DNA from: an uncultured Armatimonadetes bacterium
GTDB lineage: Bacteria > Armatimonadota > Hebobacteria > Hebobacterales > Hebobacteraceae
Reading direction: 5' to 3'
Assembly (NCBI GenBank): GCA_963716175.1
Contig: OY970296.1
Location: 384,001 to 448,000, forward strand
DNA length: 64,000 nt
Made by a program: the position numbers and the translations under genes. This document shows positions 1-64,000 of the stretch, in pieces; positions within the stretch are counted from its first letter, which is position 1, and the number at the start of each line of letters is the position of its first letter. The notes below the pieces were generated by a model, which was not told the origin of the DNA, did not search any database, and saw only the letters and a program-made list of their open reading frames with translations.

Positions 1-1020
1 TTCACGCTCTACGCCGTGGGCCTGATACCGTCGGTCCTGCTGAACGGCTACCTGTCCGAGGTGATGGGCCGGCGGCTGATCATGCTCGCGGCTATCGGCA
101 TGATGGCCCTGGCCTGCGCGCTGCTTGGGCTCATCACCACCGCTGGCGGGCCGCGTAGCTTCTCGCTTGTGCTGGCCGCGATGGTTCTGCTCGGATATGG
201 GGGCGGTGGCATCGAGACCCTGACCAACATCCTGGTCAACGATGACAATCAGCCGGCCCCGGCCTTCGCCCTCAACGTCACCCACGCTTTCTTCGCCATC
301 GGCGCCGTGCTCTCGCCGCTCGCGGTCAGCCTCCTGCTGCGGTCGCATCTCGCCTGGCAGCTCGTCTTCTACGGCAACGCGGCCCTGCTGGCCGCTCTGG
401 TGGTTGTGCTGATCCCGCAGCGGATGCCCTCCGCGACCAGTGAGCCGTTCCCGCCTCGGGCCGCGCTCGAACTGCTGCGGTCCTCGCTGGTGTGGATGCT
501 CCTGGCCATGATCGCGCTGTATGTGGGTGCGGAGACTGGCCTGGCGGCCTGGGTGAGTCCGCTGATGGAGACCGTGCTGGGCGCAAAGAGAGACGTCGCC
601 GGCCTCTCCGTGTCCGCCTTCTGGGCGCTCATGATCGTAGGCCGGCTGGTGGTGAGCCCTCTCTCGGTGAGACTCCGGCCTCCGCCCTTGCTCTTCGTGC
701 TCGGCCTGGGCAGCGCCCTCAGCTCGCTCGCAGTCGCCTATGCCAGCGACTCGGCCGGTTGCCTGATCGCCGCCGGGGCCGCGGGTCTCTTCATGTCCGG
801 TATCTTCGCCCTGGTTCTGGTGGACGCGTCTCGACACTTCCCACGGCGGCTGGGGGCAGTGTTCGGCATCATGATGGTCGGCGTGGGCCTCGGGTCGCTG
901 ATCATCCCGGCCGCGATGGGATGGATCTCCGCGGTCGCCGGCCTGCGGGTGGCAATGGCCGTTCCCGCCGCCCTGCTGGGCGCGGTGGCGCTCGCCTATC
1001 TCGCGCGGTGGTCACAGTAG
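1..1020 (+). CDS. MFS transporter (5' end outside window)
   Basis: Frame open from base 1; many hydrophobic helices; MFS loop motif G-YLSEVMGRR; FucP/TsgA-like HAFFAIGAVLSP. Confidence 0.85.
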   Translation, partial: FTLYAVGLIPSVLLNGYLSEVMGRRLIMLAAIGMMALACALLGLITTAGGPRSFSLVLAAMVLLGYGGGGIETLTNILVNDDNQPAPAFALNVTHAFFAIGAVLSPLAVSLLLRSHLAWQLVFYGNAALLAALVVVLIPQRMPSATSEPFPPRAALELLRSSLVWMLLAMIALYVGAETGLAAWVSPLMETVLGAKRDVAGLSVSAFWALMIVGRLVVSPLSVRLRPPPLLFVLGLGSALSSLAVAYASDSAGCLIAAGAAGLFMSGIFALVLVDASRHFPRRLGAVFGIMMVGVGLGSLIIPAAMGWISAVAGLRVAMAVPAALLGAVALAYLARWSQ

Positions 1021-1194
1021 ATCTTCCGGCAAGGGACTGCCCTCGCTGGGGACAAGTTCTGCCGGGTGACGGGACTCTCCGAAGGTCCCCTGTTCCTGCC
1101 TGGCGAAAGGGGAGCGGTCCGGGAAGGAAGCGCGCCGTTCCGGCGCGCCTTCGTGCCCGGCCACACCGATCTCGACTATGGAGGGAATGAGAAC

Positions 1195-2508
1195 ATGCCC
1201 AAGACTGTGATCATCGGTGCTGGCAGCGGCTTCGGGAGCAGGCTGTCCGTGGACATTCTGGCGCACCCAGGGCTGCGCGAAGGCACCATCGCGCTGGTGG
1301 ACATAGACAAGAAGAGAAACGACTTCGTCGCCGCCTACGTGAAGCGGGCGGCCCGCGAGTTCGGCGCCAAGGTGGAGGTAGTGGCGACCACGGACCGCCG
1401 CGAGGCGCTCCCGGGGGCTGATTTCGTGGTCACGAGCTTTCACATCGGTGGGCCCGCCTATACGGGCAAGCCCTACTACTACGACGTGGAAATCCCGAAC
1501 AAGTACGGAGTCTACCAGACGGTCGCTGACACGATCGGTGCAGGGGGGGTCGTTCGCTTCCTGCGCACCATGCCCACCTTGGCGGAGATGCTGCGGGACA
1601 TGGAGGAACTGTGCCCGCAGGCCTGCGTCCTCAACTACGTTAACCCCATGGGCATGCTCACCTGGGCGGCCAACGAGACCGCAGACCTGCGCTTCATCGG
1701 GCTCTGCCATTCGGTGCAGGGGACAGCGGAAGATATCGCTGAGCTGCTGGGAATGCCGCAGCATGAACTCTGGTACCGCGCGGCAGGCATCAACCACATG
1801 GCCTGGTTCCTGGAGCTGCGCCGGGGCGATGAGGACCTGTATCCCAAGTTTCGGGAGCTCTCGGAGAGCAACCAGGAGTGGCGAGAGCGCAACTACGTCC
1901 GCAGTGACATCATGCGGAGCTTCGGCTACTTCCCATGCGAGAGCTCGCGCCACCACGCCGAGTACTACCCGTACTTCCGCAAGCATGAGAAGGCTCTCGC
2001 GCACTATCACCAGGACGGCCCTCGCATGATAGATCCGAACGCCGGGTACGAGCGCCGCGACGCGCGCTGGCAGAGCGAAGAGATGCAGGCGATCCTGTCG
2101 GGCGAGAGAGAGATCGACCTGAGCGCCAGCAACGAGTTCGCCGCCACCATCATCAACTCGATGGTGACCGGGCAGGTGAGCAGCATCTACGCCAATGTGA
2201 AGAACCGCGGACACATCCCAAACCTGCCGCCGGACTGCATCGTCGAGGTGCCCGCGCTGGTGGATCACAATGGATGGCAACCCTGCTACTTCGGCTCTCT
2301 TCCGGCGCAGTGCGCCGCCCTCAACACCGCCCACGTGTCGGTGCAGCGCGTCGCTGTCGAGGCATGGAAGCAGGCGAGCCGCGACAGAGCGATCCAGGCG
2401 ATCATGCTCGACCCGCTGACGGCCGCCGTCCTGACGCTGGATGGGGCCAGGGCGATGGCGAATGAGCTGCTGGACAGCCAGCCGGCGCTGCTCGGCTACC
2501 TGAAGTAG
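1195..2508 (+). CDS. melA: Family 4 glycoside hydrolase (NAD+-dependent alpha-galactosidase, MelA-like)
   Basis: IIGAGSGF Rossmann motif, QTVADTIGAGG, LNYVNPM, IGLCHSVQGT, AGINHMAW; ATG 1195 preceded by GGAGG. Confidence 0.85.
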   Translation: MPKTVIIGAGSGFGSRLSVDILAHPGLREGTIALVDIDKKRNDFVAAYVKRAAREFGAKVEVVATTDRREALPGADFVVTSFHIGGPAYTGKPYYYDVEIPNKYGVYQTVADTIGAGGVVRFLRTMPTLAEMLRDMEELCPQACVLNYVNPMGMLTWAANETADLRFIGLCHSVQGTAEDIAELLGMPQHELWYRAAGINHMAWFLELRRGDEDLYPKFRELSESNQEWRERNYVRSDIMRSFGYFPCESSRHHAEYYPYFRKHEKALAHYHQDGPRMIDPNAGYERRDARWQSEEMQAILSGEREIDLSASNEFAATIINSMVTGQVSSIYANVKNRGHIPNLPPDCIVEVPALVDHNGWQPCYFGSLPAQCAALNTAHVSVQRVAVEAWKQASRDRAIQAIMLDPLTAAVLTLDGARAMANELLDSQPALLGYLK

Positions 2509-2564
2509 GTCTTTACTCACGGGCCGGCGCAGGAAGGGATACCTGCCTTCCCATCCCAACGGCC

Positions 2565-2599
2565 GGCGGGTACCCGCCTTCGGCGGATGCCCGCCCTAC
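2565..2599 (-). repeat. REP-like palindrome (GTAGGGCGGGCA...TACCCGCC) with a nested CCGCCGAAGGCGG palindrome
   Basis: GTAG foot plus GGCGGG/CCCGCC stem; same family as 13590-13661. Confidence 0.6.
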
Positions 2600-2609
2600 A
2601 GGACAGCGG

Positions 2610-4581
2610 ATGCGGCCCGCCCGGAGGCAGGCGAACCTGAAGAGCGCGGAGGCGCCGACTGGCGTGACGCTCCGGGCGCTAGTCGTTGGCCTGGTGCTGA
2701 CACCGCTCAACGTCGTCTTCATCGTGCACGCCACCATGCTTCAGGGCGGCTTCCGCTTCACCGGGCGGCACAGCCTGTTCGTGAACACGGTGGCGGTGCT
2801 CTTCGCGTTGTCCCTGCTGAACCGCTGGCTGCGGCGGCGGCGCTCCCGGTTGACCTTCGGCTCCGGCGAGATGCTGACCATCTACCTGATGCTGGGGGTA
2901 AGCACGGGGCTGATCTCCAGTGCCTTCGATCTCGGCGGGTCGCTGGCCGGGACCATCACCTACCCATTCTGGTTTGCAACGAAGGAAAACGCCTGGCGCG
3001 AGCTGCTCTGGCCCAATCTTCCGACCTGGCTGACAGTCCAGGATCGGAGCGCGCTCGAAGAGCTTCTACGTGGGCGGCGTCAACCCATACACCTGGTCTG
3101 CTTTCCAGGTGTGGCTGACCCCCGCCCTCTGGTATGCCGCCTACGTGGGGGCCACGATGTGGGTCTGTCTCTGCCTGAACTCCATCGTGCGGCGCCGCTG
3201 GGAGGATGAGGAGCGGCTGCCCTTCCCGCTCACCGTGCTGCCGCTGCAAGTCGCCGACGAGAACCCGTCGCTCTTCGGCAGCAGGCTGTGGTGGATCGGG
3301 ATCGGGCTTGCGGTCGCGCTTGGGGCGTGGAACACGGCCGCCGGCCTGGCGCCGAGCTTGCCCGTGATTCCGATGGGCATTGACTACAGCTCGTACGTGG
3401 AGAATCACCCTCCCTGGGATTTCCTTCGCTTCACGCAATTCGAATGGCAGCCATTCGCCATCGGCCTCTGCTACCTGATGCCACTCGACCTGGCGCTCTC
3501 CCTGTTCGTGTTCGACCTGTTCTGGATGGCGGAGTACGTGCTGGCCGGTCACTTCGGCTGGTCCACGGGTTCCTGGTCTGGGTTTCCCTATGGGGACGAG
3601 CAGAGTGCGGGGGGCTACTTCGCGCTGCTGGTGGCTGCGCTCTGGCTGGACCGGCATTATCTGGCGCAGGTGGTCCGGAGAGTGCTCGGGCTGAAGTCAG
3701 AGATGCGCGAGGAGGCGCAGGAGGCGCTCTCCTACCGCGGCGCCGCGATCGGCATGGCTCTTGGGCTGGCCTTCCTGTTCTGGTTCCTGGGCCGAGGCGG
3801 GATGCAGCCCTGGGTGGCGCTCGCCTTCCTCGCCATCTACTTCCCCATGATGCTGGTGATCTCTCGCCTGCGAGCGCAACTGGGGCCGCCCACGCACCAG
3901 CTTTACCTCACCACGCCAAACTGGGTGCTGCCCGCGCTGGCGGGGACGCAGACGCTCGGGGCCAAGACCATGGGCATGTTCGCCATGCTCAGCCCATTCC
4001 TGATGGAGCAGCGCAATAACCCGGTCGGCCTGCAGTTGGAGGCCTTCCGCATGGCCGAGGGGGGCCGCATGCAGCGCCGCCGGATTGCGTTCGCCATGGC
4101 CCTGGTGCCGCCCATCGCCATCTTCGTCTACTTCTGGGCGAGCATGGAGGTCTGCTACAAAGTCGGGCTGGCCAGCACCATCGGCTACTACCCGTACCTC
4201 CATGTGCCCTACGGGAACATCACCACCCTGGCGGACGCGGTGCGCTACCCGGCGGGGATGAACAGCTCGGCTTCCCTCGCCATGGGCGTGGGGCTGATGA
4301 TGACCCTGGCGCTGATGGCGCTGAAGCTGCGCTTCCAGTGGTGGCCGCTTCACCCGGTTGCCTTCCCGGTCGGCCTTGCCTCCACCATCCAGGCGCTCAC
4401 TCTGGTCATCTTCGTGACCTGGCTGGTCAAGGCGCTGCTGCTGCGCTACGGGGGGCTGCGCGCTCACCGTACTGCCCTGCCTTTCTTCCTGGGCTTGCTG
4501 GCGGGCGGAGCCACAGAGGCGATGCTCCGGCGATGCCTGTCGCTGCTGCTCGGGGTCAACCTGTCGTTCCTGGCGACGTGA
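2610..4581 (+). CDS. DUF6785/DUF6784-type polytopic membrane protein (putative OPT-like transporter), frameshift near 3061
   Basis: ORFs 2610..3209 and 3070..4581 join into one protein collinear with the paralogue at 18778-20874: VTxRA, RRRWEDEERLPFPL, WWPLHPV, LLRYGGLR. Confidence 0.75.
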
Positions 4582-4595
4582 AATGGCAGGCAGGT

Positions 4596-5659
4596 TCACT
4601 CGGCCCGCTGCAGCACCTGCGCCAGGATCTCTGCGCAGTAAGTGCAGCCTCGGCAGTCGTGCCCGCATGAGGAGACGCGGTCAAACCAGTCGCGTGGGAA
4701 CCTGGTGTTGTCAATCACGTGGCCTCGCAGCAGCTGACCGTGGCCCGGCTCCAGCAGATCGAGGAGGTTGCCCCGGAAGCTCCTGCGAGCATAGGCCGCA
4801 ATCACCTGTCCGGGACGCTGGTGCATCCTGGTGGCGAGCTTGGCGACGGCGAAGTCGGCTTCGTAGTGGTGCAGATCCTCCGGCCTGATCCAGGTCGCCT
4901 GCACCAGGGAGACCCAGTTCTCGGGCTGGTCCAGGAAGCGCTGGCAGACCAGTACGCCCGGGGGGACGTCGCTCGCGCCGTCCAGCCCCTGGGCGAAGCC
5001 GGGGTGGCGGCCCGGCGGGCCTAGCCACTCCCCCTCGTGCGCTACCAGGTTGTCGTGGAAGGTCTGGCCTGAGCAGGAGTAGAGGCAACCCGAGTTCGCC
5101 AGCAGGCACAGGGTCTTCCCGTTCCTCCGGCACCACTGCGCCACGTCAGCGATCCGCTCACGGTCGCGGTTGTACTCACGCTGGAGGTGAAAGCTGTCGA
5201 AGACGTCCGCAAGGTAGCGCATACCCTCCACAGTGCCGATTCGCATGTTGACCGAGGCGCGGGTCTCGAGTTCGGGGAAAGCCCGCTTGATCACCGCCGC
5301 GATGAACGGCGAGGCCGTGGTTACGGTGTCCAGCCCCGCCGCGCCCAGCAGATGATCAACCAGTGAGGTGATATGATCCGCCAGCCGCGTGGAGGCCGCG
5401 CCAGGGCCGTAGCAATTCGCATTGCACAGCAGATCGAGCCGGAGGCCCATTCGCGGAGGGCCCTCAGATCGGACTCGAGGCATTGCTGTGCCGTCGGGTC
5501 AACGCGCCCGCCAGTGCCGCCGCTCACCGAGCGTCCCGAGGGCTCACCGGTCCAGGCGAAGTAGACCTCCCCGATCTGGTCGCGGAATTCCGCGACGCTT
5601 TCCAGGAAGCCCGAGTCGCGGACCTCCGCCAGGACGGGCAGACCCACGGCTAGCTTCAT
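4596..5659 (-). CDS. Peptidase U32-like Fe-S protein, frameshift near 5451
   Basis: N-part MKLAVG...GEVYFAW..SGRS joins GLRLDLLCNANCYG; RASVNMRI, LQREYNRD, LLANSGCLYSC, WIRPEDLHHYE, KLATR, C-terminal CxxxCxxCxxC. Confidence 0.65.
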
Positions 5660-5669
5660 GGCCGCCAGC

Positions 5670-6665
5670 TCAACCCGTGAGTTCCCACGGCGGGCGCTTC
5701 CGGAACGGGCTCTTGAAAGTGTTGGCCAGCTTGCCGGATTCCTCGAGGTGGATCATGCAGGCCCGCATGCAGCCGCGACCGCCACAGATCGCCGCCGGAT
5801 GGTGAAAGCTCTCCAGGGCGTTCCGGATGTAGGGAAGGTCACGCTGCAGCCGATCGCCCAACCCCTCCCACGATCTTCGGCCCCTGTCGTCCGCGGCTGA
5901 CTCGTCCATCACCTCGCGCATGAGCTGCGCCATCTCCTCGTTGAGGAATGGGTTGAACTCCGGCGAGGCCGCTTGCCATCCTACAAAGCACTTGCTGGTA
6001 TCGAGGTCGTTCCACTCCAGCTCGCGGCCGGCCACTCTGACCTTGACTGTCTTGTCGGCCGAGATGGCGCCAACCGGACAGTCCTGGGCGCACCGCAGGC
6101 AGCGGTCGCAGAGCGGTGGGCCAGAGTAGAGTGAATCGGGTTCCAGCGGCGCATCGGTGAGCACGAAAGCGAAGCGCTGACGGGGTCCGAACTGCGGCGT
6201 GAGGAAAACCTTGCTGTAGCCGATCTCTCCCAGGCCGCAGATGAAAGCGGATATCCGGAAGTGAAGGAAGACGTCGGGCGCGGGAAGACCAGGGGCTACG
6301 GGCCTCCCGGCATTAGTGCCTAGCCGCACGCTGGTGTTGCTGTAGAGCATAGCTTCGTATCCCTGGTCCTCAATGAAGGACCCCAGCTCGCGCAGCACGA
6401 GAGGCGCATGGACGTCGTTCACGTTGGCGTAACCCAGTGACGGATAGGCCGCGAAAAAGGTGCCCTCTTCGATGCCGCGGAACAGCCCCCGATGGATCCG
6501 AAAGCCGAGGCCGATGATGCATCGCGCCTCTGGGAAGATGTGGCGGGGATCGAACTCCCGCGGGGCACCCTCGAACCGGTCCATGCCGCCGATCCCAACC
6601 AGGTCGGCTCCGGCTCGTCGGGCTGCTTTCTTGACCGCGAGCGTGAGGCCGTCGGCCATTTCCAC
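5670..6665 (-). CDS. Epoxyqueuosine reductase (QueG)/reductive dehalogenase-like cobalamin and 4Fe-4S protein
   Basis: GADLVGIG, GLGEIGYSKVFLTPQFGPRQRF..VLTDAPLEPD, CDRCLRCAQDCPVGAI, second cluster C...CGGRGCMRAC; GGAGG RBS. Confidence 0.8.
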   Translation of the reverse strand: MEMADGLTLAVKKAARRAGADLVGIGGMDRFEGAPREFDPRHIFPEARCIIGLGFRIHRGLFRGIEEGTFFAAYPSLGYANVNDVHAPLVLRELGSFIEDQGYEAMLYSNTSVRLGTNAGRPVAPGLPAPDVFLHFRISAFICGLGEIGYSKVFLTPQFGPRQRFAFVLTDAPLEPDSLYSGPPLCDRCLRCAQDCPVGAISADKTVKVRVAGRELEWNDLDTSKCFVGWQAASPEFNPFLNEEMAQLMREVMDESAADDRGRRSWEGLGDRLQRDLPYIRNALESFHHPAAICGGRGCMRACMIHLEESGKLANTFKSPFRKRPPWELTG

Positions 6666-6883
6666 ACCTCCTCCGGGCCCTCGGCTGTGGGAGCCCGGTC
6701 CACCGGGCGACCTCCTCCATGGTTTCCCTGCGCAACAGTCCGCCTCCTGTATCGTACTGGGCCCCGAGGGGGGTGGCAGGCACTATCCGGCCCATGGGGA
6801 ATCAAGACGGCGGTATGTGTAGAGTGCCGATCGCCTGGGCCGTTGCAGTGTGGCCAGAGGCGCCAAAGGAGGGGTGGATTCCT

Positions 6884-8290
6884 ATGCCGCTGATCATACT
6901 GGTGCTGACACTGCTCGCGCTGGCGCTAGCCGCTGGCGCCCAGCCGCCTCGCGTGTTTGACCCAAATGATCGCGAGATCGTGGACGCCTTTCTCCAGGAA
7001 ACAGCCATGGTTCCCGCGCAATTCAGCGCGGAGGAGTGTGCCCGTCTGGCCGACGAGGACGCAGATGAAACCGAGGCCGTCACCTGGCAGGCGATGCCCT
7101 ACCTGCGTATGCCGCTGACCGCCTATCAGCTCACTGGTGACCGAAAGTACCTCGACCTCTTCGTGCAGGCGTTTGATAGCCTCCGCTCCGCCCTGAGCGT
7201 CGGCCCGGACGGCTTCTTGGGCTGGTACGGTAAGACTGATCCCGACTATCGGGATCCCGATGACCCTGACCGCAAGAACGATGCCATCATCTCGAGCTTC
7301 AGCACGGCGGAGACGGTCTGCGACTTCCTTTCTCTGATATCCCAGGATACCGAACTGAGCCGGAAGTACGCGCAGCAGCGCACCCAGTACCTGGACCTGG
7401 TGGAGAACCAGCTGGTGAAGAAGCACGAGGCGCGGGGGGACTTCGTGGATCTCGGCAGCGAGGGCGCCGTCTACCGCAGCCCTCCACGTGCGCTCAAGCC
7501 CGATTCCGCGCGCCTGACCCTGCCCCACAACAAGCACTCGATCATCCTTCGCGGCCTGCTCGCCCTCTACCGGGTGACGGGCAAGGACGAGTACATGCGG
7601 AAGGCAGTCCAGATCGGCACGCGCTTCAAGCACTGCCTGGTGCTGAAGGACGGCCATTACGAGTGGAACTACTGGGATCCAGCAGGCGAGTGGGATGTCA
7701 GCCCCCGCGACCACGACCGGTGGAAGCACTGGATGGGCCCGGAACACCGCGGGGGCTACTACGCGCTCAGCGTTGCGCAGGCAGTCGCGCTCTATGAGTA
7801 CGGACTGGTGTTCGACAGGACCGATATAGACCGGTTTCTGAAGACCCAGCTCGAGAGGTGCTGGAATGGCGATATGGTCAACCCCCAGTGGTCGCGTGTG
7901 GACGGCACCAGGCCGCCCGAATACACCCAGGGCGCGTACATCGCCACCGCGCTGGCGCCCTTCAGCGACAAGGTGGCGGCCTTCCTGTTCACGGGTGACC
8001 GCCAGGAGGAGCGTCGGAAGAGCATCGGCGATTCGTGGCAGGGAGGGCCGGTGACGGGCGGGTGGCTGCACGCAAAGCTGGTGGACTTCCCTGCCAGGAA
8101 GGGAGAGCAGCAGCGTTACCTGGATTACGGCCGGAAGTTCCTCGCCAAACCCTCCACACGGCCGGCAGGCAAGCCCGAGAATCGGCGCCTGGTGGAGGAG
8201 CTGACCCTCGCGGTAACGCCGCCTGGCTATCGGCCCCCCACTTCGCCCGCCCAGATGAGGCCAATGCCGCCGGAGCCCGAACCGCGCTGA
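6884..8290 (+). CDS. Secreted hypothetical protein, probable alpha/alpha-toroid carbohydrate-active enzyme
   Basis: AAGGAGG upstream; Sec signal MPLIILVLTLLALALAAGA; repeated Y-x-x-TG-x-x-x-Y helical hairpin motifs (AYQLTGDRKY, LYRVTGKDEY). Confidence 0.6.
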   Translation: MPLIILVLTLLALALAAGAQPPRVFDPNDREIVDAFLQETAMVPAQFSAEECARLADEDADETEAVTWQAMPYLRMPLTAYQLTGDRKYLDLFVQAFDSLRSALSVGPDGFLGWYGKTDPDYRDPDDPDRKNDAIISSFSTAETVCDFLSLISQDTELSRKYAQQRTQYLDLVENQLVKKHEARGDFVDLGSEGAVYRSPPRALKPDSARLTLPHNKHSIILRGLLALYRVTGKDEYMRKAVQIGTRFKHCLVLKDGHYEWNYWDPAGEWDVSPRDHDRWKHWMGPEHRGGYYALSVAQAVALYEYGLVFDRTDIDRFLKTQLERCWNGDMVNPQWSRVDGTRPPEYTQGAYIATALAPFSDKVAAFLFTGDRQEERRKSIGDSWQGGPVTGGWLHAKLVDFPARKGEQQRYLDYGRKFLAKPSTRPAGKPENRRLVEELTLAVTPPGYRPPTSPAQMRPMPPEPEPR

Positions 8291-8309
8291 AGCGGCCCTC
8301 TGCCCACGG

Positions 8310-9479
8310 CTAGGCCGGGGCGTCGCCCCAATCCGGCACCTCTAGCACCTCACCGCCTCTCAGCGCCGATTTGTGTGCCATCACACCCGGCGCCATGTAC
8401 CGCGCCGCTTCCCAGGCGTTGATCGCGGGCGTCCTGTTGTTGGCAATGGCATCCACAAACTCGTGCGCCAGGTAGGCGTGCGAGCCGCCGTGCCCCCCAT
8501 AGACTCCCTCACCTGTGCTGCCAGCGCGGAACGCCTCCAGCACTTCCGGCGGCAGGGGATCGCGCATCTCCGATTCGGTCAAGGGCACTGAGCGGGTCTT
8601 ATCACACCAGCGGTCGTTCTCGAATGACCCCTTGGTGCCGTAGATTCGGAATGTCTCGCGCCCCGGCAACCCGATCTCGCGATGCTCGCAGATTCGCACC
8701 GCGGCCCCGTTGCTCATGAGGAAGAGCGCAGTCTCGTTGCTCGGCCCGTTGCCGAAGTAGCTGTCGCCCGTGCGGTTGTAGTAGGGAAGGGCGCAGACCT
8801 TCATCATGTGCGCTCGCATCACGGAGACGGGGCCTGAGGTGGAATGGGTCGGGTAATGCATCGGGCCCGAGACAATCCGGCGGTCCGCATAGGCCTTGGA
8901 TTGCCTCGCCCATTCCTGGCCGGCCTTCGATGCCAGGCGCGCCCGCTCGACCTCTCGCAGATTGGAGTAGGGGCTGTCCACGTCGTGCAAGTACTCGCCT
9001 TCGGCGTACACGAAATCCCCGAAGGCCCCCTCCGCCCCGCGGCGGCGGCAGTACATCGCCTCCGGGCGATAGTAGGTAGTTTCCCCCAACATGTAGCGCA
9101 TCCCGGTGCGTCGGCAGGTCTCGATGATCCGGTCGCACCAATCCAGGATTTCGTCTCCATCCGGCAGCCAGACCACCGGGACCGCGCTGTAGACGTGCTT
9201 CCCGGACTCCATGGCCTGTATCGCCTGCGGCGCGTGAAGCCAGGGCTGGGTGATGATCACCAGCGCGTCGAGATCAGCGCCACAGATGTCGTCGAGGGAG
9301 TAATAGGCATCCGATTCCCGGAACTTGTCACGCCAAGACTCTCGGGTGGCGAATGCTGCTACCCTCTCCGGCTCGCGGTCGCAGAGGGCAATGCGATCCA
9401 CTAACGGATGGTTCTTGAACAGATCTGCGAATTCGGACCCGAAAAGCCCTAACCCGACAAGCCCCAGGCTAACCCCCAC
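8310..9479 (-). CDS. Gfo/Idh/MocA family NAD(P)-dependent oxidoreductase
   Basis: GLVGLGLFG, GKHVYSAVP, AEGEYLHD, YPTHS, GGHGGSH. Confidence 0.9.
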   Translation of the reverse strand: MGVSLGLVGLGLFGSEFADLFKNHPLVDRIALCDREPERVAAFATRESWRDKFRESDAYYSLDDICGADLDALVIITQPWLHAPQAIQAMESGKHVYSAVPVVWLPDGDEILDWCDRIIETCRRTGMRYMLGETTYYRPEAMYCRRRGAEGAFGDFVYAEGEYLHDVDSPYSNLREVERARLASKAGQEWARQSKAYADRRIVSGPMHYPTHSTSGPVSVMRAHMMKVCALPYYNRTGDSYFGNGPSNETALFLMSNGAAVRICEHREIGLPGRETFRIYGTKGSFENDRWCDKTRSVPLTESEMRDPLPPEVLEAFRAGSTGEGVYGGHGGSHAYLAHEFVDAIANNRTPAINAWEAARYMAPGVMAHKSALRGGEVLEVPDWGDAPA

Positions 9480-9517
9480 GATTCCGCTCCTATCAACAGG
9501 ATGACGACGGCGGCAAA

Positions 9518-9766
9518 TCAGCGCGACAGCAGATAGTCAAGTCCCATCCCCAGCAAGGCCTCCCTGACCTGGTCCGGACCGACCTCGACCTTCTCCGTTT
9601 CTCCGCTCACAGTTCTGGCCGCCCCACCCTCCGGGGTCTTTGCCAGGCCAACAGCTCTCTGCCGGAGGACCTTCTTGAACTCCGAGGACGCAGCCAGCAC
9701 GAGGTCGGCTGCTTCTCGGCTGAACTGGATCTCGATCTCGAACACCCTGAACTTTCCTTTTCCCAT
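9518..9766 (-). CDS. Small protein with a histone-fold-like alpha2-L2-alpha3-alphaC segment
   Basis: GAGGTG RBS 5 nt before ATG 9766; FSREAADLVLAASSEF..L...A...A...EKVEVGPDQVREALLGMGLDYLL. Confidence 0.6.
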   Translation of the reverse strand: MGKGKFRVFEIEIQFSREAADLVLAASSEFKKVLRQRAVGLAKTPEGGAARTVSGETEKVEVGPDQVREALLGMGLDYLLSR

Positions 9767-9941
9767 GTTCACACCTCGGTTGACTCAGCCTTTCGCCCTT
9801 TTTTCCCCCTTCTCTCAGGAACCTGCGTCCCCTCTCCGGCCATTAGACGCTCTTGCCCTTCCTATCGTCCGATTTCCGCTCGGCACATCCGCCGAGTTTG
9901 CGGTGAAGACCGCGCAATCTCTCTGCGGCGACCCGAAGTGG

Positions 9942-9970
9942 TTGACAACAGGAGGGCAATGAAGTGCAAT
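9942..9970 (+). promoter_or_regulatory. Putative sigma70 promoter upstream of the aminotransferase
   Basis: TTGACA-17 nt-TGCAAT. Confidence 0.4.
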
Positions 9971-10145
9971 GAGTGTGGATAGAGAATCTGGAGAGGATGG
10001 TTTGGCGCGACCATCTGATGGTGTTCGCACAAAGAAGTAATGTGCGAACGCCGCTCTGGGCCCGTCTGAGCAGTTGCCTGAGCTTCGCGCCCTCACTTCT
10101 TTGAGCGAAGCTCACTAATGCGTGTCGAGCCCGAAGAGGAGACCA

Positions 10146-11423
10146 ATGGTGTCTGAGAAGCTGGCGATCAGCGGCGGACCACAAACCGTTCCCGCGGGCA
10201 TGGTGAGGAGCTGGCCTCCTATCACCGAGGAAGACCGGCAGGCCGTGCTGGCGGTGATGGAGTCGGATCACCTCCATGGGACCGGCGCGCCCCAGGCCGT
10301 CGCCTTCCAGGAGGAATGGGCCCAGTATGTCGGGTCGAAGTACTGCCTGGTCACCAACAGCGGCACCTCCGCCCTGCACATGGCGGTGGCGGCGGCCGGC
10401 CTGAAGCCGGGGGACGAGGTGATCGTCCCCGCCTATACCTACTGGTCTACCGCGGCGGCCGTACTGCATCACAACTGCATTCCTGTTTTCGTGGACATCG
10501 AACCCCAGGCATTCTGCCTCGATCCCACGAAGATCGAAGAGAAGCTGAGCGAGCACACCCGTGCGCTCATGCCCGTCCACGTGCACGGCATGCCGGCCGA
10601 TATGGATCCCATTGGCGAGATAGCCAAGAAGCACGGCCTGGTGGTGATCGAGGACGCCTGCCAGGCTCATGGCGCCGAGTACAAGGGGCGGAAGGCAGGA
10701 GTGCTGGGCCACGCGGCCGGCTTCAGCCTCAACCGCTCCAAGAACCTGACGGCCTGCGAAGGCGGCCTCTACACCACGGACGATGAGGCCTTCCACCGTT
10801 ACGCTTCGATGATGCGCGAGTTCGGCGAGGTCATCGTCCCAGGGCAGGTGCGGGAGTACAACGCCTATACCCTGGGCTGGATGTACCGCACGATCGAGTT
10901 TGCCAACGCCTTCGGGCGCAGCCAGCTCCGGCGCTTGGAGCAGCACAACACTCAACGGACAGAGATGGCCGAATTGCTGAACCACGAGCTTGCGGCCATC
11001 CCGGGGGTGCAGCCGGCTTCGCGCCCGCCGGATCGGAAGCCCGTCTACTGGACCTACGTGGTGGAGTTCCGGCCCGACCAGCTCGGCCTCGACCTCCCTC
11101 GGAACCAGTTCCGGGAGGCCGCGGAGCATGCGCTGCAAGCCGAGGGAGTCCCGATCGGACAATGGCAGCGGATGCCGGTGCCGGCCCAGGACGTCTTCCA
11201 GAGCGGCGAGGGATACGGCCACGGCTGCCCCTGGACGTGCCGCTTCGGGCGCAAGGTGGAGTATCACGGCGAGGACTACCCGAACACGCTGCGCTTCCTG
11301 GAAAGCCACTCCTGTGTTGGCGGAGTCTACCCGCCAAACACGCTGGATCTGATGAAGCTCTACGTCCAGGCCTTCGAGAAGGTCATGGCGCAGGGGGCCG
11401 ACCTGCTGAAGGTGGGGCGCTGA
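10146..11423 (+). CDS. DegT/DnrJ/EryC1/StrS PLP-dependent aminotransferase
   Basis: NSGTSALH, GDEVIVPAYT, VIEDACQAHGA, FSLNRSKNLTACEGG (PLP lysine). Confidence 0.92.
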   Translation: MVSEKLAISGGPQTVPAGMVRSWPPITEEDRQAVLAVMESDHLHGTGAPQAVAFQEEWAQYVGSKYCLVTNSGTSALHMAVAAAGLKPGDEVIVPAYTYWSTAAAVLHHNCIPVFVDIEPQAFCLDPTKIEEKLSEHTRALMPVHVHGMPADMDPIGEIAKKHGLVVIEDACQAHGAEYKGRKAGVLGHAAGFSLNRSKNLTACEGGLYTTDDEAFHRYASMMREFGEVIVPGQVREYNAYTLGWMYRTIEFANAFGRSQLRRLEQHNTQRTEMAELLNHELAAIPGVQPASRPPDRKPVYWTYVVEFRPDQLGLDLPRNQFREAAEHALQAEGVPIGQWQRMPVPAQDVFQSGEGYGHGCPWTCRFGRKVEYHGEDYPNTLRFLESHSCVGGVYPPNTLDLMKLYVQAFEKVMAQGADLLKVGR

Positions 11424-11464
11424 GCGTCCCGGGCGTCGAGCGCGAGCGGGCCATGGCCCCAGCG

Positions 11465-13522
11465 CTAGCGAAGCTCCGTGTCGAGCAACACCTTGGCGTT
11501 TTCTGTGATCTGAAGTCGGCCGCTGGCGCCGCCGTGTAGGGGGAAGGTGGCCAGGTAGTTCCTGCCCTGGGCATGCACACGCATCCCCACCAGCCCGCTC
11601 TCTCGCACCAGCGAAACGTTTCCCGAAGAAGCGATTTCGTCGCCATCTACCTCGAGCACGTGCAGGAACAGATCCTCCGCGGCCGGCAGCGACGGCGACA
11701 CCTCGGTCCGCCAGGCGCCCGCGGCCTCCGTCCACTCTCGCTCGACCGGGGGCCAGTTGCGGCCCTCCACCCAGCACTCCTTCCCAGGCCCGCCCACTTT
11801 GGTGATGACGGCCCGCTCGGGTAGCACCGTGCGGCAGACCAGGCGGCCCGGGCCGTCGGCGATACTCACAACGCCATTCGCGATCTGGGGTTCACCCACC
11901 GAGTGCAGCAGCCAGGCCTTGCGAAAGCCGGGATCGGTCGCCGTCACCTGATCGAACACCACGAACAGGTTCGGGGGCAGAAAGAGGAAGTGGCGGAGGA
12001 AGAGCCGGAGCTTGGCCGAGCTGTAGGACTTGGTGGCATCGCCAACCGCGTAGGTGAATAGCGGATCGTGGCGATAGGTAACGATACGGCCCACATCCCA
12101 GCGATCCGTCTGCGCGACCTCGTCCACCCGTTCCAGCCCTCTCAGCCTGAGCTGGCCGCCGTCGTTGGCGCCGCCGCTGTCCTCGAGGGCCCATGGACCG
12201 CCCCGGAAGGCCTCTCCCGCGTCAAAGATGGTGATCGTGTTGTGGGCGATAGTGCGAGAGTAGTAGTTGGTCCGGTAGTCAGTCCTGACGGACTCACCGT
12301 AAGCGTTGACGCCGGAGTCCAGGGCGAGCAGGGATCGCTTGTGGATAGTGAAGGCGTTGTTGTCCAGATGCTGGTGACCCGTGAGGAAGGGCCCGCACTG
12401 GAACGAGGCGAAGGTGGCGTCGTCCTCCCACGATGACCGCATCAACACCCAGCCCAGACGGTCGAAGAGCCGCGCCGTGGGCAGGTCCGTCGGAGGCTGA
12501 GCCGCGAGAGCGGGATCGCGCCACAGGATGATGGGCCAGAGCATGACATCGTATTCGCGCGCGATCTGGTCTCCCATCCACTGTGCCCGGCCATCCTGGT
12601 AGCGGTAGGCCAGCAGGTAGATGTATGCCCCCTCGTCGCCAGCACTCCAGGCCTTCCGCAGGCTGGCGTCGTCGCAGTGTTCCTGCCTGTGATCGAACGG
12701 CCGGCGGCCGTAGATGTTCCAGAGCGCGCTGTAGCGGGCGGCCGTGCACCCAGGGAACAGATCTTCACCCGTCGCGGTCCGCCAGGCCTCCATCACCCAC
12801 GCCAGGGGCCGCATGTAACCCCAGGCGTCATAGCCATAGCCCTCGTGCTGCCCGCCCGTGGCGTCGGCCATGAAGTTGGCCGCCGGGATCAGGTGGTTGT
12901 GGAGCAAGTCGCTGCCTGTGCGCAGGAGCTCCTCGACCCGCGGGTCGAGGACGTCCCCCTGCAGCGCCAGACCCGCGTACACGAACGGCCACACCTTTTC
13001 CAGGGCGAAGTGGTTGTTGAAGTCCGAGTGCCGCCATATCTTCCGATCGCAGTAGTTCGCGATGCGGAGCATCGCCTCCGCCAGCTCGGCGCGCTGCTGA
13101 TCTGTGAGCTCGGGGTACAGCCAGTCGTAGGCGAGGGCGAGGCTGAACAGCACTTCGGGGCTGGCGTAGACATCCAGCTTGTGGGTCCGCGCCAGGTGCT
13201 CAGCGAGCGTCGCCGCCGACCGGAGGTAGATTTCTCCCCGGGTGATCACATAGACCAACGCGGTATTGCGCAGCGCGAAGGCGTCGCCGTAGGCGTCATT
13301 GGTCGGCTCCCGCACGGCACTCGAGACCATGCGCTGCCACACCTCGGGATAGGCCTTGACCTGGCGCTGAAGACGGGGCAGATCCTCGGCTGTGATGAGA
13401 AGACGTGGATGCTGGGGCCGAACCGCCGGAAGCTCCCCCGGCGCCCCGGCGCCGGCCGACATAGCGGCCAGCAGCAGCGAGGTGCAGAAAATCACGTACA
13501 CGGGGCTCCAGCATCCAAACAT
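11465..13522 (-). CDS. Heparinase II/III-like polysaccharide lyase (secreted)
   Basis: Signal peptide; HPRLL; LALAYDWLY; MRSSW; GHQHLDNNAFTI; RTIAHNTITI; KAWLLHS. Confidence 0.8.
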   Translation of the reverse strand: MFGCWSPVYVIFCTSLLLAAMSAGAGAPGELPAVRPQHPRLLITAEDLPRLQRQVKAYPEVWQRMVSSAVREPTNDAYGDAFALRNTALVYVITRGEIYLRSAATLAEHLARTHKLDVYASPEVLFSLALAYDWLYPELTDQQRAELAEAMLRIANYCDRKIWRHSDFNNHFALEKVWPFVYAGLALQGDVLDPRVEELLRTGSDLLHNHLIPAANFMADATGGQHEGYGYDAWGYMRPLAWVMEAWRTATGEDLFPGCTAARYSALWNIYGRRPFDHRQEHCDDASLRKAWSAGDEGAYIYLLAYRYQDGRAQWMGDQIAREYDVMLWPIILWRDPALAAQPPTDLPTARLFDRLGWVLMRSSWEDDATFASFQCGPFLTGHQHLDNNAFTIHKRSLLALDSGVNAYGESVRTDYRTNYYSRTIAHNTITIFDAGEAFRGGPWALEDSGGANDGGQLRLRGLERVDEVAQTDRWDVGRIVTYRHDPLFTYAVGDATKSYSSAKLRLFLRHFLFLPPNLFVVFDQVTATDPGFRKAWLLHSVGEPQIANGVVSIADGPGRLVCRTVLPERAVITKVGGPGKECWVEGRNWPPVEREWTEAAGAWRTEVSPSLPAAEDLFLHVLEVDGDEIASSGNVSLVRESGLVGMRVHAQGRNYLATFPLHGGASGRLQITENAKVLLDTELR

Positions 13523-13589
13523 CAAGTCACCTCGACTGAGTCAGAGTGAGATGGTCAGGCCGCGATTTGCGCAGAGGGCGCGGCCTTCT

Positions 13590-13661
13590 GTAGGGCGGGG
13601 TCTCCTGACCCCGCCAGGCGGGCATGCGCTTGTCCGCCTCCGGCGGGTATGCCCGCCCTAC
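13590..13661. repeat. REP doublet (REPIN-like) with inverted GTAGGGCGGG...CCCGCCCTAC ends
   Basis: GTAGGGCGGGGTCTCCTGACCCCGCC followed by an inverted unit whose loop holds CCGCCTCCGGCGG; the TAG stop of the upstream gene lies in the GTAG foot. Confidence 0.7.
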
Positions 13662-15031
13662 AGGGAAGCGGGCTTGTAAGTCCAATACTGGAGCTTGATC
13701 GCCAGCTTGGTGTTCGGGACCGGCCGGTTCCGGTGCGGGAAGAAGGCAACCAGATCGAAGCTGGCCTCCTCCCACTTGCGCAGCATCTCGTCGAACCCCT
13801 CTGGGTAGAGCGGCGCGGGCTCTAGCCTGATGGGGCTGCGGCCGAGCAGCCTGACCGCGGCGGCTCTCAGCAGCGCGGCCGGCGGCACCAGGCGCCCGGC
13901 CAGGGACACTTCATCCGGCACCCGCCCTTCGGCCGCTATCGTCTCTTCTGCTGACCTGCAGGCGGAGAGGATCTGCTCACCTGTCACGATTCCCTGCGGG
14001 TCGCCCACGCCCGTCTTCGGGAGCGCGGTCGGCCCCACCATGCGGCGCAGCGGGACGCGCTCCGCCTCAGGTCTGAGATTCGCCCACACCACTGCCGCGA
14101 AGCTCTCCGCCAGACTCAGTGTCACGCCAGCCGCGTCGGCGAACGACATTCGTTCGCTCACCCGCCGCGCCGCCGCCTCCACCTGGGCCCGCGTCAGAAA
14201 CGGCGGGTCGCGCCGAGTCTCGCGTTCCACCTCGCCATAGGTCGTAAACTCGACGCCATGCCGCTGCCGGGCATAGTCCACTAGCTCACCAAGGTTGTCG
14301 AGCCGTTTCCTGGTCTCTTCGGCCGGCAGCCGCGGCGCCAGCCGATACGGCGGCCTGGTCGGCGGGTTCGGGTTGTCCAGATAGTTGATCTCGCTCCACC
14401 ATTTGTCGCTGATGAAACGGCAGGGATGGAACCGCACGTTGACCAGGTCTTCGTTCGCAGCGGCGACCCGGTCGAGTTCCCCAGGCGCACGGCCGGCATA
14501 GGTAAGCTCTTCCGCAATCAGGGGCAGAGAGACGCACAAGCTGTTGGCGTACCACGCGATGTGACGCGTCCGCTCGTAGAGCGCGGGTCCGTAGGCGAAG
14601 ACTTTCAGGCCCAACTGCCGGTAGGCCTCCAGAATCTGTGGCGCGGAGTCGCCGCAGGTGCGCAGATAGGTGATGGGCCGCTCGCCGAACAGGCTCTCGA
14701 GGTCGGCCAGGCCCCGCGCCTCGGTGGCCACCAGCCAGCGCGTGGCTTCCTCCCAACCACACTCCTCCACGATCTCCGAGGCGAAACGCGGCCGGTGCGT
14801 CTCGTCCGGGAACAGGAAGTGGTTGTCGCTGTGGTAGCAGATCTCGTGCGCCGACAGCGCCTCGACCAGATCCCATCGGCCCAGATCCCGGATGAAACGC
14901 GCCTTCTCCCCCACCAGGCCAAAGCAGGCGCGCACTCCGCGTTGTGTGAGCGTCCTGCAAATCTGCAGCAGGACATCGTTGGAGGCGGGGTCGGTGAAGT
15001 CCTCGGTATCGAAGCTGACGATAATGCGCAT
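13658..15031 (-). CDS. Polysaccharide deacetylase-like (NodB/CE4-like) protein
   Basis: IIVSFDTEDF, ACFGLVGEKAR, HEICYHSDNH, RFHPCRF; start may be 15055. Confidence 0.65.
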   Translation of the reverse strand: MRIIVSFDTEDFTDPASNDVLLQICRTLTQRGVRACFGLVGEKARFIRDLGRWDLVEALSAHEICYHSDNHFLFPDETHRPRFASEIVEECGWEEATRWLVATEARGLADLESLFGERPITYLRTCGDSAPQILEAYRQLGLKVFAYGPALYERTRHIAWYANSLCVSLPLIAEELTYAGRAPGELDRVAAANEDLVNVRFHPCRFISDKWWSEINYLDNPNPPTRPPYRLAPRLPAEETRKRLDNLGELVDYARQRHGVEFTTYGEVERETRRDPPFLTRAQVEAAARRVSERMSFADAAGVTLSLAESFAAVVWANLRPEAERVPLRRMVGPTALPKTGVGDPQGIVTGEQILSACRSAEETIAAEGRVPDEVSLAGRLVPPAALLRAAAVRLLGRSPIRLEPAPLYPEGFDEMLRKWEEASFDLVAFFPHRNRPVPNTKLAIKLQYWTYKPASL

Positions 15032-15533
15032 TCCTGACCTATCCGATCCCATCATCCCTCTCGCGGCTTCCCTCACCGAATTACCTGCTCCTCTGCTTCT
15101 CACCTTCTCGGCCGGCGTAACTGCCGCCGGAGATCATGGGAAGCTGAACCCGGCGTGTGGCAGTAGAATGCGGCGAGAGCAACGGATGGGGATTGGTGGC
15201 GCATAGTGTCTGGATCTGGCCGCGCCGGGATGGTGGCGGTCGGTCTAGCCTCGGCGGGCAGCCAGCCCACAGCAGGCGCCGTCTTCGATGACTCACTCCC
15301 ACTGGCCCGAGCAGCGCCAACCCACGGCGCGCTCGGAGGCCCACAGCCGTTAACCTCGCCGTTGAACGTCGGGCCTGCGTCTCACCCGCCAGAGGCGGAC
15401 AACTTGTTGAGGAGGCAAAAGGAGGCACATGCGGAGCATCTCACTTGCGGCAGTGGCCTGCGCGCGATCCTCTGCGGTCGCACACCAGCCGCAGGCTCGC
15501 GAATCCCGATGGCAAGGCAGGAGGCGAAACGGT

Positions 15534-18512
15534 ATGAAGATGTGGCGGGTATGTCTGGCTGTGCTGGTAGTCTTCTCTCTGTGCACCACTCTCGGCTTCG
15601 CCGCCTATACCGAGCGGCTCAGCATCAACGGGGCCGGTGGCGAGGCCGACGGCGCCAGCTCATCGCCGACAGTGGACAGGTACGGCGATGTGGCGGCGTT
15701 CGCATCCACGGCAACGAACCTCGTCGAGGGTGACACCAACGGATGCTCGGACATCTTCGCTTCGAAGCGCGGCGAGGCGGGTCTGCTGCGTGTGAGTGTG
15801 GACAGCGCAGGCGCGGAGGCGGACGGCGCCTCCACGAAGCCTTTCCTCAGCCCCGGCTCCAACTCCGTTGTCTACCAGTCGCTGGCGACCAATCTCGTGG
15901 CCGAGGACGCTGGCGACGTGATGAACGTGTATGTCACTGACATCGGAGGCGGGGTGGTCTCAGGCACCTATCTGGTGAGCGTGGGGATGGCAGGGCCGGC
16001 CGACGGCGCATCCTACGATGCCTCGATCACCGAAAGCAACCAGTATGTGGCCTTCACCTCAGAGGCAACGAACCTGGCTGATGGTGATTCCAACGACTGC
16101 TCTGACATCTTCGTTCGCGACCGCGACTCGGACACCACCATTCGCGTGAGCGTTGACTCCGAGGGCGGGGAAGCCAACGGCCCCTCCTACTCGTCAATGA
16201 TCAGCGCGGACGGCAGCCACGTCGTGTTCATCTCCGAAGCCACGAATCTGGTGGAGGGTGATACCAACGGCGTCGCTGACGTATTCGTCTATGATCTGGA
16301 CGCAGGCACCATCGAGCGGGTCAGCGTAGACACCCCGGGCAACCAGGCGAACGGCGCGAGCACCGGTCGGCCCTCGATCAGCGGTACCGGCGGGGCTGTG
16401 GCCTTCGCATCGGCGGCCACGAACCTGGTTGACGGTGACACCAATGGGGCCACGGACATCTTCGTGCGCAACCTCTCGGAGAGCACGACCTCCCGGGTGA
16501 GCGTGGCCGACTCCACCGGCGCCCAGGCTGATGGCGACTCGTGGGGCCCGTCGATCAGCACTGACGGGCGCTTGGTAGGGTTCGCCTCCGGCGCCTCCAA
16601 TCTGGTCGCCGACGACGCCAACGGCGTTGACGATGTGTTCGTCAACGACTCCGCGACGGGCCACACCCTGCGCTTCAGCGTACCCGGGGACGGCACCGCC
16701 GTACCGAGGTTCCGCGATTCGGGTCTCACGCCTGGCGAGCCGGGGATCGGAGAGGCAGATGGCGCCTCCAGCGAGCCGGCCGTCGCCATGTTCGCGGTGA
16801 CTGACGGGGTTCCCTGCTGCACAGACGGCCGCTGGAACGTGGTGTTCACGTCACAGGCTACCAACCTGGTCCCGGACGACACCAACGACGTCTCTGACGT
16901 GTTCATGCGCACGCTCCTGCTTCACCGGAACAACGAATCCTTCCCGAGCGACCTGGGGATGATCTGCTTCGACCGCGGCGGCAGCAGCGGAGAGTGGACC
17001 GATCTGAATGGCGAGATCACTATCGACGGCCACGTGGTTCCCATTCTGCCGCCAGAGATCGACAATGCCACGAAGCTCCTGTTGCTGAGTGACGATCTCA
17101 TCAGCCTCGAGGCAGTGCCGGATCCCGGTTTCAGATTCCTGGCCTGGGACTGCTGCTTCGAACGCACCGGCCTGGTCAGCAACCCGATGGAGCTCCGCGT
17201 ACCCCGCTGCATAGGCGGCTGGGCGCAGATTGAAGCGATTCCCTACACCTTCACGCTGAACACTGTTGGCGACGGAACGGTCTTTGTCGATTCGGCAGAG
17301 GTGGAGGTGCCGTACTCGGCCACCTTCTACTACGGCGACGAGGTCACGATCTCTGCGGCAGCCGCGGTCGGCCGCGTCTTCTCCGGCTGGTCTGGCGACC
17401 TCACCGGCAACGTGAACCCGGCCACGATCACCATCACTGGCGATACGGCCATCGTCGCTCACTTCCCGCTCCCAACGGTCTCCCTGCGCGTCGGGGGCGT
17501 GGGCAGCGGGACTGTCAAGGTCAACAGCGAAGCCCATGCCCTTCCCTGGAACGAGGTCTTCGACGCGGGCGCGACCGTCACGCTCGAAGCCGTTCCTGCG
17601 GCGGGGCAGCTGTTCACCGGCTGGTCGGGCGATGTCACGGGCGACGACAACCCAGTTGAGCTCGTGATGCTCGAGGACGCACACGTGACCGCGAGCTTCA
17701 GCACCACCGAGGTGACGCTGACTGTCAACGGCGAGCCCGGTACGAGCGTGAAGGTCAACGGCGTAGCGCACTGGCTCCCGTGGTCGGGTCAGTTCACGTA
17801 CGGGGCGGCCGTGACTCTCGAAGCGGTCCCAGGGGACTGCAGTCGCTTCGACGGGTGGTCCGGCGCTGTCACCGGGACGACGAACCCGATCATCGTGACC
17901 ATGGCCGGCAACAAGACAGTCACCGCGAGCTTCAGCTCAATCTCGGTCTTCACGGACATCGGCTGTGAGTTCTGGGCCGCCAGGGAGATCGCTGCCTGCG
18001 CGGCTGCCGGGATAGTGGCCGGTTACCTGGATGGGACCTACAAGCCTGACGTCGCCGTCTCCCGCGACCAGATGGCAACCTACATCTCCCGGGCATTGGC
18101 TGGCGGCGACGCTCAAGTGCCGAGCGGGCCCGCCGTGCCCAGCTTCCCGGATGTGGCAACTGACTACTGGGCCTACAAATACATAGAGTATGCAAAGGCC
18201 CACGACATCGTCACGGGATACCCGGACGGTTGGTATCACCCCGCTGACATCGTGAACCGGGGCCAGATGGCGGTGTTCATCGCCCGCGCCATGGCGGGCG
18301 GGGACTCGCACGTCCCGACGCCGATGCCGCCGCCCACCTTCCCGGATGTCACCGGCGGCAATGACTGGGCCTGGTGCTACAAGTACGTCGAGTACGTGGT
18401 CGGGCACAGTGTGGTCCAGGGCTATCCCGACGGTAACTACCATCCGGAGTACGAAGTCACCCGCGACCAGATGGCGGTGTTCATCCAGCGCGCTTTCGAG
18501 CTGCCCATGTAG
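15534..18512 (+). CDS. S-layer-homology (SLH) surface protein with TolB/PD40-like beta-propeller and InlB B-repeat-like domains
   Basis: AGGAGG RBS; signal peptide; repeated F-x-S-x-ATNLV-x-GDTN-x-x-x-D-I/V-F; three F-x-GWSG-D/A repeats; three SLH repeats GYPDG-x-Y-x-P...R-x-QMA-x-F/Y-I. Confidence 0.88.
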   Translation: MKMWRVCLAVLVVFSLCTTLGFAAYTERLSINGAGGEADGASSSPTVDRYGDVAAFASTATNLVEGDTNGCSDIFASKRGEAGLLRVSVDSAGAEADGASTKPFLSPGSNSVVYQSLATNLVAEDAGDVMNVYVTDIGGGVVSGTYLVSVGMAGPADGASYDASITESNQYVAFTSEATNLADGDSNDCSDIFVRDRDSDTTIRVSVDSEGGEANGPSYSSMISADGSHVVFISEATNLVEGDTNGVADVFVYDLDAGTIERVSVDTPGNQANGASTGRPSISGTGGAVAFASAATNLVDGDTNGATDIFVRNLSESTTSRVSVADSTGAQADGDSWGPSISTDGRLVGFASGASNLVADDANGVDDVFVNDSATGHTLRFSVPGDGTAVPRFRDSGLTPGEPGIGEADGASSEPAVAMFAVTDGVPCCTDGRWNVVFTSQATNLVPDDTNDVSDVFMRTLLLHRNNESFPSDLGMICFDRGGSSGEWTDLNGEITIDGHVVPILPPEIDNATKLLLLSDDLISLEAVPDPGFRFLAWDCCFERTGLVSNPMELRVPRCIGGWAQIEAIPYTFTLNTVGDGTVFVDSAEVEVPYSATFYYGDEVTISAAAAVGRVFSGWSGDLTGNVNPATITITGDTAIVAHFPLPTVSLRVGGVGSGTVKVNSEAHALPWNEVFDAGATVTLEAVPAAGQLFTGWSGDVTGDDNPVELVMLEDAHVTASFSTTEVTLTVNGEPGTSVKVNGVAHWLPWSGQFTYGAAVTLEAVPGDCSRFDGWSGAVTGTTNPIIVTMAGNKTVTASFSSISVFTDIGCEFWAAREIAACAAAGIVAGYLDGTYKPDVAVSRDQMATYISRALAGGDAQVPSGPAVPSFPDVATDYWAYKYIEYAKAHDIVTGYPDGWYHPADIVNRGQMAVFIARAMAGGDSHVPTPMPPPTFPDVTGGNDWAWCYKYVEYVVGHSVVQGYPDGNYHPEYEVTRDQMAVFIQRAFELPM

Positions 18513-18541
18513 GACCAGCCACCTGTGTCGCAACGACAATG

Positions 18542-18573
18542 ACGAGGGCAGGGCCTCCAGGCCCTGCCCTCGT
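18542..18573. terminator. Strong hairpin between convergent genes
   Basis: Perfect inverted repeat ACGAGGGCAGGGCCT / AGGCCCTGCCCTCGT about 30 nt after the SLH gene stop; no U-tract. Confidence 0.55.
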
Positions 18574-18777
18574 GTTGCCATTAGCAGAGACGCGCTGCTG
18601 CTCCAGGATCAGGCTGTGCCCTGCCACCTCTTCAGCTTAGGCATGAAGTGACTGAGGCGGCGAAGCTTCAGGCGCGCACTTCACTGATGATCACTGTTGC
18701 TTCCCGCCGAGGAACTCGGCCTCCTGCCACCATCGCTCGCGCCGCCCAGGCGGGCCACGCCTACCACCACAGACCCA

Positions 18778-20874
18778 TCAGTAAGCTCGCACCGCCCATA
18801 GCACCAGCGCCCAGAGGATCTCGCTGACCCGGTCGCCCACGATCACACCGATGGCCGCAGGCACCGTCTTCTGGTAGAGGCGCAGGCCGCCATACCGGAT
18901 GGTCAGGCTCTTGAGCAGCCACCCGATGAACAGGGGCATGTACCACCACTGAGAGCCCCACACGTTGGCGGCGAGATAGCCGACCGGGTGCAGGGGCCAC
19001 CACCAGAACCGCAGCCGCAGCTCCCCGAGCAGGAATGTCACCGCCATGCCCGCGCCGAGAGCGATGATGCCGGGAGTATTGAGGTGCGTGGGGTTGCTCA
19101 TCGCCTCGTGCATCTGCGCCCCGCCATTGCGCACCGAGTTCTCCAGCCATCCCTCCGCAGGCAGGATGCTGTAAAAGCCATAGTGGTAGACTCCCGTCAG
19201 TTCGACGAACACACCGAGGGCGAGAGCAAAGACGAAACAGCCGACCATAGCCAGCAGCAGGGGGCTCTGGCGAATGCGGGCAGACTCAGAGATCTTGAGG
19301 GCATCGAGGGAGGAGCCAGTGATAACCTCGCAGCTCTCCCCCCAGCCTGGGTAGTAGCTCCATCGCGTGGCGATGATGGTCACGAGCTCGGCCGGCCGGT
19401 AAATGGCGGTGCCGAACGGATTGAGCATGATCTCGTTGACCGAGAACGGGAAGCCGATGAAGCTCATGCTGTTCTCGGCCCGCAGCCGAGCCCAGACCAG
19501 ATGGTAGGAGAGTATCAGGCCCACCAGGGCGAGCGCCACGATCAGGCGCGACCCCGCTGCCTGACAGAACAGCACCAGATAGGCCACAGATACCAGCAGG
19601 CCCAGCACCACCCAGCGGTAGGCGAGCGGCTCCTCCGGGCCTCGCTCGCGCTCGCCTCTCACGGCCGCCCGCAGGGCGCGCACCACCTGTCTCCGGCCGG
19701 TCCACAGCGCCAGCAATGCAAGTGCTATCACCACGCCGCCACCCTGGTAGTAGGGGGCCGGGAAAGTCGGCCCGGACCAGTCCTCGGGCTTCTGAGGGGT
19801 AGCGCCGGCGGTGATCGCGAGCACCGTGCAAGCTATCCTGACCAGCCAGAAGAACCAGACCGAGAAAGACAGGTCCTTGGGGATGAGGTAGGCGAGACCT
19901 ATGCACCAGGGATAGAGTATCAACCAGACATCCCCGACCCCGGTGAGCGGCCCCACCTTCTCGGAGGTGATTAGCCGGTACTCCCCGAGCGAAAGGCTGG
20001 GCAGCGATGGGAAGATAGCCGGAAGTCGGTATTGCACGTGCAGCAGAAGAACAACTACGAATCCCATCCAGAAGACGGAACTGGCCGGCAGTAGTCCCGC
20101 TCCATGCGGGGCCTCCCGGACGGCCGCCAGCGGCACTTGAGCGATGGGGAAGCTGAGTCGTTCGTTCGTCACCCACTGCTGCCGGAACAGCAGCATCAGA
20201 CACAGGCTGGCGACGAAGAGCGCGAGGAAGAACGACCCCCAGGCAGCGAGCGGCGTCCACCACGAGGCCCAGGCGACCGGAGTGTCGCCCTGGAAGAATC
20301 CCTCGATTGCCGACAGGTCACCGGGGTGGAACCAGCTCGGCACATAGCGAACAAAAGTGGACTCCCACACCGGGGCCGTTCGCACGTAGTATTGCTGGCC
20401 CAGCGAGCAAGAGAGGAACCAGAGCATGACGCCGCGTGAGACCAGGGGCGCCCCAATGGTGAGGATGATGTAGATGACCAGCAGCTCTCGCCGGCTCAGT
20501 CCACCTTGCCGCCTCGCCAGGAGCTGGTTGACCGCGGTCAGCAGAAAGAGCATGCCCAGCGCGGCGATGGGGGGAACCATCTCCGAGAACCCCCAGGAGA
20601 CCTTGACCAGCTGCTCCACATAGAACGATGCAGGCGCAAGTGCGACCAGCAGCACGAGGGCGGCCAGGACCGCGCGCCTGGTGACCCCGGAACCTGATCG
20701 GCGCTTGTTGATCTGGGCGCTCGGGTTGGGTCGCTCCGGCACTGCCAACGCGGATCTCTTTGATCCTCCTGCCCGCTCCGGCGGCTCCAGAGGCCGTGCC
20801 TGGATCGAGCCTTCGGTCTCGCATCTCATCGCAGGTGAGCGCGAGACCGGCCCCGTCACTTCGGCGCCGACCAC
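18778..20874 (-). CDS. DUF6785/DUF6784-type polytopic membrane protein (putative transporter); start uncertain
   Basis: GVTRRA, LSRRELLVIY, RQQWVTNERLSFPIAQVP, RLRAE, WWPLHPVGY, IRYGGLRLY. Confidence 0.8.
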   Translation of the reverse strand: MVGAEVTGPVSRSPAMRCETEGSIQARPLEPPERAGGSKRSALAVPERPNPSAQINKRRSGSGVTRRAVLAALVLLVALAPASFYVEQLVKVSWGFSEMVPPIAALGMLFLLTAVNQLLARRQGGLSRRELLVIYIILTIGAPLVSRGVMLWFLSCSLGQQYYVRTAPVWESTFVRYVPSWFHPGDLSAIEGFFQGDTPVAWASWWTPLAAWGSFFLALFVASLCLMLLFRQQWVTNERLSFPIAQVPLAAVREAPHGAGLLPASSVFWMGFVVVLLLHVQYRLPAIFPSLPSLSLGEYRLITSEKVGPLTGVGDVWLILYPWCIGLAYLIPKDLSFSVWFFWLVRIACTVLAITAGATPQKPEDWSGPTFPAPYYQGGGVVIALALLALWTGRRQVVRALRAAVRGERERGPEEPLAYRWVVLGLLVSVAYLVLFCQAAGSRLIVALALVGLILSYHLVWARLRAENSMSFIGFPFSVNEIMLNPFGTAIYRPAELVTIIATRWSYYPGWGESCEVITGSSLDALKISESARIRQSPLLLAMVGCFVFALALGVFVELTGVYHYGFYSILPAEGWLENSVRNGGAQMHEAMSNPTHLNTPGIIALGAGMAVTFLLGELRLRFWWWPLHPVGYLAANVWGSQWWYMPLFIGWLLKSLTIRYGGLRLYQKTVPAAIGVIVGDRVSEILWALVLWAVRAY

Positions 20875-20970
20875 CCTGGCCCCTTGGCAGAAGTGTCTGC
20901 TGTAACCCGAGACGGATCACAGCAGGCCTGCACCCAGAAGGCGGCCCGGGCCGCAGCGCGCCGACCGGGC

Positions 20971-21429
20971 TCACCCGCAGCCAATATGCAAGCTGCGGAG
21001 CACGGGGCGGCGCCGCTCTGCTAGTGGTCCTGGCGGCAGGCCCTCACACCCGCGGAGCGCTTTCCGCAGGTCGTCCACACCGAAGACGACCATGCCCGCT
21101 TTCGCTCGCGCGCTCACACTCCCGTAGGCATAGTTGATGTTGACCCCGGCCTTCGCCAGCCTCGCGGAGGCATCCCCGAGCGCGCCCGGCTCATTGGGCA
21201 GGTCCAGAGCCAGCACCAACTGCCGCGTGGGCTTCATCCCAGCGCGAGCCAGAGCTCGCGCGGCCTTCGCGCTGTTGTCGGTCACCAACCGCACCAGACC
21301 AGTGTCCGTGTTGTCCACGACAGACAGGGCGAGGATGTTCACCTTCGCTCGCCTCAACGCCCCTCCCAACTTCGCGGCCTGCCCCGGCTTGTTCTCGAGG
21401 CAGACGGTCAGCTGTGTTGCGCGCGGCAT
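20971..21429 (-). CDS. Double ACT-domain protein
   Basis: LENKPG...VNILALSV and LPNEPGALG...VNINYAY; the last ~25 aa may be frameshift read-through. Confidence 0.85.
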   Translation of the reverse strand: MPRATQLTVCLENKPGQAAKLGGALRRAKVNILALSVVDNTDTGLVRLVTDNSAKAARALARAGMKPTRQLVLALDLPNEPGALGDASARLAKAGVNINYAYGSVSARAKAGMVVFGVDDLRKALRGCEGLPPGPLAERRRPVLRSLHIGCG

Positions 21430-21744
21430 TGCCAATCCCCTCCTTGACTCAGGATGCGCTATCAGTTCGCCGTGCTCGGCGTGTCTCTCCTGTCAACTGG
21501 CGCCACCAGGCCGCCTAGCTCCCAGCAATCGCCGCCCAATGGGCCAGGCCCGCAAACACGCGCCTACCTCCCGGTCCCTCTGCAGGATGGCATGCTGTCG
21601 AAGGGAAAGACAAAGAGCTGGCCAGATGCGATGCGGCCGGCTGAGGTGGAGGCGCGCGCTGGCAGCATGCGGGCGACTGGCAGAACGCTCGGCCGAAGGT
21701 GGCCGCTCAGACGGCCCGCGGATAGCCAGGCGAAGGAGAAGGTC

Positions 21745-23022
21745 ATGACCAAGGCGAGTAAGCTGGCGATAGACGGCGGCAAGCCAGTGAATGACAGGCC
21801 GTTCCCGACGTGGCCGCAGTTCGACCCGAAGTGCTACGATGCCGTCGTCGGGATCCTGAAGAGCGGAAAGGTCAACTACTGGACCGGCCCCATCGGCATG
21901 CAGTTCGAGCAGGCCTGGGCGGATTGGTGCGGGGCGAAGTACGGGGTTTCGACGTGCAACGGCACGAGCGCGCTGCACACCGCGCTGGCCGGCCTGGGTA
22001 TTGGGCCTGGCGACGAGGTAATCGTGCCCTCCTACACTTTCATCGCCAGCTCGTTCTCGATCTGTCAGGCCGGAGCGGTGCCGGTCTTTGCCGATGTGGA
22101 GAAGGGCAGCCACACCCTTGACCCGGCCGATGTGGAGGCCAAGATCTCGCCGCGGACGCGGGCGATTATGCCGGTGCACCTATACGGCGTGATGTCCAAC
22201 ATGGGGCCGCTGCTGGAGATCGCGAGAAAGCACGAACTCAAGATCGTGGAGGACTGCGCGCAGGCGCACGGCGGAAAGTGGAACGGCAAGAAGGCCGGAA
22301 CCATCGGGGATGTGGGCGCATTCAGCTTCTGCCAGAGCAAGCACTTCACCACCGGCGGCGAAGGCGGTGCGGTGATCACGGATGATGAGGAAGTGGCCTG
22401 GAACTGCCGGTCCTTTCGTGACCACGGGTATGACGTGAAGGAAAGACTGCGGCTGCTCGAGCTGGAGGCGAAGCTCCCATACATACACAATATGGTGGGC
22501 TACAACTACCGCATGACCGAGATGCAATCCCAGATCGGCCTGATCGAGCTGGCCCGATTCGACTCCTGGAACCTGAAGAACCGTCGCAGGAACGGCGAGT
22601 ATCTGACCCGAAGGCTGCAGGGCGTAGAGCAGATCCTGCATCTGCCGCTGGACACGAGCGAGCGAGAGAACGCTTTCTGGCTCTACCCAATCGCGATAGC
22701 TGCAGAGCAGTTGACCCAGCCGATGCGGCAGATCGTGGCGGCCTTGAACGCGGAGGGCGTGCCGGCCGGGCCGGTGCTGTGGCCGCAGTGCTATCAGGAG
22801 CGCGCCTACCAGGAGCACAATGGCTTCGGCCGGCTGAAGTATCCGTTCCGGTCGCCTGACACGCGCCCCGAGGCGGTTCAATACGACAAGGTGTTCTGCC
22901 CGAACGCGGCCTGGTTGGAGGAGCGCACCTTCTGGGTGCCATGCCATCCGGTATACGAGATCGGGCACATGGAGAAGCTCGGAACCGCGATCGAGAAGGT
23001 GTTGGGCGCATACCGGAGGTAG
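21745..23022 (+). CDS. DegT/DnrJ/EryC1/StrS PLP-dependent aminotransferase
   Basis: AAGGAG RBS; NGTSALH, GDEVIVPSYTF, VEDCAQAHG, FSFCQSKHFTTGGEGG, GYNYRMTEMQ. Confidence 0.92.
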   Translation: MTKASKLAIDGGKPVNDRPFPTWPQFDPKCYDAVVGILKSGKVNYWTGPIGMQFEQAWADWCGAKYGVSTCNGTSALHTALAGLGIGPGDEVIVPSYTFIASSFSICQAGAVPVFADVEKGSHTLDPADVEAKISPRTRAIMPVHLYGVMSNMGPLLEIARKHELKIVEDCAQAHGGKWNGKKAGTIGDVGAFSFCQSKHFTTGGEGGAVITDDEEVAWNCRSFRDHGYDVKERLRLLELEAKLPYIHNMVGYNYRMTEMQSQIGLIELARFDSWNLKNRRRNGEYLTRRLQGVEQILHLPLDTSERENAFWLYPIAIAAEQLTQPMRQIVAALNAEGVPAGPVLWPQCYQERAYQEHNGFGRLKYPFRSPDTRPEAVQYDKVFCPNAAWLEERTFWVPCHPVYEIGHMEKLGTAIEKVLGAYRR

Positions 23023-23079
23023 GGCAAAGGGCCACAAGGCGGATGACGTGTGCTCTACCGATGAGGGGAGACGACGCTG

Positions 23080-24531
23080 ATGCCCGTCTGGGACCAGCCA
23101 GGAAACAAGATCTTCGAGGAATCGCGCTGGGTTGATGTGGCCCTGGAGGCCGACGTGGTGGTCGCCGGTGGCGGACCGGCGGGCCTGGCCGCGGCCATCG
23201 GGGCTGCCCGGGCCGGGGCCGATGTGGCCCTGATCGAGCAAGGCGCCTTCCTGGGCGGAGTGGCGACTGGCTCGATGATGGCTGCCCTGGTGGACTCCTC
23301 CTCCGCCGCGGGCATAGGGTCGGAGCTGATCGGTCGCCTGGCGGACGCCGGCGGTGCGCCGAGATGGCCCGGCCCACCCGGCCGCTCCGAGACCACACCC
23401 TTTGATCCGGAGACATTCAAGAGCGTGGCGCTCGATATGGTCTGCCAGGCCGGCGTCCACCTGATGCTGTACACCACCGCCGTCGGTCCGGCAATCGCGG
23501 AGGGCAAAATCCGAGGCGTGATGACAGAGAGCAAGTCCGGGCGGAAGGCGGCGCTGGGAAGGGTGGTGGTTGACTGCACAGGCGATGCCGACATTGCGAT
23601 TCGCGCTGGCGCTCCCTATATGAAGGGCCGGGAGTCAGACGGGAAGATGCGGCCCTTTGCTCTGCTCTTCCGGCTGGGCGGGCTCGACATTCCCGCTCTC
23701 TGGCAGTATGCGCAGGAGCATCCCGATGAGATCCAACCTCAGCATCGCGACGGAACGCGCCTGCGCGTCGGGGACGAGGAGGTGATCACCCGGATCTCAG
23801 GCTTCTACCGGCTTGTGGAAGAGGCGAAGAGGCGCGGCGAGTTCCCGCGCGATCTCCACTACTTCCGCCTGGAGAGCCTCTGGGTTAACCGTGGCACGGC
23901 CATCTGTAACACCGCCCGCGTGTACGGCGTGGACGGCACTGACAGCAGTGACCTCACCCGGGCAGAGATCGCGGCGCGCAGGCAGGTGGAGAGCCTGGTG
24001 GCGTTCGCCCGTCGCTATCTCCCAGGCGGTGAGAACGCGTTCCTGGTTGACGTCGCGCCACGACTGGGGGTGCGGGAGACGCGGCGGATCGTCGGCGAGT
24101 ACTCGCTCAGCGATGACGACGCCTATGGCAATGTCACCTTCGATGACACTATCCTCGAGATTGACGCCATGCTGGTGGCAGGGCCGCGGCCCGCAAGTCT
24201 GGATGTTCATATGCCCGAGCCGATCGAGGGTTCTGAGCAGGATCTGCTGGAACGCTATCCCGACCGGGTGCCGGAGGAGAGGCACCGCGTTCGGGTGCCA
24301 TACCGCGTGCTGCTTCCTCGCGGGGTGGACAACGTGCTGGTGGCGGGGCGCGCCATTTCGGTCAGCCATATGATAGACAGCTGGACACGTAACATGGTGA
24401 TATGCATGCGCACCGGCCAGGTCGCTGGCGTTGCTGCTGCTCTTAGTGCAGAGGTGGGAGTGCAGCCGAGAAGCATTGACCTGTCGGAGTTACGAGCTGC
24501 CCTGGCGCGACAGGGATTGCGCGAGCTGTGA
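23080..24531 (+). CDS. FAD-dependent oxidoreductase (FAD_oxidored family)
   Basis: DVVVAGGGPAG, VDCTGDAD, GVRETRRIVG, VPYRVLLP, NVLVAGRAIS, GQVAG. Confidence 0.9.
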   Translation: MPVWDQPGNKIFEESRWVDVALEADVVVAGGGPAGLAAAIGAARAGADVALIEQGAFLGGVATGSMMAALVDSSSAAGIGSELIGRLADAGGAPRWPGPPGRSETTPFDPETFKSVALDMVCQAGVHLMLYTTAVGPAIAEGKIRGVMTESKSGRKAALGRVVVDCTGDADIAIRAGAPYMKGRESDGKMRPFALLFRLGGLDIPALWQYAQEHPDEIQPQHRDGTRLRVGDEEVITRISGFYRLVEEAKRRGEFPRDLHYFRLESLWVNRGTAICNTARVYGVDGTDSSDLTRAEIAARRQVESLVAFARRYLPGGENAFLVDVAPRLGVRETRRIVGEYSLSDDDAYGNVTFDDTILEIDAMLVAGPRPASLDVHMPEPIEGSEQDLLERYPDRVPEERHRVRVPYRVLLPRGVDNVLVAGRAISVSHMIDSWTRNMVICMRTGQVAGVAAALSAEVGVQPRSIDLSELRAALARQGLREL

Positions 24532-24594
24532 CCATTCGGAGTGATCAGGGGCCTGGAGGCTTTGCGCCTGCCTCGCCATAGGAGCGCAGCGCAG

Positions 24595-25725
24595 ATGACT
24601 AGCAAAGAGAGACTGCTGGCGGCAATCCGTTGTGAGGAAGTGGACTACGTTCCCATCAGTATGCACTTCTGGCATGACCCGCGACACGCCCGGGCGAGCT
24701 GGCGGAACCAGCGCGAACGCCTCGCTCTCTATCAGAAATGGGGCTGGGACACGACCGCCGGCGTCTCCACTCACGTCAGTCCGTCACCGGAGGTACGCGT
24801 CGAGGTCAGCTACGAGACCGCTGATGGCACGGCGATACTCCATCAAACCTGGCACACGCCAGCGGGATCGCTCGAAGAGAAGCTGAAGGTGACTGACGAC
24901 TGGGATGCGGCCAGGAAGGTAACGCATTACCTGCCGTTTCTGGACGACTTCCGCGCCTCACGCTATCTCGAGGTGCCCGTGAAGGGACCTGAGGACATCC
25001 CCGCCCTGGAGTACATCTTCCCCGTGGATAACGCCGACGACACCGACGCGATGGTGCGTGGACACAGGGCCGCGCGGGCGCTGGCAGACGAGTTTCAGGT
25101 CCCCCTGTGCGGCGACCACGCCGCCGGGATGGACTGGCTCACCTGGCTCTGGTCCGCGGATGGGGCCGTGCTGCAGGTGATGGACAATCGCCCCCTGGCC
25201 AGGAAGGTGCTGGCCGTGATCAACGCGGCCCATCAGCGCCGGCTGGAGCTGCTCCTCGAGCTGGGAGTGGACATGGTCGAGCGCCGCGGCTGGTACGAAT
25301 CCGCTGACTACTGGAGCCCGGCCATCGTTGATGACCTCGCCAGGCCTGTGCTTGAGGCCGAGATCGAGGCTACTCACCGCTGCGGAGCAGTGCACGTCTA
25401 TCTGATGGACACAGGGATCGTCCCCCTGCTTCCCATGCTGGCCTCGCTGCCCTTCGACTGCCTGCTGGGGGCAGAGCCGGCTTACGGGAGGCACGATCTG
25501 GAGGAGCTTCGCCGGAGGTTGCCTGGAAAATCGCTGTGGAGTGGGATCAGCGGCCCGGAACACCTCGGTCGGGGCACGCCCGAGAGCGTGGAGCGCGCGG
25601 TGGAGAGAGCATTCGCGGAATGTGGGAGAATCGGGTTCATACTGGGCGCGGCCGTGGGCATTCGCTACGACTGGCCGGAGGAAAACCTCCTCGCCTGCGA
25701 GAGGGCCTGGCGAAGGCTGCGCTGA
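24595..25725 (+). CDS. Uroporphyrinogen decarboxylase/MtaA-CmuA-like TIM-barrel protein
   Basis: MTSKERLLAAIRCEEVDYVP, TPAGSL, GFILG...WPEENL. Confidence 0.75.
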   Translation: MTSKERLLAAIRCEEVDYVPISMHFWHDPRHARASWRNQRERLALYQKWGWDTTAGVSTHVSPSPEVRVEVSYETADGTAILHQTWHTPAGSLEEKLKVTDDWDAARKVTHYLPFLDDFRASRYLEVPVKGPEDIPALEYIFPVDNADDTDAMVRGHRAARALADEFQVPLCGDHAAGMDWLTWLWSADGAVLQVMDNRPLARKVLAVINAAHQRRLELLLELGVDMVERRGWYESADYWSPAIVDDLARPVLEAEIEATHRCGAVHVYLMDTGIVPLLPMLASLPFDCLLGAEPAYGRHDLEELRRRLPGKSLWSGISGPEHLGRGTPESVERAVERAFAECGRIGFILGAAVGIRYDWPEENLLACERAWRRLR

Positions 25726-28007
25726 TAGGGCTTCTGTTCGTCGCTGGCTGCGGCCGCTCTCCGGTCGTGGAATCCGGCCCCGCTGTCACGCTGGCGGCGG
25801 GTCAGGCCTTTCACCTCACCGATCACTTCCGGGGCGGCCCGGCCCCGGACGGATTGCCGCGAAGCGCGGACGGCCGGTTGCGGGTAGTGCTGGGTGGCGC
25901 TCGCCGCCCCGTTCTCTGTGCGCCCGCGCCCTACCTGCTGCGACAGAAACTCTGGCTCCCGGCTGGGGCCATGCTTCGCACCGCCTTCGGAATGGGCCCC
26001 GGCAGCTGGCATAAGAGGGGGCCTGCCGTTCGTTTCACGGTCAGCCTGCGGCGGAATGGAGAGTCCACGCGGCTTCTCTCAGAGGAACTCAGCAGGTACC
26101 GCGGTGGCGACGCCCCGAACTGGACGCCGAGGACAATGGCATTGCCAGGTGGCGAAATCGAGCTGGAACTCGCCACCGAGGTGGTAGGCAACGCCGATTC
26201 GGTCCGCACCGAGGGCGCTGCCGGAGCGCACGCTCTCTGGGTGAACCCTACGGTGTGGGTGCCCGCGGCAGAACCGCGGCCCAATGTCGTGCTGGTGGTG
26301 GTTGACGATCTCCGCGCCGATCATCTCGGCTGCTATGGATACGGACGGGACACCAGCCCATTCCTTGACAGCCTGGCCTCAGGCGGCGCTCTCTTCCAGG
26401 AAGCTCACTCCCAGGCGACGGCCACGCTGCCCTCCCACCGAGGCCTTCTCACCTCGACCCACCAACTGCTGAGCGCGCTGCGTCACACTACCGAAGGCAA
26501 GACATCGCTCAGGCAGCCTTTGACCATGCCGATATCGCTCCAGGGGCAGCTCCGCAAGGCCGGCTACAAGACGCTCGGCTGCGTGGGTGGCGGCTACCTC
26601 GACCCGACCTTCGGCTTCGATGCCGACTTCGACTGGTACTGGTCGCCTGCTGATGTAGTGCGGTTGCCGGATCAGATATCCGCGGTCAAGCAGCGGTTAC
26701 AGAGCACGTCCCCGGAGCCGTTCTTCCTCTTCCTGCATACCTACGAAGTCCACCATTACCGCAAGGGTTGGGGCCACGGGCTGGGTCGGTTCGACCGCGG
26801 GTACGCGGGGCGGTTGACCGATACTCACCAGCTCACGGAAGCGCTGTATGAGGATCCCGCAGGTCTTTCCGCGGCCGACCTGCAGTACCTGCGCGACTTG
26901 TACGATGGCGAGATCCGCTGCACTGACGAGCAGTTGCAGTCCTTCCTTGGCTGGCTCCTGAAGCAGCCGTGGGCGCAGCACACGATCATCGTCATCACCG
27001 CCGACCACGGCGAGGCGTTCGGTGAGCACGGGGAGATGAGGCACGGCGGCGCGCCTTACCGGGAAGTGGTTCGCGTGCCACTGATCCTCTATCGGTCCGA
27101 CGGCCGCTGGCGAGGTTCGCACATAGACCAACCCGTTTCGTTAGTGGATCTGGCGCCCACGCTGCTGGAGTTGGCCGGCCTCTCACCACCATCAGAGATG
27201 GTCGGGGGCACGCTGGCGCCGCTGCTCGATGGCCAGCAGAGTCGGAGCCGGCCCATCTTCTGCGCCAGCCGGCCCGCAGTGATGGCGCGACATGGCCCCC
27301 TGTGGTATTTGAGCTGGCGCCGCGAGCGGCCGGAGGAACTCTACGACATCGCCCGGGACCCGGGGCAGCAGCACAACATCGCCGCCTCGTCTCCTCGCGA
27401 CCTGAGCAGAATGCGCAGCGTGCTGGCGACTCTCACCATGCAGGCTGCGAGTGGATATCGCCTCGTCGCTGCTGGGCCGCGGCAGGGCACGCTTACCATC
27501 GAGATGGAGTCATCTTCCGTGTTCAGCTACTGCGACGTGCCCACACTGCGGAGACGAGATGCGATCGAGATTCAGCCGGCAACCTTGGGAGAAGGACGAG
27601 AAGGCGGCGCCCCTGCCGGACAGCGCATACGAGTCCGACTGGCAGCGGGCGACGAGCCCCATGTGATTCTGTTCGAGCCGGCCAATCGGCAGGCGACGAT
27701 CTCGGTGACCGCGCGGCTAGGGCCTACACCGGTCGAGGCCACGCGCTTCCATCTCGGGAAGAGTGGTGCCTGCCCTGCGGCATCCCCGCTCGTCATTGGG
27801 TCCGCCGCCAGAGTCGCGCTGGCTTCAGACCGGCCGCCTGTTCCATCCAGCCCTGAGACCTGGGGCCTGTGGCTGTGGCTGCCGGCCGCCGCAGCCGAGG
27901 CCGAAGGGCCTGCCCTGAGCGAGGCCGAAGGGTCGCGGGGGCTCACACCAGAGAAACTGCCGGAGAGTGTGGAGAAGCAGCTCAGATCGCTGGGCTACCT
28001 GCGTTAG
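25620..28007 (+). CDS. Sulfatase-like (alkaline phosphatase superfamily) lipoprotein; start uncertain
   Basis: Lipobox LFVAGC; PNVVLVVVDDLRADHLGCYGY, ATLPSH, FLHTYEVH, YDGEI, TADHGEAFGEHG, C-terminal LRSLGYL. Confidence 0.8.
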   Translation: MWENRVHTGRGRGHSLRLAGGKPPRLREGLAKAALIGLLFVAGCGRSPVVESGPAVTLAAGQAFHLTDHFRGGPAPDGLPRSADGRLRVVLGGARRPVLCAPAPYLLRQKLWLPAGAMLRTAFGMGPGSWHKRGPAVRFTVSLRRNGESTRLLSEELSRYRGGDAPNWTPRTMALPGGEIELELATEVVGNADSVRTEGAAGAHALWVNPTVWVPAAEPRPNVVLVVVDDLRADHLGCYGYGRDTSPFLDSLASGGALFQEAHSQATATLPSHRGLLTSTHQLLSALRHTTEGKTSLRQPLTMPISLQGQLRKAGYKTLGCVGGGYLDPTFGFDADFDWYWSPADVVRLPDQISAVKQRLQSTSPEPFFLFLHTYEVHHYRKGWGHGLGRFDRGYAGRLTDTHQLTEALYEDPAGLSAADLQYLRDLYDGEIRCTDEQLQSFLGWLLKQPWAQHTIIVITADHGEAFGEHGEMRHGGAPYREVVRVPLILYRSDGRWRGSHIDQPVSLVDLAPTLLELAGLSPPSEMVGGTLAPLLDGQQSRSRPIFCASRPAVMARHGPLWYLSWRRERPEELYDIARDPGQQHNIAASSPRDLSRMRSVLATLTMQAASGYRLVAAGPRQGTLTIEMESSSVFSYCDVPTLRRRDAIEIQPATLGEGREGGAPAGQRIRVRLAAGDEPHVILFEPANRQATISVTARLGPTPVEATRFHLGKSGACPAASPLVIGSAARVALASDRPPVPSSPETWGLWLWLPAAAAEAEGPALSEAEGSRGLTPEKLPESVEKQLRSLGYLR
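27909..27932 (+). repeat. 24-bp in-frame repeat element CCTGCCCTGAGCGAGGCCGAAGGG (PALSEAEG) inside the CDS
   Basis: CGAGGCCGAAGGG at 27896-27908 and 27920-27932; shares the CCTGAGCG..CGAAGG core with the element at 50341-50369. Confidence 0.5.
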
Positions 28008-28042
28008 CAAGGGATAGTGTTCTGGGCAGGCAGTCCGGTTGC

Positions 28043-28633
28043 TCAGGGGATGCAGCTCTCGACGGGCTCCGCCGCTTCCGTAACCCCCTCGGCGGGCTGC
28101 TGGTCTGCCTCCTCTGGGCCGCTAGCCTGAACCTCTCCGTGCCGCAGGGAACGCTGATAGGCCAGCGCCGTCTGCAACTCTGCCATGCTGACCAGTCCCA
28201 TGTCCAGCAGGATCCCACCGAGAAGCTGCTTACCCTCCCCTTGCGCGCGCTGTCGCTCCAGGGCCTTCTCCAGTTGGTCCTCTGTGATCAGCCCGTACTT
28301 GTACACGAGCAGCGCTCCCACCATAGGAATGGGCTGCTCCTGGACAGGAGAGACTTCGCCCCCTCCGGCCGCGCTTGCAGACTGCCCGCGCGCATACAGC
28401 GCGTATACTCCGGGCAGGCTCAAGGCAGCGCCGACAACGATGGCCAGCATTCCCACCAGCCATGACGGTCCACCGGAGTGGGCGCGAGCATGGGCGTAAA
28501 GCACCCCACCCTCAGCAACCAGGGCCAGGCCGACGACCAGTCGCAGCCACGTGACGATCAGCCAGGCCAAGCCCTTGCCGCACCCCCGAGGGGTGCCCCG
28601 AACTGCCTCTTGTCTGGAATCAGCTTCTGTCAT
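28043..28633 (-). CDS. Two-TM membrane protein with a C-terminal MshEN (T2SSE_N)-like domain
   Basis: Two TM helices, then VGALLVYKYGLITEDQLEKALERQ and LLGGILLDMGLVSMAELQTALAYQ. Confidence 0.75.
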   Translation of the reverse strand: MTEADSRQEAVRGTPRGCGKGLAWLIVTWLRLVVGLALVAEGGVLYAHARAHSGGPSWLVGMLAIVVGAALSLPGVYALYARGQSASAAGGGEVSPVQEQPIPMVGALLVYKYGLITEDQLEKALERQRAQGEGKQLLGGILLDMGLVSMAELQTALAYQRSLRHGEVQASGPEEADQQPAEGVTEAAEPVESCIP

Positions 28634-28909
28634 GGTCGCTCTCCCGTTAGCACACCGCTGGCCCTGCCGTGGGCCAGAGCAGCGGCAACACCGGCCGGCG
28701 CACCGGCGCCAGCCGCGGCGGCAACCACCAAGACATGGTATTCCATACTCTGCGCCCCGTGTCGTGTACCAGGGGACATTTGCGGGAGGCCGGCGGCGAC
28801 AACCCTCGGCTCTGCTGTAGAGCGTCTCTAGGGGGTCCTGCAGGCTCCCGGGACCGCCCGCCGGGCGTGGCGGCGGGCAGAGGGAGGGTCCTGTCTTTGT
28901 CTCTTCCTC

Positions 28910-30414
28910 TTACCGGCTCCTTCCCCGAAGCAGGCGCCTCAGCCATAGGTACAGCCGGAGGGGCCAGCGCGAGTAGACGCGTCCCAGCTGCCGCGATAGC
29001 TGCTCGTTCCGCTGTGATAGCTCGAGCGTTCGCTGCGAGAGCTCCTCTACCCGGGTCCTCAGTTTCATGACATTGATGCCCAGCGCCCGCATGGCTTCGA
29101 TCTCGGCTTCCGTCGCGTACCGCCGGTCCCACCACATGGGCTGCACCGCCGGCGCGTCGGGCGGCAATCGGCGCCTGGCCGCCGGTATCATCAAGGCCTG
29201 GCGCAGGTGGGCCGAGTTCAGATAGTCTATCGGGGGAGCCGGGATATGCTGGCAGAAATGCAGCAGGCCGAGCTCGATGTTCAACATGTGGCACAGCAGG
29301 CGGCCCGGCTTGGGACGTTCCGCCGTGAACATGCTCCGCACCTGGTCGGCCTCGTGCGAAAACCCGGGCCACCGGCGCCGCACATCCGTAGGAAGCTCAC
29401 CCTCCAGAGAGCTAAGGCAGAGCCGCGGCACGCCCTGCCGCACCTCGAACTCGCGACCGCAGTGACGGCATCTCAGGCCAGGCCCGACCTCCTCCAGGCC
29501 GGCCACGCAGACCGGGCAGGCCAACCTCTCCCGCAGCACTGGGGCCAGTTCGTCCGGGCCCTGCGTCACTGGCTGGCCTGGCATGACCTTCTGGGACAAG
29601 ATCGCGTCCAGCAAGCGCGGGTCACCTGGTTCCGCGGCGTCCACCAGTGGAGCAGCGCCCTCCGCTTGATCACGAGGATACCGTGGTCAGCGGCCGTCGG
29701 CTCACCCACACGCGTCATCTCCAGCACGAGCCCCCGGATCTCGTCGGAGAGGGCCTCCTGACCCGTCAGGATGAGCTCGGCACAGCGCTCTGTAATCACT
29801 GCCTGACGCTCCCACGCCACTGAGTCGCCCAGCACCAACGCGGAATCCTCGGGCAGGAACCAGTTGACCTCAGCATGCGGCTGCTCCCTGTCCACGAGCA
29901 GCAAGTGGATCTCGCGCTGGCGGGGGAGGCTGCACACTTGCTCCGTACTGAAAACTGCGTAGCGCCTGGCGACGCGGGCGGCCTCGCACATGACCGCGAC
30001 CGGGTCCGATACGTGCTCCAGCACTTCGCAGCAGAGGACCACGTCGAAGGCCTCGTCCTGGTATGGCAGCAGGCGAGCGTCGCACATCACGGCCGGAAGG
30101 CCAAAGAACTCGCGTGCGCGGAGATCGGCCTCGAACGAGACATCCGAGGTGACGGCAGTGGCCGCCAGCAGCCGCCGAGCCAGATTCGCGTGATAGCCCT
30201 CTGCCCCCCCGACATCCAGGAGGGTATCGAATCGCATCTGGCTCAGGCGACGGAAGATGCTGTAGGTTCGCGCCAAGCGAACTGCGTGATTGGGTTCCGA
30301 ATGAGCACATCCGATGCCGTATATCGGCTCATGGGCGAAGTACCGGCCATCGGCGAGGCCGGCGCGGTACCGATGGTCGAGCCACCGCACGTTTTCCTGC
30401 GTACGCCTGTCCAT
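28910..30414 (-). CDS. Class I SAM methyltransferase fused to a Trm112-like Zn ribbon and coiled coil, frameshift near 29662
   Basis: LLDVGGAEG, CDARLLPYQDEAFDVVLCCEVLEHV; second ORF LACPVC...LRCRHCGREFEVRQGVP and a heptad-rich tail; AGGAAG before ATG 30414. Confidence 0.75.
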
Positions 30415-30581
30415 GTTGCAGACTTCCTGCTTGCGCCTATCCTCGACCACGCTCTCCGGCAGTGCGCGCTCGCCATCCTTTGCTGGGGGAGATCCTGGGA
30501 TAGCGGCGAAAAGGCATGCGCTTGGCACTTTCGGTGCGCGGCAAGGCGCGCGGAACAGCGTGCCTGCCGGGGGAAGGAGCG

Positions 30582-31479
30582 ATGATGCCTGCCGTCAAGA
30601 AGCTCACCGTGCGGGGCTACCTGCTTCACCTCACACACTATGACCCGCGCTGGTATCAGAGAAAGCCGCGGGAGAAGCCTTTCGATCTGGAGGTAGCTCT
30701 GGAGGTGGTTGACCTGCTGGGAGCCGAGGGCTTCAATGTCCTGGTGGTTGACTGCGCCGACGCCGTCCGGTACCAGTCCCACCCGGAGCTGGCTCGGCGG
30801 TACACTGTGCCCATGAAGCGGCTGGAGACCCTGGCCTCAGCAGCGCGCGAGCGCGGGCTCGACGTGGTCCCGAAGTTGAACTTCTCCCGCAGCGCCGGCG
30901 TCCACCATCACAATGACTGGACGTTGGGGCCCGGCGAAGCCTGGCATGCGCACTTCGATGACCAGCCCTACTGGAAGAAGACCTTCGAGGTCATTGACGA
31001 GCTCATTGGCGTCTGTCGTCCGAAGCGCTTCTTCCACGTCGGTATGGACGAGGATCACGACCGGTCCTACAGCCAGTACATCGAGGCCATCAAGACACTC
31101 CGCGCCGGGCTGAAGAAGCGGAAGCTGCGGACGCTGATCTGGAATGACACTGGGATCGAGTACGCCAGTGGGATGATCCACGCCGAGAAATCGCTGACCG
31201 CCGAGATGGCCATCCCCCGCGATATCGTGCAGGTGCTGTGGCGCTATGATGCGGTGCCGACCGCGTCCCTCCGGCGCCTGGGCAAGCAGGGATGCGAGCT
31301 GTGGGGCGCCCCCGGCTGGAGGCGGCCAGCGCAGGCCACCGCGTTCCGGGATGCCATCCTGCGCGTCGGGGGCAAGGGCCTGCTCGATGACGACGTGGAC
31401 GCCCTGCCGTCGGCCCAACCGCCGACGGCTGCTGGAAGGCATTCGCCTGCTGGGCCCCATCTACCGAGGGGAGGTCTGA
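30582..31479 (+). CDS. GH20-like TIM-barrel glycoside hydrolase, frameshift near 31386
   Basis: AAGGAG RBS; YQSHPEL, LDVVPKLN, FHVGMDED, IWND; true C-terminus GLL-MTTW...IYRGEV* lies in the 31246..31479 frame. Confidence 0.65.
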
Positions 31480-31970
31480 CGGCCCGGAGCTGCCGCCCCC
31501 GCAGCCGGCCGGGGCAGCGCACCGGTCCCATGTCGGCAGGGGGGCCCGGCGGCTTCCTCAGTGGGTTCGGGGCCGCCAATCTTCCTCGGCCGGGCGGCAG
31601 GTTTCGGGCCGCTCTCAGCGAAGTGCCAGCGCAGGGCAGTCTAGCCGAGTCCCATGCCGTGGCGCCTGGCTTGTGTCGAGGGGAAAGTCCTGTCGTGAGG
31701 CTGCTCAGGACTACTGGCTACCGGGTCGTTGGCGGGCCTTGCCAAGCAAGAGGTGGGCGAGGCATTGGCAGTGGGCCCACCAGACGGTGTCGTGACTGCT
31801 CCCAGGCCGCCTCGGGAGCAGTGGGTAGCTTTCGGCCGGAACGTGGCTTGCTCCCCCCACTCCCTGCAACATCCGCCAGTTCCCCCGCGTTGGGAGCCAC
31901 GCGCACACTCTGTCCATCTATAGGCGCGGCTTCGGGAACTCGGCGTTAGGCCGGTAAGGAGTGCACAGCG

Positions 31971-32168
31971 ATGGACGAAGATGCAGTGGTGGCTGCGATC
32001 CTCACGGCTGGTGTCCTGATCCGGATGCCGGGAACGGGATCCATCTCGGGAGCGCCAGAACGCGATCGCGGGGCCCGGGCAGCCGAGGCCGTAGAATCCT
32101 ACTGCGAAGTGCTGGCAGCGCTCAAGCTGGCGAAGAAGGCAGGCGCGACCCAGGTTGAGCCGGGCTGA
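31971..32168 (+). CDS. Small hypothetical protein (65 aa)
   Basis: TAAGGAG RBS 9 nt before ATG; two-helix pattern; same strand as the downstream regulator. Confidence 0.5.
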   Translation: MDEDAVVAAILTAGVLIRMPGTGSISGAPERDRGARAAEAVESYCEVLAALKLAKKAGATQVEPG

Positions 32169-32224
32169 TCGCGATCATCCAGCGCAAGGCAAGTCAGAAC
32201 CCTGGAGGCAAGGAGGGAAGGGGG

Positions 32225-32653
32225 ATGAAAAAGGTCCTGGTGGTGGATGACGACCCGGCTGTGGCGCGCCTGATCGGGGCCGCGCTGGAGCAGACCGATG
32301 TGGCTCACACTCTCGATTACTGCAGCGACGGTGGGCAGGGCCGCATCAAGGCCGTCGCGGGCGGGTACGACCTGATCACGCTCGACCTGGCGATGCCGCT
32401 GATGGGGGGGATGGAGGCCCTGGAGGAGTTGAAGCGGAACCCGAAGTCGGCGCGCATCCCAGTGGTAGTGGTGACGGCGCTGCAGGGCCGCGATCTTCAC
32501 GAGCAGGCAAAAGCGCTCGGTGCGACTGCGGTAGTCACAAAGCCGTTCGAGCTTTGGGAGCTGGTGGACATCTTCCGCCTCGTGTTCGCAGGCGACAAAC
32601 TGCGTCCCCGCGACGCCACCGACTCGGATCTCGGCCCCCTGGCTGGGACTTGA
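32225..32653 (+). CDS. Single-domain response regulator (receiver)
   Basis: VLVVDDD, LITLDLAMP (phospho-Asp), VVTA, TKPF. Confidence 0.92.
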   Translation: MKKVLVVDDDPAVARLIGAALEQTDVAHTLDYCSDGGQGRIKAVAGGYDLITLDLAMPLMGGMEALEELKRNPKSARIPVVVVTALQGRDLHEQAKALGATAVVTKPFELWELVDIFRLVFAGDKLRPRDATDSDLGPLAGT

Positions 32654-32820
32654 TGTGCGCTGGAGGCCACCCTGTTCTCGGATCAGAGATGGCGGCGATG
32701 CTTGGGCGGTTGGGGTGACAGGGTGAAGAGGCGCGGGCCCAGCGGCTGAGAAAAGCCGGGCCAGTGGAGTGAATCGCGGCCATTGGGAGGCGATGGGGGG
32801 CCAAAGGAGGGGAGGGCGAG

Positions 32821-33924
32821 ATGGGCGTCACCAAGATCGGGGATTACACCGTCACCCGTGAGCTGGGGCAGGGAGGCATGGGCAGAGTGTTTCAGGCTCT
32901 CTCGCCCCAGGGGGCGACGGTCGCGGTTAAGACCATGCTGCTCGGCCAAGGGCTGAACCCCCGCACCCGGTGGGAAACGGTGGAGCGTTTCCAGCGGGAG
33001 GCGCGCGCCGCTCGCTCTCTGGTACACCCGGACATCGTGCAGGTGCTGGATATTGGGGCCAATCAAGACACTTTCTTTATCGTGATGGAGTTCCTGGACG
33101 GGCAGAGCATACGGGAACTGCTCAACACCGCCGGAGCCGTTGGCGTGGAGCGAGGCGTCCAGATCATGACCGCGGCCTGCGAGGCCCTCTCCTATGCTCA
33201 CGACCAGGGCATCATCCACCGCGACATCAAGCCCGAGAACATCATGGTGCTGCGGGACGGCGCGGTCAAGCTGACGGATTTCGGCCTGGCCTCGATCCTG
33301 ACCGAGAAGAGCGTTACCCAGACCGGGACCGTGATGGGCACCTTCGCCTACATGTCACCGGAGCAGGTACGGGGGGAGAAGGTCGATGCCAGGACCGACA
33401 TCTTCTCTCTCGGCTCCACCTTCTACGAGATGCTTACCGGTCGTCAGCCCTTCCCGGGCGAGACCGCGGCGGTGGTCCTGAACAGCATCCTCAAGCAGGA
33501 CCCGCCTCCGGTGCCAGGGCTCCCGGCTCACATCTCACGTGTCGTCAACAAGTGCCTCCGCAAACAGCCGGACTACCGGTTCCAGAAAGCACGCGAGATC
33601 ATCGCCGGCCTCCGCACCACGGAGGCGACAGTCGCGCCCACGGGGACGGCGGTCCTGCCCGGCAGGGCCGGGGCCAGCTCGCAGGCCGTGGATGTCTCGC
33701 CTCCTGTGCAGGTATCGCTGACCGCGCCTCCTCCGGTGTTTCGGTGCTCGAAGTGTGCAGAGCCCATGAGCCGCACCGCCCCCTCCTGCTGGAAGTGCGG
33801 GACGCCCAACTCCCTTATCGCCATGCGCACCCAGCAGCTGAAGCGACAGCAGCAGATCGAGCAAGCGCTCAAGGGCTTCGGAGGCACTTCGAACAAAGGC
33901 AGCCGGTGGAGAAAGCGGAAGTAG
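32821..33924 (+). CDS. Cytoplasmic Hanks-type Ser/Thr protein kinase with a C-terminal Zn ribbon
   Basis: [41 protein letters not shown]; CSKC...CWKC; no TM segment. Confidence 0.93.
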
Positions 33925-33945
33925 CGCGACCCCGCCGCGTTGAGA

Positions 33946-35529
33946 TCACGTCACCGGAAGAGAGAAGCAGAACCGCGAACCGCGGCCCGGTTCGCTTTCC
34001 ACCCAGATGCTGCCGCCGTGGGCCTCCACCGCCATTCGGCAGAACGCCAGGCCCAGGCCCACCGAGACCTGCTCGGCGGATTTGGCGCCCGCGACCTGGA
34101 CGAACTTGTCGAAGATGCGAGCTTGATGCTCGCGGGAGATTCCCGGTCCTTCGTCCTGCACGCTGATCACGATGCGCTTGTTCTCCTGCTCGAACGTCGC
34201 GCTCACCGCAAGCGCGCTGTTGCGAGGAGAGAACTTGGCAGCATTCCCTACCAGATTGACGATGATCCGCCTGAACAACTCACAGTCGCCCAGCACCGGG
34301 GGAAGATCCCTGGGAGCCGCGGTCTCCAGGCGCATGTCTTTCTCGCGGAGCTGGTAGCTCACCAGCGCCAGGGAGCGCTCAATCTCCTCCGCCACCTGCA
34401 ACGGCTCTCGCTCCAGGGCGAGCTGCCCGGCCTCCATCTTCGCCACATCGAGGATGGCAGCGATGAGCACGGAAAGCCACTTGCTGCTGGAGAACGCGAT
34501 CTCCACGAACTCCCGCTGGCGATCTTCCAGGGGCTCGCGAGACAGCAGGTCGAGAAAGCCCATGATACTGGTCAACGGCCCGTTGAGGTCGTGGGTGATC
34601 ATAGCCGAGAGATCCTGCAGCAAGCGGTTCCTGTGCTCGGCCTCGCGCAGCTCCGACCCGACAATGGCCAGCGCCGCGCGGCCCGCGATGAGGCCGAGCC
34701 GCTCCAAGTCGCCCTCGGTGAAGCGTGCCTTCGGCCCTCTGATGTCCACCTGGATGAGCCCCACGGTCTCGTCGCCGGTCCACAGGGGCGCGCATATGCT
34801 GGAGCTGATACCGGCGGCGACCACGCTCTGGGAATCCGCAAACTCCGCGGGAACATCCTTGAACAGGAGCGACTTGCCCTCGCTCACCACCCGCCCCGCC
34901 ACCGACGTGCTGACCGGGATCTCTTCCGCCGCCCTCCCCTCCTCGCCGCGCACCCTGGCCACTTGGCGCCTGGGCCGTTTCGTCTTCTTGTCCACCAGCA
35001 GGATGATGGCATGGGTGGCCTGAGGGAAGCCGCTGAGGATCATATCCAGGATCACGTCCAGGGTCTGCTCGGGATCGAAAGCCAGCCCGATCTGTCGCTC
35101 GAACTGGTAGGCGTCGGCCAGCCCACCGAGGCTAGCGAGCTGCCGCTCTCTGGCGCCGAGCAGGTCGGCGAGACTGCGAGTAGCGACCACGGTGGGCTCG
35201 GCAACGGCCTGCACCACCTCGGCCGCCTCAAACCGAAGCACGGTCTGGCCCACCAGCAGCAGGTCTCCTGACGCGACCTCTACTTCCGGGCTCTGCCGAT
35301 CCAGCGCGGTCCGGACACCTGCTCGTTCCATGACCGAGCCATTGCTGCTGCCCAGATCTCGGTAGAACCACCGACCATTGGTGGAGGAAAGCCGCCCGTG
35401 GTGGCGCGAGACGAACGGATCGGTCAGCCGAACCTCGTTGTCGGAAGCGGTGCCGATGCTGACAGGCGCTTCCCTGGAGACGAAGATCTCGGACTTATCC
35501 TTGCCCTCCAGCACAGTTAAGCGCAGCAT
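33946..35529 (-). CDS. FHA-GAF sensor histidine kinase
   Basis: FHA (VSRHHG, DLGSSNG), GAF (ISSSICAPL, FTEGDL), H-box THDLNGPLT, NLVGNAAKF, DEGPGI, GLGLAFC. Confidence 0.9.
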   Translation of the reverse strand: MLRLTVLEGKDKSEIFVSREAPVSIGTASDNEVRLTDPFVSRHHGRLSSTNGRWFYRDLGSSNGSVMERAGVRTALDRQSPEVEVASGDLLLVGQTVLRFEAAEVVQAVAEPTVVATRSLADLLGARERQLASLGGLADAYQFERQIGLAFDPEQTLDVILDMILSGFPQATHAIILLVDKKTKRPRRQVARVRGEEGRAAEEIPVSTSVAGRVVSEGKSLLFKDVPAEFADSQSVVAAGISSSICAPLWTGDETVGLIQVDIRGPKARFTEGDLERLGLIAGRAALAIVGSELREAEHRNRLLQDLSAMITHDLNGPLTSIMGFLDLLSREPLEDRQREFVEIAFSSSKWLSVLIAAILDVAKMEAGQLALEREPLQVAEEIERSLALVSYQLREKDMRLETAAPRDLPPVLGDCELFRRIIVNLVGNAAKFSPRNSALAVSATFEQENKRIVISVQDEGPGISREHQARIFDKFVQVAGAKSAEQVSVGLGLAFCRMAVEAHGGSIWVESEPGRGSRFCFSLPVT

Positions 35530-35762
35530 GCTGGCGCCTCGGCCTCCGATCGTCCGCCCAGGAGCTAGGCGTGGTGCACCGCTCGGCACGGCCTACACAG
35601 GTCCCACCTGCAGTTTCTGCGGCCGACCAGGCTCCCCTGCTCGCCGTCGCCCCCAGGCCTGTCCGCCTCTGGCGGGCCCATCCTCCCCTCTGGCCGGCTT
35701 GTCCGCCTCCGGCGGGCAGGATTTGCTGCCCTCAAGCCGAATCCAACATGGAAGAGGGCAAC

Positions 35763-37400
35763 ATGAGGTCACGCGCGCGCAGGACCGTGATCCTTATCGC
35801 CATCCTCCTGGGGGTGGGGGCGGTCGTAGCCGGTGTGCTGAGCGACGGCCGCGCCCTGGTGGGGCAGCGTGAGGGAGCGCCGCCAGCAGCATCCTCGCAG
35901 GCCACAGCAACCACGCGCCGGTCGCCGGCAGTGGCGGGGATGTTTTACCCCGCCAGTGCGGCGGACCTGCAAGCGGAAGTGACGCGTCGCCTCGACCAGG
36001 CGACCGCAACGCCCCCTGCTGGCGAACTGATGGCGCTGATTGTGCCCCATGCCGGCTACAGCTACAGCGCCGGCGTCGCCGCCTACGCCTACCGCCAGCT
36101 CCGCTCCCACCACTTCGATAAGGTGGTCGTGATCGGTCCCAGCCACCATGTGGGCTTCGGTGGGGCCGCGCTCTCCGGGGAGGAGGAATGGGATACTCCG
36201 CTGGGGCCGGTGGCGATTGACCGTGCCGCCGGCGAGGAGCTGACCAAGCTCGATCCTGATGCCCGAGTGTTGGAGCAGGCCCACGCGCCGGAGCATTCCA
36301 TCGAGGTCCAGCTTCCCTTCCTGCAAGCTACGCTCGGCAACTTCAAGCTTGTGCCCATCCTGATGGCCGACTTCTCGGAAGGGAACTGTCGGGCGCTCTC
36401 CCGCGCGCTGGCCGAGTGGGCACGGGGCCGCTCGGTGCTGCTCATCGCCAGCTCGGACATGTCGCACTACCCCAGCTACGATGATGCCGTGCGCGTTGAT
36501 AAGGAGACGCTGAAGGCCATCCAGACCCTGGACGCCGGTAGCGTGGCAGCGACCACGCGGAAGCTGATGGCCGCGGGCACAGCCGGTCTGGCCACCTGTC
36601 TCTGCGGTGAGGGGCCGGTGGAGACAGTGCTGATGGCCGCCCGCCTGCTGGGCGCAGACAAAGCGAAGGTGCTCCGCTATGGGAACTCCGGCGACATCCC
36701 GGGCACTCCGCGGGATCGGGTGGTCGGCTACGGTGCGGTGGCGATCTACCGGAGCGCTGGCGCGGGCACGCCCGCCACAGGGCCGGCGGACAAGCCGAAG
36801 GCGCGAGGGGGGACCGCCGAGTTGAGTCAGGGTCAGCAGCAGCGACTGCTGTCCCTGGCGCGCGCGACGATTCAGCGATATGTCGCCACGGGCAAGTCAC
36901 CGGAGGCTGCCGAGGCCGATCTCGCTTTCCAGCGGCCCGCGGCCGCCTTCGTGACGCTGAAGAAGGCAGGCGCTCTGCGAGGCTGCATCGGGAGCCTCGA
37001 GCCGACTCTGCCCCTCTGGTCCGAGGTGCGGGACAAAGCGATTTCCGCCGCCACTCGGGATCCGCGCTTCCGCCCCGTCACTCCCGAGGAGCTGGCCGAC
37101 CTGGAGATCGAGATCTCGGTCTTGTCGCCATTGCGGAGAGTGAAGAGCGCCGATGAGATCGAGCTGCGGAAGCACGGCGTGGTGGTGGCGGCGGATGGCC
37201 GCCGGGGGGTATTCCTCCCCCAGGTCGCGGAGGAGACAGGCTGGAGCCGAGACGAGTTCCTGAGCCATCTCTGCTCCGAGAAGGCTGGACTGCCCCCTGA
37301 TGCCTGGAGACGCGGCGCCGACCTCTACGTGTTCACAGTGCAGTCCTTCTCCTCTCCCGCACCCAGAGAGCAGTCACGTGGCAAGCCATCGGGGAAGTGA
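35763..37400 (+). CDS. amrB: AmmeMemoRadiSam protein B (MEMO1-like) fused to protein A (AMMECR1-like), with an N-terminal signal/anchor
   Basis: PAVAGMFYP, PHAGY, GPSHH, EHSIEVQLPFL, ASSDMSHY, VVGY; then AFVTL...LRGCIG, RDPRF, GVFLPQV. Confidence 0.9.
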   Translation: MRSRARRTVILIAILLGVGAVVAGVLSDGRALVGQREGAPPAASSQATATTRRSPAVAGMFYPASAADLQAEVTRRLDQATATPPAGELMALIVPHAGYSYSAGVAAYAYRQLRSHHFDKVVVIGPSHHVGFGGAALSGEEEWDTPLGPVAIDRAAGEELTKLDPDARVLEQAHAPEHSIEVQLPFLQATLGNFKLVPILMADFSEGNCRALSRALAEWARGRSVLLIASSDMSHYPSYDDAVRVDKETLKAIQTLDAGSVAATTRKLMAAGTAGLATCLCGEGPVETVLMAARLLGADKAKVLRYGNSGDIPGTPRDRVVGYGAVAIYRSAGAGTPATGPADKPKARGGTAELSQGQQQRLLSLARATIQRYVATGKSPEAAEADLAFQRPAAAFVTLKKAGALRGCIGSLEPTLPLWSEVRDKAISAATRDPRFRPVTPEELADLEIEISVLSPLRRVKSADEIELRKHGVVVAADGRRGVFLPQVAEETGWSRDEFLSHLCSEKAGLPPDAWRRGADLYVFTVQSFSSPAPREQSRGKPSGK

Positions 37401-38478
37401 TCCCCAACCTCCGCAGCAGCCGCTCCGGTCGGATGGCAGCCTGAGCCGACGCGATCTGCTGAGAACCGCCGCCGCAGGCGCGGTGACGGCATGGGGCCTG
37501 CTGAGGAGCCGCGGCCTGCCTGGCGCGGGGGCCGGCGACGCCGCGGAAGCAAGCCAGACCTGGGAACTGAGAGCCCCTCTGCGCCGGGAGGGCGTGGTCG
37601 TGATCGTGCGCAGCCCGCGAGCTATCGGTAGTCGGCGCAAGGCGAACTCGGCCGTGGTCGGGAGCATGGTAGACGCGGGCCTGACGCGGCTGGCGGGCGT
37701 TTCCGACCCGGTGCAGGCGTGGCGCCGTTTCTTCGCCCCCAACGATGTGGTCGGCATAAAGGTCAACTGCCTGGGAGCGCCGGCCACTCACACTCACACG
37801 GAAGTGACCATGGCGGTGGCCCGAAGTCTGCAGCGAGCCGGACTGCCCGAGCGTAATCTGGTGATCTACGATCGCTCCACTGACGAACTCCGCCGCTCCG
37901 GCTATCCGGTCAACACCGGAGCGGGGCTGCAGTGCTATGGCAGCGACCAACGCGGTTACGACCGCGAACCCACGACGGCCGGCGAGGTGGGATCCTGCTT
38001 CAGCCGGATCGTCTCCGAGGACTGCACCGCCTTGATCAACCTCCCGCTGCTGAAGGACCACGACGTGGCCGGCGTCAGCATCAGCCTCAAGAACCACTTC
38101 GGAAGCATCAACAACCCAAACAAGCTGCATCTCGACCACTGCTGTCCCTATGCCGCCGACGTCAACCTGGCCCCGGTGCTCAGGAAGAAGCAGCGTCTGG
38201 TCGTCTGCGACGCGCTGGAGGCGATCTACGACGGTGGCCCTACCTACCGCCCGGCAACCACGCACAGCTACGGAGGGCTGCTGATCGCCACCGACCCGGT
38301 GGCTCTGGACCGCGTTGGCTGGCAGATCATCGAGAGCCTGCGGGCAAAAGCGGGGCTGAAGACGCTGCGAGCGGCGGGCCGGGAGCCCCGTTACATCGCG
38401 GTGGCCGGCGATTCCCAACATCGGCTCGGCGTATCCGACCTGGGGCGAATCCGGAAGATCGAAGTGACGGTAAGCTGA
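37378..38478 (+). CDS. DUF362-domain protein with a Tat signal
   Basis: LSRRDLL followed by a hydrophobic stretch; VGIKVN, INLPLLKDH..AGVSISLKNHFG, TDPVALD; start approximate. Confidence 0.8.
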   Translation: MASHRGSDPQPPQQPLRSDGSLSRRDLLRTAAAGAVTAWGLLRSRGLPGAGAGDAAEASQTWELRAPLRREGVVVIVRSPRAIGSRRKANSAVVGSMVDAGLTRLAGVSDPVQAWRRFFAPNDVVGIKVNCLGAPATHTHTEVTMAVARSLQRAGLPERNLVIYDRSTDELRRSGYPVNTGAGLQCYGSDQRGYDREPTTAGEVGSCFSRIVSEDCTALINLPLLKDHDVAGVSISLKNHFGSINNPNKLHLDHCCPYAADVNLAPVLRKKQRLVVCDALEAIYDGGPTYRPATTHSYGGLLIATDPVALDRVGWQIIESLRAKAGLKTLRAAGREPRYIAVAGDSQHRLGVSDLGRIRKIEVTVS

Positions 38479-38486
38479 GGAAAGCG

Positions 38487-39641
38487 ATGCTGCTGACTCG
38501 CCGGGATCTGCTCAGACTCGGTGTCGGATGCACGCTTGGCGCCAGCGCGTGGTCCTGTGGGGCGGGCATACCTATGTCCGCCGAGGGCCGATCCCGCAAC
38601 CTGGCGCCCAGCGCGGGCGATAACCCGAAGTGGACGCACCAGGCTGAGTACTACCGCAAGCTTGGCAAGCAGCGAGTGCGCTGCCTGCTCTGCCCGAGAG
38701 AGTGCGAGGTGGGCCCGGCCGAGCGCGGCTTCTGCGGCGTGCGGGAGAACCGGGAGGGCGAGTACTACACTCTGGTCTACGGACGGGCCGCCTCGGTCAA
38801 CGTTGACCCCATCGAGAAGAAGCCGCTCTTCCACGTGAAGCCCGGCAGCCCGGTCTTCTCCTTCGCCACCGCAGGCTGCAACCTGGCCTGCAAGAACTGC
38901 CAGAACTGGCAGCTGTCGCAGTCCCGCCCGGAGCAGGTGCCCGCGGTTGATCTGCCTCCCGCCAAGCTGGTGGAGGCCGCTCGCGATCAAGGCTGCACTC
39001 TGATCGCCGGCACCTACTCCGAGCCGATAGTCTTCGCTGAGTACATGTTGGCCGTCGCCAGGGAGGGGAACAAGCGCGGGGTTCGCTCCACCATGATCAG
39101 CGCGGGCTACATCAGCCGTCAGCCTTTGGTTGACCTCTGCCGGGAGCTGGCCGCCGTCAAGATTGATCTCAAGTCCATGCGAGATGGCTTCTACCGCGAC
39201 AACTGCGCCGGCACCCTGAAACCGGTGCTGGACAGCATCGAGCTGATCAGGAAGCAGAAGGTGTGGCTCGAGATCGTGTACCTGGTGGTGCCGACCCTCA
39301 ACGACAGCGAGCGAGAGATTCGGGACCTGGCGCGCTGGGTGAAAGGTCACGTTGGCACTGACGTTCCCCTGCACTTCAGCCGCTTCTACCCGCAGTATCG
39401 CCTGAAGAACCTGCCTCCGACTCCCTACGAGACGCTCTCTCGCTGCTACCAGATCGCCCGCGCCGAGGGGCTGCACTACGTCTACGTGGGCAACGTCCCC
39501 GGCAGTCCGGCGGAGAGCACCTACTGCCCGAAGTGCGGTAAGCGGCTCGTCCATCGCGAGGGATATCGCGTGAGTGAGATCCGCATCAAGCGCGGGCGGT
39601 GCCAGTATTGCCAACAGATCATCCCGGGCCTGTGGTCTTGA
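38487..39641 (+). CDS. amrS: AmmeMemoRadiSam radical SAM enzyme with a Tat signal
   Basis: MLLTRRDLL; CLLCPREC..GFCGVR; DPIEKKPLFH; GCNLACKNCQNW; LHFSRFYP; CPKC and CQYC. Confidence 0.92.
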   Translation: MLLTRRDLLRLGVGCTLGASAWSCGAGIPMSAEGRSRNLAPSAGDNPKWTHQAEYYRKLGKQRVRCLLCPRECEVGPAERGFCGVRENREGEYYTLVYGRAASVNVDPIEKKPLFHVKPGSPVFSFATAGCNLACKNCQNWQLSQSRPEQVPAVDLPPAKLVEAARDQGCTLIAGTYSEPIVFAEYMLAVAREGNKRGVRSTMISAGYISRQPLVDLCRELAAVKIDLKSMRDGFYRDNCAGTLKPVLDSIELIRKQKVWLEIVYLVVPTLNDSEREIRDLARWVKGHVGTDVPLHFSRFYPQYRLKNLPPTPYETLSRCYQIARAEGLHYVYVGNVPGSPAESTYCPKCGKRLVHREGYRVSEIRIKRGRCQYCQQIIPGLWS

Positions 39642-41926
39642 GCGCAGACGCACGGAGACGGCGTCTCCCGCTTCCGGCTCGCCTGCTCTTTGCCTGCCTG
39701 GTGATGGGCCTCACCGCCCTGATGGCCCAGGTCGTCCTGACCCGGGAGCTCCTCGGGCTCTTCTACGGCAACGAGCTCTCCATCGCCCTGGTGCTCGCCG
39801 TCTGGCTAGTCGCGGTGGCCGCCGGAAGCGCGGTCGGGGCTCGATTCGGGCAGCGCTTGCACACACCCGAGCGCGCCTTCGGATGGTCCCAGGCGGCGAT
39901 GGCCGGTCTGCTCCCTGTCTCTCTTGCCCTGGCGCGGCGAGTGCAGCCAGGCAGCCCAGCCCCGGGACAGGTGCTCGGCCCCGGAGCGATGTTGCTCGCC
40001 TCGCTCGAGACCCTGGCGCCGGTCTGCTTGCTGGCAGGAGTTCAGTTCGTGCTGGCGGCGCGCGCCGCAGCCGACCAGCGGAGAACCAGCGCCGCCTCCG
40101 CAGTCTCCGGTGTGGCGGCCGTCTATGCCCTCGAGGCCGCGGGGGCGGTGATCGGCGGGGTCGTCTTCCCGGTCTGGTTCGCCCAGCATGCGGGTCCGTT
40201 CTTCACGCTCTCAGCGCTCGGTCTGCTGAACCTGGCCTCAGCTGCTCTCCTGCTCCGGTCTTCTCTCTCGCGCGCCGGACTCCGCTCGCTGGCGCCGGTC
40301 TGCCTGCTCGCCGCCGCGCTGCTGGCGCTTGGAGCGACAGCCGGCCGGGTCGAGATGGCGACCCTGCGCGCCAGCCCCCGCTGGGCGAATCTGAACCCGG
40401 TCGCCGTTGCCTCCTCCCGTTACGGCGCACTCGTCGTCGCTCGGCAAGCAGGACAGGTGGCCTTTTTCCAGAGCGGTGTGCTGCTGTTCACCTCGCAGGA
40501 TGACTATGCCAACGAGGTGGCAGTGCATCTTCCCATGCTCGAGCACGCTGACCCGCGCCGGGTGCTGATCATCGGCGGCAACATCGCAGGCCTGGCAGGA
40601 GAGGCGCTCAAGCATCCGATCAGCCGGCTGGACTGCGTGGAGCTCGACCCGCGGGTGGTGCAGCTGGCGCGGCAGTGGCTCCCATCCCCATCGCTGCGCC
40701 CACTGCAGGATGCTCGCGTTCACCTTCACATCGGTGACGCCCGGCCCTTCGTCCGCGCTGCTGAGGGCAGATATGATGTCATCATCGTCAACCTGCCGGA
40801 CCCCACCACCGCGGCCCTCAATCGCTTCTACACCGCCGACTTCTTCCAGCAGGCGAAGCGGGCGCTGACTGCCAGCGGCCTCCTTGCCATCGGCCTCACC
40901 GGCTCCGAAGCGCAGCTTACCGGCGCGGTTCAGCTCGCGGCTGCCACCACTGACCACACGCTCGCCGCCGTCTGGCCCGACCGGGTGATCGTGCCGGGGG
41001 AGCGCATGCTGTTTCTCGCGGCAGCGCACCCAGATGCGCTGACCTCCGACTGGCGCGCCCTCTCCCAGCGCCTCGCCGGCCGCAGGCTCCAGACCAGCTT
41101 CGTCAACCAGGCCTGGCTTCAGGACGCGCTGCTTCCCCTCCATGCCGGACTCGCCCGCGCGGCCATCGCACAGGTGGGGGACCTGCGCCTCAACACCGAC
41201 CTGAACCCCGTCAGCTACTACCACCAGACCCGGATCTGGCTGGATCAGCTCTCGCCCGGCGTCTCGCGGTCGCTGCGCTGGCTCTCCCACCTCTCGGTGT
41301 GGTGGGCGCTGGCCTGGTTCGCGCTCGCCGCGCTGCTGGTGACTCTCACCCGCGGTCGAGTGCGGAAGGCCGCGGCCATTCTCTTCGCCACCGCGGCCAT
41401 CGGCGGGTTCGGGTTGATCACGGAGGTGCTCGCCCTGCTCGCCTTCCAGAGCGCCTGCGGTTACCTCTACCAGGCGCTGGCGATCTTGATGGCCGCCTTC
41501 ATGGCCGGTCTGGCGGCCGGCGCCGCCGTGTTGGGCAGGCACAGCGCTGACCGCGTCGCTTGCAGCCGCTTGCTGGCCATGATTCTGGCGGCGGCGGCTG
41601 GGCTCTGCCTCGCGCTGCCCTGGGTATTCCGCGCCCTTCTGCGCGCTCCTGGGCTGGCCGGGACAGGCCTCGGCCTGATCTTGATGCTCGCCGGGTTTCT
41701 GGTCGGAGCAGCCTTCCCCCTCCTCACTGCGCTCTACGGCCGCGAGCAGCAGGCCGCGAGAGCCGGTGGTGCGATCTACGCGGCCGACCTGATAGGATCC
41801 GCGGGCGCGGCGCTGGTGGCCGGGGTGGCCGCAGTCCCGCTGCTCGGCGTAGCCGGGGTCTCTTACGCCACCGCCATGTGGTTGGCCGCCGCGCTGGCGC
41901 TGATTGCCGTCTCCTTGCAGCGGTAA
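39638..41926 (+). CDS. Membrane-bound spermidine synthase-like protein (TM bundle, SAM/dcSAM-binding domain, TM bundle)
   Basis: FYGNELS, YALEAAG, VLIIGG, VELDP, GDAR, YDVIIVNLPDP, NRFYT, YAADLIGS; TTG overlaps the amrS stop. Confidence 0.8.
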   Translation: MSADARRRRLPLPARLLFACLVMGLTALMAQVVLTRELLGLFYGNELSIALVLAVWLVAVAAGSAVGARFGQRLHTPERAFGWSQAAMAGLLPVSLALARRVQPGSPAPGQVLGPGAMLLASLETLAPVCLLAGVQFVLAARAAADQRRTSAASAVSGVAAVYALEAAGAVIGGVVFPVWFAQHAGPFFTLSALGLLNLASAALLLRSSLSRAGLRSLAPVCLLAAALLALGATAGRVEMATLRASPRWANLNPVAVASSRYGALVVARQAGQVAFFQSGVLLFTSQDDYANEVAVHLPMLEHADPRRVLIIGGNIAGLAGEALKHPISRLDCVELDPRVVQLARQWLPSPSLRPLQDARVHLHIGDARPFVRAAEGRYDVIIVNLPDPTTAALNRFYTADFFQQAKRALTASGLLAIGLTGSEAQLTGAVQLAAATTDHTLAAVWPDRVIVPGERMLFLAAAHPDALTSDWRALSQRLAGRRLQTSFVNQAWLQDALLPLHAGLARAAIAQVGDLRLNTDLNPVSYYHQTRIWLDQLSPGVSRSLRWLSHLSVWWALAWFALAALLVTLTRGRVRKAAAILFATAAIGGFGLITEVLALLAFQSACGYLYQALAILMAAFMAGLAAGAAVLGRHSADRVACSRLLAMILAAAAGLCLALPWVFRALLRAPGLAGTGLGLILMLAGFLVGAAFPLLTALYGREQQAARAGGAIYAADLIGSAGAALVAGVAAVPLLGVAGVSYATAMWLAAALALIAVSLQR

Positions 41927-42032
41927 GTGCCCTCGTCGCCGTTCGACAGACCGCGTGGGGTGTCATCGTTCCGTCCGGGTCCGCCGCGTATGCCTCTGCT
42001 GCCATGCCGCCCCGGAAACGGCCGCCCGAGTA

Positions 42033-42074
42033 GTGGCGCGGGTTTGTCGGGAACGAAGCGAGCGACAACCTGCG
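42033..42074 (+). repeat. REP-like hairpin GTGGCGCGGGTT...AACCTGCG with an enlarged loop
   Basis: Imperfect inverted repeat related to the GCAGGTT..AACCTGC REP at 51889. Confidence 0.35.
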
Positions 42075-42168
42075 TAAGAGGCGGCCAGAGGAGGAGCTGA
42101 CGCGCTGACGAACTCATGCTGCCGGAGCGATGTTGCTACGGACAGACCGAGGTGATGAGGAGTGAGAG

Positions 42169-43297
42169 ATGCGAAAGCTGCGAGCAATCCAGGTTGGAGT
42201 CGCGGGCATCGGGAGCGAGCATCTGCGGTCGCTGCTGGCCAACGACAAGTTTGAGCTGGTCGCGGTGTGCGACGCTTACCCGCGACGGCCGGATGTGAAG
42301 GAAGGGCTGGCGAAAGCGAGGCAGGTGGGGATCCCGACGTTCTCCGACTACCGGAAGGCGTTGGGGGAGATGGAGGCCGACGTCGCCATCATCTGCACCC
42401 CGCACCATTGGCACGCGCCCATGACCGTCGCGGCGCTGAAGCGAGGCCTACACGTCTTCGTAGAGAAGCCGCCGGCCTCGGCGCCCTCGGACGCGCGGGC
42501 GATGCTGGCGGCTCAGAAGCGGGCCCGCAAAGTGGTGGCGGTGGGCTTCGGCCCCACCGCGAGTGCTGGATGCATCGGGCTCAAGCAGCATATCGCGGGG
42601 CGACTTGGGGGAGATTCGCGAGGTAGTCGTCGTCCTGAACTGGTATCGGGAAGACTCCTACTACCGCCGCGCCGCCTGGGTGGGGAGGAAACGGGTGGAC
42701 GGGAAGTGGTGCCGGGACGGCGTGATCTTCAACCAGGGCAGCCACTCGGTGGCAGCCGCGCTGCTGCTGGCCAACACGCACCCCTGGCCGGAGATGTCAG
42801 TGGGACGGCGGGCGCATGCCGAGCTGTACCGCGGGCATCCGGTGAAGCGATTGGAGATGGAAGATCTGGCCTGCGCGGTGGTGGAGCTGGGCGGGCACGC
42901 CGGCGCGCGGCTCTACCTGTACGCCACCACCTGCAATCCGGCCGGGAACAGCGTCACGTGGGTGAAGGTGTTCGGAGACAAGGGGCAGGCGACGCTGGGC
43001 ACCGGACGGATCGAGCTGCACAATGGTCGTTCGCTGGCGGTGACGCCCGCGAAGGGCGTGGTGAGCAAGCACGACAACCTCTACCAGGCGATCACTCAGG
43101 GCGCCGCACCCTATGCCTCGCTGGCGCAGTCAGTGAAGGTGACAGAAACCATAGACGCCATCTACCGGGGCGCGCGCCACCGCATTCAGCCAGTGCCGTG
43201 GAAGGAGCTGGGCCAACTGCCGGAGGTGATCGCCCGGGCGGCGGCCCAGAGATGCTTGTTCAGTCAGGTGACGGACGCTCCTTCGTGGGCGGGCTGA
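42169..43297 (+). CDS. Gfo/Idh/MocA oxidoreductase, frameshift near 42597
   Basis: QVGVAGIG, TPHHWH, HVFVEKP; continues GDLGEIR...DGVIFNQGSH in the 42563 frame. Confidence 0.82.
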
Positions 43298-43304
43298 AGG
43301 CGGC

Positions 43305-44276
43305 ATGGGCAAGAAGGATGACCTGAGGTCAGCGCTCCAGTGCCGGCAGCCGCAGGGAGCGGTGCCCATCTGGGAGCTCGAGTTTCATCTCTGGGAGGCG
43401 GCCTCAGGCCAGCACGTAGTGCTGGGGCACGAGTTCGCGGGGCTTACCGCGGCGGAGCGGGAGCGGGCGCTGCGCAGCAATGCTGAGCTGATCCTGTCCG
43501 TCTGCGCGGAGCTGGGTTTCGCCGGGCTGACCCCACCCGGTGGGTTCTGGCAAATCGCTCCCGGCCAACTGGCTTACTGGGTGCTGCCAGAAGAAGCGCG
43601 CTGGGAGCAGATCCGCATCCTGAGAAAGCTGGCTCCGCCGGACCTGATGCTGATCAGCGGCGCCGGCGGGGTGCTGACCCCGCCCTCGCAGGGGTACGAG
43701 CAGTTCGCCTACCAGTTGTACGACGCGCCAGACGCGGTAGAGGAGATGGCGCGGGAGGCCCGGGATGCCGGGATCGAGACCGCGAAGCGCCTCCGGGACC
43801 TCGGAGTGGAGGCGGTCTACTGCGCCGCCGACATCGCGGACAACCACGGTCCCTACTTCACTCCGTCGCAGATGGACAGGTTCGTCCTCCCCTACCTCCA
43901 CACGTGGGCTGAAGGAGTGAAGGCCTTGGGCCTCTATGCCATCCTGCACAGCGACGGCGATCTGATGCCGGTGATTGACGATCTGGCCGCCAGCGGCCTG
44001 AGCGCGCTGCAAGCAGTTGACCCGATCGCTGGCATGGATATCGTGGAGGTCAAGCAGAGAGTGAGAGATCGCCTCTGCCTGTGCGGGAACATTGACTGCG
44101 GCTTGCTGCATCTGGGCCCCGCAGACAGGATATACGAGACCACGCGCGACACGCTGGCGGCCTGCAAGCCGGGGGGCGGATTCGTGCTGGGCGCGAGCAA
44201 CGCGGTCTTCCGCGAGACTCCCATCGAGCACTACCGCGAGATGGTTCGCGCGTGGCGCGACCACGGGCGTTACTGA
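43305..44276 (+). CDS. Uroporphyrinogen decarboxylase/MtaA-CmuA-like protein
   Basis: ADIADNHGP, ILHSDG, LCGNID, PGGGFVLGASN. Confidence 0.85.
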   Translation: MGKKDDLRSALQCRQPQGAVPIWELEFHLWEAASGQHVVLGHEFAGLTAAERERALRSNAELILSVCAELGFAGLTPPGGFWQIAPGQLAYWVLPEEARWEQIRILRKLAPPDLMLISGAGGVLTPPSQGYEQFAYQLYDAPDAVEEMAREARDAGIETAKRLRDLGVEAVYCAADIADNHGPYFTPSQMDRFVLPYLHTWAEGVKALGLYAILHSDGDLMPVIDDLAASGLSALQAVDPIAGMDIVEVKQRVRDRLCLCGNIDCGLLHLGPADRIYETTRDTLAACKPGGGFVLGASNAVFRETPIEHYREMVRAWRDHGRY

Positions 44277-44286
44277 CCGCGGAACG

Positions 44287-47200
44287 CTACGGCTTCTCAG
44301 GTATCTCGCTCTCCTTCACCCCCCTCACGGCCAGCGCCCGCAGCACCAGCGGCGTCGGGCTCCAGTTGAACCCGGCGCCGGATGTTTGCACCGTGCGCAC
44401 GGGGCGGGCCCCGGCCTCCTCGCTGGCCTCGTCCCAGACCCCGGTCCAGTATCTCCGATCCCGGGGATAGACCCCAAGATGGAACCGTCTCTGAGCCAGA
44501 TTCGCCAGCAGCCGATCGGCGAATCTTCTTTCCCCGGTCTTGTCGAGGGCATAGGCGAGCAGCAGAAAGTAGCTGTTCACTTGCGGCTCGGTCTCGGCGC
44601 AGTAGATGGCGTGCCGGTAGAGCATGTCCCACAGCCGGTCATCTCCTGTGAGGTACTCCAACTCGATCATGGCGTGGATGGCGCCGAAGCCGTGGAGGAA
44701 CATGAGCCCATGGGTGTCCTCCGGCGGTATTGAGTCGCTGAGGCGGCGGCCGGTCGCCGCCTCGATGGCGAACCCGTGATGAGGCAAGTAGCCATTGGGC
44801 GCGATGTACTCGCCGTACGCATGGCAGACTGCCAGCGCTCGCTCCCGCCACACCGCATCACCGGTCATCTCCCACCTGACCAGGAATCCGTAGAGCACGG
44901 CTCCGAGGTCGGCCGACTGACCGAGACGGTAATGGAGATAGCGCTCCTCCACCACCGCTTCCATGATGTCTCGACTCCGCAGGTCACCGGTCAGGTAGTA
45001 GTAGAAGCGATTGGGCGTCGGCTGGCTGATGCGGATCTCGAAGTCCCCGTCACCCCAGTGGTTGACGTTATGCCGGGTGTGCCCGTAGTACCGGTACGGC
45101 CCCCAGTGGAAGATGTCCACATCCTGGTTGTGGCGCGCGCTGATGGCGCCAGCGTCGAAGTAGGGCCGGTATCCGGTGTGAAAGAAGGTCATGAAACAGC
45201 CCAGGGCATCCTGGCCCTCGGTGTTGCTCCATCCCCAGCGACCGATGTCGTAGCACCAGCCATCGCGCAGCAGATAGGGGCCATCATCGTGGTACTGGAT
45301 CGGAGGCCGCCAGGTGTGGCCGATGTCGCCGTAGTCAACCAGCCCGTACCAGGAGAACCGCTGGCGGTTGAAGATGAACCAGTCGCAGATGTCGGTGAGG
45401 GTCCGCTCCAGCTTCGGGTAGGACTCATTGTAGGCCGAGAACCGTCCCGCCACGCCGACCTCCGCGTAGTGGCTGGGGTGGCAGAGCGCGATGGGCCTCT
45501 CCTGGAATCCCCTTGCCAGCGCTTTCGCCTCCTCGCATCTCAATGATCCTACGTGGAAGGCGAAGACGGCGGTGCTCGTCTTCGCCAGGCCGGTGGCGTA
45601 GCCGACGTTGCGCGCCTCGCCCTGGTAGGGCCAGGGGTGGGTGGTCTCGCCGACCTGGGGATACATCCATGGGGAATAGCGCCTGAGATCCAGCGGTGGG
45701 GCCTCCGGTGGCCAGAACCAGGCCGTGACCCGCTTCCCATCTGCGTCCAATGAGATCCCCTTGGCGAACTCCTGCCAGAAATCCTGGACGGCCACAGTCA
45801 GGCCCCACTCCCGGTTGGAGATGTCGGCCCAGCCGGCCGAGCGCTCGCCTTCCCACATCTCCTGGGCCGGCCCCCCAGAGGCCGGGCACCCCCAGACCAC
45901 TGCTCTGCTCAGGCTCTCCTGCAACACCTCGCCCGAAGAGATGCCGTCGCCCAGACGTATGGGAGCAGCGTCTCCGGCGAACGCGCACTCCGGCGTCTCC
46001 TCCATGCGAAGAGGCAAGCTCAGCCCGGCGGCCTTGAGAAACTCGCCCTGCGGATCGAGGGCGTAGGTGAAGGTGTGCTGCGCTCTGATCCAGGGCTTGC
46101 CCGCAAAGGCTTCCAGGCGAAGCGTGAACGGCGACTCCCTGCGATTGCAGTACTTGCCGCGGACCAGCACCACCGCACGCAGCGGCCCGCTGCGCTCGAT
46201 CCTGAGTTCCTCGATGCACACTTCGGATTCATCCAGGGTGCCGCGGATGTCGTGATCCCCCGTGACATAGCTGTCACTGCGCACGAAGTCGAGCATGCTC
46301 CTCCGCCCGCCCTCCTGTCCGACCACCAGCTCGTGGTCTTCGAAGCGGCCGTTCTGGTCGAAGTCAAGCCAGGCGCGATCTATGAACCCGGAGCCGTCGC
46401 GATCCACCTCGAAAGCCAGGGGACCGGTCTCCACTCTGATCCCACTCGCGGTCTCATATGCTGTGACGCAGACAGCGGACCGGGGAGACGGCAGGCCCTT
46501 CCTCAAGCAGAAGACCGCGCCAGTGCCAGAAGGCAGATCCACTTGCGCATCCAGCAGCGCCCACTTCACGCTGTGGTCGGGCCAGTAGGCCAGCGCTTCC
46601 GCCTGGCACGGGACTGGCTGCTGATCCGGCCCCAGCAGGCAGAGATCGGTCACCGCAGTGGCCTCCCCTTGATGCAGCGGCACGCCAATGGTGACCGGCC
46701 AGGCCGTGCGTGGCAGGCCCGCGGGCTCGTCTATGCGAAAGATGGCGCCTCCTCCCCTCTCCGTTGCCGCCGGCAGGTCCTCCGGCTTGGTGAACATCAC
46801 CTGCTGTGGGTCGGGCTCGACCTCCTCTGTGACCCCCGCCGGGATGCTCAACTCGTCGAGCGCCTGGGCCATGCTGTCTTCCCACTGCCCGGAATTCGGC
46901 GCCAGAAAGAAGGTATAGGGTTCGCTCAATCGCGCCCCGTCCGCTCCCCGCGGGTCGAGCCGGTGAGCCTGCCGGGGCCAGAACCGGAGCTGGACGGAGC
47001 CCGATAGGTCGCCGGTATCGAGGTCAGCAGCTAGGGACGCGGGCGCATGTTGGGCCATCTCGGCAATCCCGTATCCCAGGCCCCAGGAGCGATCCTCAAT
47101 GTGCATCCACCCCCGCGACCTGGCCCCTCGCCAATGGGTCAGGTTACCAGCGTCCTTGGCGACGGCCTTCCAAAGGCAGCAATCGCGGCGGCCGCTCTGG

Positions 47201-47877
47201 ACCAGGGTCACGAGGTTGAACTCGGGCCAGGGCACCTCGGCGTTCTGTCGGAACCCATACCTGTCGGGCTGGGAAGTGTACCCCTTGATCCCCTGCCACC
47301 ACCTGATCACTTCCGCCGGCAGCTCCCAGATGCGCTTGTCCACTGCGGCGTGAATGGCGCGCCTCCGGAAGCCTTCCCGGCTGCGATAGTGAAAACGCAG
47401 GTCCAGGCCCAGGGCCAGCACCTGGCTGGGCCTGGGTTCCTTGCGCCCCTCCAGAAGCTGGAACACCCCACGCACGACTCCGTCGTCCGTGATCTCCCAC
47501 TCCAGCCGGTAGGGCCAAACCCCGGCCCAGAAGAACCGGCCCAGCACCACCAGCCGCGACCGGCCCTCTTGCTGCACGGAATCGGTCACCGTGCTCAGGC
47601 GATATGGCTCCCCCTGGTACCATGATTCCCGCGCAGCGGGTGCTCTGCCCGCGATCCATTCCGCAGCCGGGATGGTAGGCGCTCTGCCGGGGATCTCCAG
47701 CGCCTCGAGCACGAGCCCCTGACCCGGGCCGGTATCGAGCATCTTCTCGTCTTCCGAGAAGACGCCATCCCCATTGAGGTCGTACCACAATGCGGCTGGA
47801 ACCCCACCGCGCTCCGGGTCGATCCTCAGCTTGAGCCGGCCGGCCGAGATCTCGGGGGCCGTGAGGCTGTCTGTCAT
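44287..47877 (-). CDS. Large exo-rhamnogalacturonan lyase (PcRGLX/YetA)-like protein with an N-terminal extension
   Basis: PVTIGVP...QAEALAYWPDHSVKW, VETGPL, GPLRAVV, WYGLVDYGD, YDIGRWGWSNTE, RHNVNHWG. Confidence 0.65.
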   Translation of the reverse strand: MTDSLTAPEISAGRLKLRIDPERGGVPAALWYDLNGDGVFSEDEKMLDTGPGQGLVLEALEIPGRAPTIPAAEWIAGRAPAARESWYQGEPYRLSTVTDSVQQEGRSRLVVLGRFFWAGVWPYRLEWEITDDGVVRGVFQLLEGRKEPRPSQVLALGLDLRFHYRSREGFRRRAIHAAVDKRIWELPAEVIRWWQGIKGYTSQPDRYGFRQNAEVPWPEFNLVTLVQSGRRDCCLWKAVAKDAGNLTHWRGARSRGWMHIEDRSWGLGYGIAEMAQHAPASLAADLDTGDLSGSVQLRFWPRQAHRLDPRGADGARLSEPYTFFLAPNSGQWEDSMAQALDELSIPAGVTEEVEPDPQQVMFTKPEDLPAATERGGGAIFRIDEPAGLPRTAWPVTIGVPLHQGEATAVTDLCLLGPDQQPVPCQAEALAYWPDHSVKWALLDAQVDLPSGTGAVFCLRKGLPSPRSAVCVTAYETASGIRVETGPLAFEVDRDGSGFIDRAWLDFDQNGRFEDHELVVGQEGGRRSMLDFVRSDSYVTGDHDIRGTLDESEVCIEELRIERSGPLRAVVLVRGKYCNRRESPFTLRLEAFAGKPWIRAQHTFTYALDPQGEFLKAAGLSLPLRMEETPECAFAGDAAPIRLGDGISSGEVLQESLSRAVVWGCPASGGPAQEMWEGERSAGWADISNREWGLTVAVQDFWQEFAKGISLDADGKRVTAWFWPPEAPPLDLRRYSPWMYPQVGETTHPWPYQGEARNVGYATGLAKTSTAVFAFHVGSLRCEEAKALARGFQERPIALCHPSHYAEVGVAGRFSAYNESYPKLERTLTDICDWFIFNRQRFSWYGLVDYGDIGHTWRPPIQYHDDGPYLLRDGWCYDIGRWGWSNTEGQDALGCFMTFFHTGYRPYFDAGAISARHNQDVDIFHWGPYRYYGHTRHNVNHWGDGDFEIRISQPTPNRFYYYLTGDLRSRDIMEAVVEERYLHYRLGQSADLGAVLYGFLVRWEMTGDAVWRERALAVCHAYGEYIAPNGYLPHHGFAIEAATGRRLSDSIPPEDTHGLMFLHGFGAIHAMIELEYLTGDDRLWDMLYRHAIYCAETEPQVNSYFLLLAYALDKTGERRFADRLLANLAQRRFHLGVYPRDRRYWTGVWDEASEEAGARPVRTVQTSGAGFNWSPTPLVLRALAVRGVKESEIPEKP

Positions 47878-47909
47878 GCGATCGCTCCTGTCAAAGCCGC
47901 ACCAGGTCG

Positions 47910-48218
47910 CTATCCCCACCCGGGATCATCCGGGAACACGTTCGTGTACTTGACGCTGGTGCGGGGCTGGGCCATCATCTCCGCCACTGTGTCCCGCCAG
48001 ACCTGGTAGTGTGCGGTTTCCTTGTGCCGGTCGGCATCCTGGGGGGCGCGGTAGACCTCGACGAGAAGGAAGCGCGCGGGGTCATCTAGCTGCTGCAGCA
48101 CGTCGAACCGCGCCACGCCCGGCTCCGCGATGCTGTGGCGGGCGTTCTCGAGGGTGGCCTGGCGGAACTGCTCCGCAGATTCCGGCCTCACCAGGACATG
48201 CACTTGCACGATGAACAT
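47910..48218 (-). CDS. ABM-domain protein (LsrG-like putative monooxygenase/isomerase)
   Basis: GAGGGG RBS; [31 protein letters not shown]. Confidence 0.85.
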
Positions 48219-48404
48219 GCTGCCCCTCCTCCGCGATGTGCGTTCACTGCGCTCCTGCACTGGACTGTGATTCCAGCCTCCCGCCGCCACTTCCTGTGAG
48301 CGACAGCCCGGGCGGCCGCAGGCATTCCACCCCCCGCGCCGAAGAGTGTCCCCGGCCTCGCAACGGCCCCAGAAGGCCGAAACCAGACAACCGGAGGGAG
48401 TTCC

Positions 48405-49160
48405 ATGAGCAAACCGCGCGTGGGTGTCCAGCTCATCGTCTACGGAGAGCGGGCGGAGAGCGATCTGCCCGGCGTGCTGTCCGAAGTGGCGGCCGCCGGA
48501 TATGCCGGCTTCGAGGGCGGACTGCCGGCCGACCAGAAAGAGGTCCAGCAGGTGCAAGCCGCGCTGGCGAAGACCGGCCTTGCCTTCACCGGTGGGCATG
48601 CCAGTCTGGAGCAGTTGGAAGACCTGGCCGGGCTGAAAGCGCGCCTCGGCCACATCAAAGCCCTCGGCGGCCGCTATCTGATCTCCTCAGGTGGCGGAGA
48701 GACCCTGGACGACTACCTGCGGGCGGCGAAGACCCTCAACCAGGCCGGGCAGCTCTGCCAGGCGGAGGGGATGACGCTCTGCTACCACAACCACCACTGG
48801 GAGTTCGCCAAGTTCGGCGCCACCCCCGCCATTCACACCATGATCTCTGCCACCGACCCGAAGCTGGTGAAGCTCTGCCCTGACGTCTACTGGGTGCACG
48901 TGGGGGGAGAGAAGCCGGCCGAGTTCGCCGCCCGCTACCAGGATCGCTGCCCCTACTTCCACTTCAAGGACGGGTTGGGCGGGGACCAGGACCGCGACTT
49001 CCGCGAGCTGGGCCGGGGAAAGGTTGACCTGCCGGCGGCCTTGCAGGCGGCGCTGGCCTGCAACCCGGACTGGATCGTGGTCGAGCAGGACACCACCCAG
49101 CTCACCCCGGCCGAGTCCTGCCGCATCAGCCGGGAATACCTGAGAAGCCTCGGCCTGTAG
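48405..49160 (+). CDS. Sugar phosphate isomerase/epimerase (xylose isomerase-like TIM barrel)
   Basis: [26 protein letters not shown]; GGAGG RBS. Confidence 0.88.
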
Positions 49161-49206
49161 GGGCGCAGTTCACTGCGCCCTCGGGCGTGATGAATCACGC
49201 CCCTAC
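49157..49206. repeat. REP doublet (REPIN-like)
   Basis: GTAGGGGCGCAGTTCACTGCGCCC-TC-GGGCGTGATGAATCACGCCCCTAC; the GTAG supplies the upstream TAG stop. Confidence 0.75.
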
Positions 49207-49259
49207 ATGCCACCTTGGGCAGGAGCCCGCCCGGGGCGGATGAACTCGCCTCCTGCCCA

Positions 49260-49268
49260 TGCTATAAT
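49260..49268 (+). promoter_or_regulatory. Extended -10 element for a probable leaderless mRNA
   Basis: TGCTATAAT 6 nt before ATG 49275; no Shine-Dalgarno. Confidence 0.6.
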
Positions 49269-49274
49269 CCCACC

Positions 49275-49616
49275 ATGCGCATCCCCCCGCAGGAGTTCGA
49301 GCGGCTGGTGGCCCAGGCGATCGAGTCGCTGCCGGCCGAGTTCCGCGAGAAGCTGGAGAACGTCGAGGTGATCATCGAGCAGCGATATCCGCCGGGGACG
49401 CCGCTGCTTGGCCTCTACTACGGGGTCCCGCTCACCCAGCGCTCGGTCTGGGCGGCCCACCTCCTCCCCGACCGCATCACCATCTTCCAGGGCCCGATCG
49501 AGTCCATCTGCCGCACCCGCGAGGAGATCGTCGCCCAGGTCCGCCGCGTCGTCCTCCACGAGATCGCCCACCACTTCGGCATCTCGGATCAGAGGCTGAG
49601 GGAATTGGGGTGTTAA
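49275..49616 (+). CDS. Zincin-like metallopeptidase (Zincin_1/DUF1025)
   Basis: LLGLYYGVPLTQR, PDRITIFQGPI, VLHEIAHHFG. Confidence 0.88.
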   Translation: MRIPPQEFERLVAQAIESLPAEFREKLENVEVIIEQRYPPGTPLLGLYYGVPLTQRSVWAAHLLPDRITIFQGPIESICRTREEIVAQVRRVVLHEIAHHFGISDQRLRELGC

Positions 49617-49677
49617 CCCTGGGGGCCACCTAAGGGGGCGTGAGGCACGCTTCTGCAGTACTCACCCAATCCCGCCC

Positions 49678-49755
49678 TGGCGCGCCTGGAGGGACTCGAA
49701 CCCCCGACACCCAGATCCGAAGTCTGGCGCTCTGATCCAACTGAGCTACAGGCGC
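49678..49755 (-). tRNA. tRNA-Arg(TCG)
   Basis: GCGCCTG acceptor stem, AGCTCAGTTGGATCAGAGC D-arm, CCAGA-CTTCGGA-TCTGG anticodon arm, GGTTCGAGTCC, encoded CCA. Confidence 0.95.
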
Positions 49756-49827
49756 GCGGCAAGAGTCTACCATACCTCGGGAGTTACAAACAAGGTGGAG
49801 ACGAGCGAGGCGGCCTGTGAGGCCTCG

Positions 49828-50298
49828 CTACTGCTTCGGTTCGATGGGAATCAGCAGGTCAAGCTCTGAGTCCGGGTTGTCCATGCCTTTGAAGCGAGCA
49901 TCGTAGAGCTGAAGCGAAAAGCTGCGGGCGATCTTGTAGGGCCCCGCGTCCAACCATGCGTTGATCCCGCGGTTCAGCGCATCGTAACCATGGTTGGGTT
50001 CACCCAGCCCGGGCCGTTGAGGGAACACCGCATAGAGGCCGGGAGGAAGCGGTTTCACGAACATGTCGTCCGGAACTCCCTCAATCTCGGTGACCTCGAC
50101 ACCCACCATGATGAAATAGGGCGTTCCTTCCGTGTGGCCCTTGGGGTAAACATGCAGCTCCCACCCAGCGCCAGGGATCCTGTGTTTGACCAGGTTCTCG
50201 CTCGGCGCGAACCTGTCCCACAAGACCCCGATGTCACCGCCGAATGAGACCATGCCGACCAGGAGTATCTCGCCCTTCTCGACGAGCTTTGGGTCCAT
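49828..50298 (-). CDS. GyrI-like small-molecule-binding protein
   Basis: KLVEKGEILLVG, IGVLWDRF, VGVEV, LPPGLYAVF, LYDARF, LLIPI; GAGGAGG RBS. Confidence 0.82.
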   Translation of the reverse strand: MDPKLVEKGEILLVGMVSFGGDIGVLWDRFAPSENLVKHRIPGAGWELHVYPKGHTEGTPYFIMVGVEVTEIEGVPDDMFVKPLPPGLYAVFPQRPGLGEPNHGYDALNRGINAWLDAGPYKIARSFSLQLYDARFKGMDNPDSELDLLIPIEPKQ

Positions 50299-50340
50299 CG
50301 CACCAGTCCTCCTCGCAGCAAGCACCCGCCGTCCTCCAGA

Positions 50341-50369
50341 TGTCATCCTGAGCGCCAGCGAAGGATCCA
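50341..50369. repeat. Single arm of a GTCATCCTGAGC...CGAAGGATC repeat
   Basis: TGTCATCCTGAGCGCCAGCGAAGGATCC, intergenic; recognised from memory as a widespread bacterial short palindromic repeat. Confidence 0.5.
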
Positions 50370-50452
50370 TTCGAGGGAGAGGCGCCCGCTAGGGCGACCC
50401 GCCATCGCCCGGAGGACCGGGCTCCCACGCGACGCGAATGACAGGGTGCGAC

Positions 50453-51850
50453 CTACGCCCCCCTCACCACCTCGATCCCGTTGAACTCGCAGAAGCTCTC
50501 CAGGGCGTCGGCGGCGGCCGGGTCGTGAATGAGCACACCGTGGTGGATGATGCCGTGCTCCACCATTTTCTGCTCCCAGTCCATCACGTCGTTGCACTTC
50601 ACCCAACCGTAGGAGCCGCGGACATCGGGCTTCGTGTCCACCACTTCCCCGCTGCCGATGAACATGGTGAACCAGCCATCGTATTCCACCAGCCGGCAGC
50701 AGGTGACGGGACCGGCCTTGAGCTTGAACTCGCGCGTGCCCCAGGAGGGCCGCAGCTGGAGGATGCTGTGCTGCATGATGCAGGGCCGGCAGCCCTCAGC
50801 GCAGATGCTGGGAGGCGCGTTGCCGCAGTGCCAGGCCAGCCACACGTTCTTCTTGGTCGGGTGCAGCTCAGTCCAGTCAATAAAATGGGGCGCGGTCTGC
50901 CCGAGGCCGGCGGCATAGGCCGCGACCATGCTGGCCGCGCCGTAGACATCCACCTCGCAGGCGCAGAGGATGCCCTGGTCGGTGAGCCGGCCCAGCACCG
51001 AGCAGACACAGATGCCATAGCGCTTCTGCACCTGCTCCCAGCAGTTCACCGCCAGCGCGTTCAGCTCTTTCTCTCGCGCCAGGCGGCGGAGGGCCACCTC
51101 CATGCGGGCGAGAGTGCTCACATACTCCTTCGCCTCCGGCGGGACATCCGCGGTCTGAGCGATCTCCCTGGCCGCCCTTCTCACCTCGGCCTCCTGGGCC
51201 TTGACTGAATCCAGCCGGGCGAAGATGTCGCCCAGGTCAATGGGTACTACGGTCTGGTTGAAATCACGCTGGAGAGAGGCCTCGTCCCACCATACTGACT
51301 CGAACTCCTCCGGCCGGGCGCCGAGCTGCCCGATACGAGCGCCGCGGAAGGCCTGAGTGGCGGCGCAGGCGCGCACGAACCGCGCTACCGCCTCTCCGAA
51401 CACCGGCTCCTCCGGGAAGCAAGTGGGGATGTGCTCGAACAGGATCTCGCGGCGGCGCAGGGCGGAAGTGATCATGAACTGCCCGCACCAGGAGTCGGAG
51501 GGACGAGTGCCATCCTCGGCTACCATGCCCTTGGTGGCGAAGTGCAGCACCGGGGTTCCCTTCGGCAGGCCGGCAATCGTGACTCCGACCGCGGAGGTCT
51601 CGTGGCCAAAGGTCATGCCGCCCACGATCACGCCCGCGATCTCATTATCCTGGAACAGCTTCAGGGTCTTCCGCGCCTCCGAGAGGTTGCGCACCAGGCC
51701 CTTGCCGGTCAGCTTCTCATCCGGCACCACCACCTGGAGGCCGGGGGTTGTCCTCATCACCCTGAGGCACCGCGCCCGCATCTCCGCAGCCCACTTCTCG
51801 CCAAACGGCACGCGGTGAGACGGTAGAAAGCCGATCTTCACTTTTCGCAT
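50453..51850 (-). CDS. L-fucose/L-arabinose isomerase family protein
   Basis: TFGHE, SDSWCG, ARIGQLGARP, CACEVDVYGA, WHCG, HHGVL. Confidence 0.82.
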   Translation of the reverse strand: MRKVKIGFLPSHRVPFGEKWAAEMRARCLRVMRTTPGLQVVVPDEKLTGKGLVRNLSEARKTLKLFQDNEIAGVIVGGMTFGHETSAVGVTIAGLPKGTPVLHFATKGMVAEDGTRPSDSWCGQFMITSALRRREILFEHIPTCFPEEPVFGEAVARFVRACAATQAFRGARIGQLGARPEEFESVWWDEASLQRDFNQTVVPIDLGDIFARLDSVKAQEAEVRRAAREIAQTADVPPEAKEYVSTLARMEVALRRLAREKELNALAVNCWEQVQKRYGICVCSVLGRLTDQGILCACEVDVYGAASMVAAYAAGLGQTAPHFIDWTELHPTKKNVWLAWHCGNAPPSICAEGCRPCIMQHSILQLRPSWGTREFKLKAGPVTCCRLVEYDGWFTMFIGSGEVVDTKPDVRGSYGWVKCNDVMDWEQKMVEHGIIHHGVLIHDPAAADALESFCEFNGIEVVRGA

Positions 51851-51888
51851 GGAGTTCCTCCTGAGTCCTAGTTTGCTCTTGGGGCGGC

Positions 51889-51910
51889 GCAGGTTGGGAA
51901 CCTGCCCTAC
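51889..51910 (-). repeat. Single REP GTAGGGCAGGTTCCCAACCTGC
   Basis: GTAG foot plus GCAGGTT/AACCTGC stem, 5 nt after the araB stop. Confidence 0.6.
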
Positions 51911-51915
51911 GGACC

Positions 51916-53580
51916 TCAGGCCCGCGAGCCGCGCTGGCGGGCCTTGATCCCCCGCAGCCGCTTCATCACGTCATTGCCCCCGCGCCCGAAATGATCGTGG
52001 AGCTGCAGGTACTCCCGGAACAGCTCCCCGTAGAGCTCGTGGTTCTTCGCATCAGGCCGATAGACGATATCGCGCACCCCGGCCATATGCTGAATCGCCT
52101 GATAGATGCTGTCGTGCCCGCCGCCGGCCTGCCGCGCCGCCACCGCCCCAAACATGGCCGCGCCCAGGGCCGAGGTCTGAGCGGAGCGCGCGAGCTTGAT
52201 CGAGCGTCCGGTGACATCGGCGAAGATCTGCATCAGCAAGGTGTTCTTCTCCGGCATGCCTCCACAGGCATAGAGCTCATCCACGGGGATGCCGTACTGC
52301 TCGAAGTTCTCGATGATCACCCGGGTCCCGAAGGCGATGGACTCGATCAGCGCCCGGTAGATCTCAGGCGGAGTGGTGTCCAGGGTGGCCCCCAACAGCA
52401 GGCCCGAGAGGTGAGTATCAACCAGCACCGAGCGGTTGCCGTTCCACCAATCCAGCGCCACCAGCCCGGACTCTCCAGGCCTGAGCTCTCGCGCCCGCGC
52501 CTCCAGCTCCTCGTGGGGATCGCGGCCTCCCAGATCCATCGGCGCCCAGTTGCGCACGAACCAGGCCAGGATGTCGCCGGCCCCGGACTGCCCGGCCTCG
52601 TAGCCGAAGCGCCCGGGCAGAATGCCATCCTCCACCACCCCGCACATCCCCGCCACCGGCTTCTGCTCCCGGCCCAGCAGCATGTGGCAGATGGAGGTGC
52701 CCATGATCATCAGCATCTTGCCCGCCTCACTGATCGCGGCCGCCGGCACCGCCACATGAGCGTCCACCTGGCCCACCGCCACTGGCGTGCCGACACGCAG
52801 GCCGGTCAGCTCGGCCATTTCCGGCGTGAGGCCGCCGGCACGCTCCTCCTGAGGAGAGACAGTGCGCAGCATCTTCTGGTCAATCACATGCTCCAGCCGC
52901 GGGTCGAGCGCGGCCAGAAACTGATCGCTGACGAAGCCCGTGCGCCTGTCGTAGATCGCCTTATAGCCTGCGGTGCACAGGTTCCGGGTCTCCCGGCCGG
53001 CGAGCTGCCAGACGATCCAGTCTGCGCCCTCGATCAGGCGGTCGGCCGCCGCGTACACCTCCGGGGCCTCGTCCAGAATCTGCCAGACCTTGGAGAAGAA
53101 CCACTCCGAGGAATACTTGCTGCCATAGCGCTGGAGCCAGGACTCGCCCCGCGCTTGGGCGATGGCGTTGATCTTGTCGGCTTCAGGCTGGGCCGCGTGG
53201 TGCTTCCAGAGCTTCACCCAGGCGTGGGGGCTGCTGCGCCACTCCGGCTTCAGGCAGAGCGGCGTGCCCTGAGCATCGGTGGGAAGCATGGTGCAGGAGG
53301 TGAAGTCAGTGCCGATGCCTACCACCTCCTGGGCCGAGACGCCGGAGGACTTCAGCACCGCCGGGATGGTCTGACGCAGGGCCTCGAGGTAATCGCGGGG
53401 GTTCTGCAGCGCCCAATCGGGTGGCAGGGGAGCGCCGCCGGGGAGGCTGCGGTCTATCACGCCATCGGCATAGGAATAGACCGCGGTCCCCACCTCCTCC
53501 CCCGTCTGCACATCAACCAGCAGCGCGCGCCCACTCTCGGTGCCGAAGTCCAGACCCAGGGAGTACTTGCGGCGAGACAT
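51916..53580 (-). CDS. araB: Ribulokinase
   Basis: GLDFGTESGRA, WVKLWKHHAAQ, SSEWF, CTAGYK, MGTSICH, LDWWNGNRS, HDHFGRGGNDVMK. Confidence 0.92.
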   Translation of the reverse strand: MSRRKYSLGLDFGTESGRALLVDVQTGEEVGTAVYSYADGVIDRSLPGGAPLPPDWALQNPRDYLEALRQTIPAVLKSSGVSAQEVVGIGTDFTSCTMLPTDAQGTPLCLKPEWRSSPHAWVKLWKHHAAQPEADKINAIAQARGESWLQRYGSKYSSEWFFSKVWQILDEAPEVYAAADRLIEGADWIVWQLAGRETRNLCTAGYKAIYDRRTGFVSDQFLAALDPRLEHVIDQKMLRTVSPQEERAGGLTPEMAELTGLRVGTPVAVGQVDAHVAVPAAAISEAGKMLMIMGTSICHMLLGREQKPVAGMCGVVEDGILPGRFGYEAGQSGAGDILAWFVRNWAPMDLGGRDPHEELEARARELRPGESGLVALDWWNGNRSVLVDTHLSGLLLGATLDTTPPEIYRALIESIAFGTRVIIENFEQYGIPVDELYACGGMPEKNTLLMQIFADVTGRSIKLARSAQTSALGAAMFGAVAARQAGGGHDSIYQAIQHMAGVRDIVYRPDAKNHELYGELFREYLQLHDHFGRGGNDVMKRLRGIKARQRGSRA

Positions 53581-53610
53581 ACCCCTCCTCTGCGGCGGCC
53601 GCGCCAGCCT

Positions 53611-54636
53611 TCAGAAGGTGACAGCTACGCGAATCGCCCCGTCCCCTCTTCGCTCTGCCAGCGCAAACGCCTCTCGCGCCCGCTCCGGCGGGAAGCGATG
53701 GGTGAGCAGGGGGCCCAGTGAGATGCGGCCCTCCCCCACCAGGGAGATCGCCTCCGGGAAGTTGCCGTTCTGGCGGCGCACGAAGCGCAAAGTCAACTCG
53801 TGCCGCCGGAGCGGGGGAGCGGAGAGCACGTACTCCTCCGCTGAGGGCACTCCGATCACGATCACCTGTCCTGCCGGCCTCGCCATGCCGATGCACTCCT
53901 GCAGCGCTTCTCCCGGCCCGGCGGCCTCGAAGGCAATATCCACTCCCCGCCCCTGAGTGGCCCGCAGCACCCGGTCAACCAGATCCCCGCCGCCGGCCGG
54001 GAACACTGCGTCCGCGCCCAGGCTCTGGGCGACCGCGAGGCGCTCCGGGATGAGGTCGGCGGCGAAGATCGTTTCTGCGCCTCGCAGCCGTGCCATCTGG
54101 AGGGTCAGCAGGCCAATCGCCCCACAGCCCACCACCGCCGCCACCGCCCCGGGCAGGCCGGCGCTCAGCTCTGTGGCATGCACCGCTACGGTCAGGGGCT
54201 CGATCAACGGGGCCTCGGTGAGGTCAAGTCTCTCCGGCAGGGGGAAGACCTGGGTCGCGGGCCACGCGAAAAGCTCCTGCATCGCCCCGTGCACAGGCGG
54301 GAGGTCCAGGAACCGGACATGCCGACATAAGTGGTAGTTGCCCATCGCGCACATATCGCAGGCCTGGCACGGGGCCGAAGGGTCTACCGTCACCGGCGCT
54401 CCTGGCCGGAAGGCGGAACCATTGGGGTCCTCCACGGTGGCGGCCACCTCGTGTCCGGGCACGAAGGGGCCATCCCACTTCACGCCGCCGATGCTTCCCT
54501 CAGCCCAGGCGTGGAGATCGGAGCCGCAGACGGTCACCGCGCGGGTGCGCAGCAGCACTTCGCCAGGCCCTGGCCTGGGCTCGGGCAGCTCGCCGAGGCG
54601 CAGATCACGGATTCCGTGTTGAAGGACAGCGCGCAT
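53611..54636 (-). CDS. Zn-dependent (MDR) polyol/sugar-alcohol dehydrogenase
   Basis: VCGSDLH, GHE, CQACDMC..YHLC, IEPL, GCGAIG. Confidence 0.88.
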   Translation of the reverse strand: MRAVLQHGIRDLRLGELPEPRPGPGEVLLRTRAVTVCGSDLHAWAEGSIGGVKWDGPFVPGHEVAATVEDPNGSAFRPGAPVTVDPSAPCQACDMCAMGNYHLCRHVRFLDLPPVHGAMQELFAWPATQVFPLPERLDLTEAPLIEPLTVAVHATELSAGLPGAVAAVVGCGAIGLLTLQMARLRGAETIFAADLIPERLAVAQSLGADAVFPAGGGDLVDRVLRATQGRGVDIAFEAAGPGEALQECIGMARPAGQVIVIGVPSAEEYVLSAPPLRRHELTLRFVRRQNGNFPEAISLVGEGRISLGPLLTHRFPPERAREAFALAERRGDGAIRVAVTF

Positions 54637-54680
54637 GGGTCCTGGCTACCTCGCTTCCAGGGCGCCGCCAGAGGCGGAGC

Positions 54681-54848
54681 CTAATCCTCGGCCATCTCCT
54701 CGAATAGCTCTTTGGGTACGCCGCACACAGGGCACACCCAGTCGTCGGGGACCTCCTCCCAGGGGGTGCCGGCAGGCACGCCGTTGTCCGGGTCTCCGAC
54801 CAAGGGATCATAGATATAGGGGCAGGCAGTGCATCGCCACTTGGACAT
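54681..54848 (-). CDS. Rubredoxin (55 aa; absent from the supplied ORF track)
   Basis: [55 protein letters not shown]; GAGGTG RBS. Confidence 0.95.
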
Positions 54849-54882
54849 CGTTGTCACCTCAGCAGCTACACCTGGTGCTCAG

Positions 54883-54911
54883 AAGCTATCAGGGGCGAAG
54901 GGCGCTGTCAA
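54883..54911 (-). promoter_or_regulatory. sigma70 promoter for rubredoxin
   Basis: TTGACA-17 nt-TAGCTT. Confidence 0.6.
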
Positions 54912-55013
54912 GGAGGACCAGCAGCCGCCCTGACCGCGACTCTACATGAAGCTCAGGCCTGTATAGTGCGGCCATGGCATAGCGCGCATGCCCGCCAGAT
55001 GCCCAGGCTTCCC

Positions 55014-55128
55014 AAAGGTGAGGCGGCAGACCGGGGGAGTCTGCCGCCTCGTGGTGGGGTGGGGTTTGGGGTGGGGTTAGCCTGTTACCTATGTGGACTC
55101 GTCGCCGCGAGCCTTTTTCCTAATCCGA
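55014..55128 (-). ncRNA. Candidate C-rich small RNA (~115 nt)
   Basis: Follows a consensus promoter; 5' hairpin, single-stranded CCCCACCCCAAACCCCACCCC, 12-bp terminal hairpin with a UCCCCCG loop, then ACCUUU; contains no ATG. Confidence 0.55.
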
Positions 55129-55134
55129 CAGAGG

Positions 55135-55163
55135 AGTATAACGGGACCCAGGGCGGCTGTCAA
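55135..55163 (-). promoter_or_regulatory. Near-consensus sigma70 promoter
   Basis: TTGACA (55163-55158)-17 nt-TATACT (55140-55135). Confidence 0.8.
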
Positions 55164-55230
55164 GGGGAGGGCGGAGATTATTCCAGGAAGCCCCCTGGAG
55201 GCGAGTTGGACGACGCCTGGCCCGCGGCGC

Positions 55231-55259
55231 TTGTCAGCGCGCGGCGTCTACGCTATACT
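55231..55259 (+). promoter_or_regulatory. Divergent sigma70 promoter for the 55312 gene
   Basis: TTGTCA-17 nt-TATACT. Confidence 0.7.
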
Positions 55260-55311
55260 TCATCATGGAGAGTTTCGCCAGCCACCGGGCTGCTGCAAGG
55301 AGGCGGGCCGC

Positions 55312-56475
55312 ATGGGCGGTCGCAGGCCACTAGCCAAAGCGGGTGGGGGGCCGGACAAGAAGGCCCGGCCGGCCTGGCTGGGCCTGTTGGAGCAGGTCAT
55401 CGTCCTCGCCGCAGTTGCAGCAGTCCTCAGCCTCACCTACCTGCTTTTCATCCTCATGTCCAACGGGTTGGCCGCGCCGATCATCGCGGGCTCTGCGCTG
55501 GAAGCGGTGGAGCGCAATGTCAGCATCGCGCGGCAGGCTTTCCTGTGGGGGCTGTGGGTGTTCGTGATCGCGGCTGGCATCCGGCATTACCGCACAGAGA
55601 GCATCGGCTACGCCACCGTCCTGATCGGAGCCGCTTGCTGGCTGTTGTTGCCCGCATTGGTGAGAAGCCATGTTCCCGGCACCAGCGCGCAGGACCTGCT
55701 GAACCTCGCCTATGGCATGGTGGAGAGCTTCCAGAGCTCCGGCGCGGCGATGATGGTGCTGGGCTTCCTTCGCGTGGTGATCGGGCGGGTGATCACCATC
55801 TCCAGCGCACCGCGGGGAGGGGCCGTTATCCGGGCGCCAGGGTTCGCCTCCGCCATCGCTCAGCTATCCGAGGAGCCAGCCGGCGGGCGGCCCTCGTTGC
55901 TGCGCAAGTGCTGGGAACTGCACTTCTGCCGCGGCAGCCTGCGGGTCAACTGCCCCCGCTATCTCGAGCAGAGGGCCTGCTGGAAGGCGCGCTCCGGCTG
56001 CTACTGCGATCAGGGGCTGGCCACCCGGCTGCTGAACACCGTCGGCACCAGGGCCAAGGTCCAGGTGGCGGAAGAGATGCAGGCGGTACAGAGCCGCGCC
56101 CGGCAGGCTGAGAGGCGGGCAGCGCCCGGTCGGCTGCCGCCGAAGGCGAAGAGGCGAAGGCCGCCCTGTGGAGAGTGCCCCATCTACCTCGATCATCAGA
56201 AGTTCAAGTACCGCGTGCTGTCGTGGCTGGCCTATCCGGCCGCGGCCGCCGTCATCGGCCTGGTGATGACACCACTGCGGGACGGATACGAGTGGCTGGA
56301 CAGCTACGTCGGCAAGAGCCTCTCCTCCACCATGCCGTCAATCCCCTACGCCCGGCCCTTCCAGGAGGCACAGTGGATCTCCGCGGAGAACGCGATCATC
56401 CTCATGGTCGGGGTGCTGGTGGCGGCCACCATCCTGCAGTTGACGGAGGTGGCGGTCTTTCGCCTGAAGCTATAG
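55312..56475 (+). CDS. Membrane protein with a Cys-rich CW-type domain
   Basis: AAGGAGG RBS; 4 N-terminal and 2 C-terminal TM helices; KCWELHFC-x7-CP-x7-CWKARSGCYC and CGECPIY. Confidence 0.75.
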   Translation: MGGRRPLAKAGGGPDKKARPAWLGLLEQVIVLAAVAAVLSLTYLLFILMSNGLAAPIIAGSALEAVERNVSIARQAFLWGLWVFVIAAGIRHYRTESIGYATVLIGAACWLLLPALVRSHVPGTSAQDLLNLAYGMVESFQSSGAAMMVLGFLRVVIGRVITISSAPRGGAVIRAPGFASAIAQLSEEPAGGRPSLLRKCWELHFCRGSLRVNCPRYLEQRACWKARSGCYCDQGLATRLLNTVGTRAKVQVAEEMQAVQSRARQAERRAAPGRLPPKAKRRRPPCGECPIYLDHQKFKYRVLSWLAYPAAAAVIGLVMTPLRDGYEWLDSYVGKSLSSTMPSIPYARPFQEAQWISAENAIILMVGVLVAATILQLTEVAVFRLKL

Positions 56476-56593
56476 GCCGAGCCTGGGCCTGAGCGATAGC
56501 TTGGCGCGCGGCGTCCGCCGCAGGCGGACGCCGCGTTCTGCGGGCGAGCCGGCCGCGGACCGCTCAGTTTCACGAGGGAAGGAGCTTGCGACT

Positions 56594-57733
56594 GTGGCCT
56601 ACGAGTTCAGATTGCCGGGAGTGACCCATTTTGGGTGGGGCGCGGTCGAGTGTGTGGGGCAGGAAGCGGCGCGGCTGGGGCGGCGTGCCATGCTGGTGAC
56701 CGGCCGCTCTGCCATGAAGCGCACCGGGGCGACCGATCGTGTGCTGCGGTTGCTGGCCGCCGCCGGAGTCACCGCTTCGGTCTACGACCAGATCGAGTCT
56801 GACCCCAGGGCGACCACCGTAGACCGGGCAGCCGGGATCGCACGGAGCGAATCCTGTGATCTGGTGATCGGGCTGGGAGGGGGCAGCCCGATGGACGCCG
56901 CCCGCGCCATCGCCGCCATGGCCCGCCTGCCGGGCTCGATCTACGACTACCTGGATGGCAAGGCCGTGGATCGGCCGGGGCTGCCTCTGATCAACATCGC
57001 CACCACCGCTGGCACCGCCAGCGAGATCACCGCGGTCACGGTGATCCTGGACGAGCGCCGACGGCTGAAGATGGGCCTCAAGAGCCCCTTCTGGTTCGCC
57101 CAGGCGGCCATCACCGACCCCGAGCTGACCATGACCATGCCGCCCGCGCTCACCGCCGCCACCGGACTCGATGCCCTTACCCATGCCATCGAGTCCTACC
57201 TCTCCACCCAGGCCACCCCGCCCAGCGAAGGACTGGCGCTACGAGCCATCGAGCTGGTTGGTGGCCATCTCCGCCAGGCCTTCGGGGATGGCAGCGATCG
57301 CGCGGCGCGAGAAGGCATGGCGCTGGCGAGCATGAGCGCCGGGATGGCTTTTGCCAACTCGGGCCTGGGCCTGGTGCATGGCCTGGTGCATCCCATCGGC
57401 GCCCGCTTTGGGGTGGCGCACGGGGAGGGCTGTGGGCGGTTGCTGCCTCACGTCATGCGCTTCAACCAGCCCAGGGTGCCCCAGAAGCTGGCGCGCGTCG
57501 GGCAGGCCCTGAGCGGCCGTCCTCTGGCCACCGCGGATGACGCGGTCACGGGCGTGGAGTCGCTGCTGCAAGACCTGCAGGTGCCCAGCGGGATCGGCGA
57601 CCTCCCCATCCCGCCAGAGGAGCTGCCAGCGCTGGCGAAAGACGGCCTGCTGGCCGGCGCGGTGAAGACGAACCCGCGCCCGGCGACCGCGGAAGAAGCG
57701 CTGGCCCTGCTGCAAGGGGCAAGCAAGCGGTAG
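56594..57733 (+). CDS. Iron-containing alcohol dehydrogenase
   Basis: GLGGGSPMD, TTAGTASE, DPELT, GLDALTHAIESY, GLVHGLVH, HGEG. Confidence 0.93.
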   Translation: MAYEFRLPGVTHFGWGAVECVGQEAARLGRRAMLVTGRSAMKRTGATDRVLRLLAAAGVTASVYDQIESDPRATTVDRAAGIARSESCDLVIGLGGGSPMDAARAIAAMARLPGSIYDYLDGKAVDRPGLPLINIATTAGTASEITAVTVILDERRRLKMGLKSPFWFAQAAITDPELTMTMPPALTAATGLDALTHAIESYLSTQATPPSEGLALRAIELVGGHLRQAFGDGSDRAAREGMALASMSAGMAFANSGLGLVHGLVHPIGARFGVAHGEGCGRLLPHVMRFNQPRVPQKLARVGQALSGRPLATADDAVTGVESLLQDLQVPSGIGDLPIPPEELPALAKDGLLAGAVKTNPRPATAEEALALLQGASKR

Positions 57734-57746
57734 TCCTGCCGGCCGG

Positions 57747-58145
57747 TTAGCCCTGGCGCCGGCCAGCCAGGCGTGCCAGCAGCTGCTGGGCGCGGGTGTG
57801 GTCTGGCTCGATCTCGAGCGCCTGCCGCAGCGCCGCCACCGCCGCCTCAATCCGCCCGGCTCTGGCATGCAGGAGCCCGATCTCGTAGTGCGCATCGGCG
57901 AAATCCGGCTGCAGCTCGGCTACCCTGGCGAATTCCTGAAGCGCCAGCTCCTCCATGCCCCCCAGCTTGTAGGCGAGGGCCAGGTTATGGCGGGCGGAGG
58001 CATCGCTGGGGTTGGTATCAACCGACCGCCTGGCATCCTGGATCATGCGGTCGAGGGCCTGCGAGCGCAGCGAGGCCCCGCAGTGGGCGCAGAAGTTGGC
58101 CCCCTCCTCCACCTTGTAGCCGCAGCTTGGGCATTCCGCCACCAT
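57747..58145 (-). CDS. Zinc-ribbon plus TPR protein
   Basis: CPSCG..NFCAHCG; TPR motifs ARHNLALAY, AHYEIGLLH, ALEIEPDH. Confidence 0.85.
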   Translation of the reverse strand: MVAECPSCGYKVEEGANFCAHCGASLRSQALDRMIQDARRSVDTNPSDASARHNLALAYKLGGMEELALQEFARVAELQPDFADAHYEIGLLHARAGRIEAAVAALRQALEIEPDHTRAQQLLARLAGRRQG

Positions 58146-58216
58146 GCACTCTCCCCACGCCTGCGCCGCTCGCGCGGTTTCAGTATAGCCGATGTGCGGC
58201 CTCAATGCCAGGCGCG

Positions 58217-58245
58217 TTGACGCCGGCCGATGAGCGTGTTATCAT
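58217..58245 (+). promoter_or_regulatory. tRNA promoter
   Basis: TTGACG-17 nt-TATCAT with TG extension and GC-rich discriminator. Confidence 0.65.
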
Positions 58246-58255
58246 ACCGCGCAGC

Positions 58256-58330
58256 CGGGGCGTAGCTCAGTTTGGCTAGAGTGCGCGGTTCGGGACCGCG
58301 AGGTCGGCAGTTCGAATCTGCCCGCCCCGA
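58256..58330 (+). tRNA. tRNA-Pro(CGG)
   Basis: CGGGGCG acceptor stem, CGCGG-TTCGGGA-CCGCG anticodon arm, GTTCGAATC T-loop; CCA not encoded. Confidence 0.95.
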
Positions 58331-58460
58331 CGGACATAGACTCGGCAAAGACGCGCCGAAAGAGGGCTCAGGCGCCTCACTGCCTTCTCCGCGGTCTTCC
58401 CTGCGGCGACAGCCTCGGAGCAGCAGCGCAAAGCGCCGCGCCATCAAGCGGGGAAGAAGC

Positions 58461-59351
58461 ATGGGCTATGAATGCACGGGCAAGGGGGACGACACCTCGC
58501 GCGGCGGCCTGACCAGAGCGCTGGTGCTGGGGCTGCTTGGATCCCTGATGCTGGCGGGATGCGCCCGCACCAAGCCGTCTACCTCCCAGGCCCCCGCCGC
58601 CGAGCCCAACGTCTTGATAGCCTACACCTCCTGCGCGCTGGTGCCCGCCATAGAGGGGGTGCGCGCCAGGTTCGAGGCCGCGAACCCCGGCAAGACGGTC
58701 AAGATCGAGGGGGGCGAGCCGGTCGCCCTCGTCCACAAGTTGGAAGGCGGGGCCAGCGCCGACCTGTTCATCTGTCTCGGGCGGTCCGAGTTCGGCCTGT
58801 TGGAGCGAGAGGGCCTGCTCGAGAGCTCATCGCGGCGAGAGCTGGGCAACTATAAGATAGTGCTAGCTATCCCGGAGAAGAAACCTCCCCTTGCTAGTGC
58901 CAAAGACCTGACCTCGGCCCGAGTCAGGTCCATCGTGATGGCGGCGCCCGGTGTCACCTCCCTGGGCACGGACGGCAAGCACGCGCTCGATCGCCTGGGA
59001 CTGTGGTCCCACCTCCAGGATAAGCTCGTGCTGCGGGCAACCCCACTGGAGGCCGCCCAGAGCCTGGCCAAGGGAGAGGCCGACGCGGGGATACTCTACG
59101 ATCCCTGCCCCTTGCTCGGGCTGCCTGAGAAGATTCCCCCCCACGCAGTGACTCTGGGGCCATCGCTGAGCGCGCCAGGCGAGCGGCCAGTGTGCATCGA
59201 GATCGGGGTGCAGAAACGCAGCCAGAAATGGGGCCTGGCGCAGCAGTTCATCGCCTTCCTCAGAGGCCCGCAGGCCAGGGCTGACCTCGCGGCGGCCGGG
59301 ATCCCGGTGGAGGAGAAGCCGGGAGGAGAGCCGGCCCCGGCTAATCCGTAG
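58461..59351 (+). CDS. ModA-like oxyanion-binding lipoprotein
   Basis: Lipobox LAGC; ADLFI, GEADAGILY; periplasmic binding protein type II pattern. Confidence 0.7.
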   Translation: MGYECTGKGDDTSRGGLTRALVLGLLGSLMLAGCARTKPSTSQAPAAEPNVLIAYTSCALVPAIEGVRARFEAANPGKTVKIEGGEPVALVHKLEGGASADLFICLGRSEFGLLEREGLLESSSRRELGNYKIVLAIPEKKPPLASAKDLTSARVRSIVMAAPGVTSLGTDGKHALDRLGLWSHLQDKLVLRATPLEAAQSLAKGEADAGILYDPCPLLGLPEKIPPHAVTLGPSLSAPGERPVCIEIGVQKRSQKWGLAQQFIAFLRGPQARADLAAAGIPVEEKPGGEPAPANP

Positions 59352-59474
59352 AGGCTATCTCAAGGCCCGGCTAGCGCGCACCGAGCGCAGTCCCGTCAGC
59401 TTTGATATAGCCCGATACCGGGTTCTGTTAGAAGCTGTTTCATAACCTTCCCAGGGGAGGTTATGAAACGCGCT

Positions 59475-60863
59475 CTAGAGCCCCTTAGCTTGCTCGGCGC
59501 GCCGCCGCACTTCCCGCCCTGCCACCAGGCCGCTGGCGGCGGCCTGCACCAGGCCCCGGGTCACGCCAGCCCCATCCCCCACCGCGAACAGATCAGCCAC
59601 CTCGGTCTCGAGCGCCTGGCTGAGACGAGGCCGAGCAGAGTAGAGTTTCACCTCGACCCCATAGAGCAGGGTGTGACGGGAGCCCAGTCCAGGGGCGAAG
59701 CGATCGAGCGCCTCCAGCGCCTCCAGGATGCCTGAGAGATAGCGGTGGGGCAGGACGAAGCTGAGGTCGCCGGGAGTAGCGCGGCTGAGGGTGGGCCGCA
59801 CCACACCGCGGGCAATCCGCTGCTCGGTCGAGCGCCGACCGGAGCGCAGGTCTCCCAGCCGCTGGCAGATCACCCCATCGCTGATCAAGTTGGCTAGCCT
59901 GGCCAGATAGCGACCATAGGCGATGGGGTCGTGGAAGGGCTCGGTGAACAGGGTGCTGACCAGGAGCGCAAAGTTCGTGTTGGCGGTGTGCTTGCCGGCA
60001 TAGCTGTGCCCGTTGACAGTGATGATGCCCTCGGTCTGCTCGGTCACCACTTCACCGTAGGGGCACATGCAGAAGGTGCGGACGCGGTCGTCGAAGCTGC
60101 GCGAGTAGAAGATGAGCTTGGATTCGTAGGCGGCGGCGGTAACCTCGGCCAGCGTCTCCGCCGCCACCTCCACTCGCACCCCCACGTCCACCGGGTTGTC
60201 CGCCCGCCCCAGGCCCAGGCGCGCCGCCTCCTGCATGAACCATTCCGATCCCTCGCGGCCGGGGGCGGCAATCACATAGTCGGCGCGGTAGCGGCGCCCG
60301 GCGCTGGTCTCCACCCCGGTTACCTTGCCGTCCGCAACCCGAAGCTGCGCGATCTCCTCACCGGCGTGGACGTCCACGTTGGCGCCCAGAGAGCAGCGCA
60401 TCTCGCGCAGCACCATCGGGCACCGGTCTGTGCCCAGGTGCCGAATGCGAGTAGCCACCAGCTCCAGGTCGGCGCGGGTAGCGCGGCGGGCGAGTGCGGC
60501 CATGGCGTCCTCGTCCGCGCCATACAGCTCCTGCGGCGCCCCGAAGCGGAGCCACATCTGGTCCACTTCCTCCACCAGAGCGGCCACCTGGGGCCGCGGC
60601 AGATAGCTGGCTAGCTGGCCCCCGATCTCGGTGGAGAGCGTTAGCTTTCCATCCGAGAACGCGCCCGCCCCTCCCCAACCGCAGAGCAGCCACTTCGGGT
60701 CGCGGGCGGCCTTGCCCGGTTTCCGCCGGGCGATCCGTTCGTCAATGTCGGGGCCCTTGTCGAAGACGCGGACCCGGAGCCCCTTTGCCCCGGAGAGCGC
60801 CAGGGCGGCGAAGATGCCGGCCGGCCCGGCGCCCACGATCACCACCTCTCGGCGACGCGGCAT
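59475..60863 (-). CDS. FAD/NAD(P)-dependent oxidoreductase (COG2509-type)
   Basis: VGAGPAG, GWGGAGAFSDGKL, RHLGTD, RTFCMCPYGEV, VNGHS, YGVEVK, GDGAGVTRGL. Confidence 0.88.
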   Translation of the reverse strand: MPRRREVVIVGAGPAGIFAALALSGAKGLRVRVFDKGPDIDERIARRKPGKAARDPKWLLCGWGGAGAFSDGKLTLSTEIGGQLASYLPRPQVAALVEEVDQMWLRFGAPQELYGADEDAMAALARRATRADLELVATRIRHLGTDRCPMVLREMRCSLGANVDVHAGEEIAQLRVADGKVTGVETSAGRRYRADYVIAAPGREGSEWFMQEAARLGLGRADNPVDVGVRVEVAAETLAEVTAAAYESKLIFYSRSFDDRVRTFCMCPYGEVVTEQTEGIITVNGHSYAGKHTANTNFALLVSTLFTEPFHDPIAYGRYLARLANLISDGVICQRLGDLRSGRRSTEQRIARGVVRPTLSRATPGDLSFVLPHRYLSGILEALEALDRFAPGLGSRHTLLYGVEVKLYSARPRLSQALETEVADLFAVGDGAGVTRGLVQAAASGLVAGREVRRRAEQAKGL

Positions 60864-60864
60864 C

Positions 60865-61311
60865 TCAGGCCTCCCCGGTCACTCGCTGGCGCAGCCCGGC
60901 GAGCATCTCGTCGGCATTGCGGGCCACCAGCTTCCGCAGCAGCTTCTGGATCAGCGGCCCGATCAGGGGCACGCGGTAGTCGTAGCTGATATCCAGAGAC
61001 ACCCGGGTGCCGCTGCCCTCGGGGATGAAGGTCCACGCGCCCTCGTACCGGTCCCAGTCGCCAGAGAGGGACCGGAACCGACAGCGCAGCGCCTCCTCCT
61101 GCCAGATGTCCTCTTCCACCCAGCGGATGACGCGCTTGAACTCCGGCACCAGCCCCACCCATTCGCTCACGGTGCGCCCACCGTCGCGCTCCCGGATGGC
61201 CACGCTCTGCACATTTGGCAGAAAGGCAGGGAAGCTCTCCACGTCCTTCGCGACCTCGTACACGCGGCGAGGCGGAGAATCAATGATCACCTCGGAATGC
61301 ACCTCCGGCAC
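60865..61311 (-). CDS. SRPBCC/polyketide cyclase (START-like) protein
   Basis: VYEVAKDVESFPAFLPNV, GDW..YEGAW.F. Confidence 0.85.
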   Translation of the reverse strand: MPEVHSEVIIDSPPRRVYEVAKDVESFPAFLPNVQSVAIRERDGGRTVSEWVGLVPEFKRVIRWVEEDIWQEEALRCRFRSLSGDWDRYEGAWTFIPEGSGTRVSLDISYDYRVPLIGPLIQKLLRKLVARNADEMLAGLRQRVTGEA

Positions 61312-61457
61312 CCGTGCCCCCCTGAAGACGTGATGCGCGCCGCGGCCGCAGCCGCGGCGCAGACTGGGGTGATTCTAGGTCAGCGGGCGAAGAGTGTCAA
61401 CGTCAGCGACGAGCGCGGCCTGGCGCGGCCCGCGGCCACGCCGGTCCGACCCAGGGC

Positions 61458-61841
61458 TCAGGCCGCCACCGGATCGGTGAGCAGCCTCTGCACCCGGCGA
61501 GCGAGGTCACCGGGCTGGAACGGCTTGCTCATGTAGTCGTCGGCCCCTGCGCTCAGGCAGTCGGCCACAAAATCGCTCCCCGAGTGGGCGCTGACAATGA
61601 TGATGCGCACCTGGGCGGTGGCCGGGTTGCGCTTGATCTCGGTGCAGACCGGAATCCCGCCCACCTCCGGCATGTTGATGTCGAGGAGCACGAGATCCGG
61701 CCGTTCCACCGCCATCAGCTCCAGCGCCAGCCGCCCCTTTTCCGTCTCGAAGATGTCGTACTGCTCACCTGACAGATTCAGGCTGTCCCGCATGAGCTTG
61801 CGCGCGAACGGGTCGTCGTCCACGATCATGACCTTCGCCAT
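61458..61841 (-). CDS. Single-domain response regulator
   Basis: VMIVDDD, LVLLDINMP, IVSA, GADDYMSKPF; GGAGG RBS. Confidence 0.92.
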   Translation of the reverse strand: MAKVMIVDDDPFARKLMRDSLNLSGEQYDIFETEKGRLALELMAVERPDLVLLDINMPEVGGIPVCTEIKRNPATAQVRIIIVSAHSGSDFVADCLSAGADDYMSKPFQPGDLARRVQRLLTDPVAA

Positions 61842-63098
61842 TTGCCTCCGCTCCTGCCGCACCGGAGCCGACGATCACCTCCGGCCCGGCCTGCTTCACC
61901 CGGTACGCTGGCAGCACGAAGCAGATAGCAGCGCCAGCGACCTGGTCCTCCTCCACCCAGATCCTCCCCTGATGCAGCTCGATCAGCGCCCGCGCCACCA
62001 CCAGCCCCAGCCCCTTCCCGCTCGACCGAGCCAGGGTGAGGTGGTGGTCTGAAGTGTCCGCCAAGGGCGCCAGCTTCTCCTCCTGCGAATCCCATTCCGG
62101 CACATGAATGCTCGCCTGTACCTCCTCCTCCCCGTCCCCCCCGGCCCAATCCGGACTGCCACCGGAGCCGAATCGCCCGCCAGCCCCAGGGCGGTGTCCA
62201 GGAGGCGAGCCATCACCTGCTCCAGCTCATTGGGATCCCCCCACACGGTGCGAGTGCGGGGCTCGACGGAGATCTGCACGCGCTCCCGCTCTTCAGGATG
62301 GTCGAGCTGCAGCAGCGCGGACTCGATCACGTCCGGCAGGTAGACGGCCTCCCGCTTCAGCACCAGCCGGCCTTCGTCAATGCGAGAGATATCCAGCATA
62401 TCCTCGATCATGCGCGCCAGATGCTGAGACTGCTCGCGGACGATCACCAGGTACTCGCGCTTGCGGTCAGGGTCGAGGCCGCTTTCGTGCTCATAGAGCA
62501 GTTGAGTGAAGCCAACGATGGCGGTCAGCGGAGTGCGGAACTCATGGGAGACACGCGACAGGAACTCGCTCTTCGCCGCGATTGCCTCTTGGTAGTACTG
62601 GTTGAGGCGTTGGTAGGCGCGCTGCTCCCGCGAGAGCAGCACGAAGAACCCGGCCATCACCGAGGCCGAGATGGTGAAGGTGAGCACCCGCGAGATCACG
62701 CTCGTGGTGACGGTCGCCTCGCTGCCTCGCACCAGGCCGATGAGGAGGTAGCTGGCCGCGGACAGCAGACTGGTTCCCACCGCGTCGCGGAAGTTGAGGC
62801 GGACGCTGGCGTGTAGGATGGGAAGGTAGTAGAGCAAGTAGTACTCACTGTAGATCCCAGCGTCTGCGTAGATGAGGGCGGTGATGAGCATGATATCCGC
62901 CGCCAGCATGGTCAGGGTGGAACGCCGCGGGTCGTACCTGCTCCAGGGCAGGAAACTGCTCACCAGGACATAGGCCGCGCCCACGCTGATCACCAGATCG
63001 AAGAGCCGGCTGTGACCCCCATCCTGAGCCCGGGCCATGAGGAAAACAGTGATCAGTATCAGGCAGCGCAGGCCAGCCGCGACCTTTTCCCGCGGCAT
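61765..63098 (-). CDS. Membrane sensor histidine kinase-like protein with a degenerate ATPase domain, frameshift near 62136-62142
   Basis: TM region; H-box KSEFLSRVSHEFRTPLT; C-terminal GLGLVVARALIELHQGRIWVE in the 61765..62103 frame. Confidence 0.75.
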
Positions 63099-63234
63099 GC
63101 CCCCGGCATTGCGGCGAACTGGCATGATCAGGGCTCCACTTCCTTGGGTGCGGAAGGTTACGTTCGGGTGGGACCGCCACACCAACGCGGCTTATTCCAC
63201 ATTTCCCAGAGGATGTGAGGGGCGGCAGAGGGGC

Positions 63235-64000
63235 TCAGATGGGCTTGGAATAGCCCAGGCTGACGCGGCACTCCCGGTTCGGGCTGGCGTACTCCCCCCA
63301 GGCCAGGCCGCCCTTCAGACTCACCTGCTGCTCGTCGCTCACCTTCAGCGCGTACATCACGGTGAAGCTGGTGCGATTCTGCGCCTTGTCACCGGCCTTC
63401 CCGTTCTCCCGGGAGATGCTCGCCTCAATCTGCTCCTGGTCGGAGACCCGCCCCCGCAGCCCTAGCTCCACATCGCGCCGACGCAACGGCGGCCCGCCCA
63501 GGCTGTCATCCCCGGTGTAGCGCCCGTGGGCGACCAAGCCCCCCCGGAGTAGAGCGGCGATCTCAACCAGCTCGCGGCGAAGCGGCAGAGGACAGCCTTT
63601 GGCCTCGCCGTCCTCGGCCTCCGGGTGTCCCTGGTAGGCCACCTGGACATGATAGCGATTCCTGACCATCAGGCGCTCGGCCCAGCCGATGCTGTGCACC
63701 CCGCGGTCTGGGCCCCCGCGCAGTTGCTTCGCCCAGAGCCGCAGCCCGGCGAAGGGCATATCCAACCACGTCGGTCCCTTTGCCATCACGTACTGCTCCG
63801 CGTCAGAAAACTGATGGCCACGGGTGATGTTCTCCGCCCACGCCGGCAGCTGGCCCCGAGGCGCATCCAGCGCATACTGGTTAGCAGACCGTTTCACCAT
63901 CCCCTCCTGCCAGTGCTGTTGCTGCACGCGCCACCGGAATCGCCGGGCCTCATGCTCGAGCGCGGCCTGCTGAACCGAGTCCATTCCGCCCCCAGCCTGG
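63235..64000 (-). CDS. Hypothetical protein, C-terminal part (5' end outside window)
   Basis: Frame stays open to the window edge; alternating beta-strand-like C-terminus (CRVSLGYSKPI). Confidence 0.5.
   Translation of the reverse strand, partial: QAGGGMDSVQQAALEHEARRFRWRVQQQHWQEGMVKRSANQYALDAPRGQLPAWAENITRGHQFSDAEQYVMAKGPTWLDMPFAGLRLWAKQLRGGPDRGVHSIGWAERLMVRNRYHVQVAYQGHPEAEDGEAKGCPLPLRRELVEIAALLRGGLVAHGRYTGDDSLGGPPLRRRDVELGLRGRVSDQEQIEASISRENGKAGDKAQNRTSFTVMYALKVSDEQQVSLKGGLAWGEYASPNRECRVSLGYSKPI

Follow-up and report, generated by a model that had tools for sequence, protein, structure and literature searches.

A lineage-restricted 82-residue protein of Armatimonadota predicted to form an interlocked homodimer with a strand at the place of histone helix alpha1

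Schwab et al. described 17 categories of prokaryotic histones, starting from the InterPro histone-fold superfamily (PMC11390915). In the RKTxxxxD site of these proteins an Arg-Asp pair shapes loop L2 while the Thr binds DNA (PMC11390915). Certain prokaryotic histones without DNA-binding residues, such as DUF1931 proteins and the transmembrane histones, are nevertheless recognized by the InterPro superfamily, and functions other than genome organisation have been suggested for them (PMC11390915). A category without alpha1 does not appear in the excerpted text of that article. Histones are also connected to a second group of proteins. In the C-domain (lid) of AAA+ proteins a hinge connects two helix-strand-helix motifs; in histones these motifs share an uninterrupted helix instead, which forces dimerisation, such that a histone corresponds to a domain-swapped AAA+ C-domain (Alva et al., PMC1847821). 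Here we describe an 82-aa protein encoded in a 64,000-nucleotide stretch of contig OY970296.1 (the window) from an uncultured bacterium of the Armatimonadota. Our preferred reading, to which we give an even chance of being correct, is that the product is an obligate interlocked homodimer of the helix-strand-helix class in which a strand replaces alpha1, and that it is unlikely to be a chromatin histone.

The coding sequence (P0001) occupies positions 9518..9766 of the minus strand, stop codon included, with the ATG at 9766..9764 and the stop codon at 9520..9518. The coordinates, the length of 82 aa and the peptide stretches quoted in a first-pass annotation of the window are exact, as is the 13-aa insert that it pointed out, which corresponds to T44-E56. 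That annotation had also credited the gene with a good ribosome binding site (RBS). A Shine-Dalgarno-like GAGGTG sequence (9772..9777, minus strand) is indeed located 5 nt 5' of the ATG, and GGAG-type sites are found at an equal distance in two loci carrying homologues (L014 and L015). An alternative GTG start (9772) lies within the GAGGTG sequence. On the 5' side, a spacer with no strand assigned (9767..10121) separates the gene from a divergent DegT-type aminotransferase gene. The spacer was first put at about 380 nt; it measures 355 nt, and no Rfam match, consensus promoter or terminator was found in it. The accompanying remark that the gene lies in less GC-rich DNA applies mainly to this spacer, because its GC content is 0.566, as compared to 0.61 for the ORF and 0.663 for the whole window. 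A Gfo/Idh/MocA oxidoreductase gene is situated 38 nt downstream on the same strand, and shares 74-79% identity with genes of Armatimonadota metagenome-assembled genomes. Nearby ORFs with no Pfam match at E<=0.001 are 5670-6665 (minus strand, 331 aa), 6719-8290 (plus strand, 523 aa) and 13658-15103 (minus strand, 481 aa).

A word-indexed search with the 82-aa protein returned two proteins among four candidates, and an exhaustive HMMER scan of 1.84 billion representatives identified one true relative (P0004, 61% identity). A repetitive protein of 628 aa (P0005) was matched in nine stretches in the HMMER scan and was discarded as compositional. Of 68 candidates from a profile search, 11 were homologue clusters, each with E<=2e-32 and a length of 80-82 aa; identity to the window protein was 58-69%, except for its own cluster at 99%. 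The resulting 13-row family alignment contains 28 invariant columns and no internal indels. Using the DNA of three metagenome contigs, we obtained dN/dS values of 0.15-0.24 for five divergent pairs at dS 0.86-1.09, and a value of 0.16 for a near-identical pair. The first-pass annotation had allowed that the ORF might not be conserved at all, and the 11 clusters together with these ratios settle that point in favor of the ORF. As core indels are absent from the 11 clusters, dN/dS is low and GGAG-type RBSs precede the homologues, we conclude that the 82-codon ORF is a genuine gene under purifying selection. A chance or decaying ORF without function would agree with the narrow distribution described below and with the finding that none of the 21 runs listed was an RNA run covering the region, but with dN/dS well under 1 at dS near 1, uninterrupted alignment of all 11 clusters, and conserved start codons and RBSs, this explanation is hardly credible.

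The gene is lineage-restricted. No convincing match was found in the genomes of 60 relatives, 29 of which yielded only weak matches, at E 0.0038 to 1, that fell within longer frames unrelated to the gene; the best of these (G018) was inspected and judged to be off-frame noise. Nor was the gene present at 79 loci with an oxidoreductase gene related to the neighbouring one, where the tblastn matches (lowest E 0.05) fell at unrelated positions, and no relative of the protein was found in the IMG/VR, phage and plasmid collections. Among GTDB representative genomes we obtained chance motif matches alone, in a Sphingomonas contig, a transporter and a threonyl-tRNA synthetase. The family C-terminal motif E-A-L-x-x-M-G-L-D/E-Y recurs by chance in the synthetase (L248:4795-6780) and in the transporter, which has a TrkA-C-like segment (L247:1847-3145). 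HMMER and profile searches gave no longer or fused forms of the family.

Synteny had been proposed as a check on the gene, and the gene was found at three different loci in the three relatives compared. In the window it precedes the Gfo/Idh/MocA gene, while in L015 it follows another Gfo/Idh/MocA gene with 21% identity over 126 aa to that of the window. In L014 the small gene (L014:553-795) lies between a gene for an MrfA-type helicase with an MZB domain and a gene for an MrfB-type RNase_H_2 exonuclease, within a spacer of 548 nt. The same mrfA/mrfB-type pair is adjacent in the window's own genome (L249, G000:C1:1396049-1399273), where the gap is 134 nt and the small gene is missing. The L014 proteins share 89% (MrfA end) and 60% (MrfB start) identity with those of this pair. 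From the three differing contexts and the identity of the L014 pair to one without the insertion, we conclude that the small gene changes locus among fairly close relatives.

The predicted elements of the protein were assigned by combining structure models, conservation and hhalign alignment to archaeal histones; all are encoded on the minus strand. Residues 7-16 (9719..9748) are predicted to form an amphipathic strand at the place of histone alpha1. A strand-like N-terminus had been suggested from the sequence at the outset, and both AF2 runs placed a strand there (E10-15 and E11-15). Residues 17-43 (9638..9718) constitute a long central helix equivalent to alpha2 according to AF2 (H17-25 and H28-43), the dimer contacts and the alignment to histone alpha2. 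Its invariant features are the S16-R17 cap, L24-A-A-S-S28, F30, L34-R-Q36, A38 and A42; the helix is broken at 26-27 in the monomer models and crosses its mate at F30 in the dimer model. Residues 44-62 (9581..9637) contain a conserved loop, P45-E-x-G-A-x-R51, and a predicted beta-hairpin (about 50-54 and 57-62), as judged by AF2 strands, hhalign gaps and conservation. This segment amounts to a 10+2-residue insertion relative to archaeal histone L2 by hhalign. Residues 63-82 (9521..9580) comprise helix 64-73, the alpha3 equivalent, and a conserved C-terminal turn, M74-G-L-x-Y/F-L79, which is part of the predicted dimer interface; this assignment draws on AF2, the dimer model, the family alignment and hhalign.

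AF2 monomer models were generated from alignments of 4 rows (pLDDT 69.3, pTM 0.52) and 13 rows (pLDDT 57.8, pTM 0.40). The order of elements was alike in both runs, consisting of strand 10-15, helices 17-25 and 28-43, a hairpin at about 50-62 and helix 64-73. The ESM Atlas ESMFold model of P0004 has a similar closed shape (pLDDT 0.64, pTM 0.49). The three-helix architecture alpha1-L1-alpha2-L2-alpha3 was not found in the AF2 models, in which strand 10-15 takes the place of alpha1. The poor prediction of the monomer fits a fold that needs a partner.

Prediction of the homodimer gave an ipSAE of 0.73 (0.74, 0.71 and 0.73 in the individual runs), as compared to 0.00 for the best of three controls. 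The pLDDT of the partner was 82 or higher, and the runs had at least 97% of their contacts in common. In calibration of the tool, 20 of 30 solved homo-pairs attained its mark, as did 1 of 23 single chains; this guide is rough here, as our own 4-row alignment was used. An antiparallel alpha2 handshake in a predicted dimer had been named in advance as support for a histone fold, and the model contains such a crossing, centred on F30. The lowest-error pairs at the crossing of the long helices are 30-30, 27-27, 26-30, 23-34, 23-38 and 19-38. The last helix of the partner contacts the N-terminal half of the long helix (19/22/23/26 with 63-67/71), residues 7-16 are placed against residues 56-64 of the partner chain, and residues 15/16 pair with 61-63 of the partner. 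The predicted geometry is thus that of a histone handshake with an L1-L2 bridge. In the hhalign comparison, the interface residues V23, S27, F30, L34 and A38 fall on hydrophobic columns of archaeal histone alpha2. The ESM features described below and ESMFold2 are not independent, because the models are related, and the handshake may be model recall.

In the dimer as modelled, the long helices (residues 17-43) would cross antiparallel at the invariant A25-A26-S27-S28/F30 patch, and helix 64-73 would pack on the N-terminal half of the partner's long helix. The strand preceding helix 17-43 would pair with the partner's strand preceding helix 64-73, like the L1-L2 bridge of histones. With an N-terminal strand for alpha1 and the inserted hairpin contributed by the partner, each bridge would become a small three-stranded sheet between the chains. 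Several conserved residues lie outside the predicted interface, namely R17, S28, Q36, P45, G48, A49 and M74, to which E46 and R51 may be added as nearly invariant positions. Together they are candidate binding-site residues. A chromatin protein appears less likely than a small dimeric module that would bind through the exposed R17, S28, Q36 and the P45-R51 loop.

To compare the family with archaeal histones we used 12 PF00808 genes from four of five archaeal genomes, the genomes having been reached via a 16S primer pattern. With hhalign, family alignments of 4, 6 and 13 rows gave P values of 0.0021, 0.0012 and 7e-4 and probabilities of 13.6%, 19.6% and 26%, respectively, and looser local settings gave a P value of 5e-4 and a probability of 31% (Q12-72 on T18-66); these probabilities (14-31%) are far under accepted thresholds, at Neff 1.4-1.6. 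The L1-alpha2-L2-alpha3 register initially recognized by eye is the one returned by hhalign, which places the strand end and S16 on L1, residues 17-43 on alpha2, and residues 62-72 on the L2 end and alpha3. None of 200 column shuffles reached the real score (mean 9.8, SD 2.0, maximum 16.1), and the reversed alignment scored 14.0. Similarly, none of 297 fragments of 82 residues taken from six window proteins reached the single-sequence score (maximum 18.1 versus 18.6). The signal was not peculiar to the 82-aa family. A PCP_red profile built from seven Armatimonadota domains matched the same histone profile over L1-alpha2-L2-alpha3 with a P value of 4.4e-4 and a probability of 33.5%, while direct hhalign comparison of the 82-aa family with PCP_red gave no match (P 0.15-0.22). 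Because PCP_red matches histones equally well, the histone profile signal cannot separate open from closed folds. Similarity at this level marks a helix-strand-helix pattern and does not establish membership in the histone family.

The PCP_red result is an observation in its own right, as this domain may itself be a helix-strand-helix domain; we found no literature on a link between PCP_red and histones. PF08369 scored over the cut-off in 8 of 301 genomes of Armatimonadota, none of which was the window's genome. In the seven cases that we read (L016, L018-L023), PCP_red is N-terminal in open frames of about 300-330 aa with Cys-rich 4Fe-4S-like motifs, and these frames are not protochlorophyllide reductase B subunits.

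Family-level searches did not identify the protein as a histone. No histone-clan match was obtained for any of the 13 members against Pfam at E<=10, where one chance SduA_N row (E 0.14) appeared, and the window protein matched nothing in NCBIfam and Pfam at E<=10. A PF00808 scan of the window's genome did not match the 82-aa ORF, and there was no PF00808 match in the 301 genomes of Armatimonadota. Only rows at chance level were obtained from PHROGs and from PDB sequence and profile searches (a cytochrome c' and a SNARE protein in the latter). Our literature searches returned nothing linking Armatimonadota with the histone fold. ESM Atlas features gave a different picture. The ten best named clusters were all of the histone clan, both for P0001 (top score 0.90, 177 shared features) and for P0004 (top score 0.88, 157 shared features); the rows comprise phage and archaeal clusters along with those of CENP and TAF proteins, and the tool rates such results as lead-grade. 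The idea that the protein is a divergent prokaryotic histone variant has therefore survived in part. The register, the ESM features, the predicted dimer, and the absence of alpha1 and of the RKT motif agree with what had been described, whereas the lack of a Pfam match in all 13 members, the low hhalign probabilities and the absence of histones from the rows listed in the fold searches do not support a histone assignment. The proposed resemblance to eukaryote-type NC2beta/NF-YB proteins is unsupported, PF00808 being among the profiles that gave no match. The sequence pattern is weakly histone-like, and the protein is not a provable histone relative.

The residues that bind DNA in histones were then compared. 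In histones, alpha1 carries DNA contacts, and this helix is absent from the 82-aa family. The original suggestion that the RKT-type DNA-contact motif is lost holds in either register, as the site reads T-E-K by hhalign and K-V-E in the alignment made by eye. By hhalign, the invariant R53, K54 and D60 of archaeal histones face T57, E58 and Q66, and the Thr column faces K59 and is variable across the 13 rows. Positions 57 and 66 combine K/R with E in seven rows, T/A with E in two and T/Q with Q in four, while K/R with Q was never found; as raw counts that ignore kinship among the rows, this pattern hints that the two positions touch, like clamp residues. The pI of family members is 5.2-8.1, as compared to 8.1-10.9 for 11 of the 12 archaeal histones, and the window's genome contains one HU gene. 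Since canonical DNA-contact residues are absent, the protein is not basic and HU coexists with it, the protein is probably not a DNA-wrapping chromatin protein.

The alternatives to the interlocked dimer differ in what they make of these data. A true DNA-binding, nucleoid-associated histone variant might contact DNA via its L1-L2-like ends, N-terminal Lys/Arg residues, R17 and R51. The fold evidence for such a protein would be the same as for the interlocked dimer. In addition, S16 occupies the column of the Ser located before alpha2 in archaeal histones, R17 is invariant, the seven rows with K/R57 and E66 have these residues in the columns of the invariant archaeal Arg and Asp, and one homologue (L014) has mrfA-type and mrfB-type DNA-repair genes on either side. 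However, the site that should read RKT does not, the column of the L1 Arg contains Q/E/T/V/S, HU is available in the same genome, and the gene is missing from nearly all relatives searched, unlike that of a core chromatin protein. As the RKT-type site is missing, the family pI is 5.2-8.1 and alpha1 is absent, we consider a chromatin role to be quite unlikely.

The remaining alternatives emerge from the monomer models. A closed monomeric alpha/beta domain of the AAA+-lid or PCP_red type would have the long helix hinged at A26-S27 and three strands that pair within one chain, with no handshake. Both AF2 models and the Atlas model of P0004 are closed in this manner. With the monomer models as queries, no solved structure was found by Foldseek (pdb) at E<=0.001. 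A fold search of BFVD likewise ended with no match at E<=0.001. The first-pass annotation had looked to Foldseek for a histone match; none was present among the rows listed by Foldseek (pdb) or by an exhaustive VIA search, for which the query was the closed, low-confidence monomer model. The best VIA rows were the PCP_red structures 2kru (Z 5.7, rmsd 2.5, 59 aligned) and 2l09 (Z 5.3), both under the noise mark of Z 8; by Foldseek these two had probabilities of 0.72 and 0.91, E values of 0.7-1.1 and TM scores by target of 0.63-0.69. AAA+ ATPase or clamp-loader chains made up about 21 of the 50 VIA rows listed (Z 3.5-4.7, under the noise mark), a count that rests on entry titles and leaves aside aligned ranges versus domain boundaries. 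PDCD5 proteins also appeared, with Z up to 5.2 and thus under the same mark. Among Atlas structure rows for P0004 were PCP_red, MgsA, the DnaX lid and ClpB D2-small. These results favor a closed domain, but the models are of low confidence, no Z value rises to the noise mark, and sequence similarity is lacking both to PCP_red (by hhalign) and to lid families (in Pfam at E<=10). Moreover, the supposed hinge is an invariant, helix-friendly A-A-S-S without Gly or Pro, and the dimer model is far more confident. We therefore regard a closed monomer as improbable. The same searches brought up RelE/ParE/YoeB-type toxins in 8 of the 50 VIA rows listed (Z 3.5-4.8, under the noise mark), and the Atlas structure rows included ParE clusters. 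These rows would be in keeping with a toxin-antitoxin component, for instance a degenerate toxin of the RelE/ParE type, as would an order of elements (strand, two helices, hairpin, helix) that resembles RelE and a gene that changes locus between relatives. Against this, a Pfam search at E<=10 matched none of the 13 members to ParE, RelE or HigB, the window, L014 and L015 share no small neighbouring gene that could be a partner, the 82-aa protein is one strand shorter, and the ESM features list no toxin family, so that a toxin is very unlikely.

Having weighed these alternatives, we return to the interlocked homodimer. The swapped state is favoured by the invariant A25-A26-S27-S28, which is helix-friendly and contains neither Gly nor Pro, and by the higher confidence of the dimer prediction. 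Because AAA+ C-domains and histones are related to each other by domain swapping (PMC1847821), the two kinds of model, closed monomer and swapped dimer, can be read as two states of one architecture. It is conceivable, although we rate the idea as improbable as the closed monomer, that the family is a natural protein at the boundary of the closed AAA+ lid and the domain-swapped histone fold, i.e. an alpha1-less dimer with three-stranded bridge sheets that may switch between monomer and dimer.

Comparison with known systems leaves the family outside each of them. It resembles archaeal HMf-type histones (PF00808, CBFD_NFYB_HMF, and its clan) in weak profile similarity over the L1-alpha2-L2-alpha3 register, in the predicted antiparallel crossing of central helices with strand pairing between chains at both ends, and in size. 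It differs from them by having no significant sequence match, a strand for alpha1, the 10+2-residue hairpin insertion in L2, no RKT-type motif, a less basic composition, and a rare gene at changing loci. Its monomer models superpose on many AAA+ chains (at Z 3.5-4.7, under the noise mark), and its strand-helix/helix-strand-helix order is that described for AAA+ C-domains in the excerpted text of Alva et al. (PMC1847821). Unlike a lid, however, the 82-aa protein stands alone with no ATPase domain, occurs in no longer form that we found, matches no Pfam lid family at E<=10, lacks the first helix and is predicted to adopt the swapped dimeric state. PCP_red (PF08369; 2kru, 2l09) heads the structural rows obtained with the monomer model and has the same weak histone similarity, but it has an N-terminal helix, as judged by sequence pattern, and no hairpin, whereas the 82-aa family has a strand and a hairpin, finds no PCP_red match in Pfam and is not matched by hhalign. 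The DUF1931 and transmembrane histones are similar in being histone-like with proposed roles beyond genome organisation (PMC11390915, as excerpted), and differ in being recognized by the InterPro histone-fold superfamily, as the 82-aa family is not recognized by Pfam. Membership in the histone, AAA+ lid or PCP_red families is not established. Because the catalogue of Schwab et al. started from InterPro profiles, according to the excerpted text (PMC11390915), and the 82-aa family has no profile match, the family falls outside that catalogue.

Should the dimer prediction be wrong, nothing more than another small orphan protein is left. If it is right, a strand can stand in for alpha1 in building a histone handshake. 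The family is invisible to the profiles behind the catalogues of prokaryotic histones, which suggests that divergent forms have been missed. Were the reading to be true, the protein would offer a small and tractable test case for the path from AAA+ lid to histone by domain swapping. A protein at the boundary of the two folds would go further: it would show, in an extant organism, the domain swap from which histones are proposed to have originated, and would do so in Armatimonadota, a phylum in which PF00808 detected no histone-fold protein in 301 genomes.
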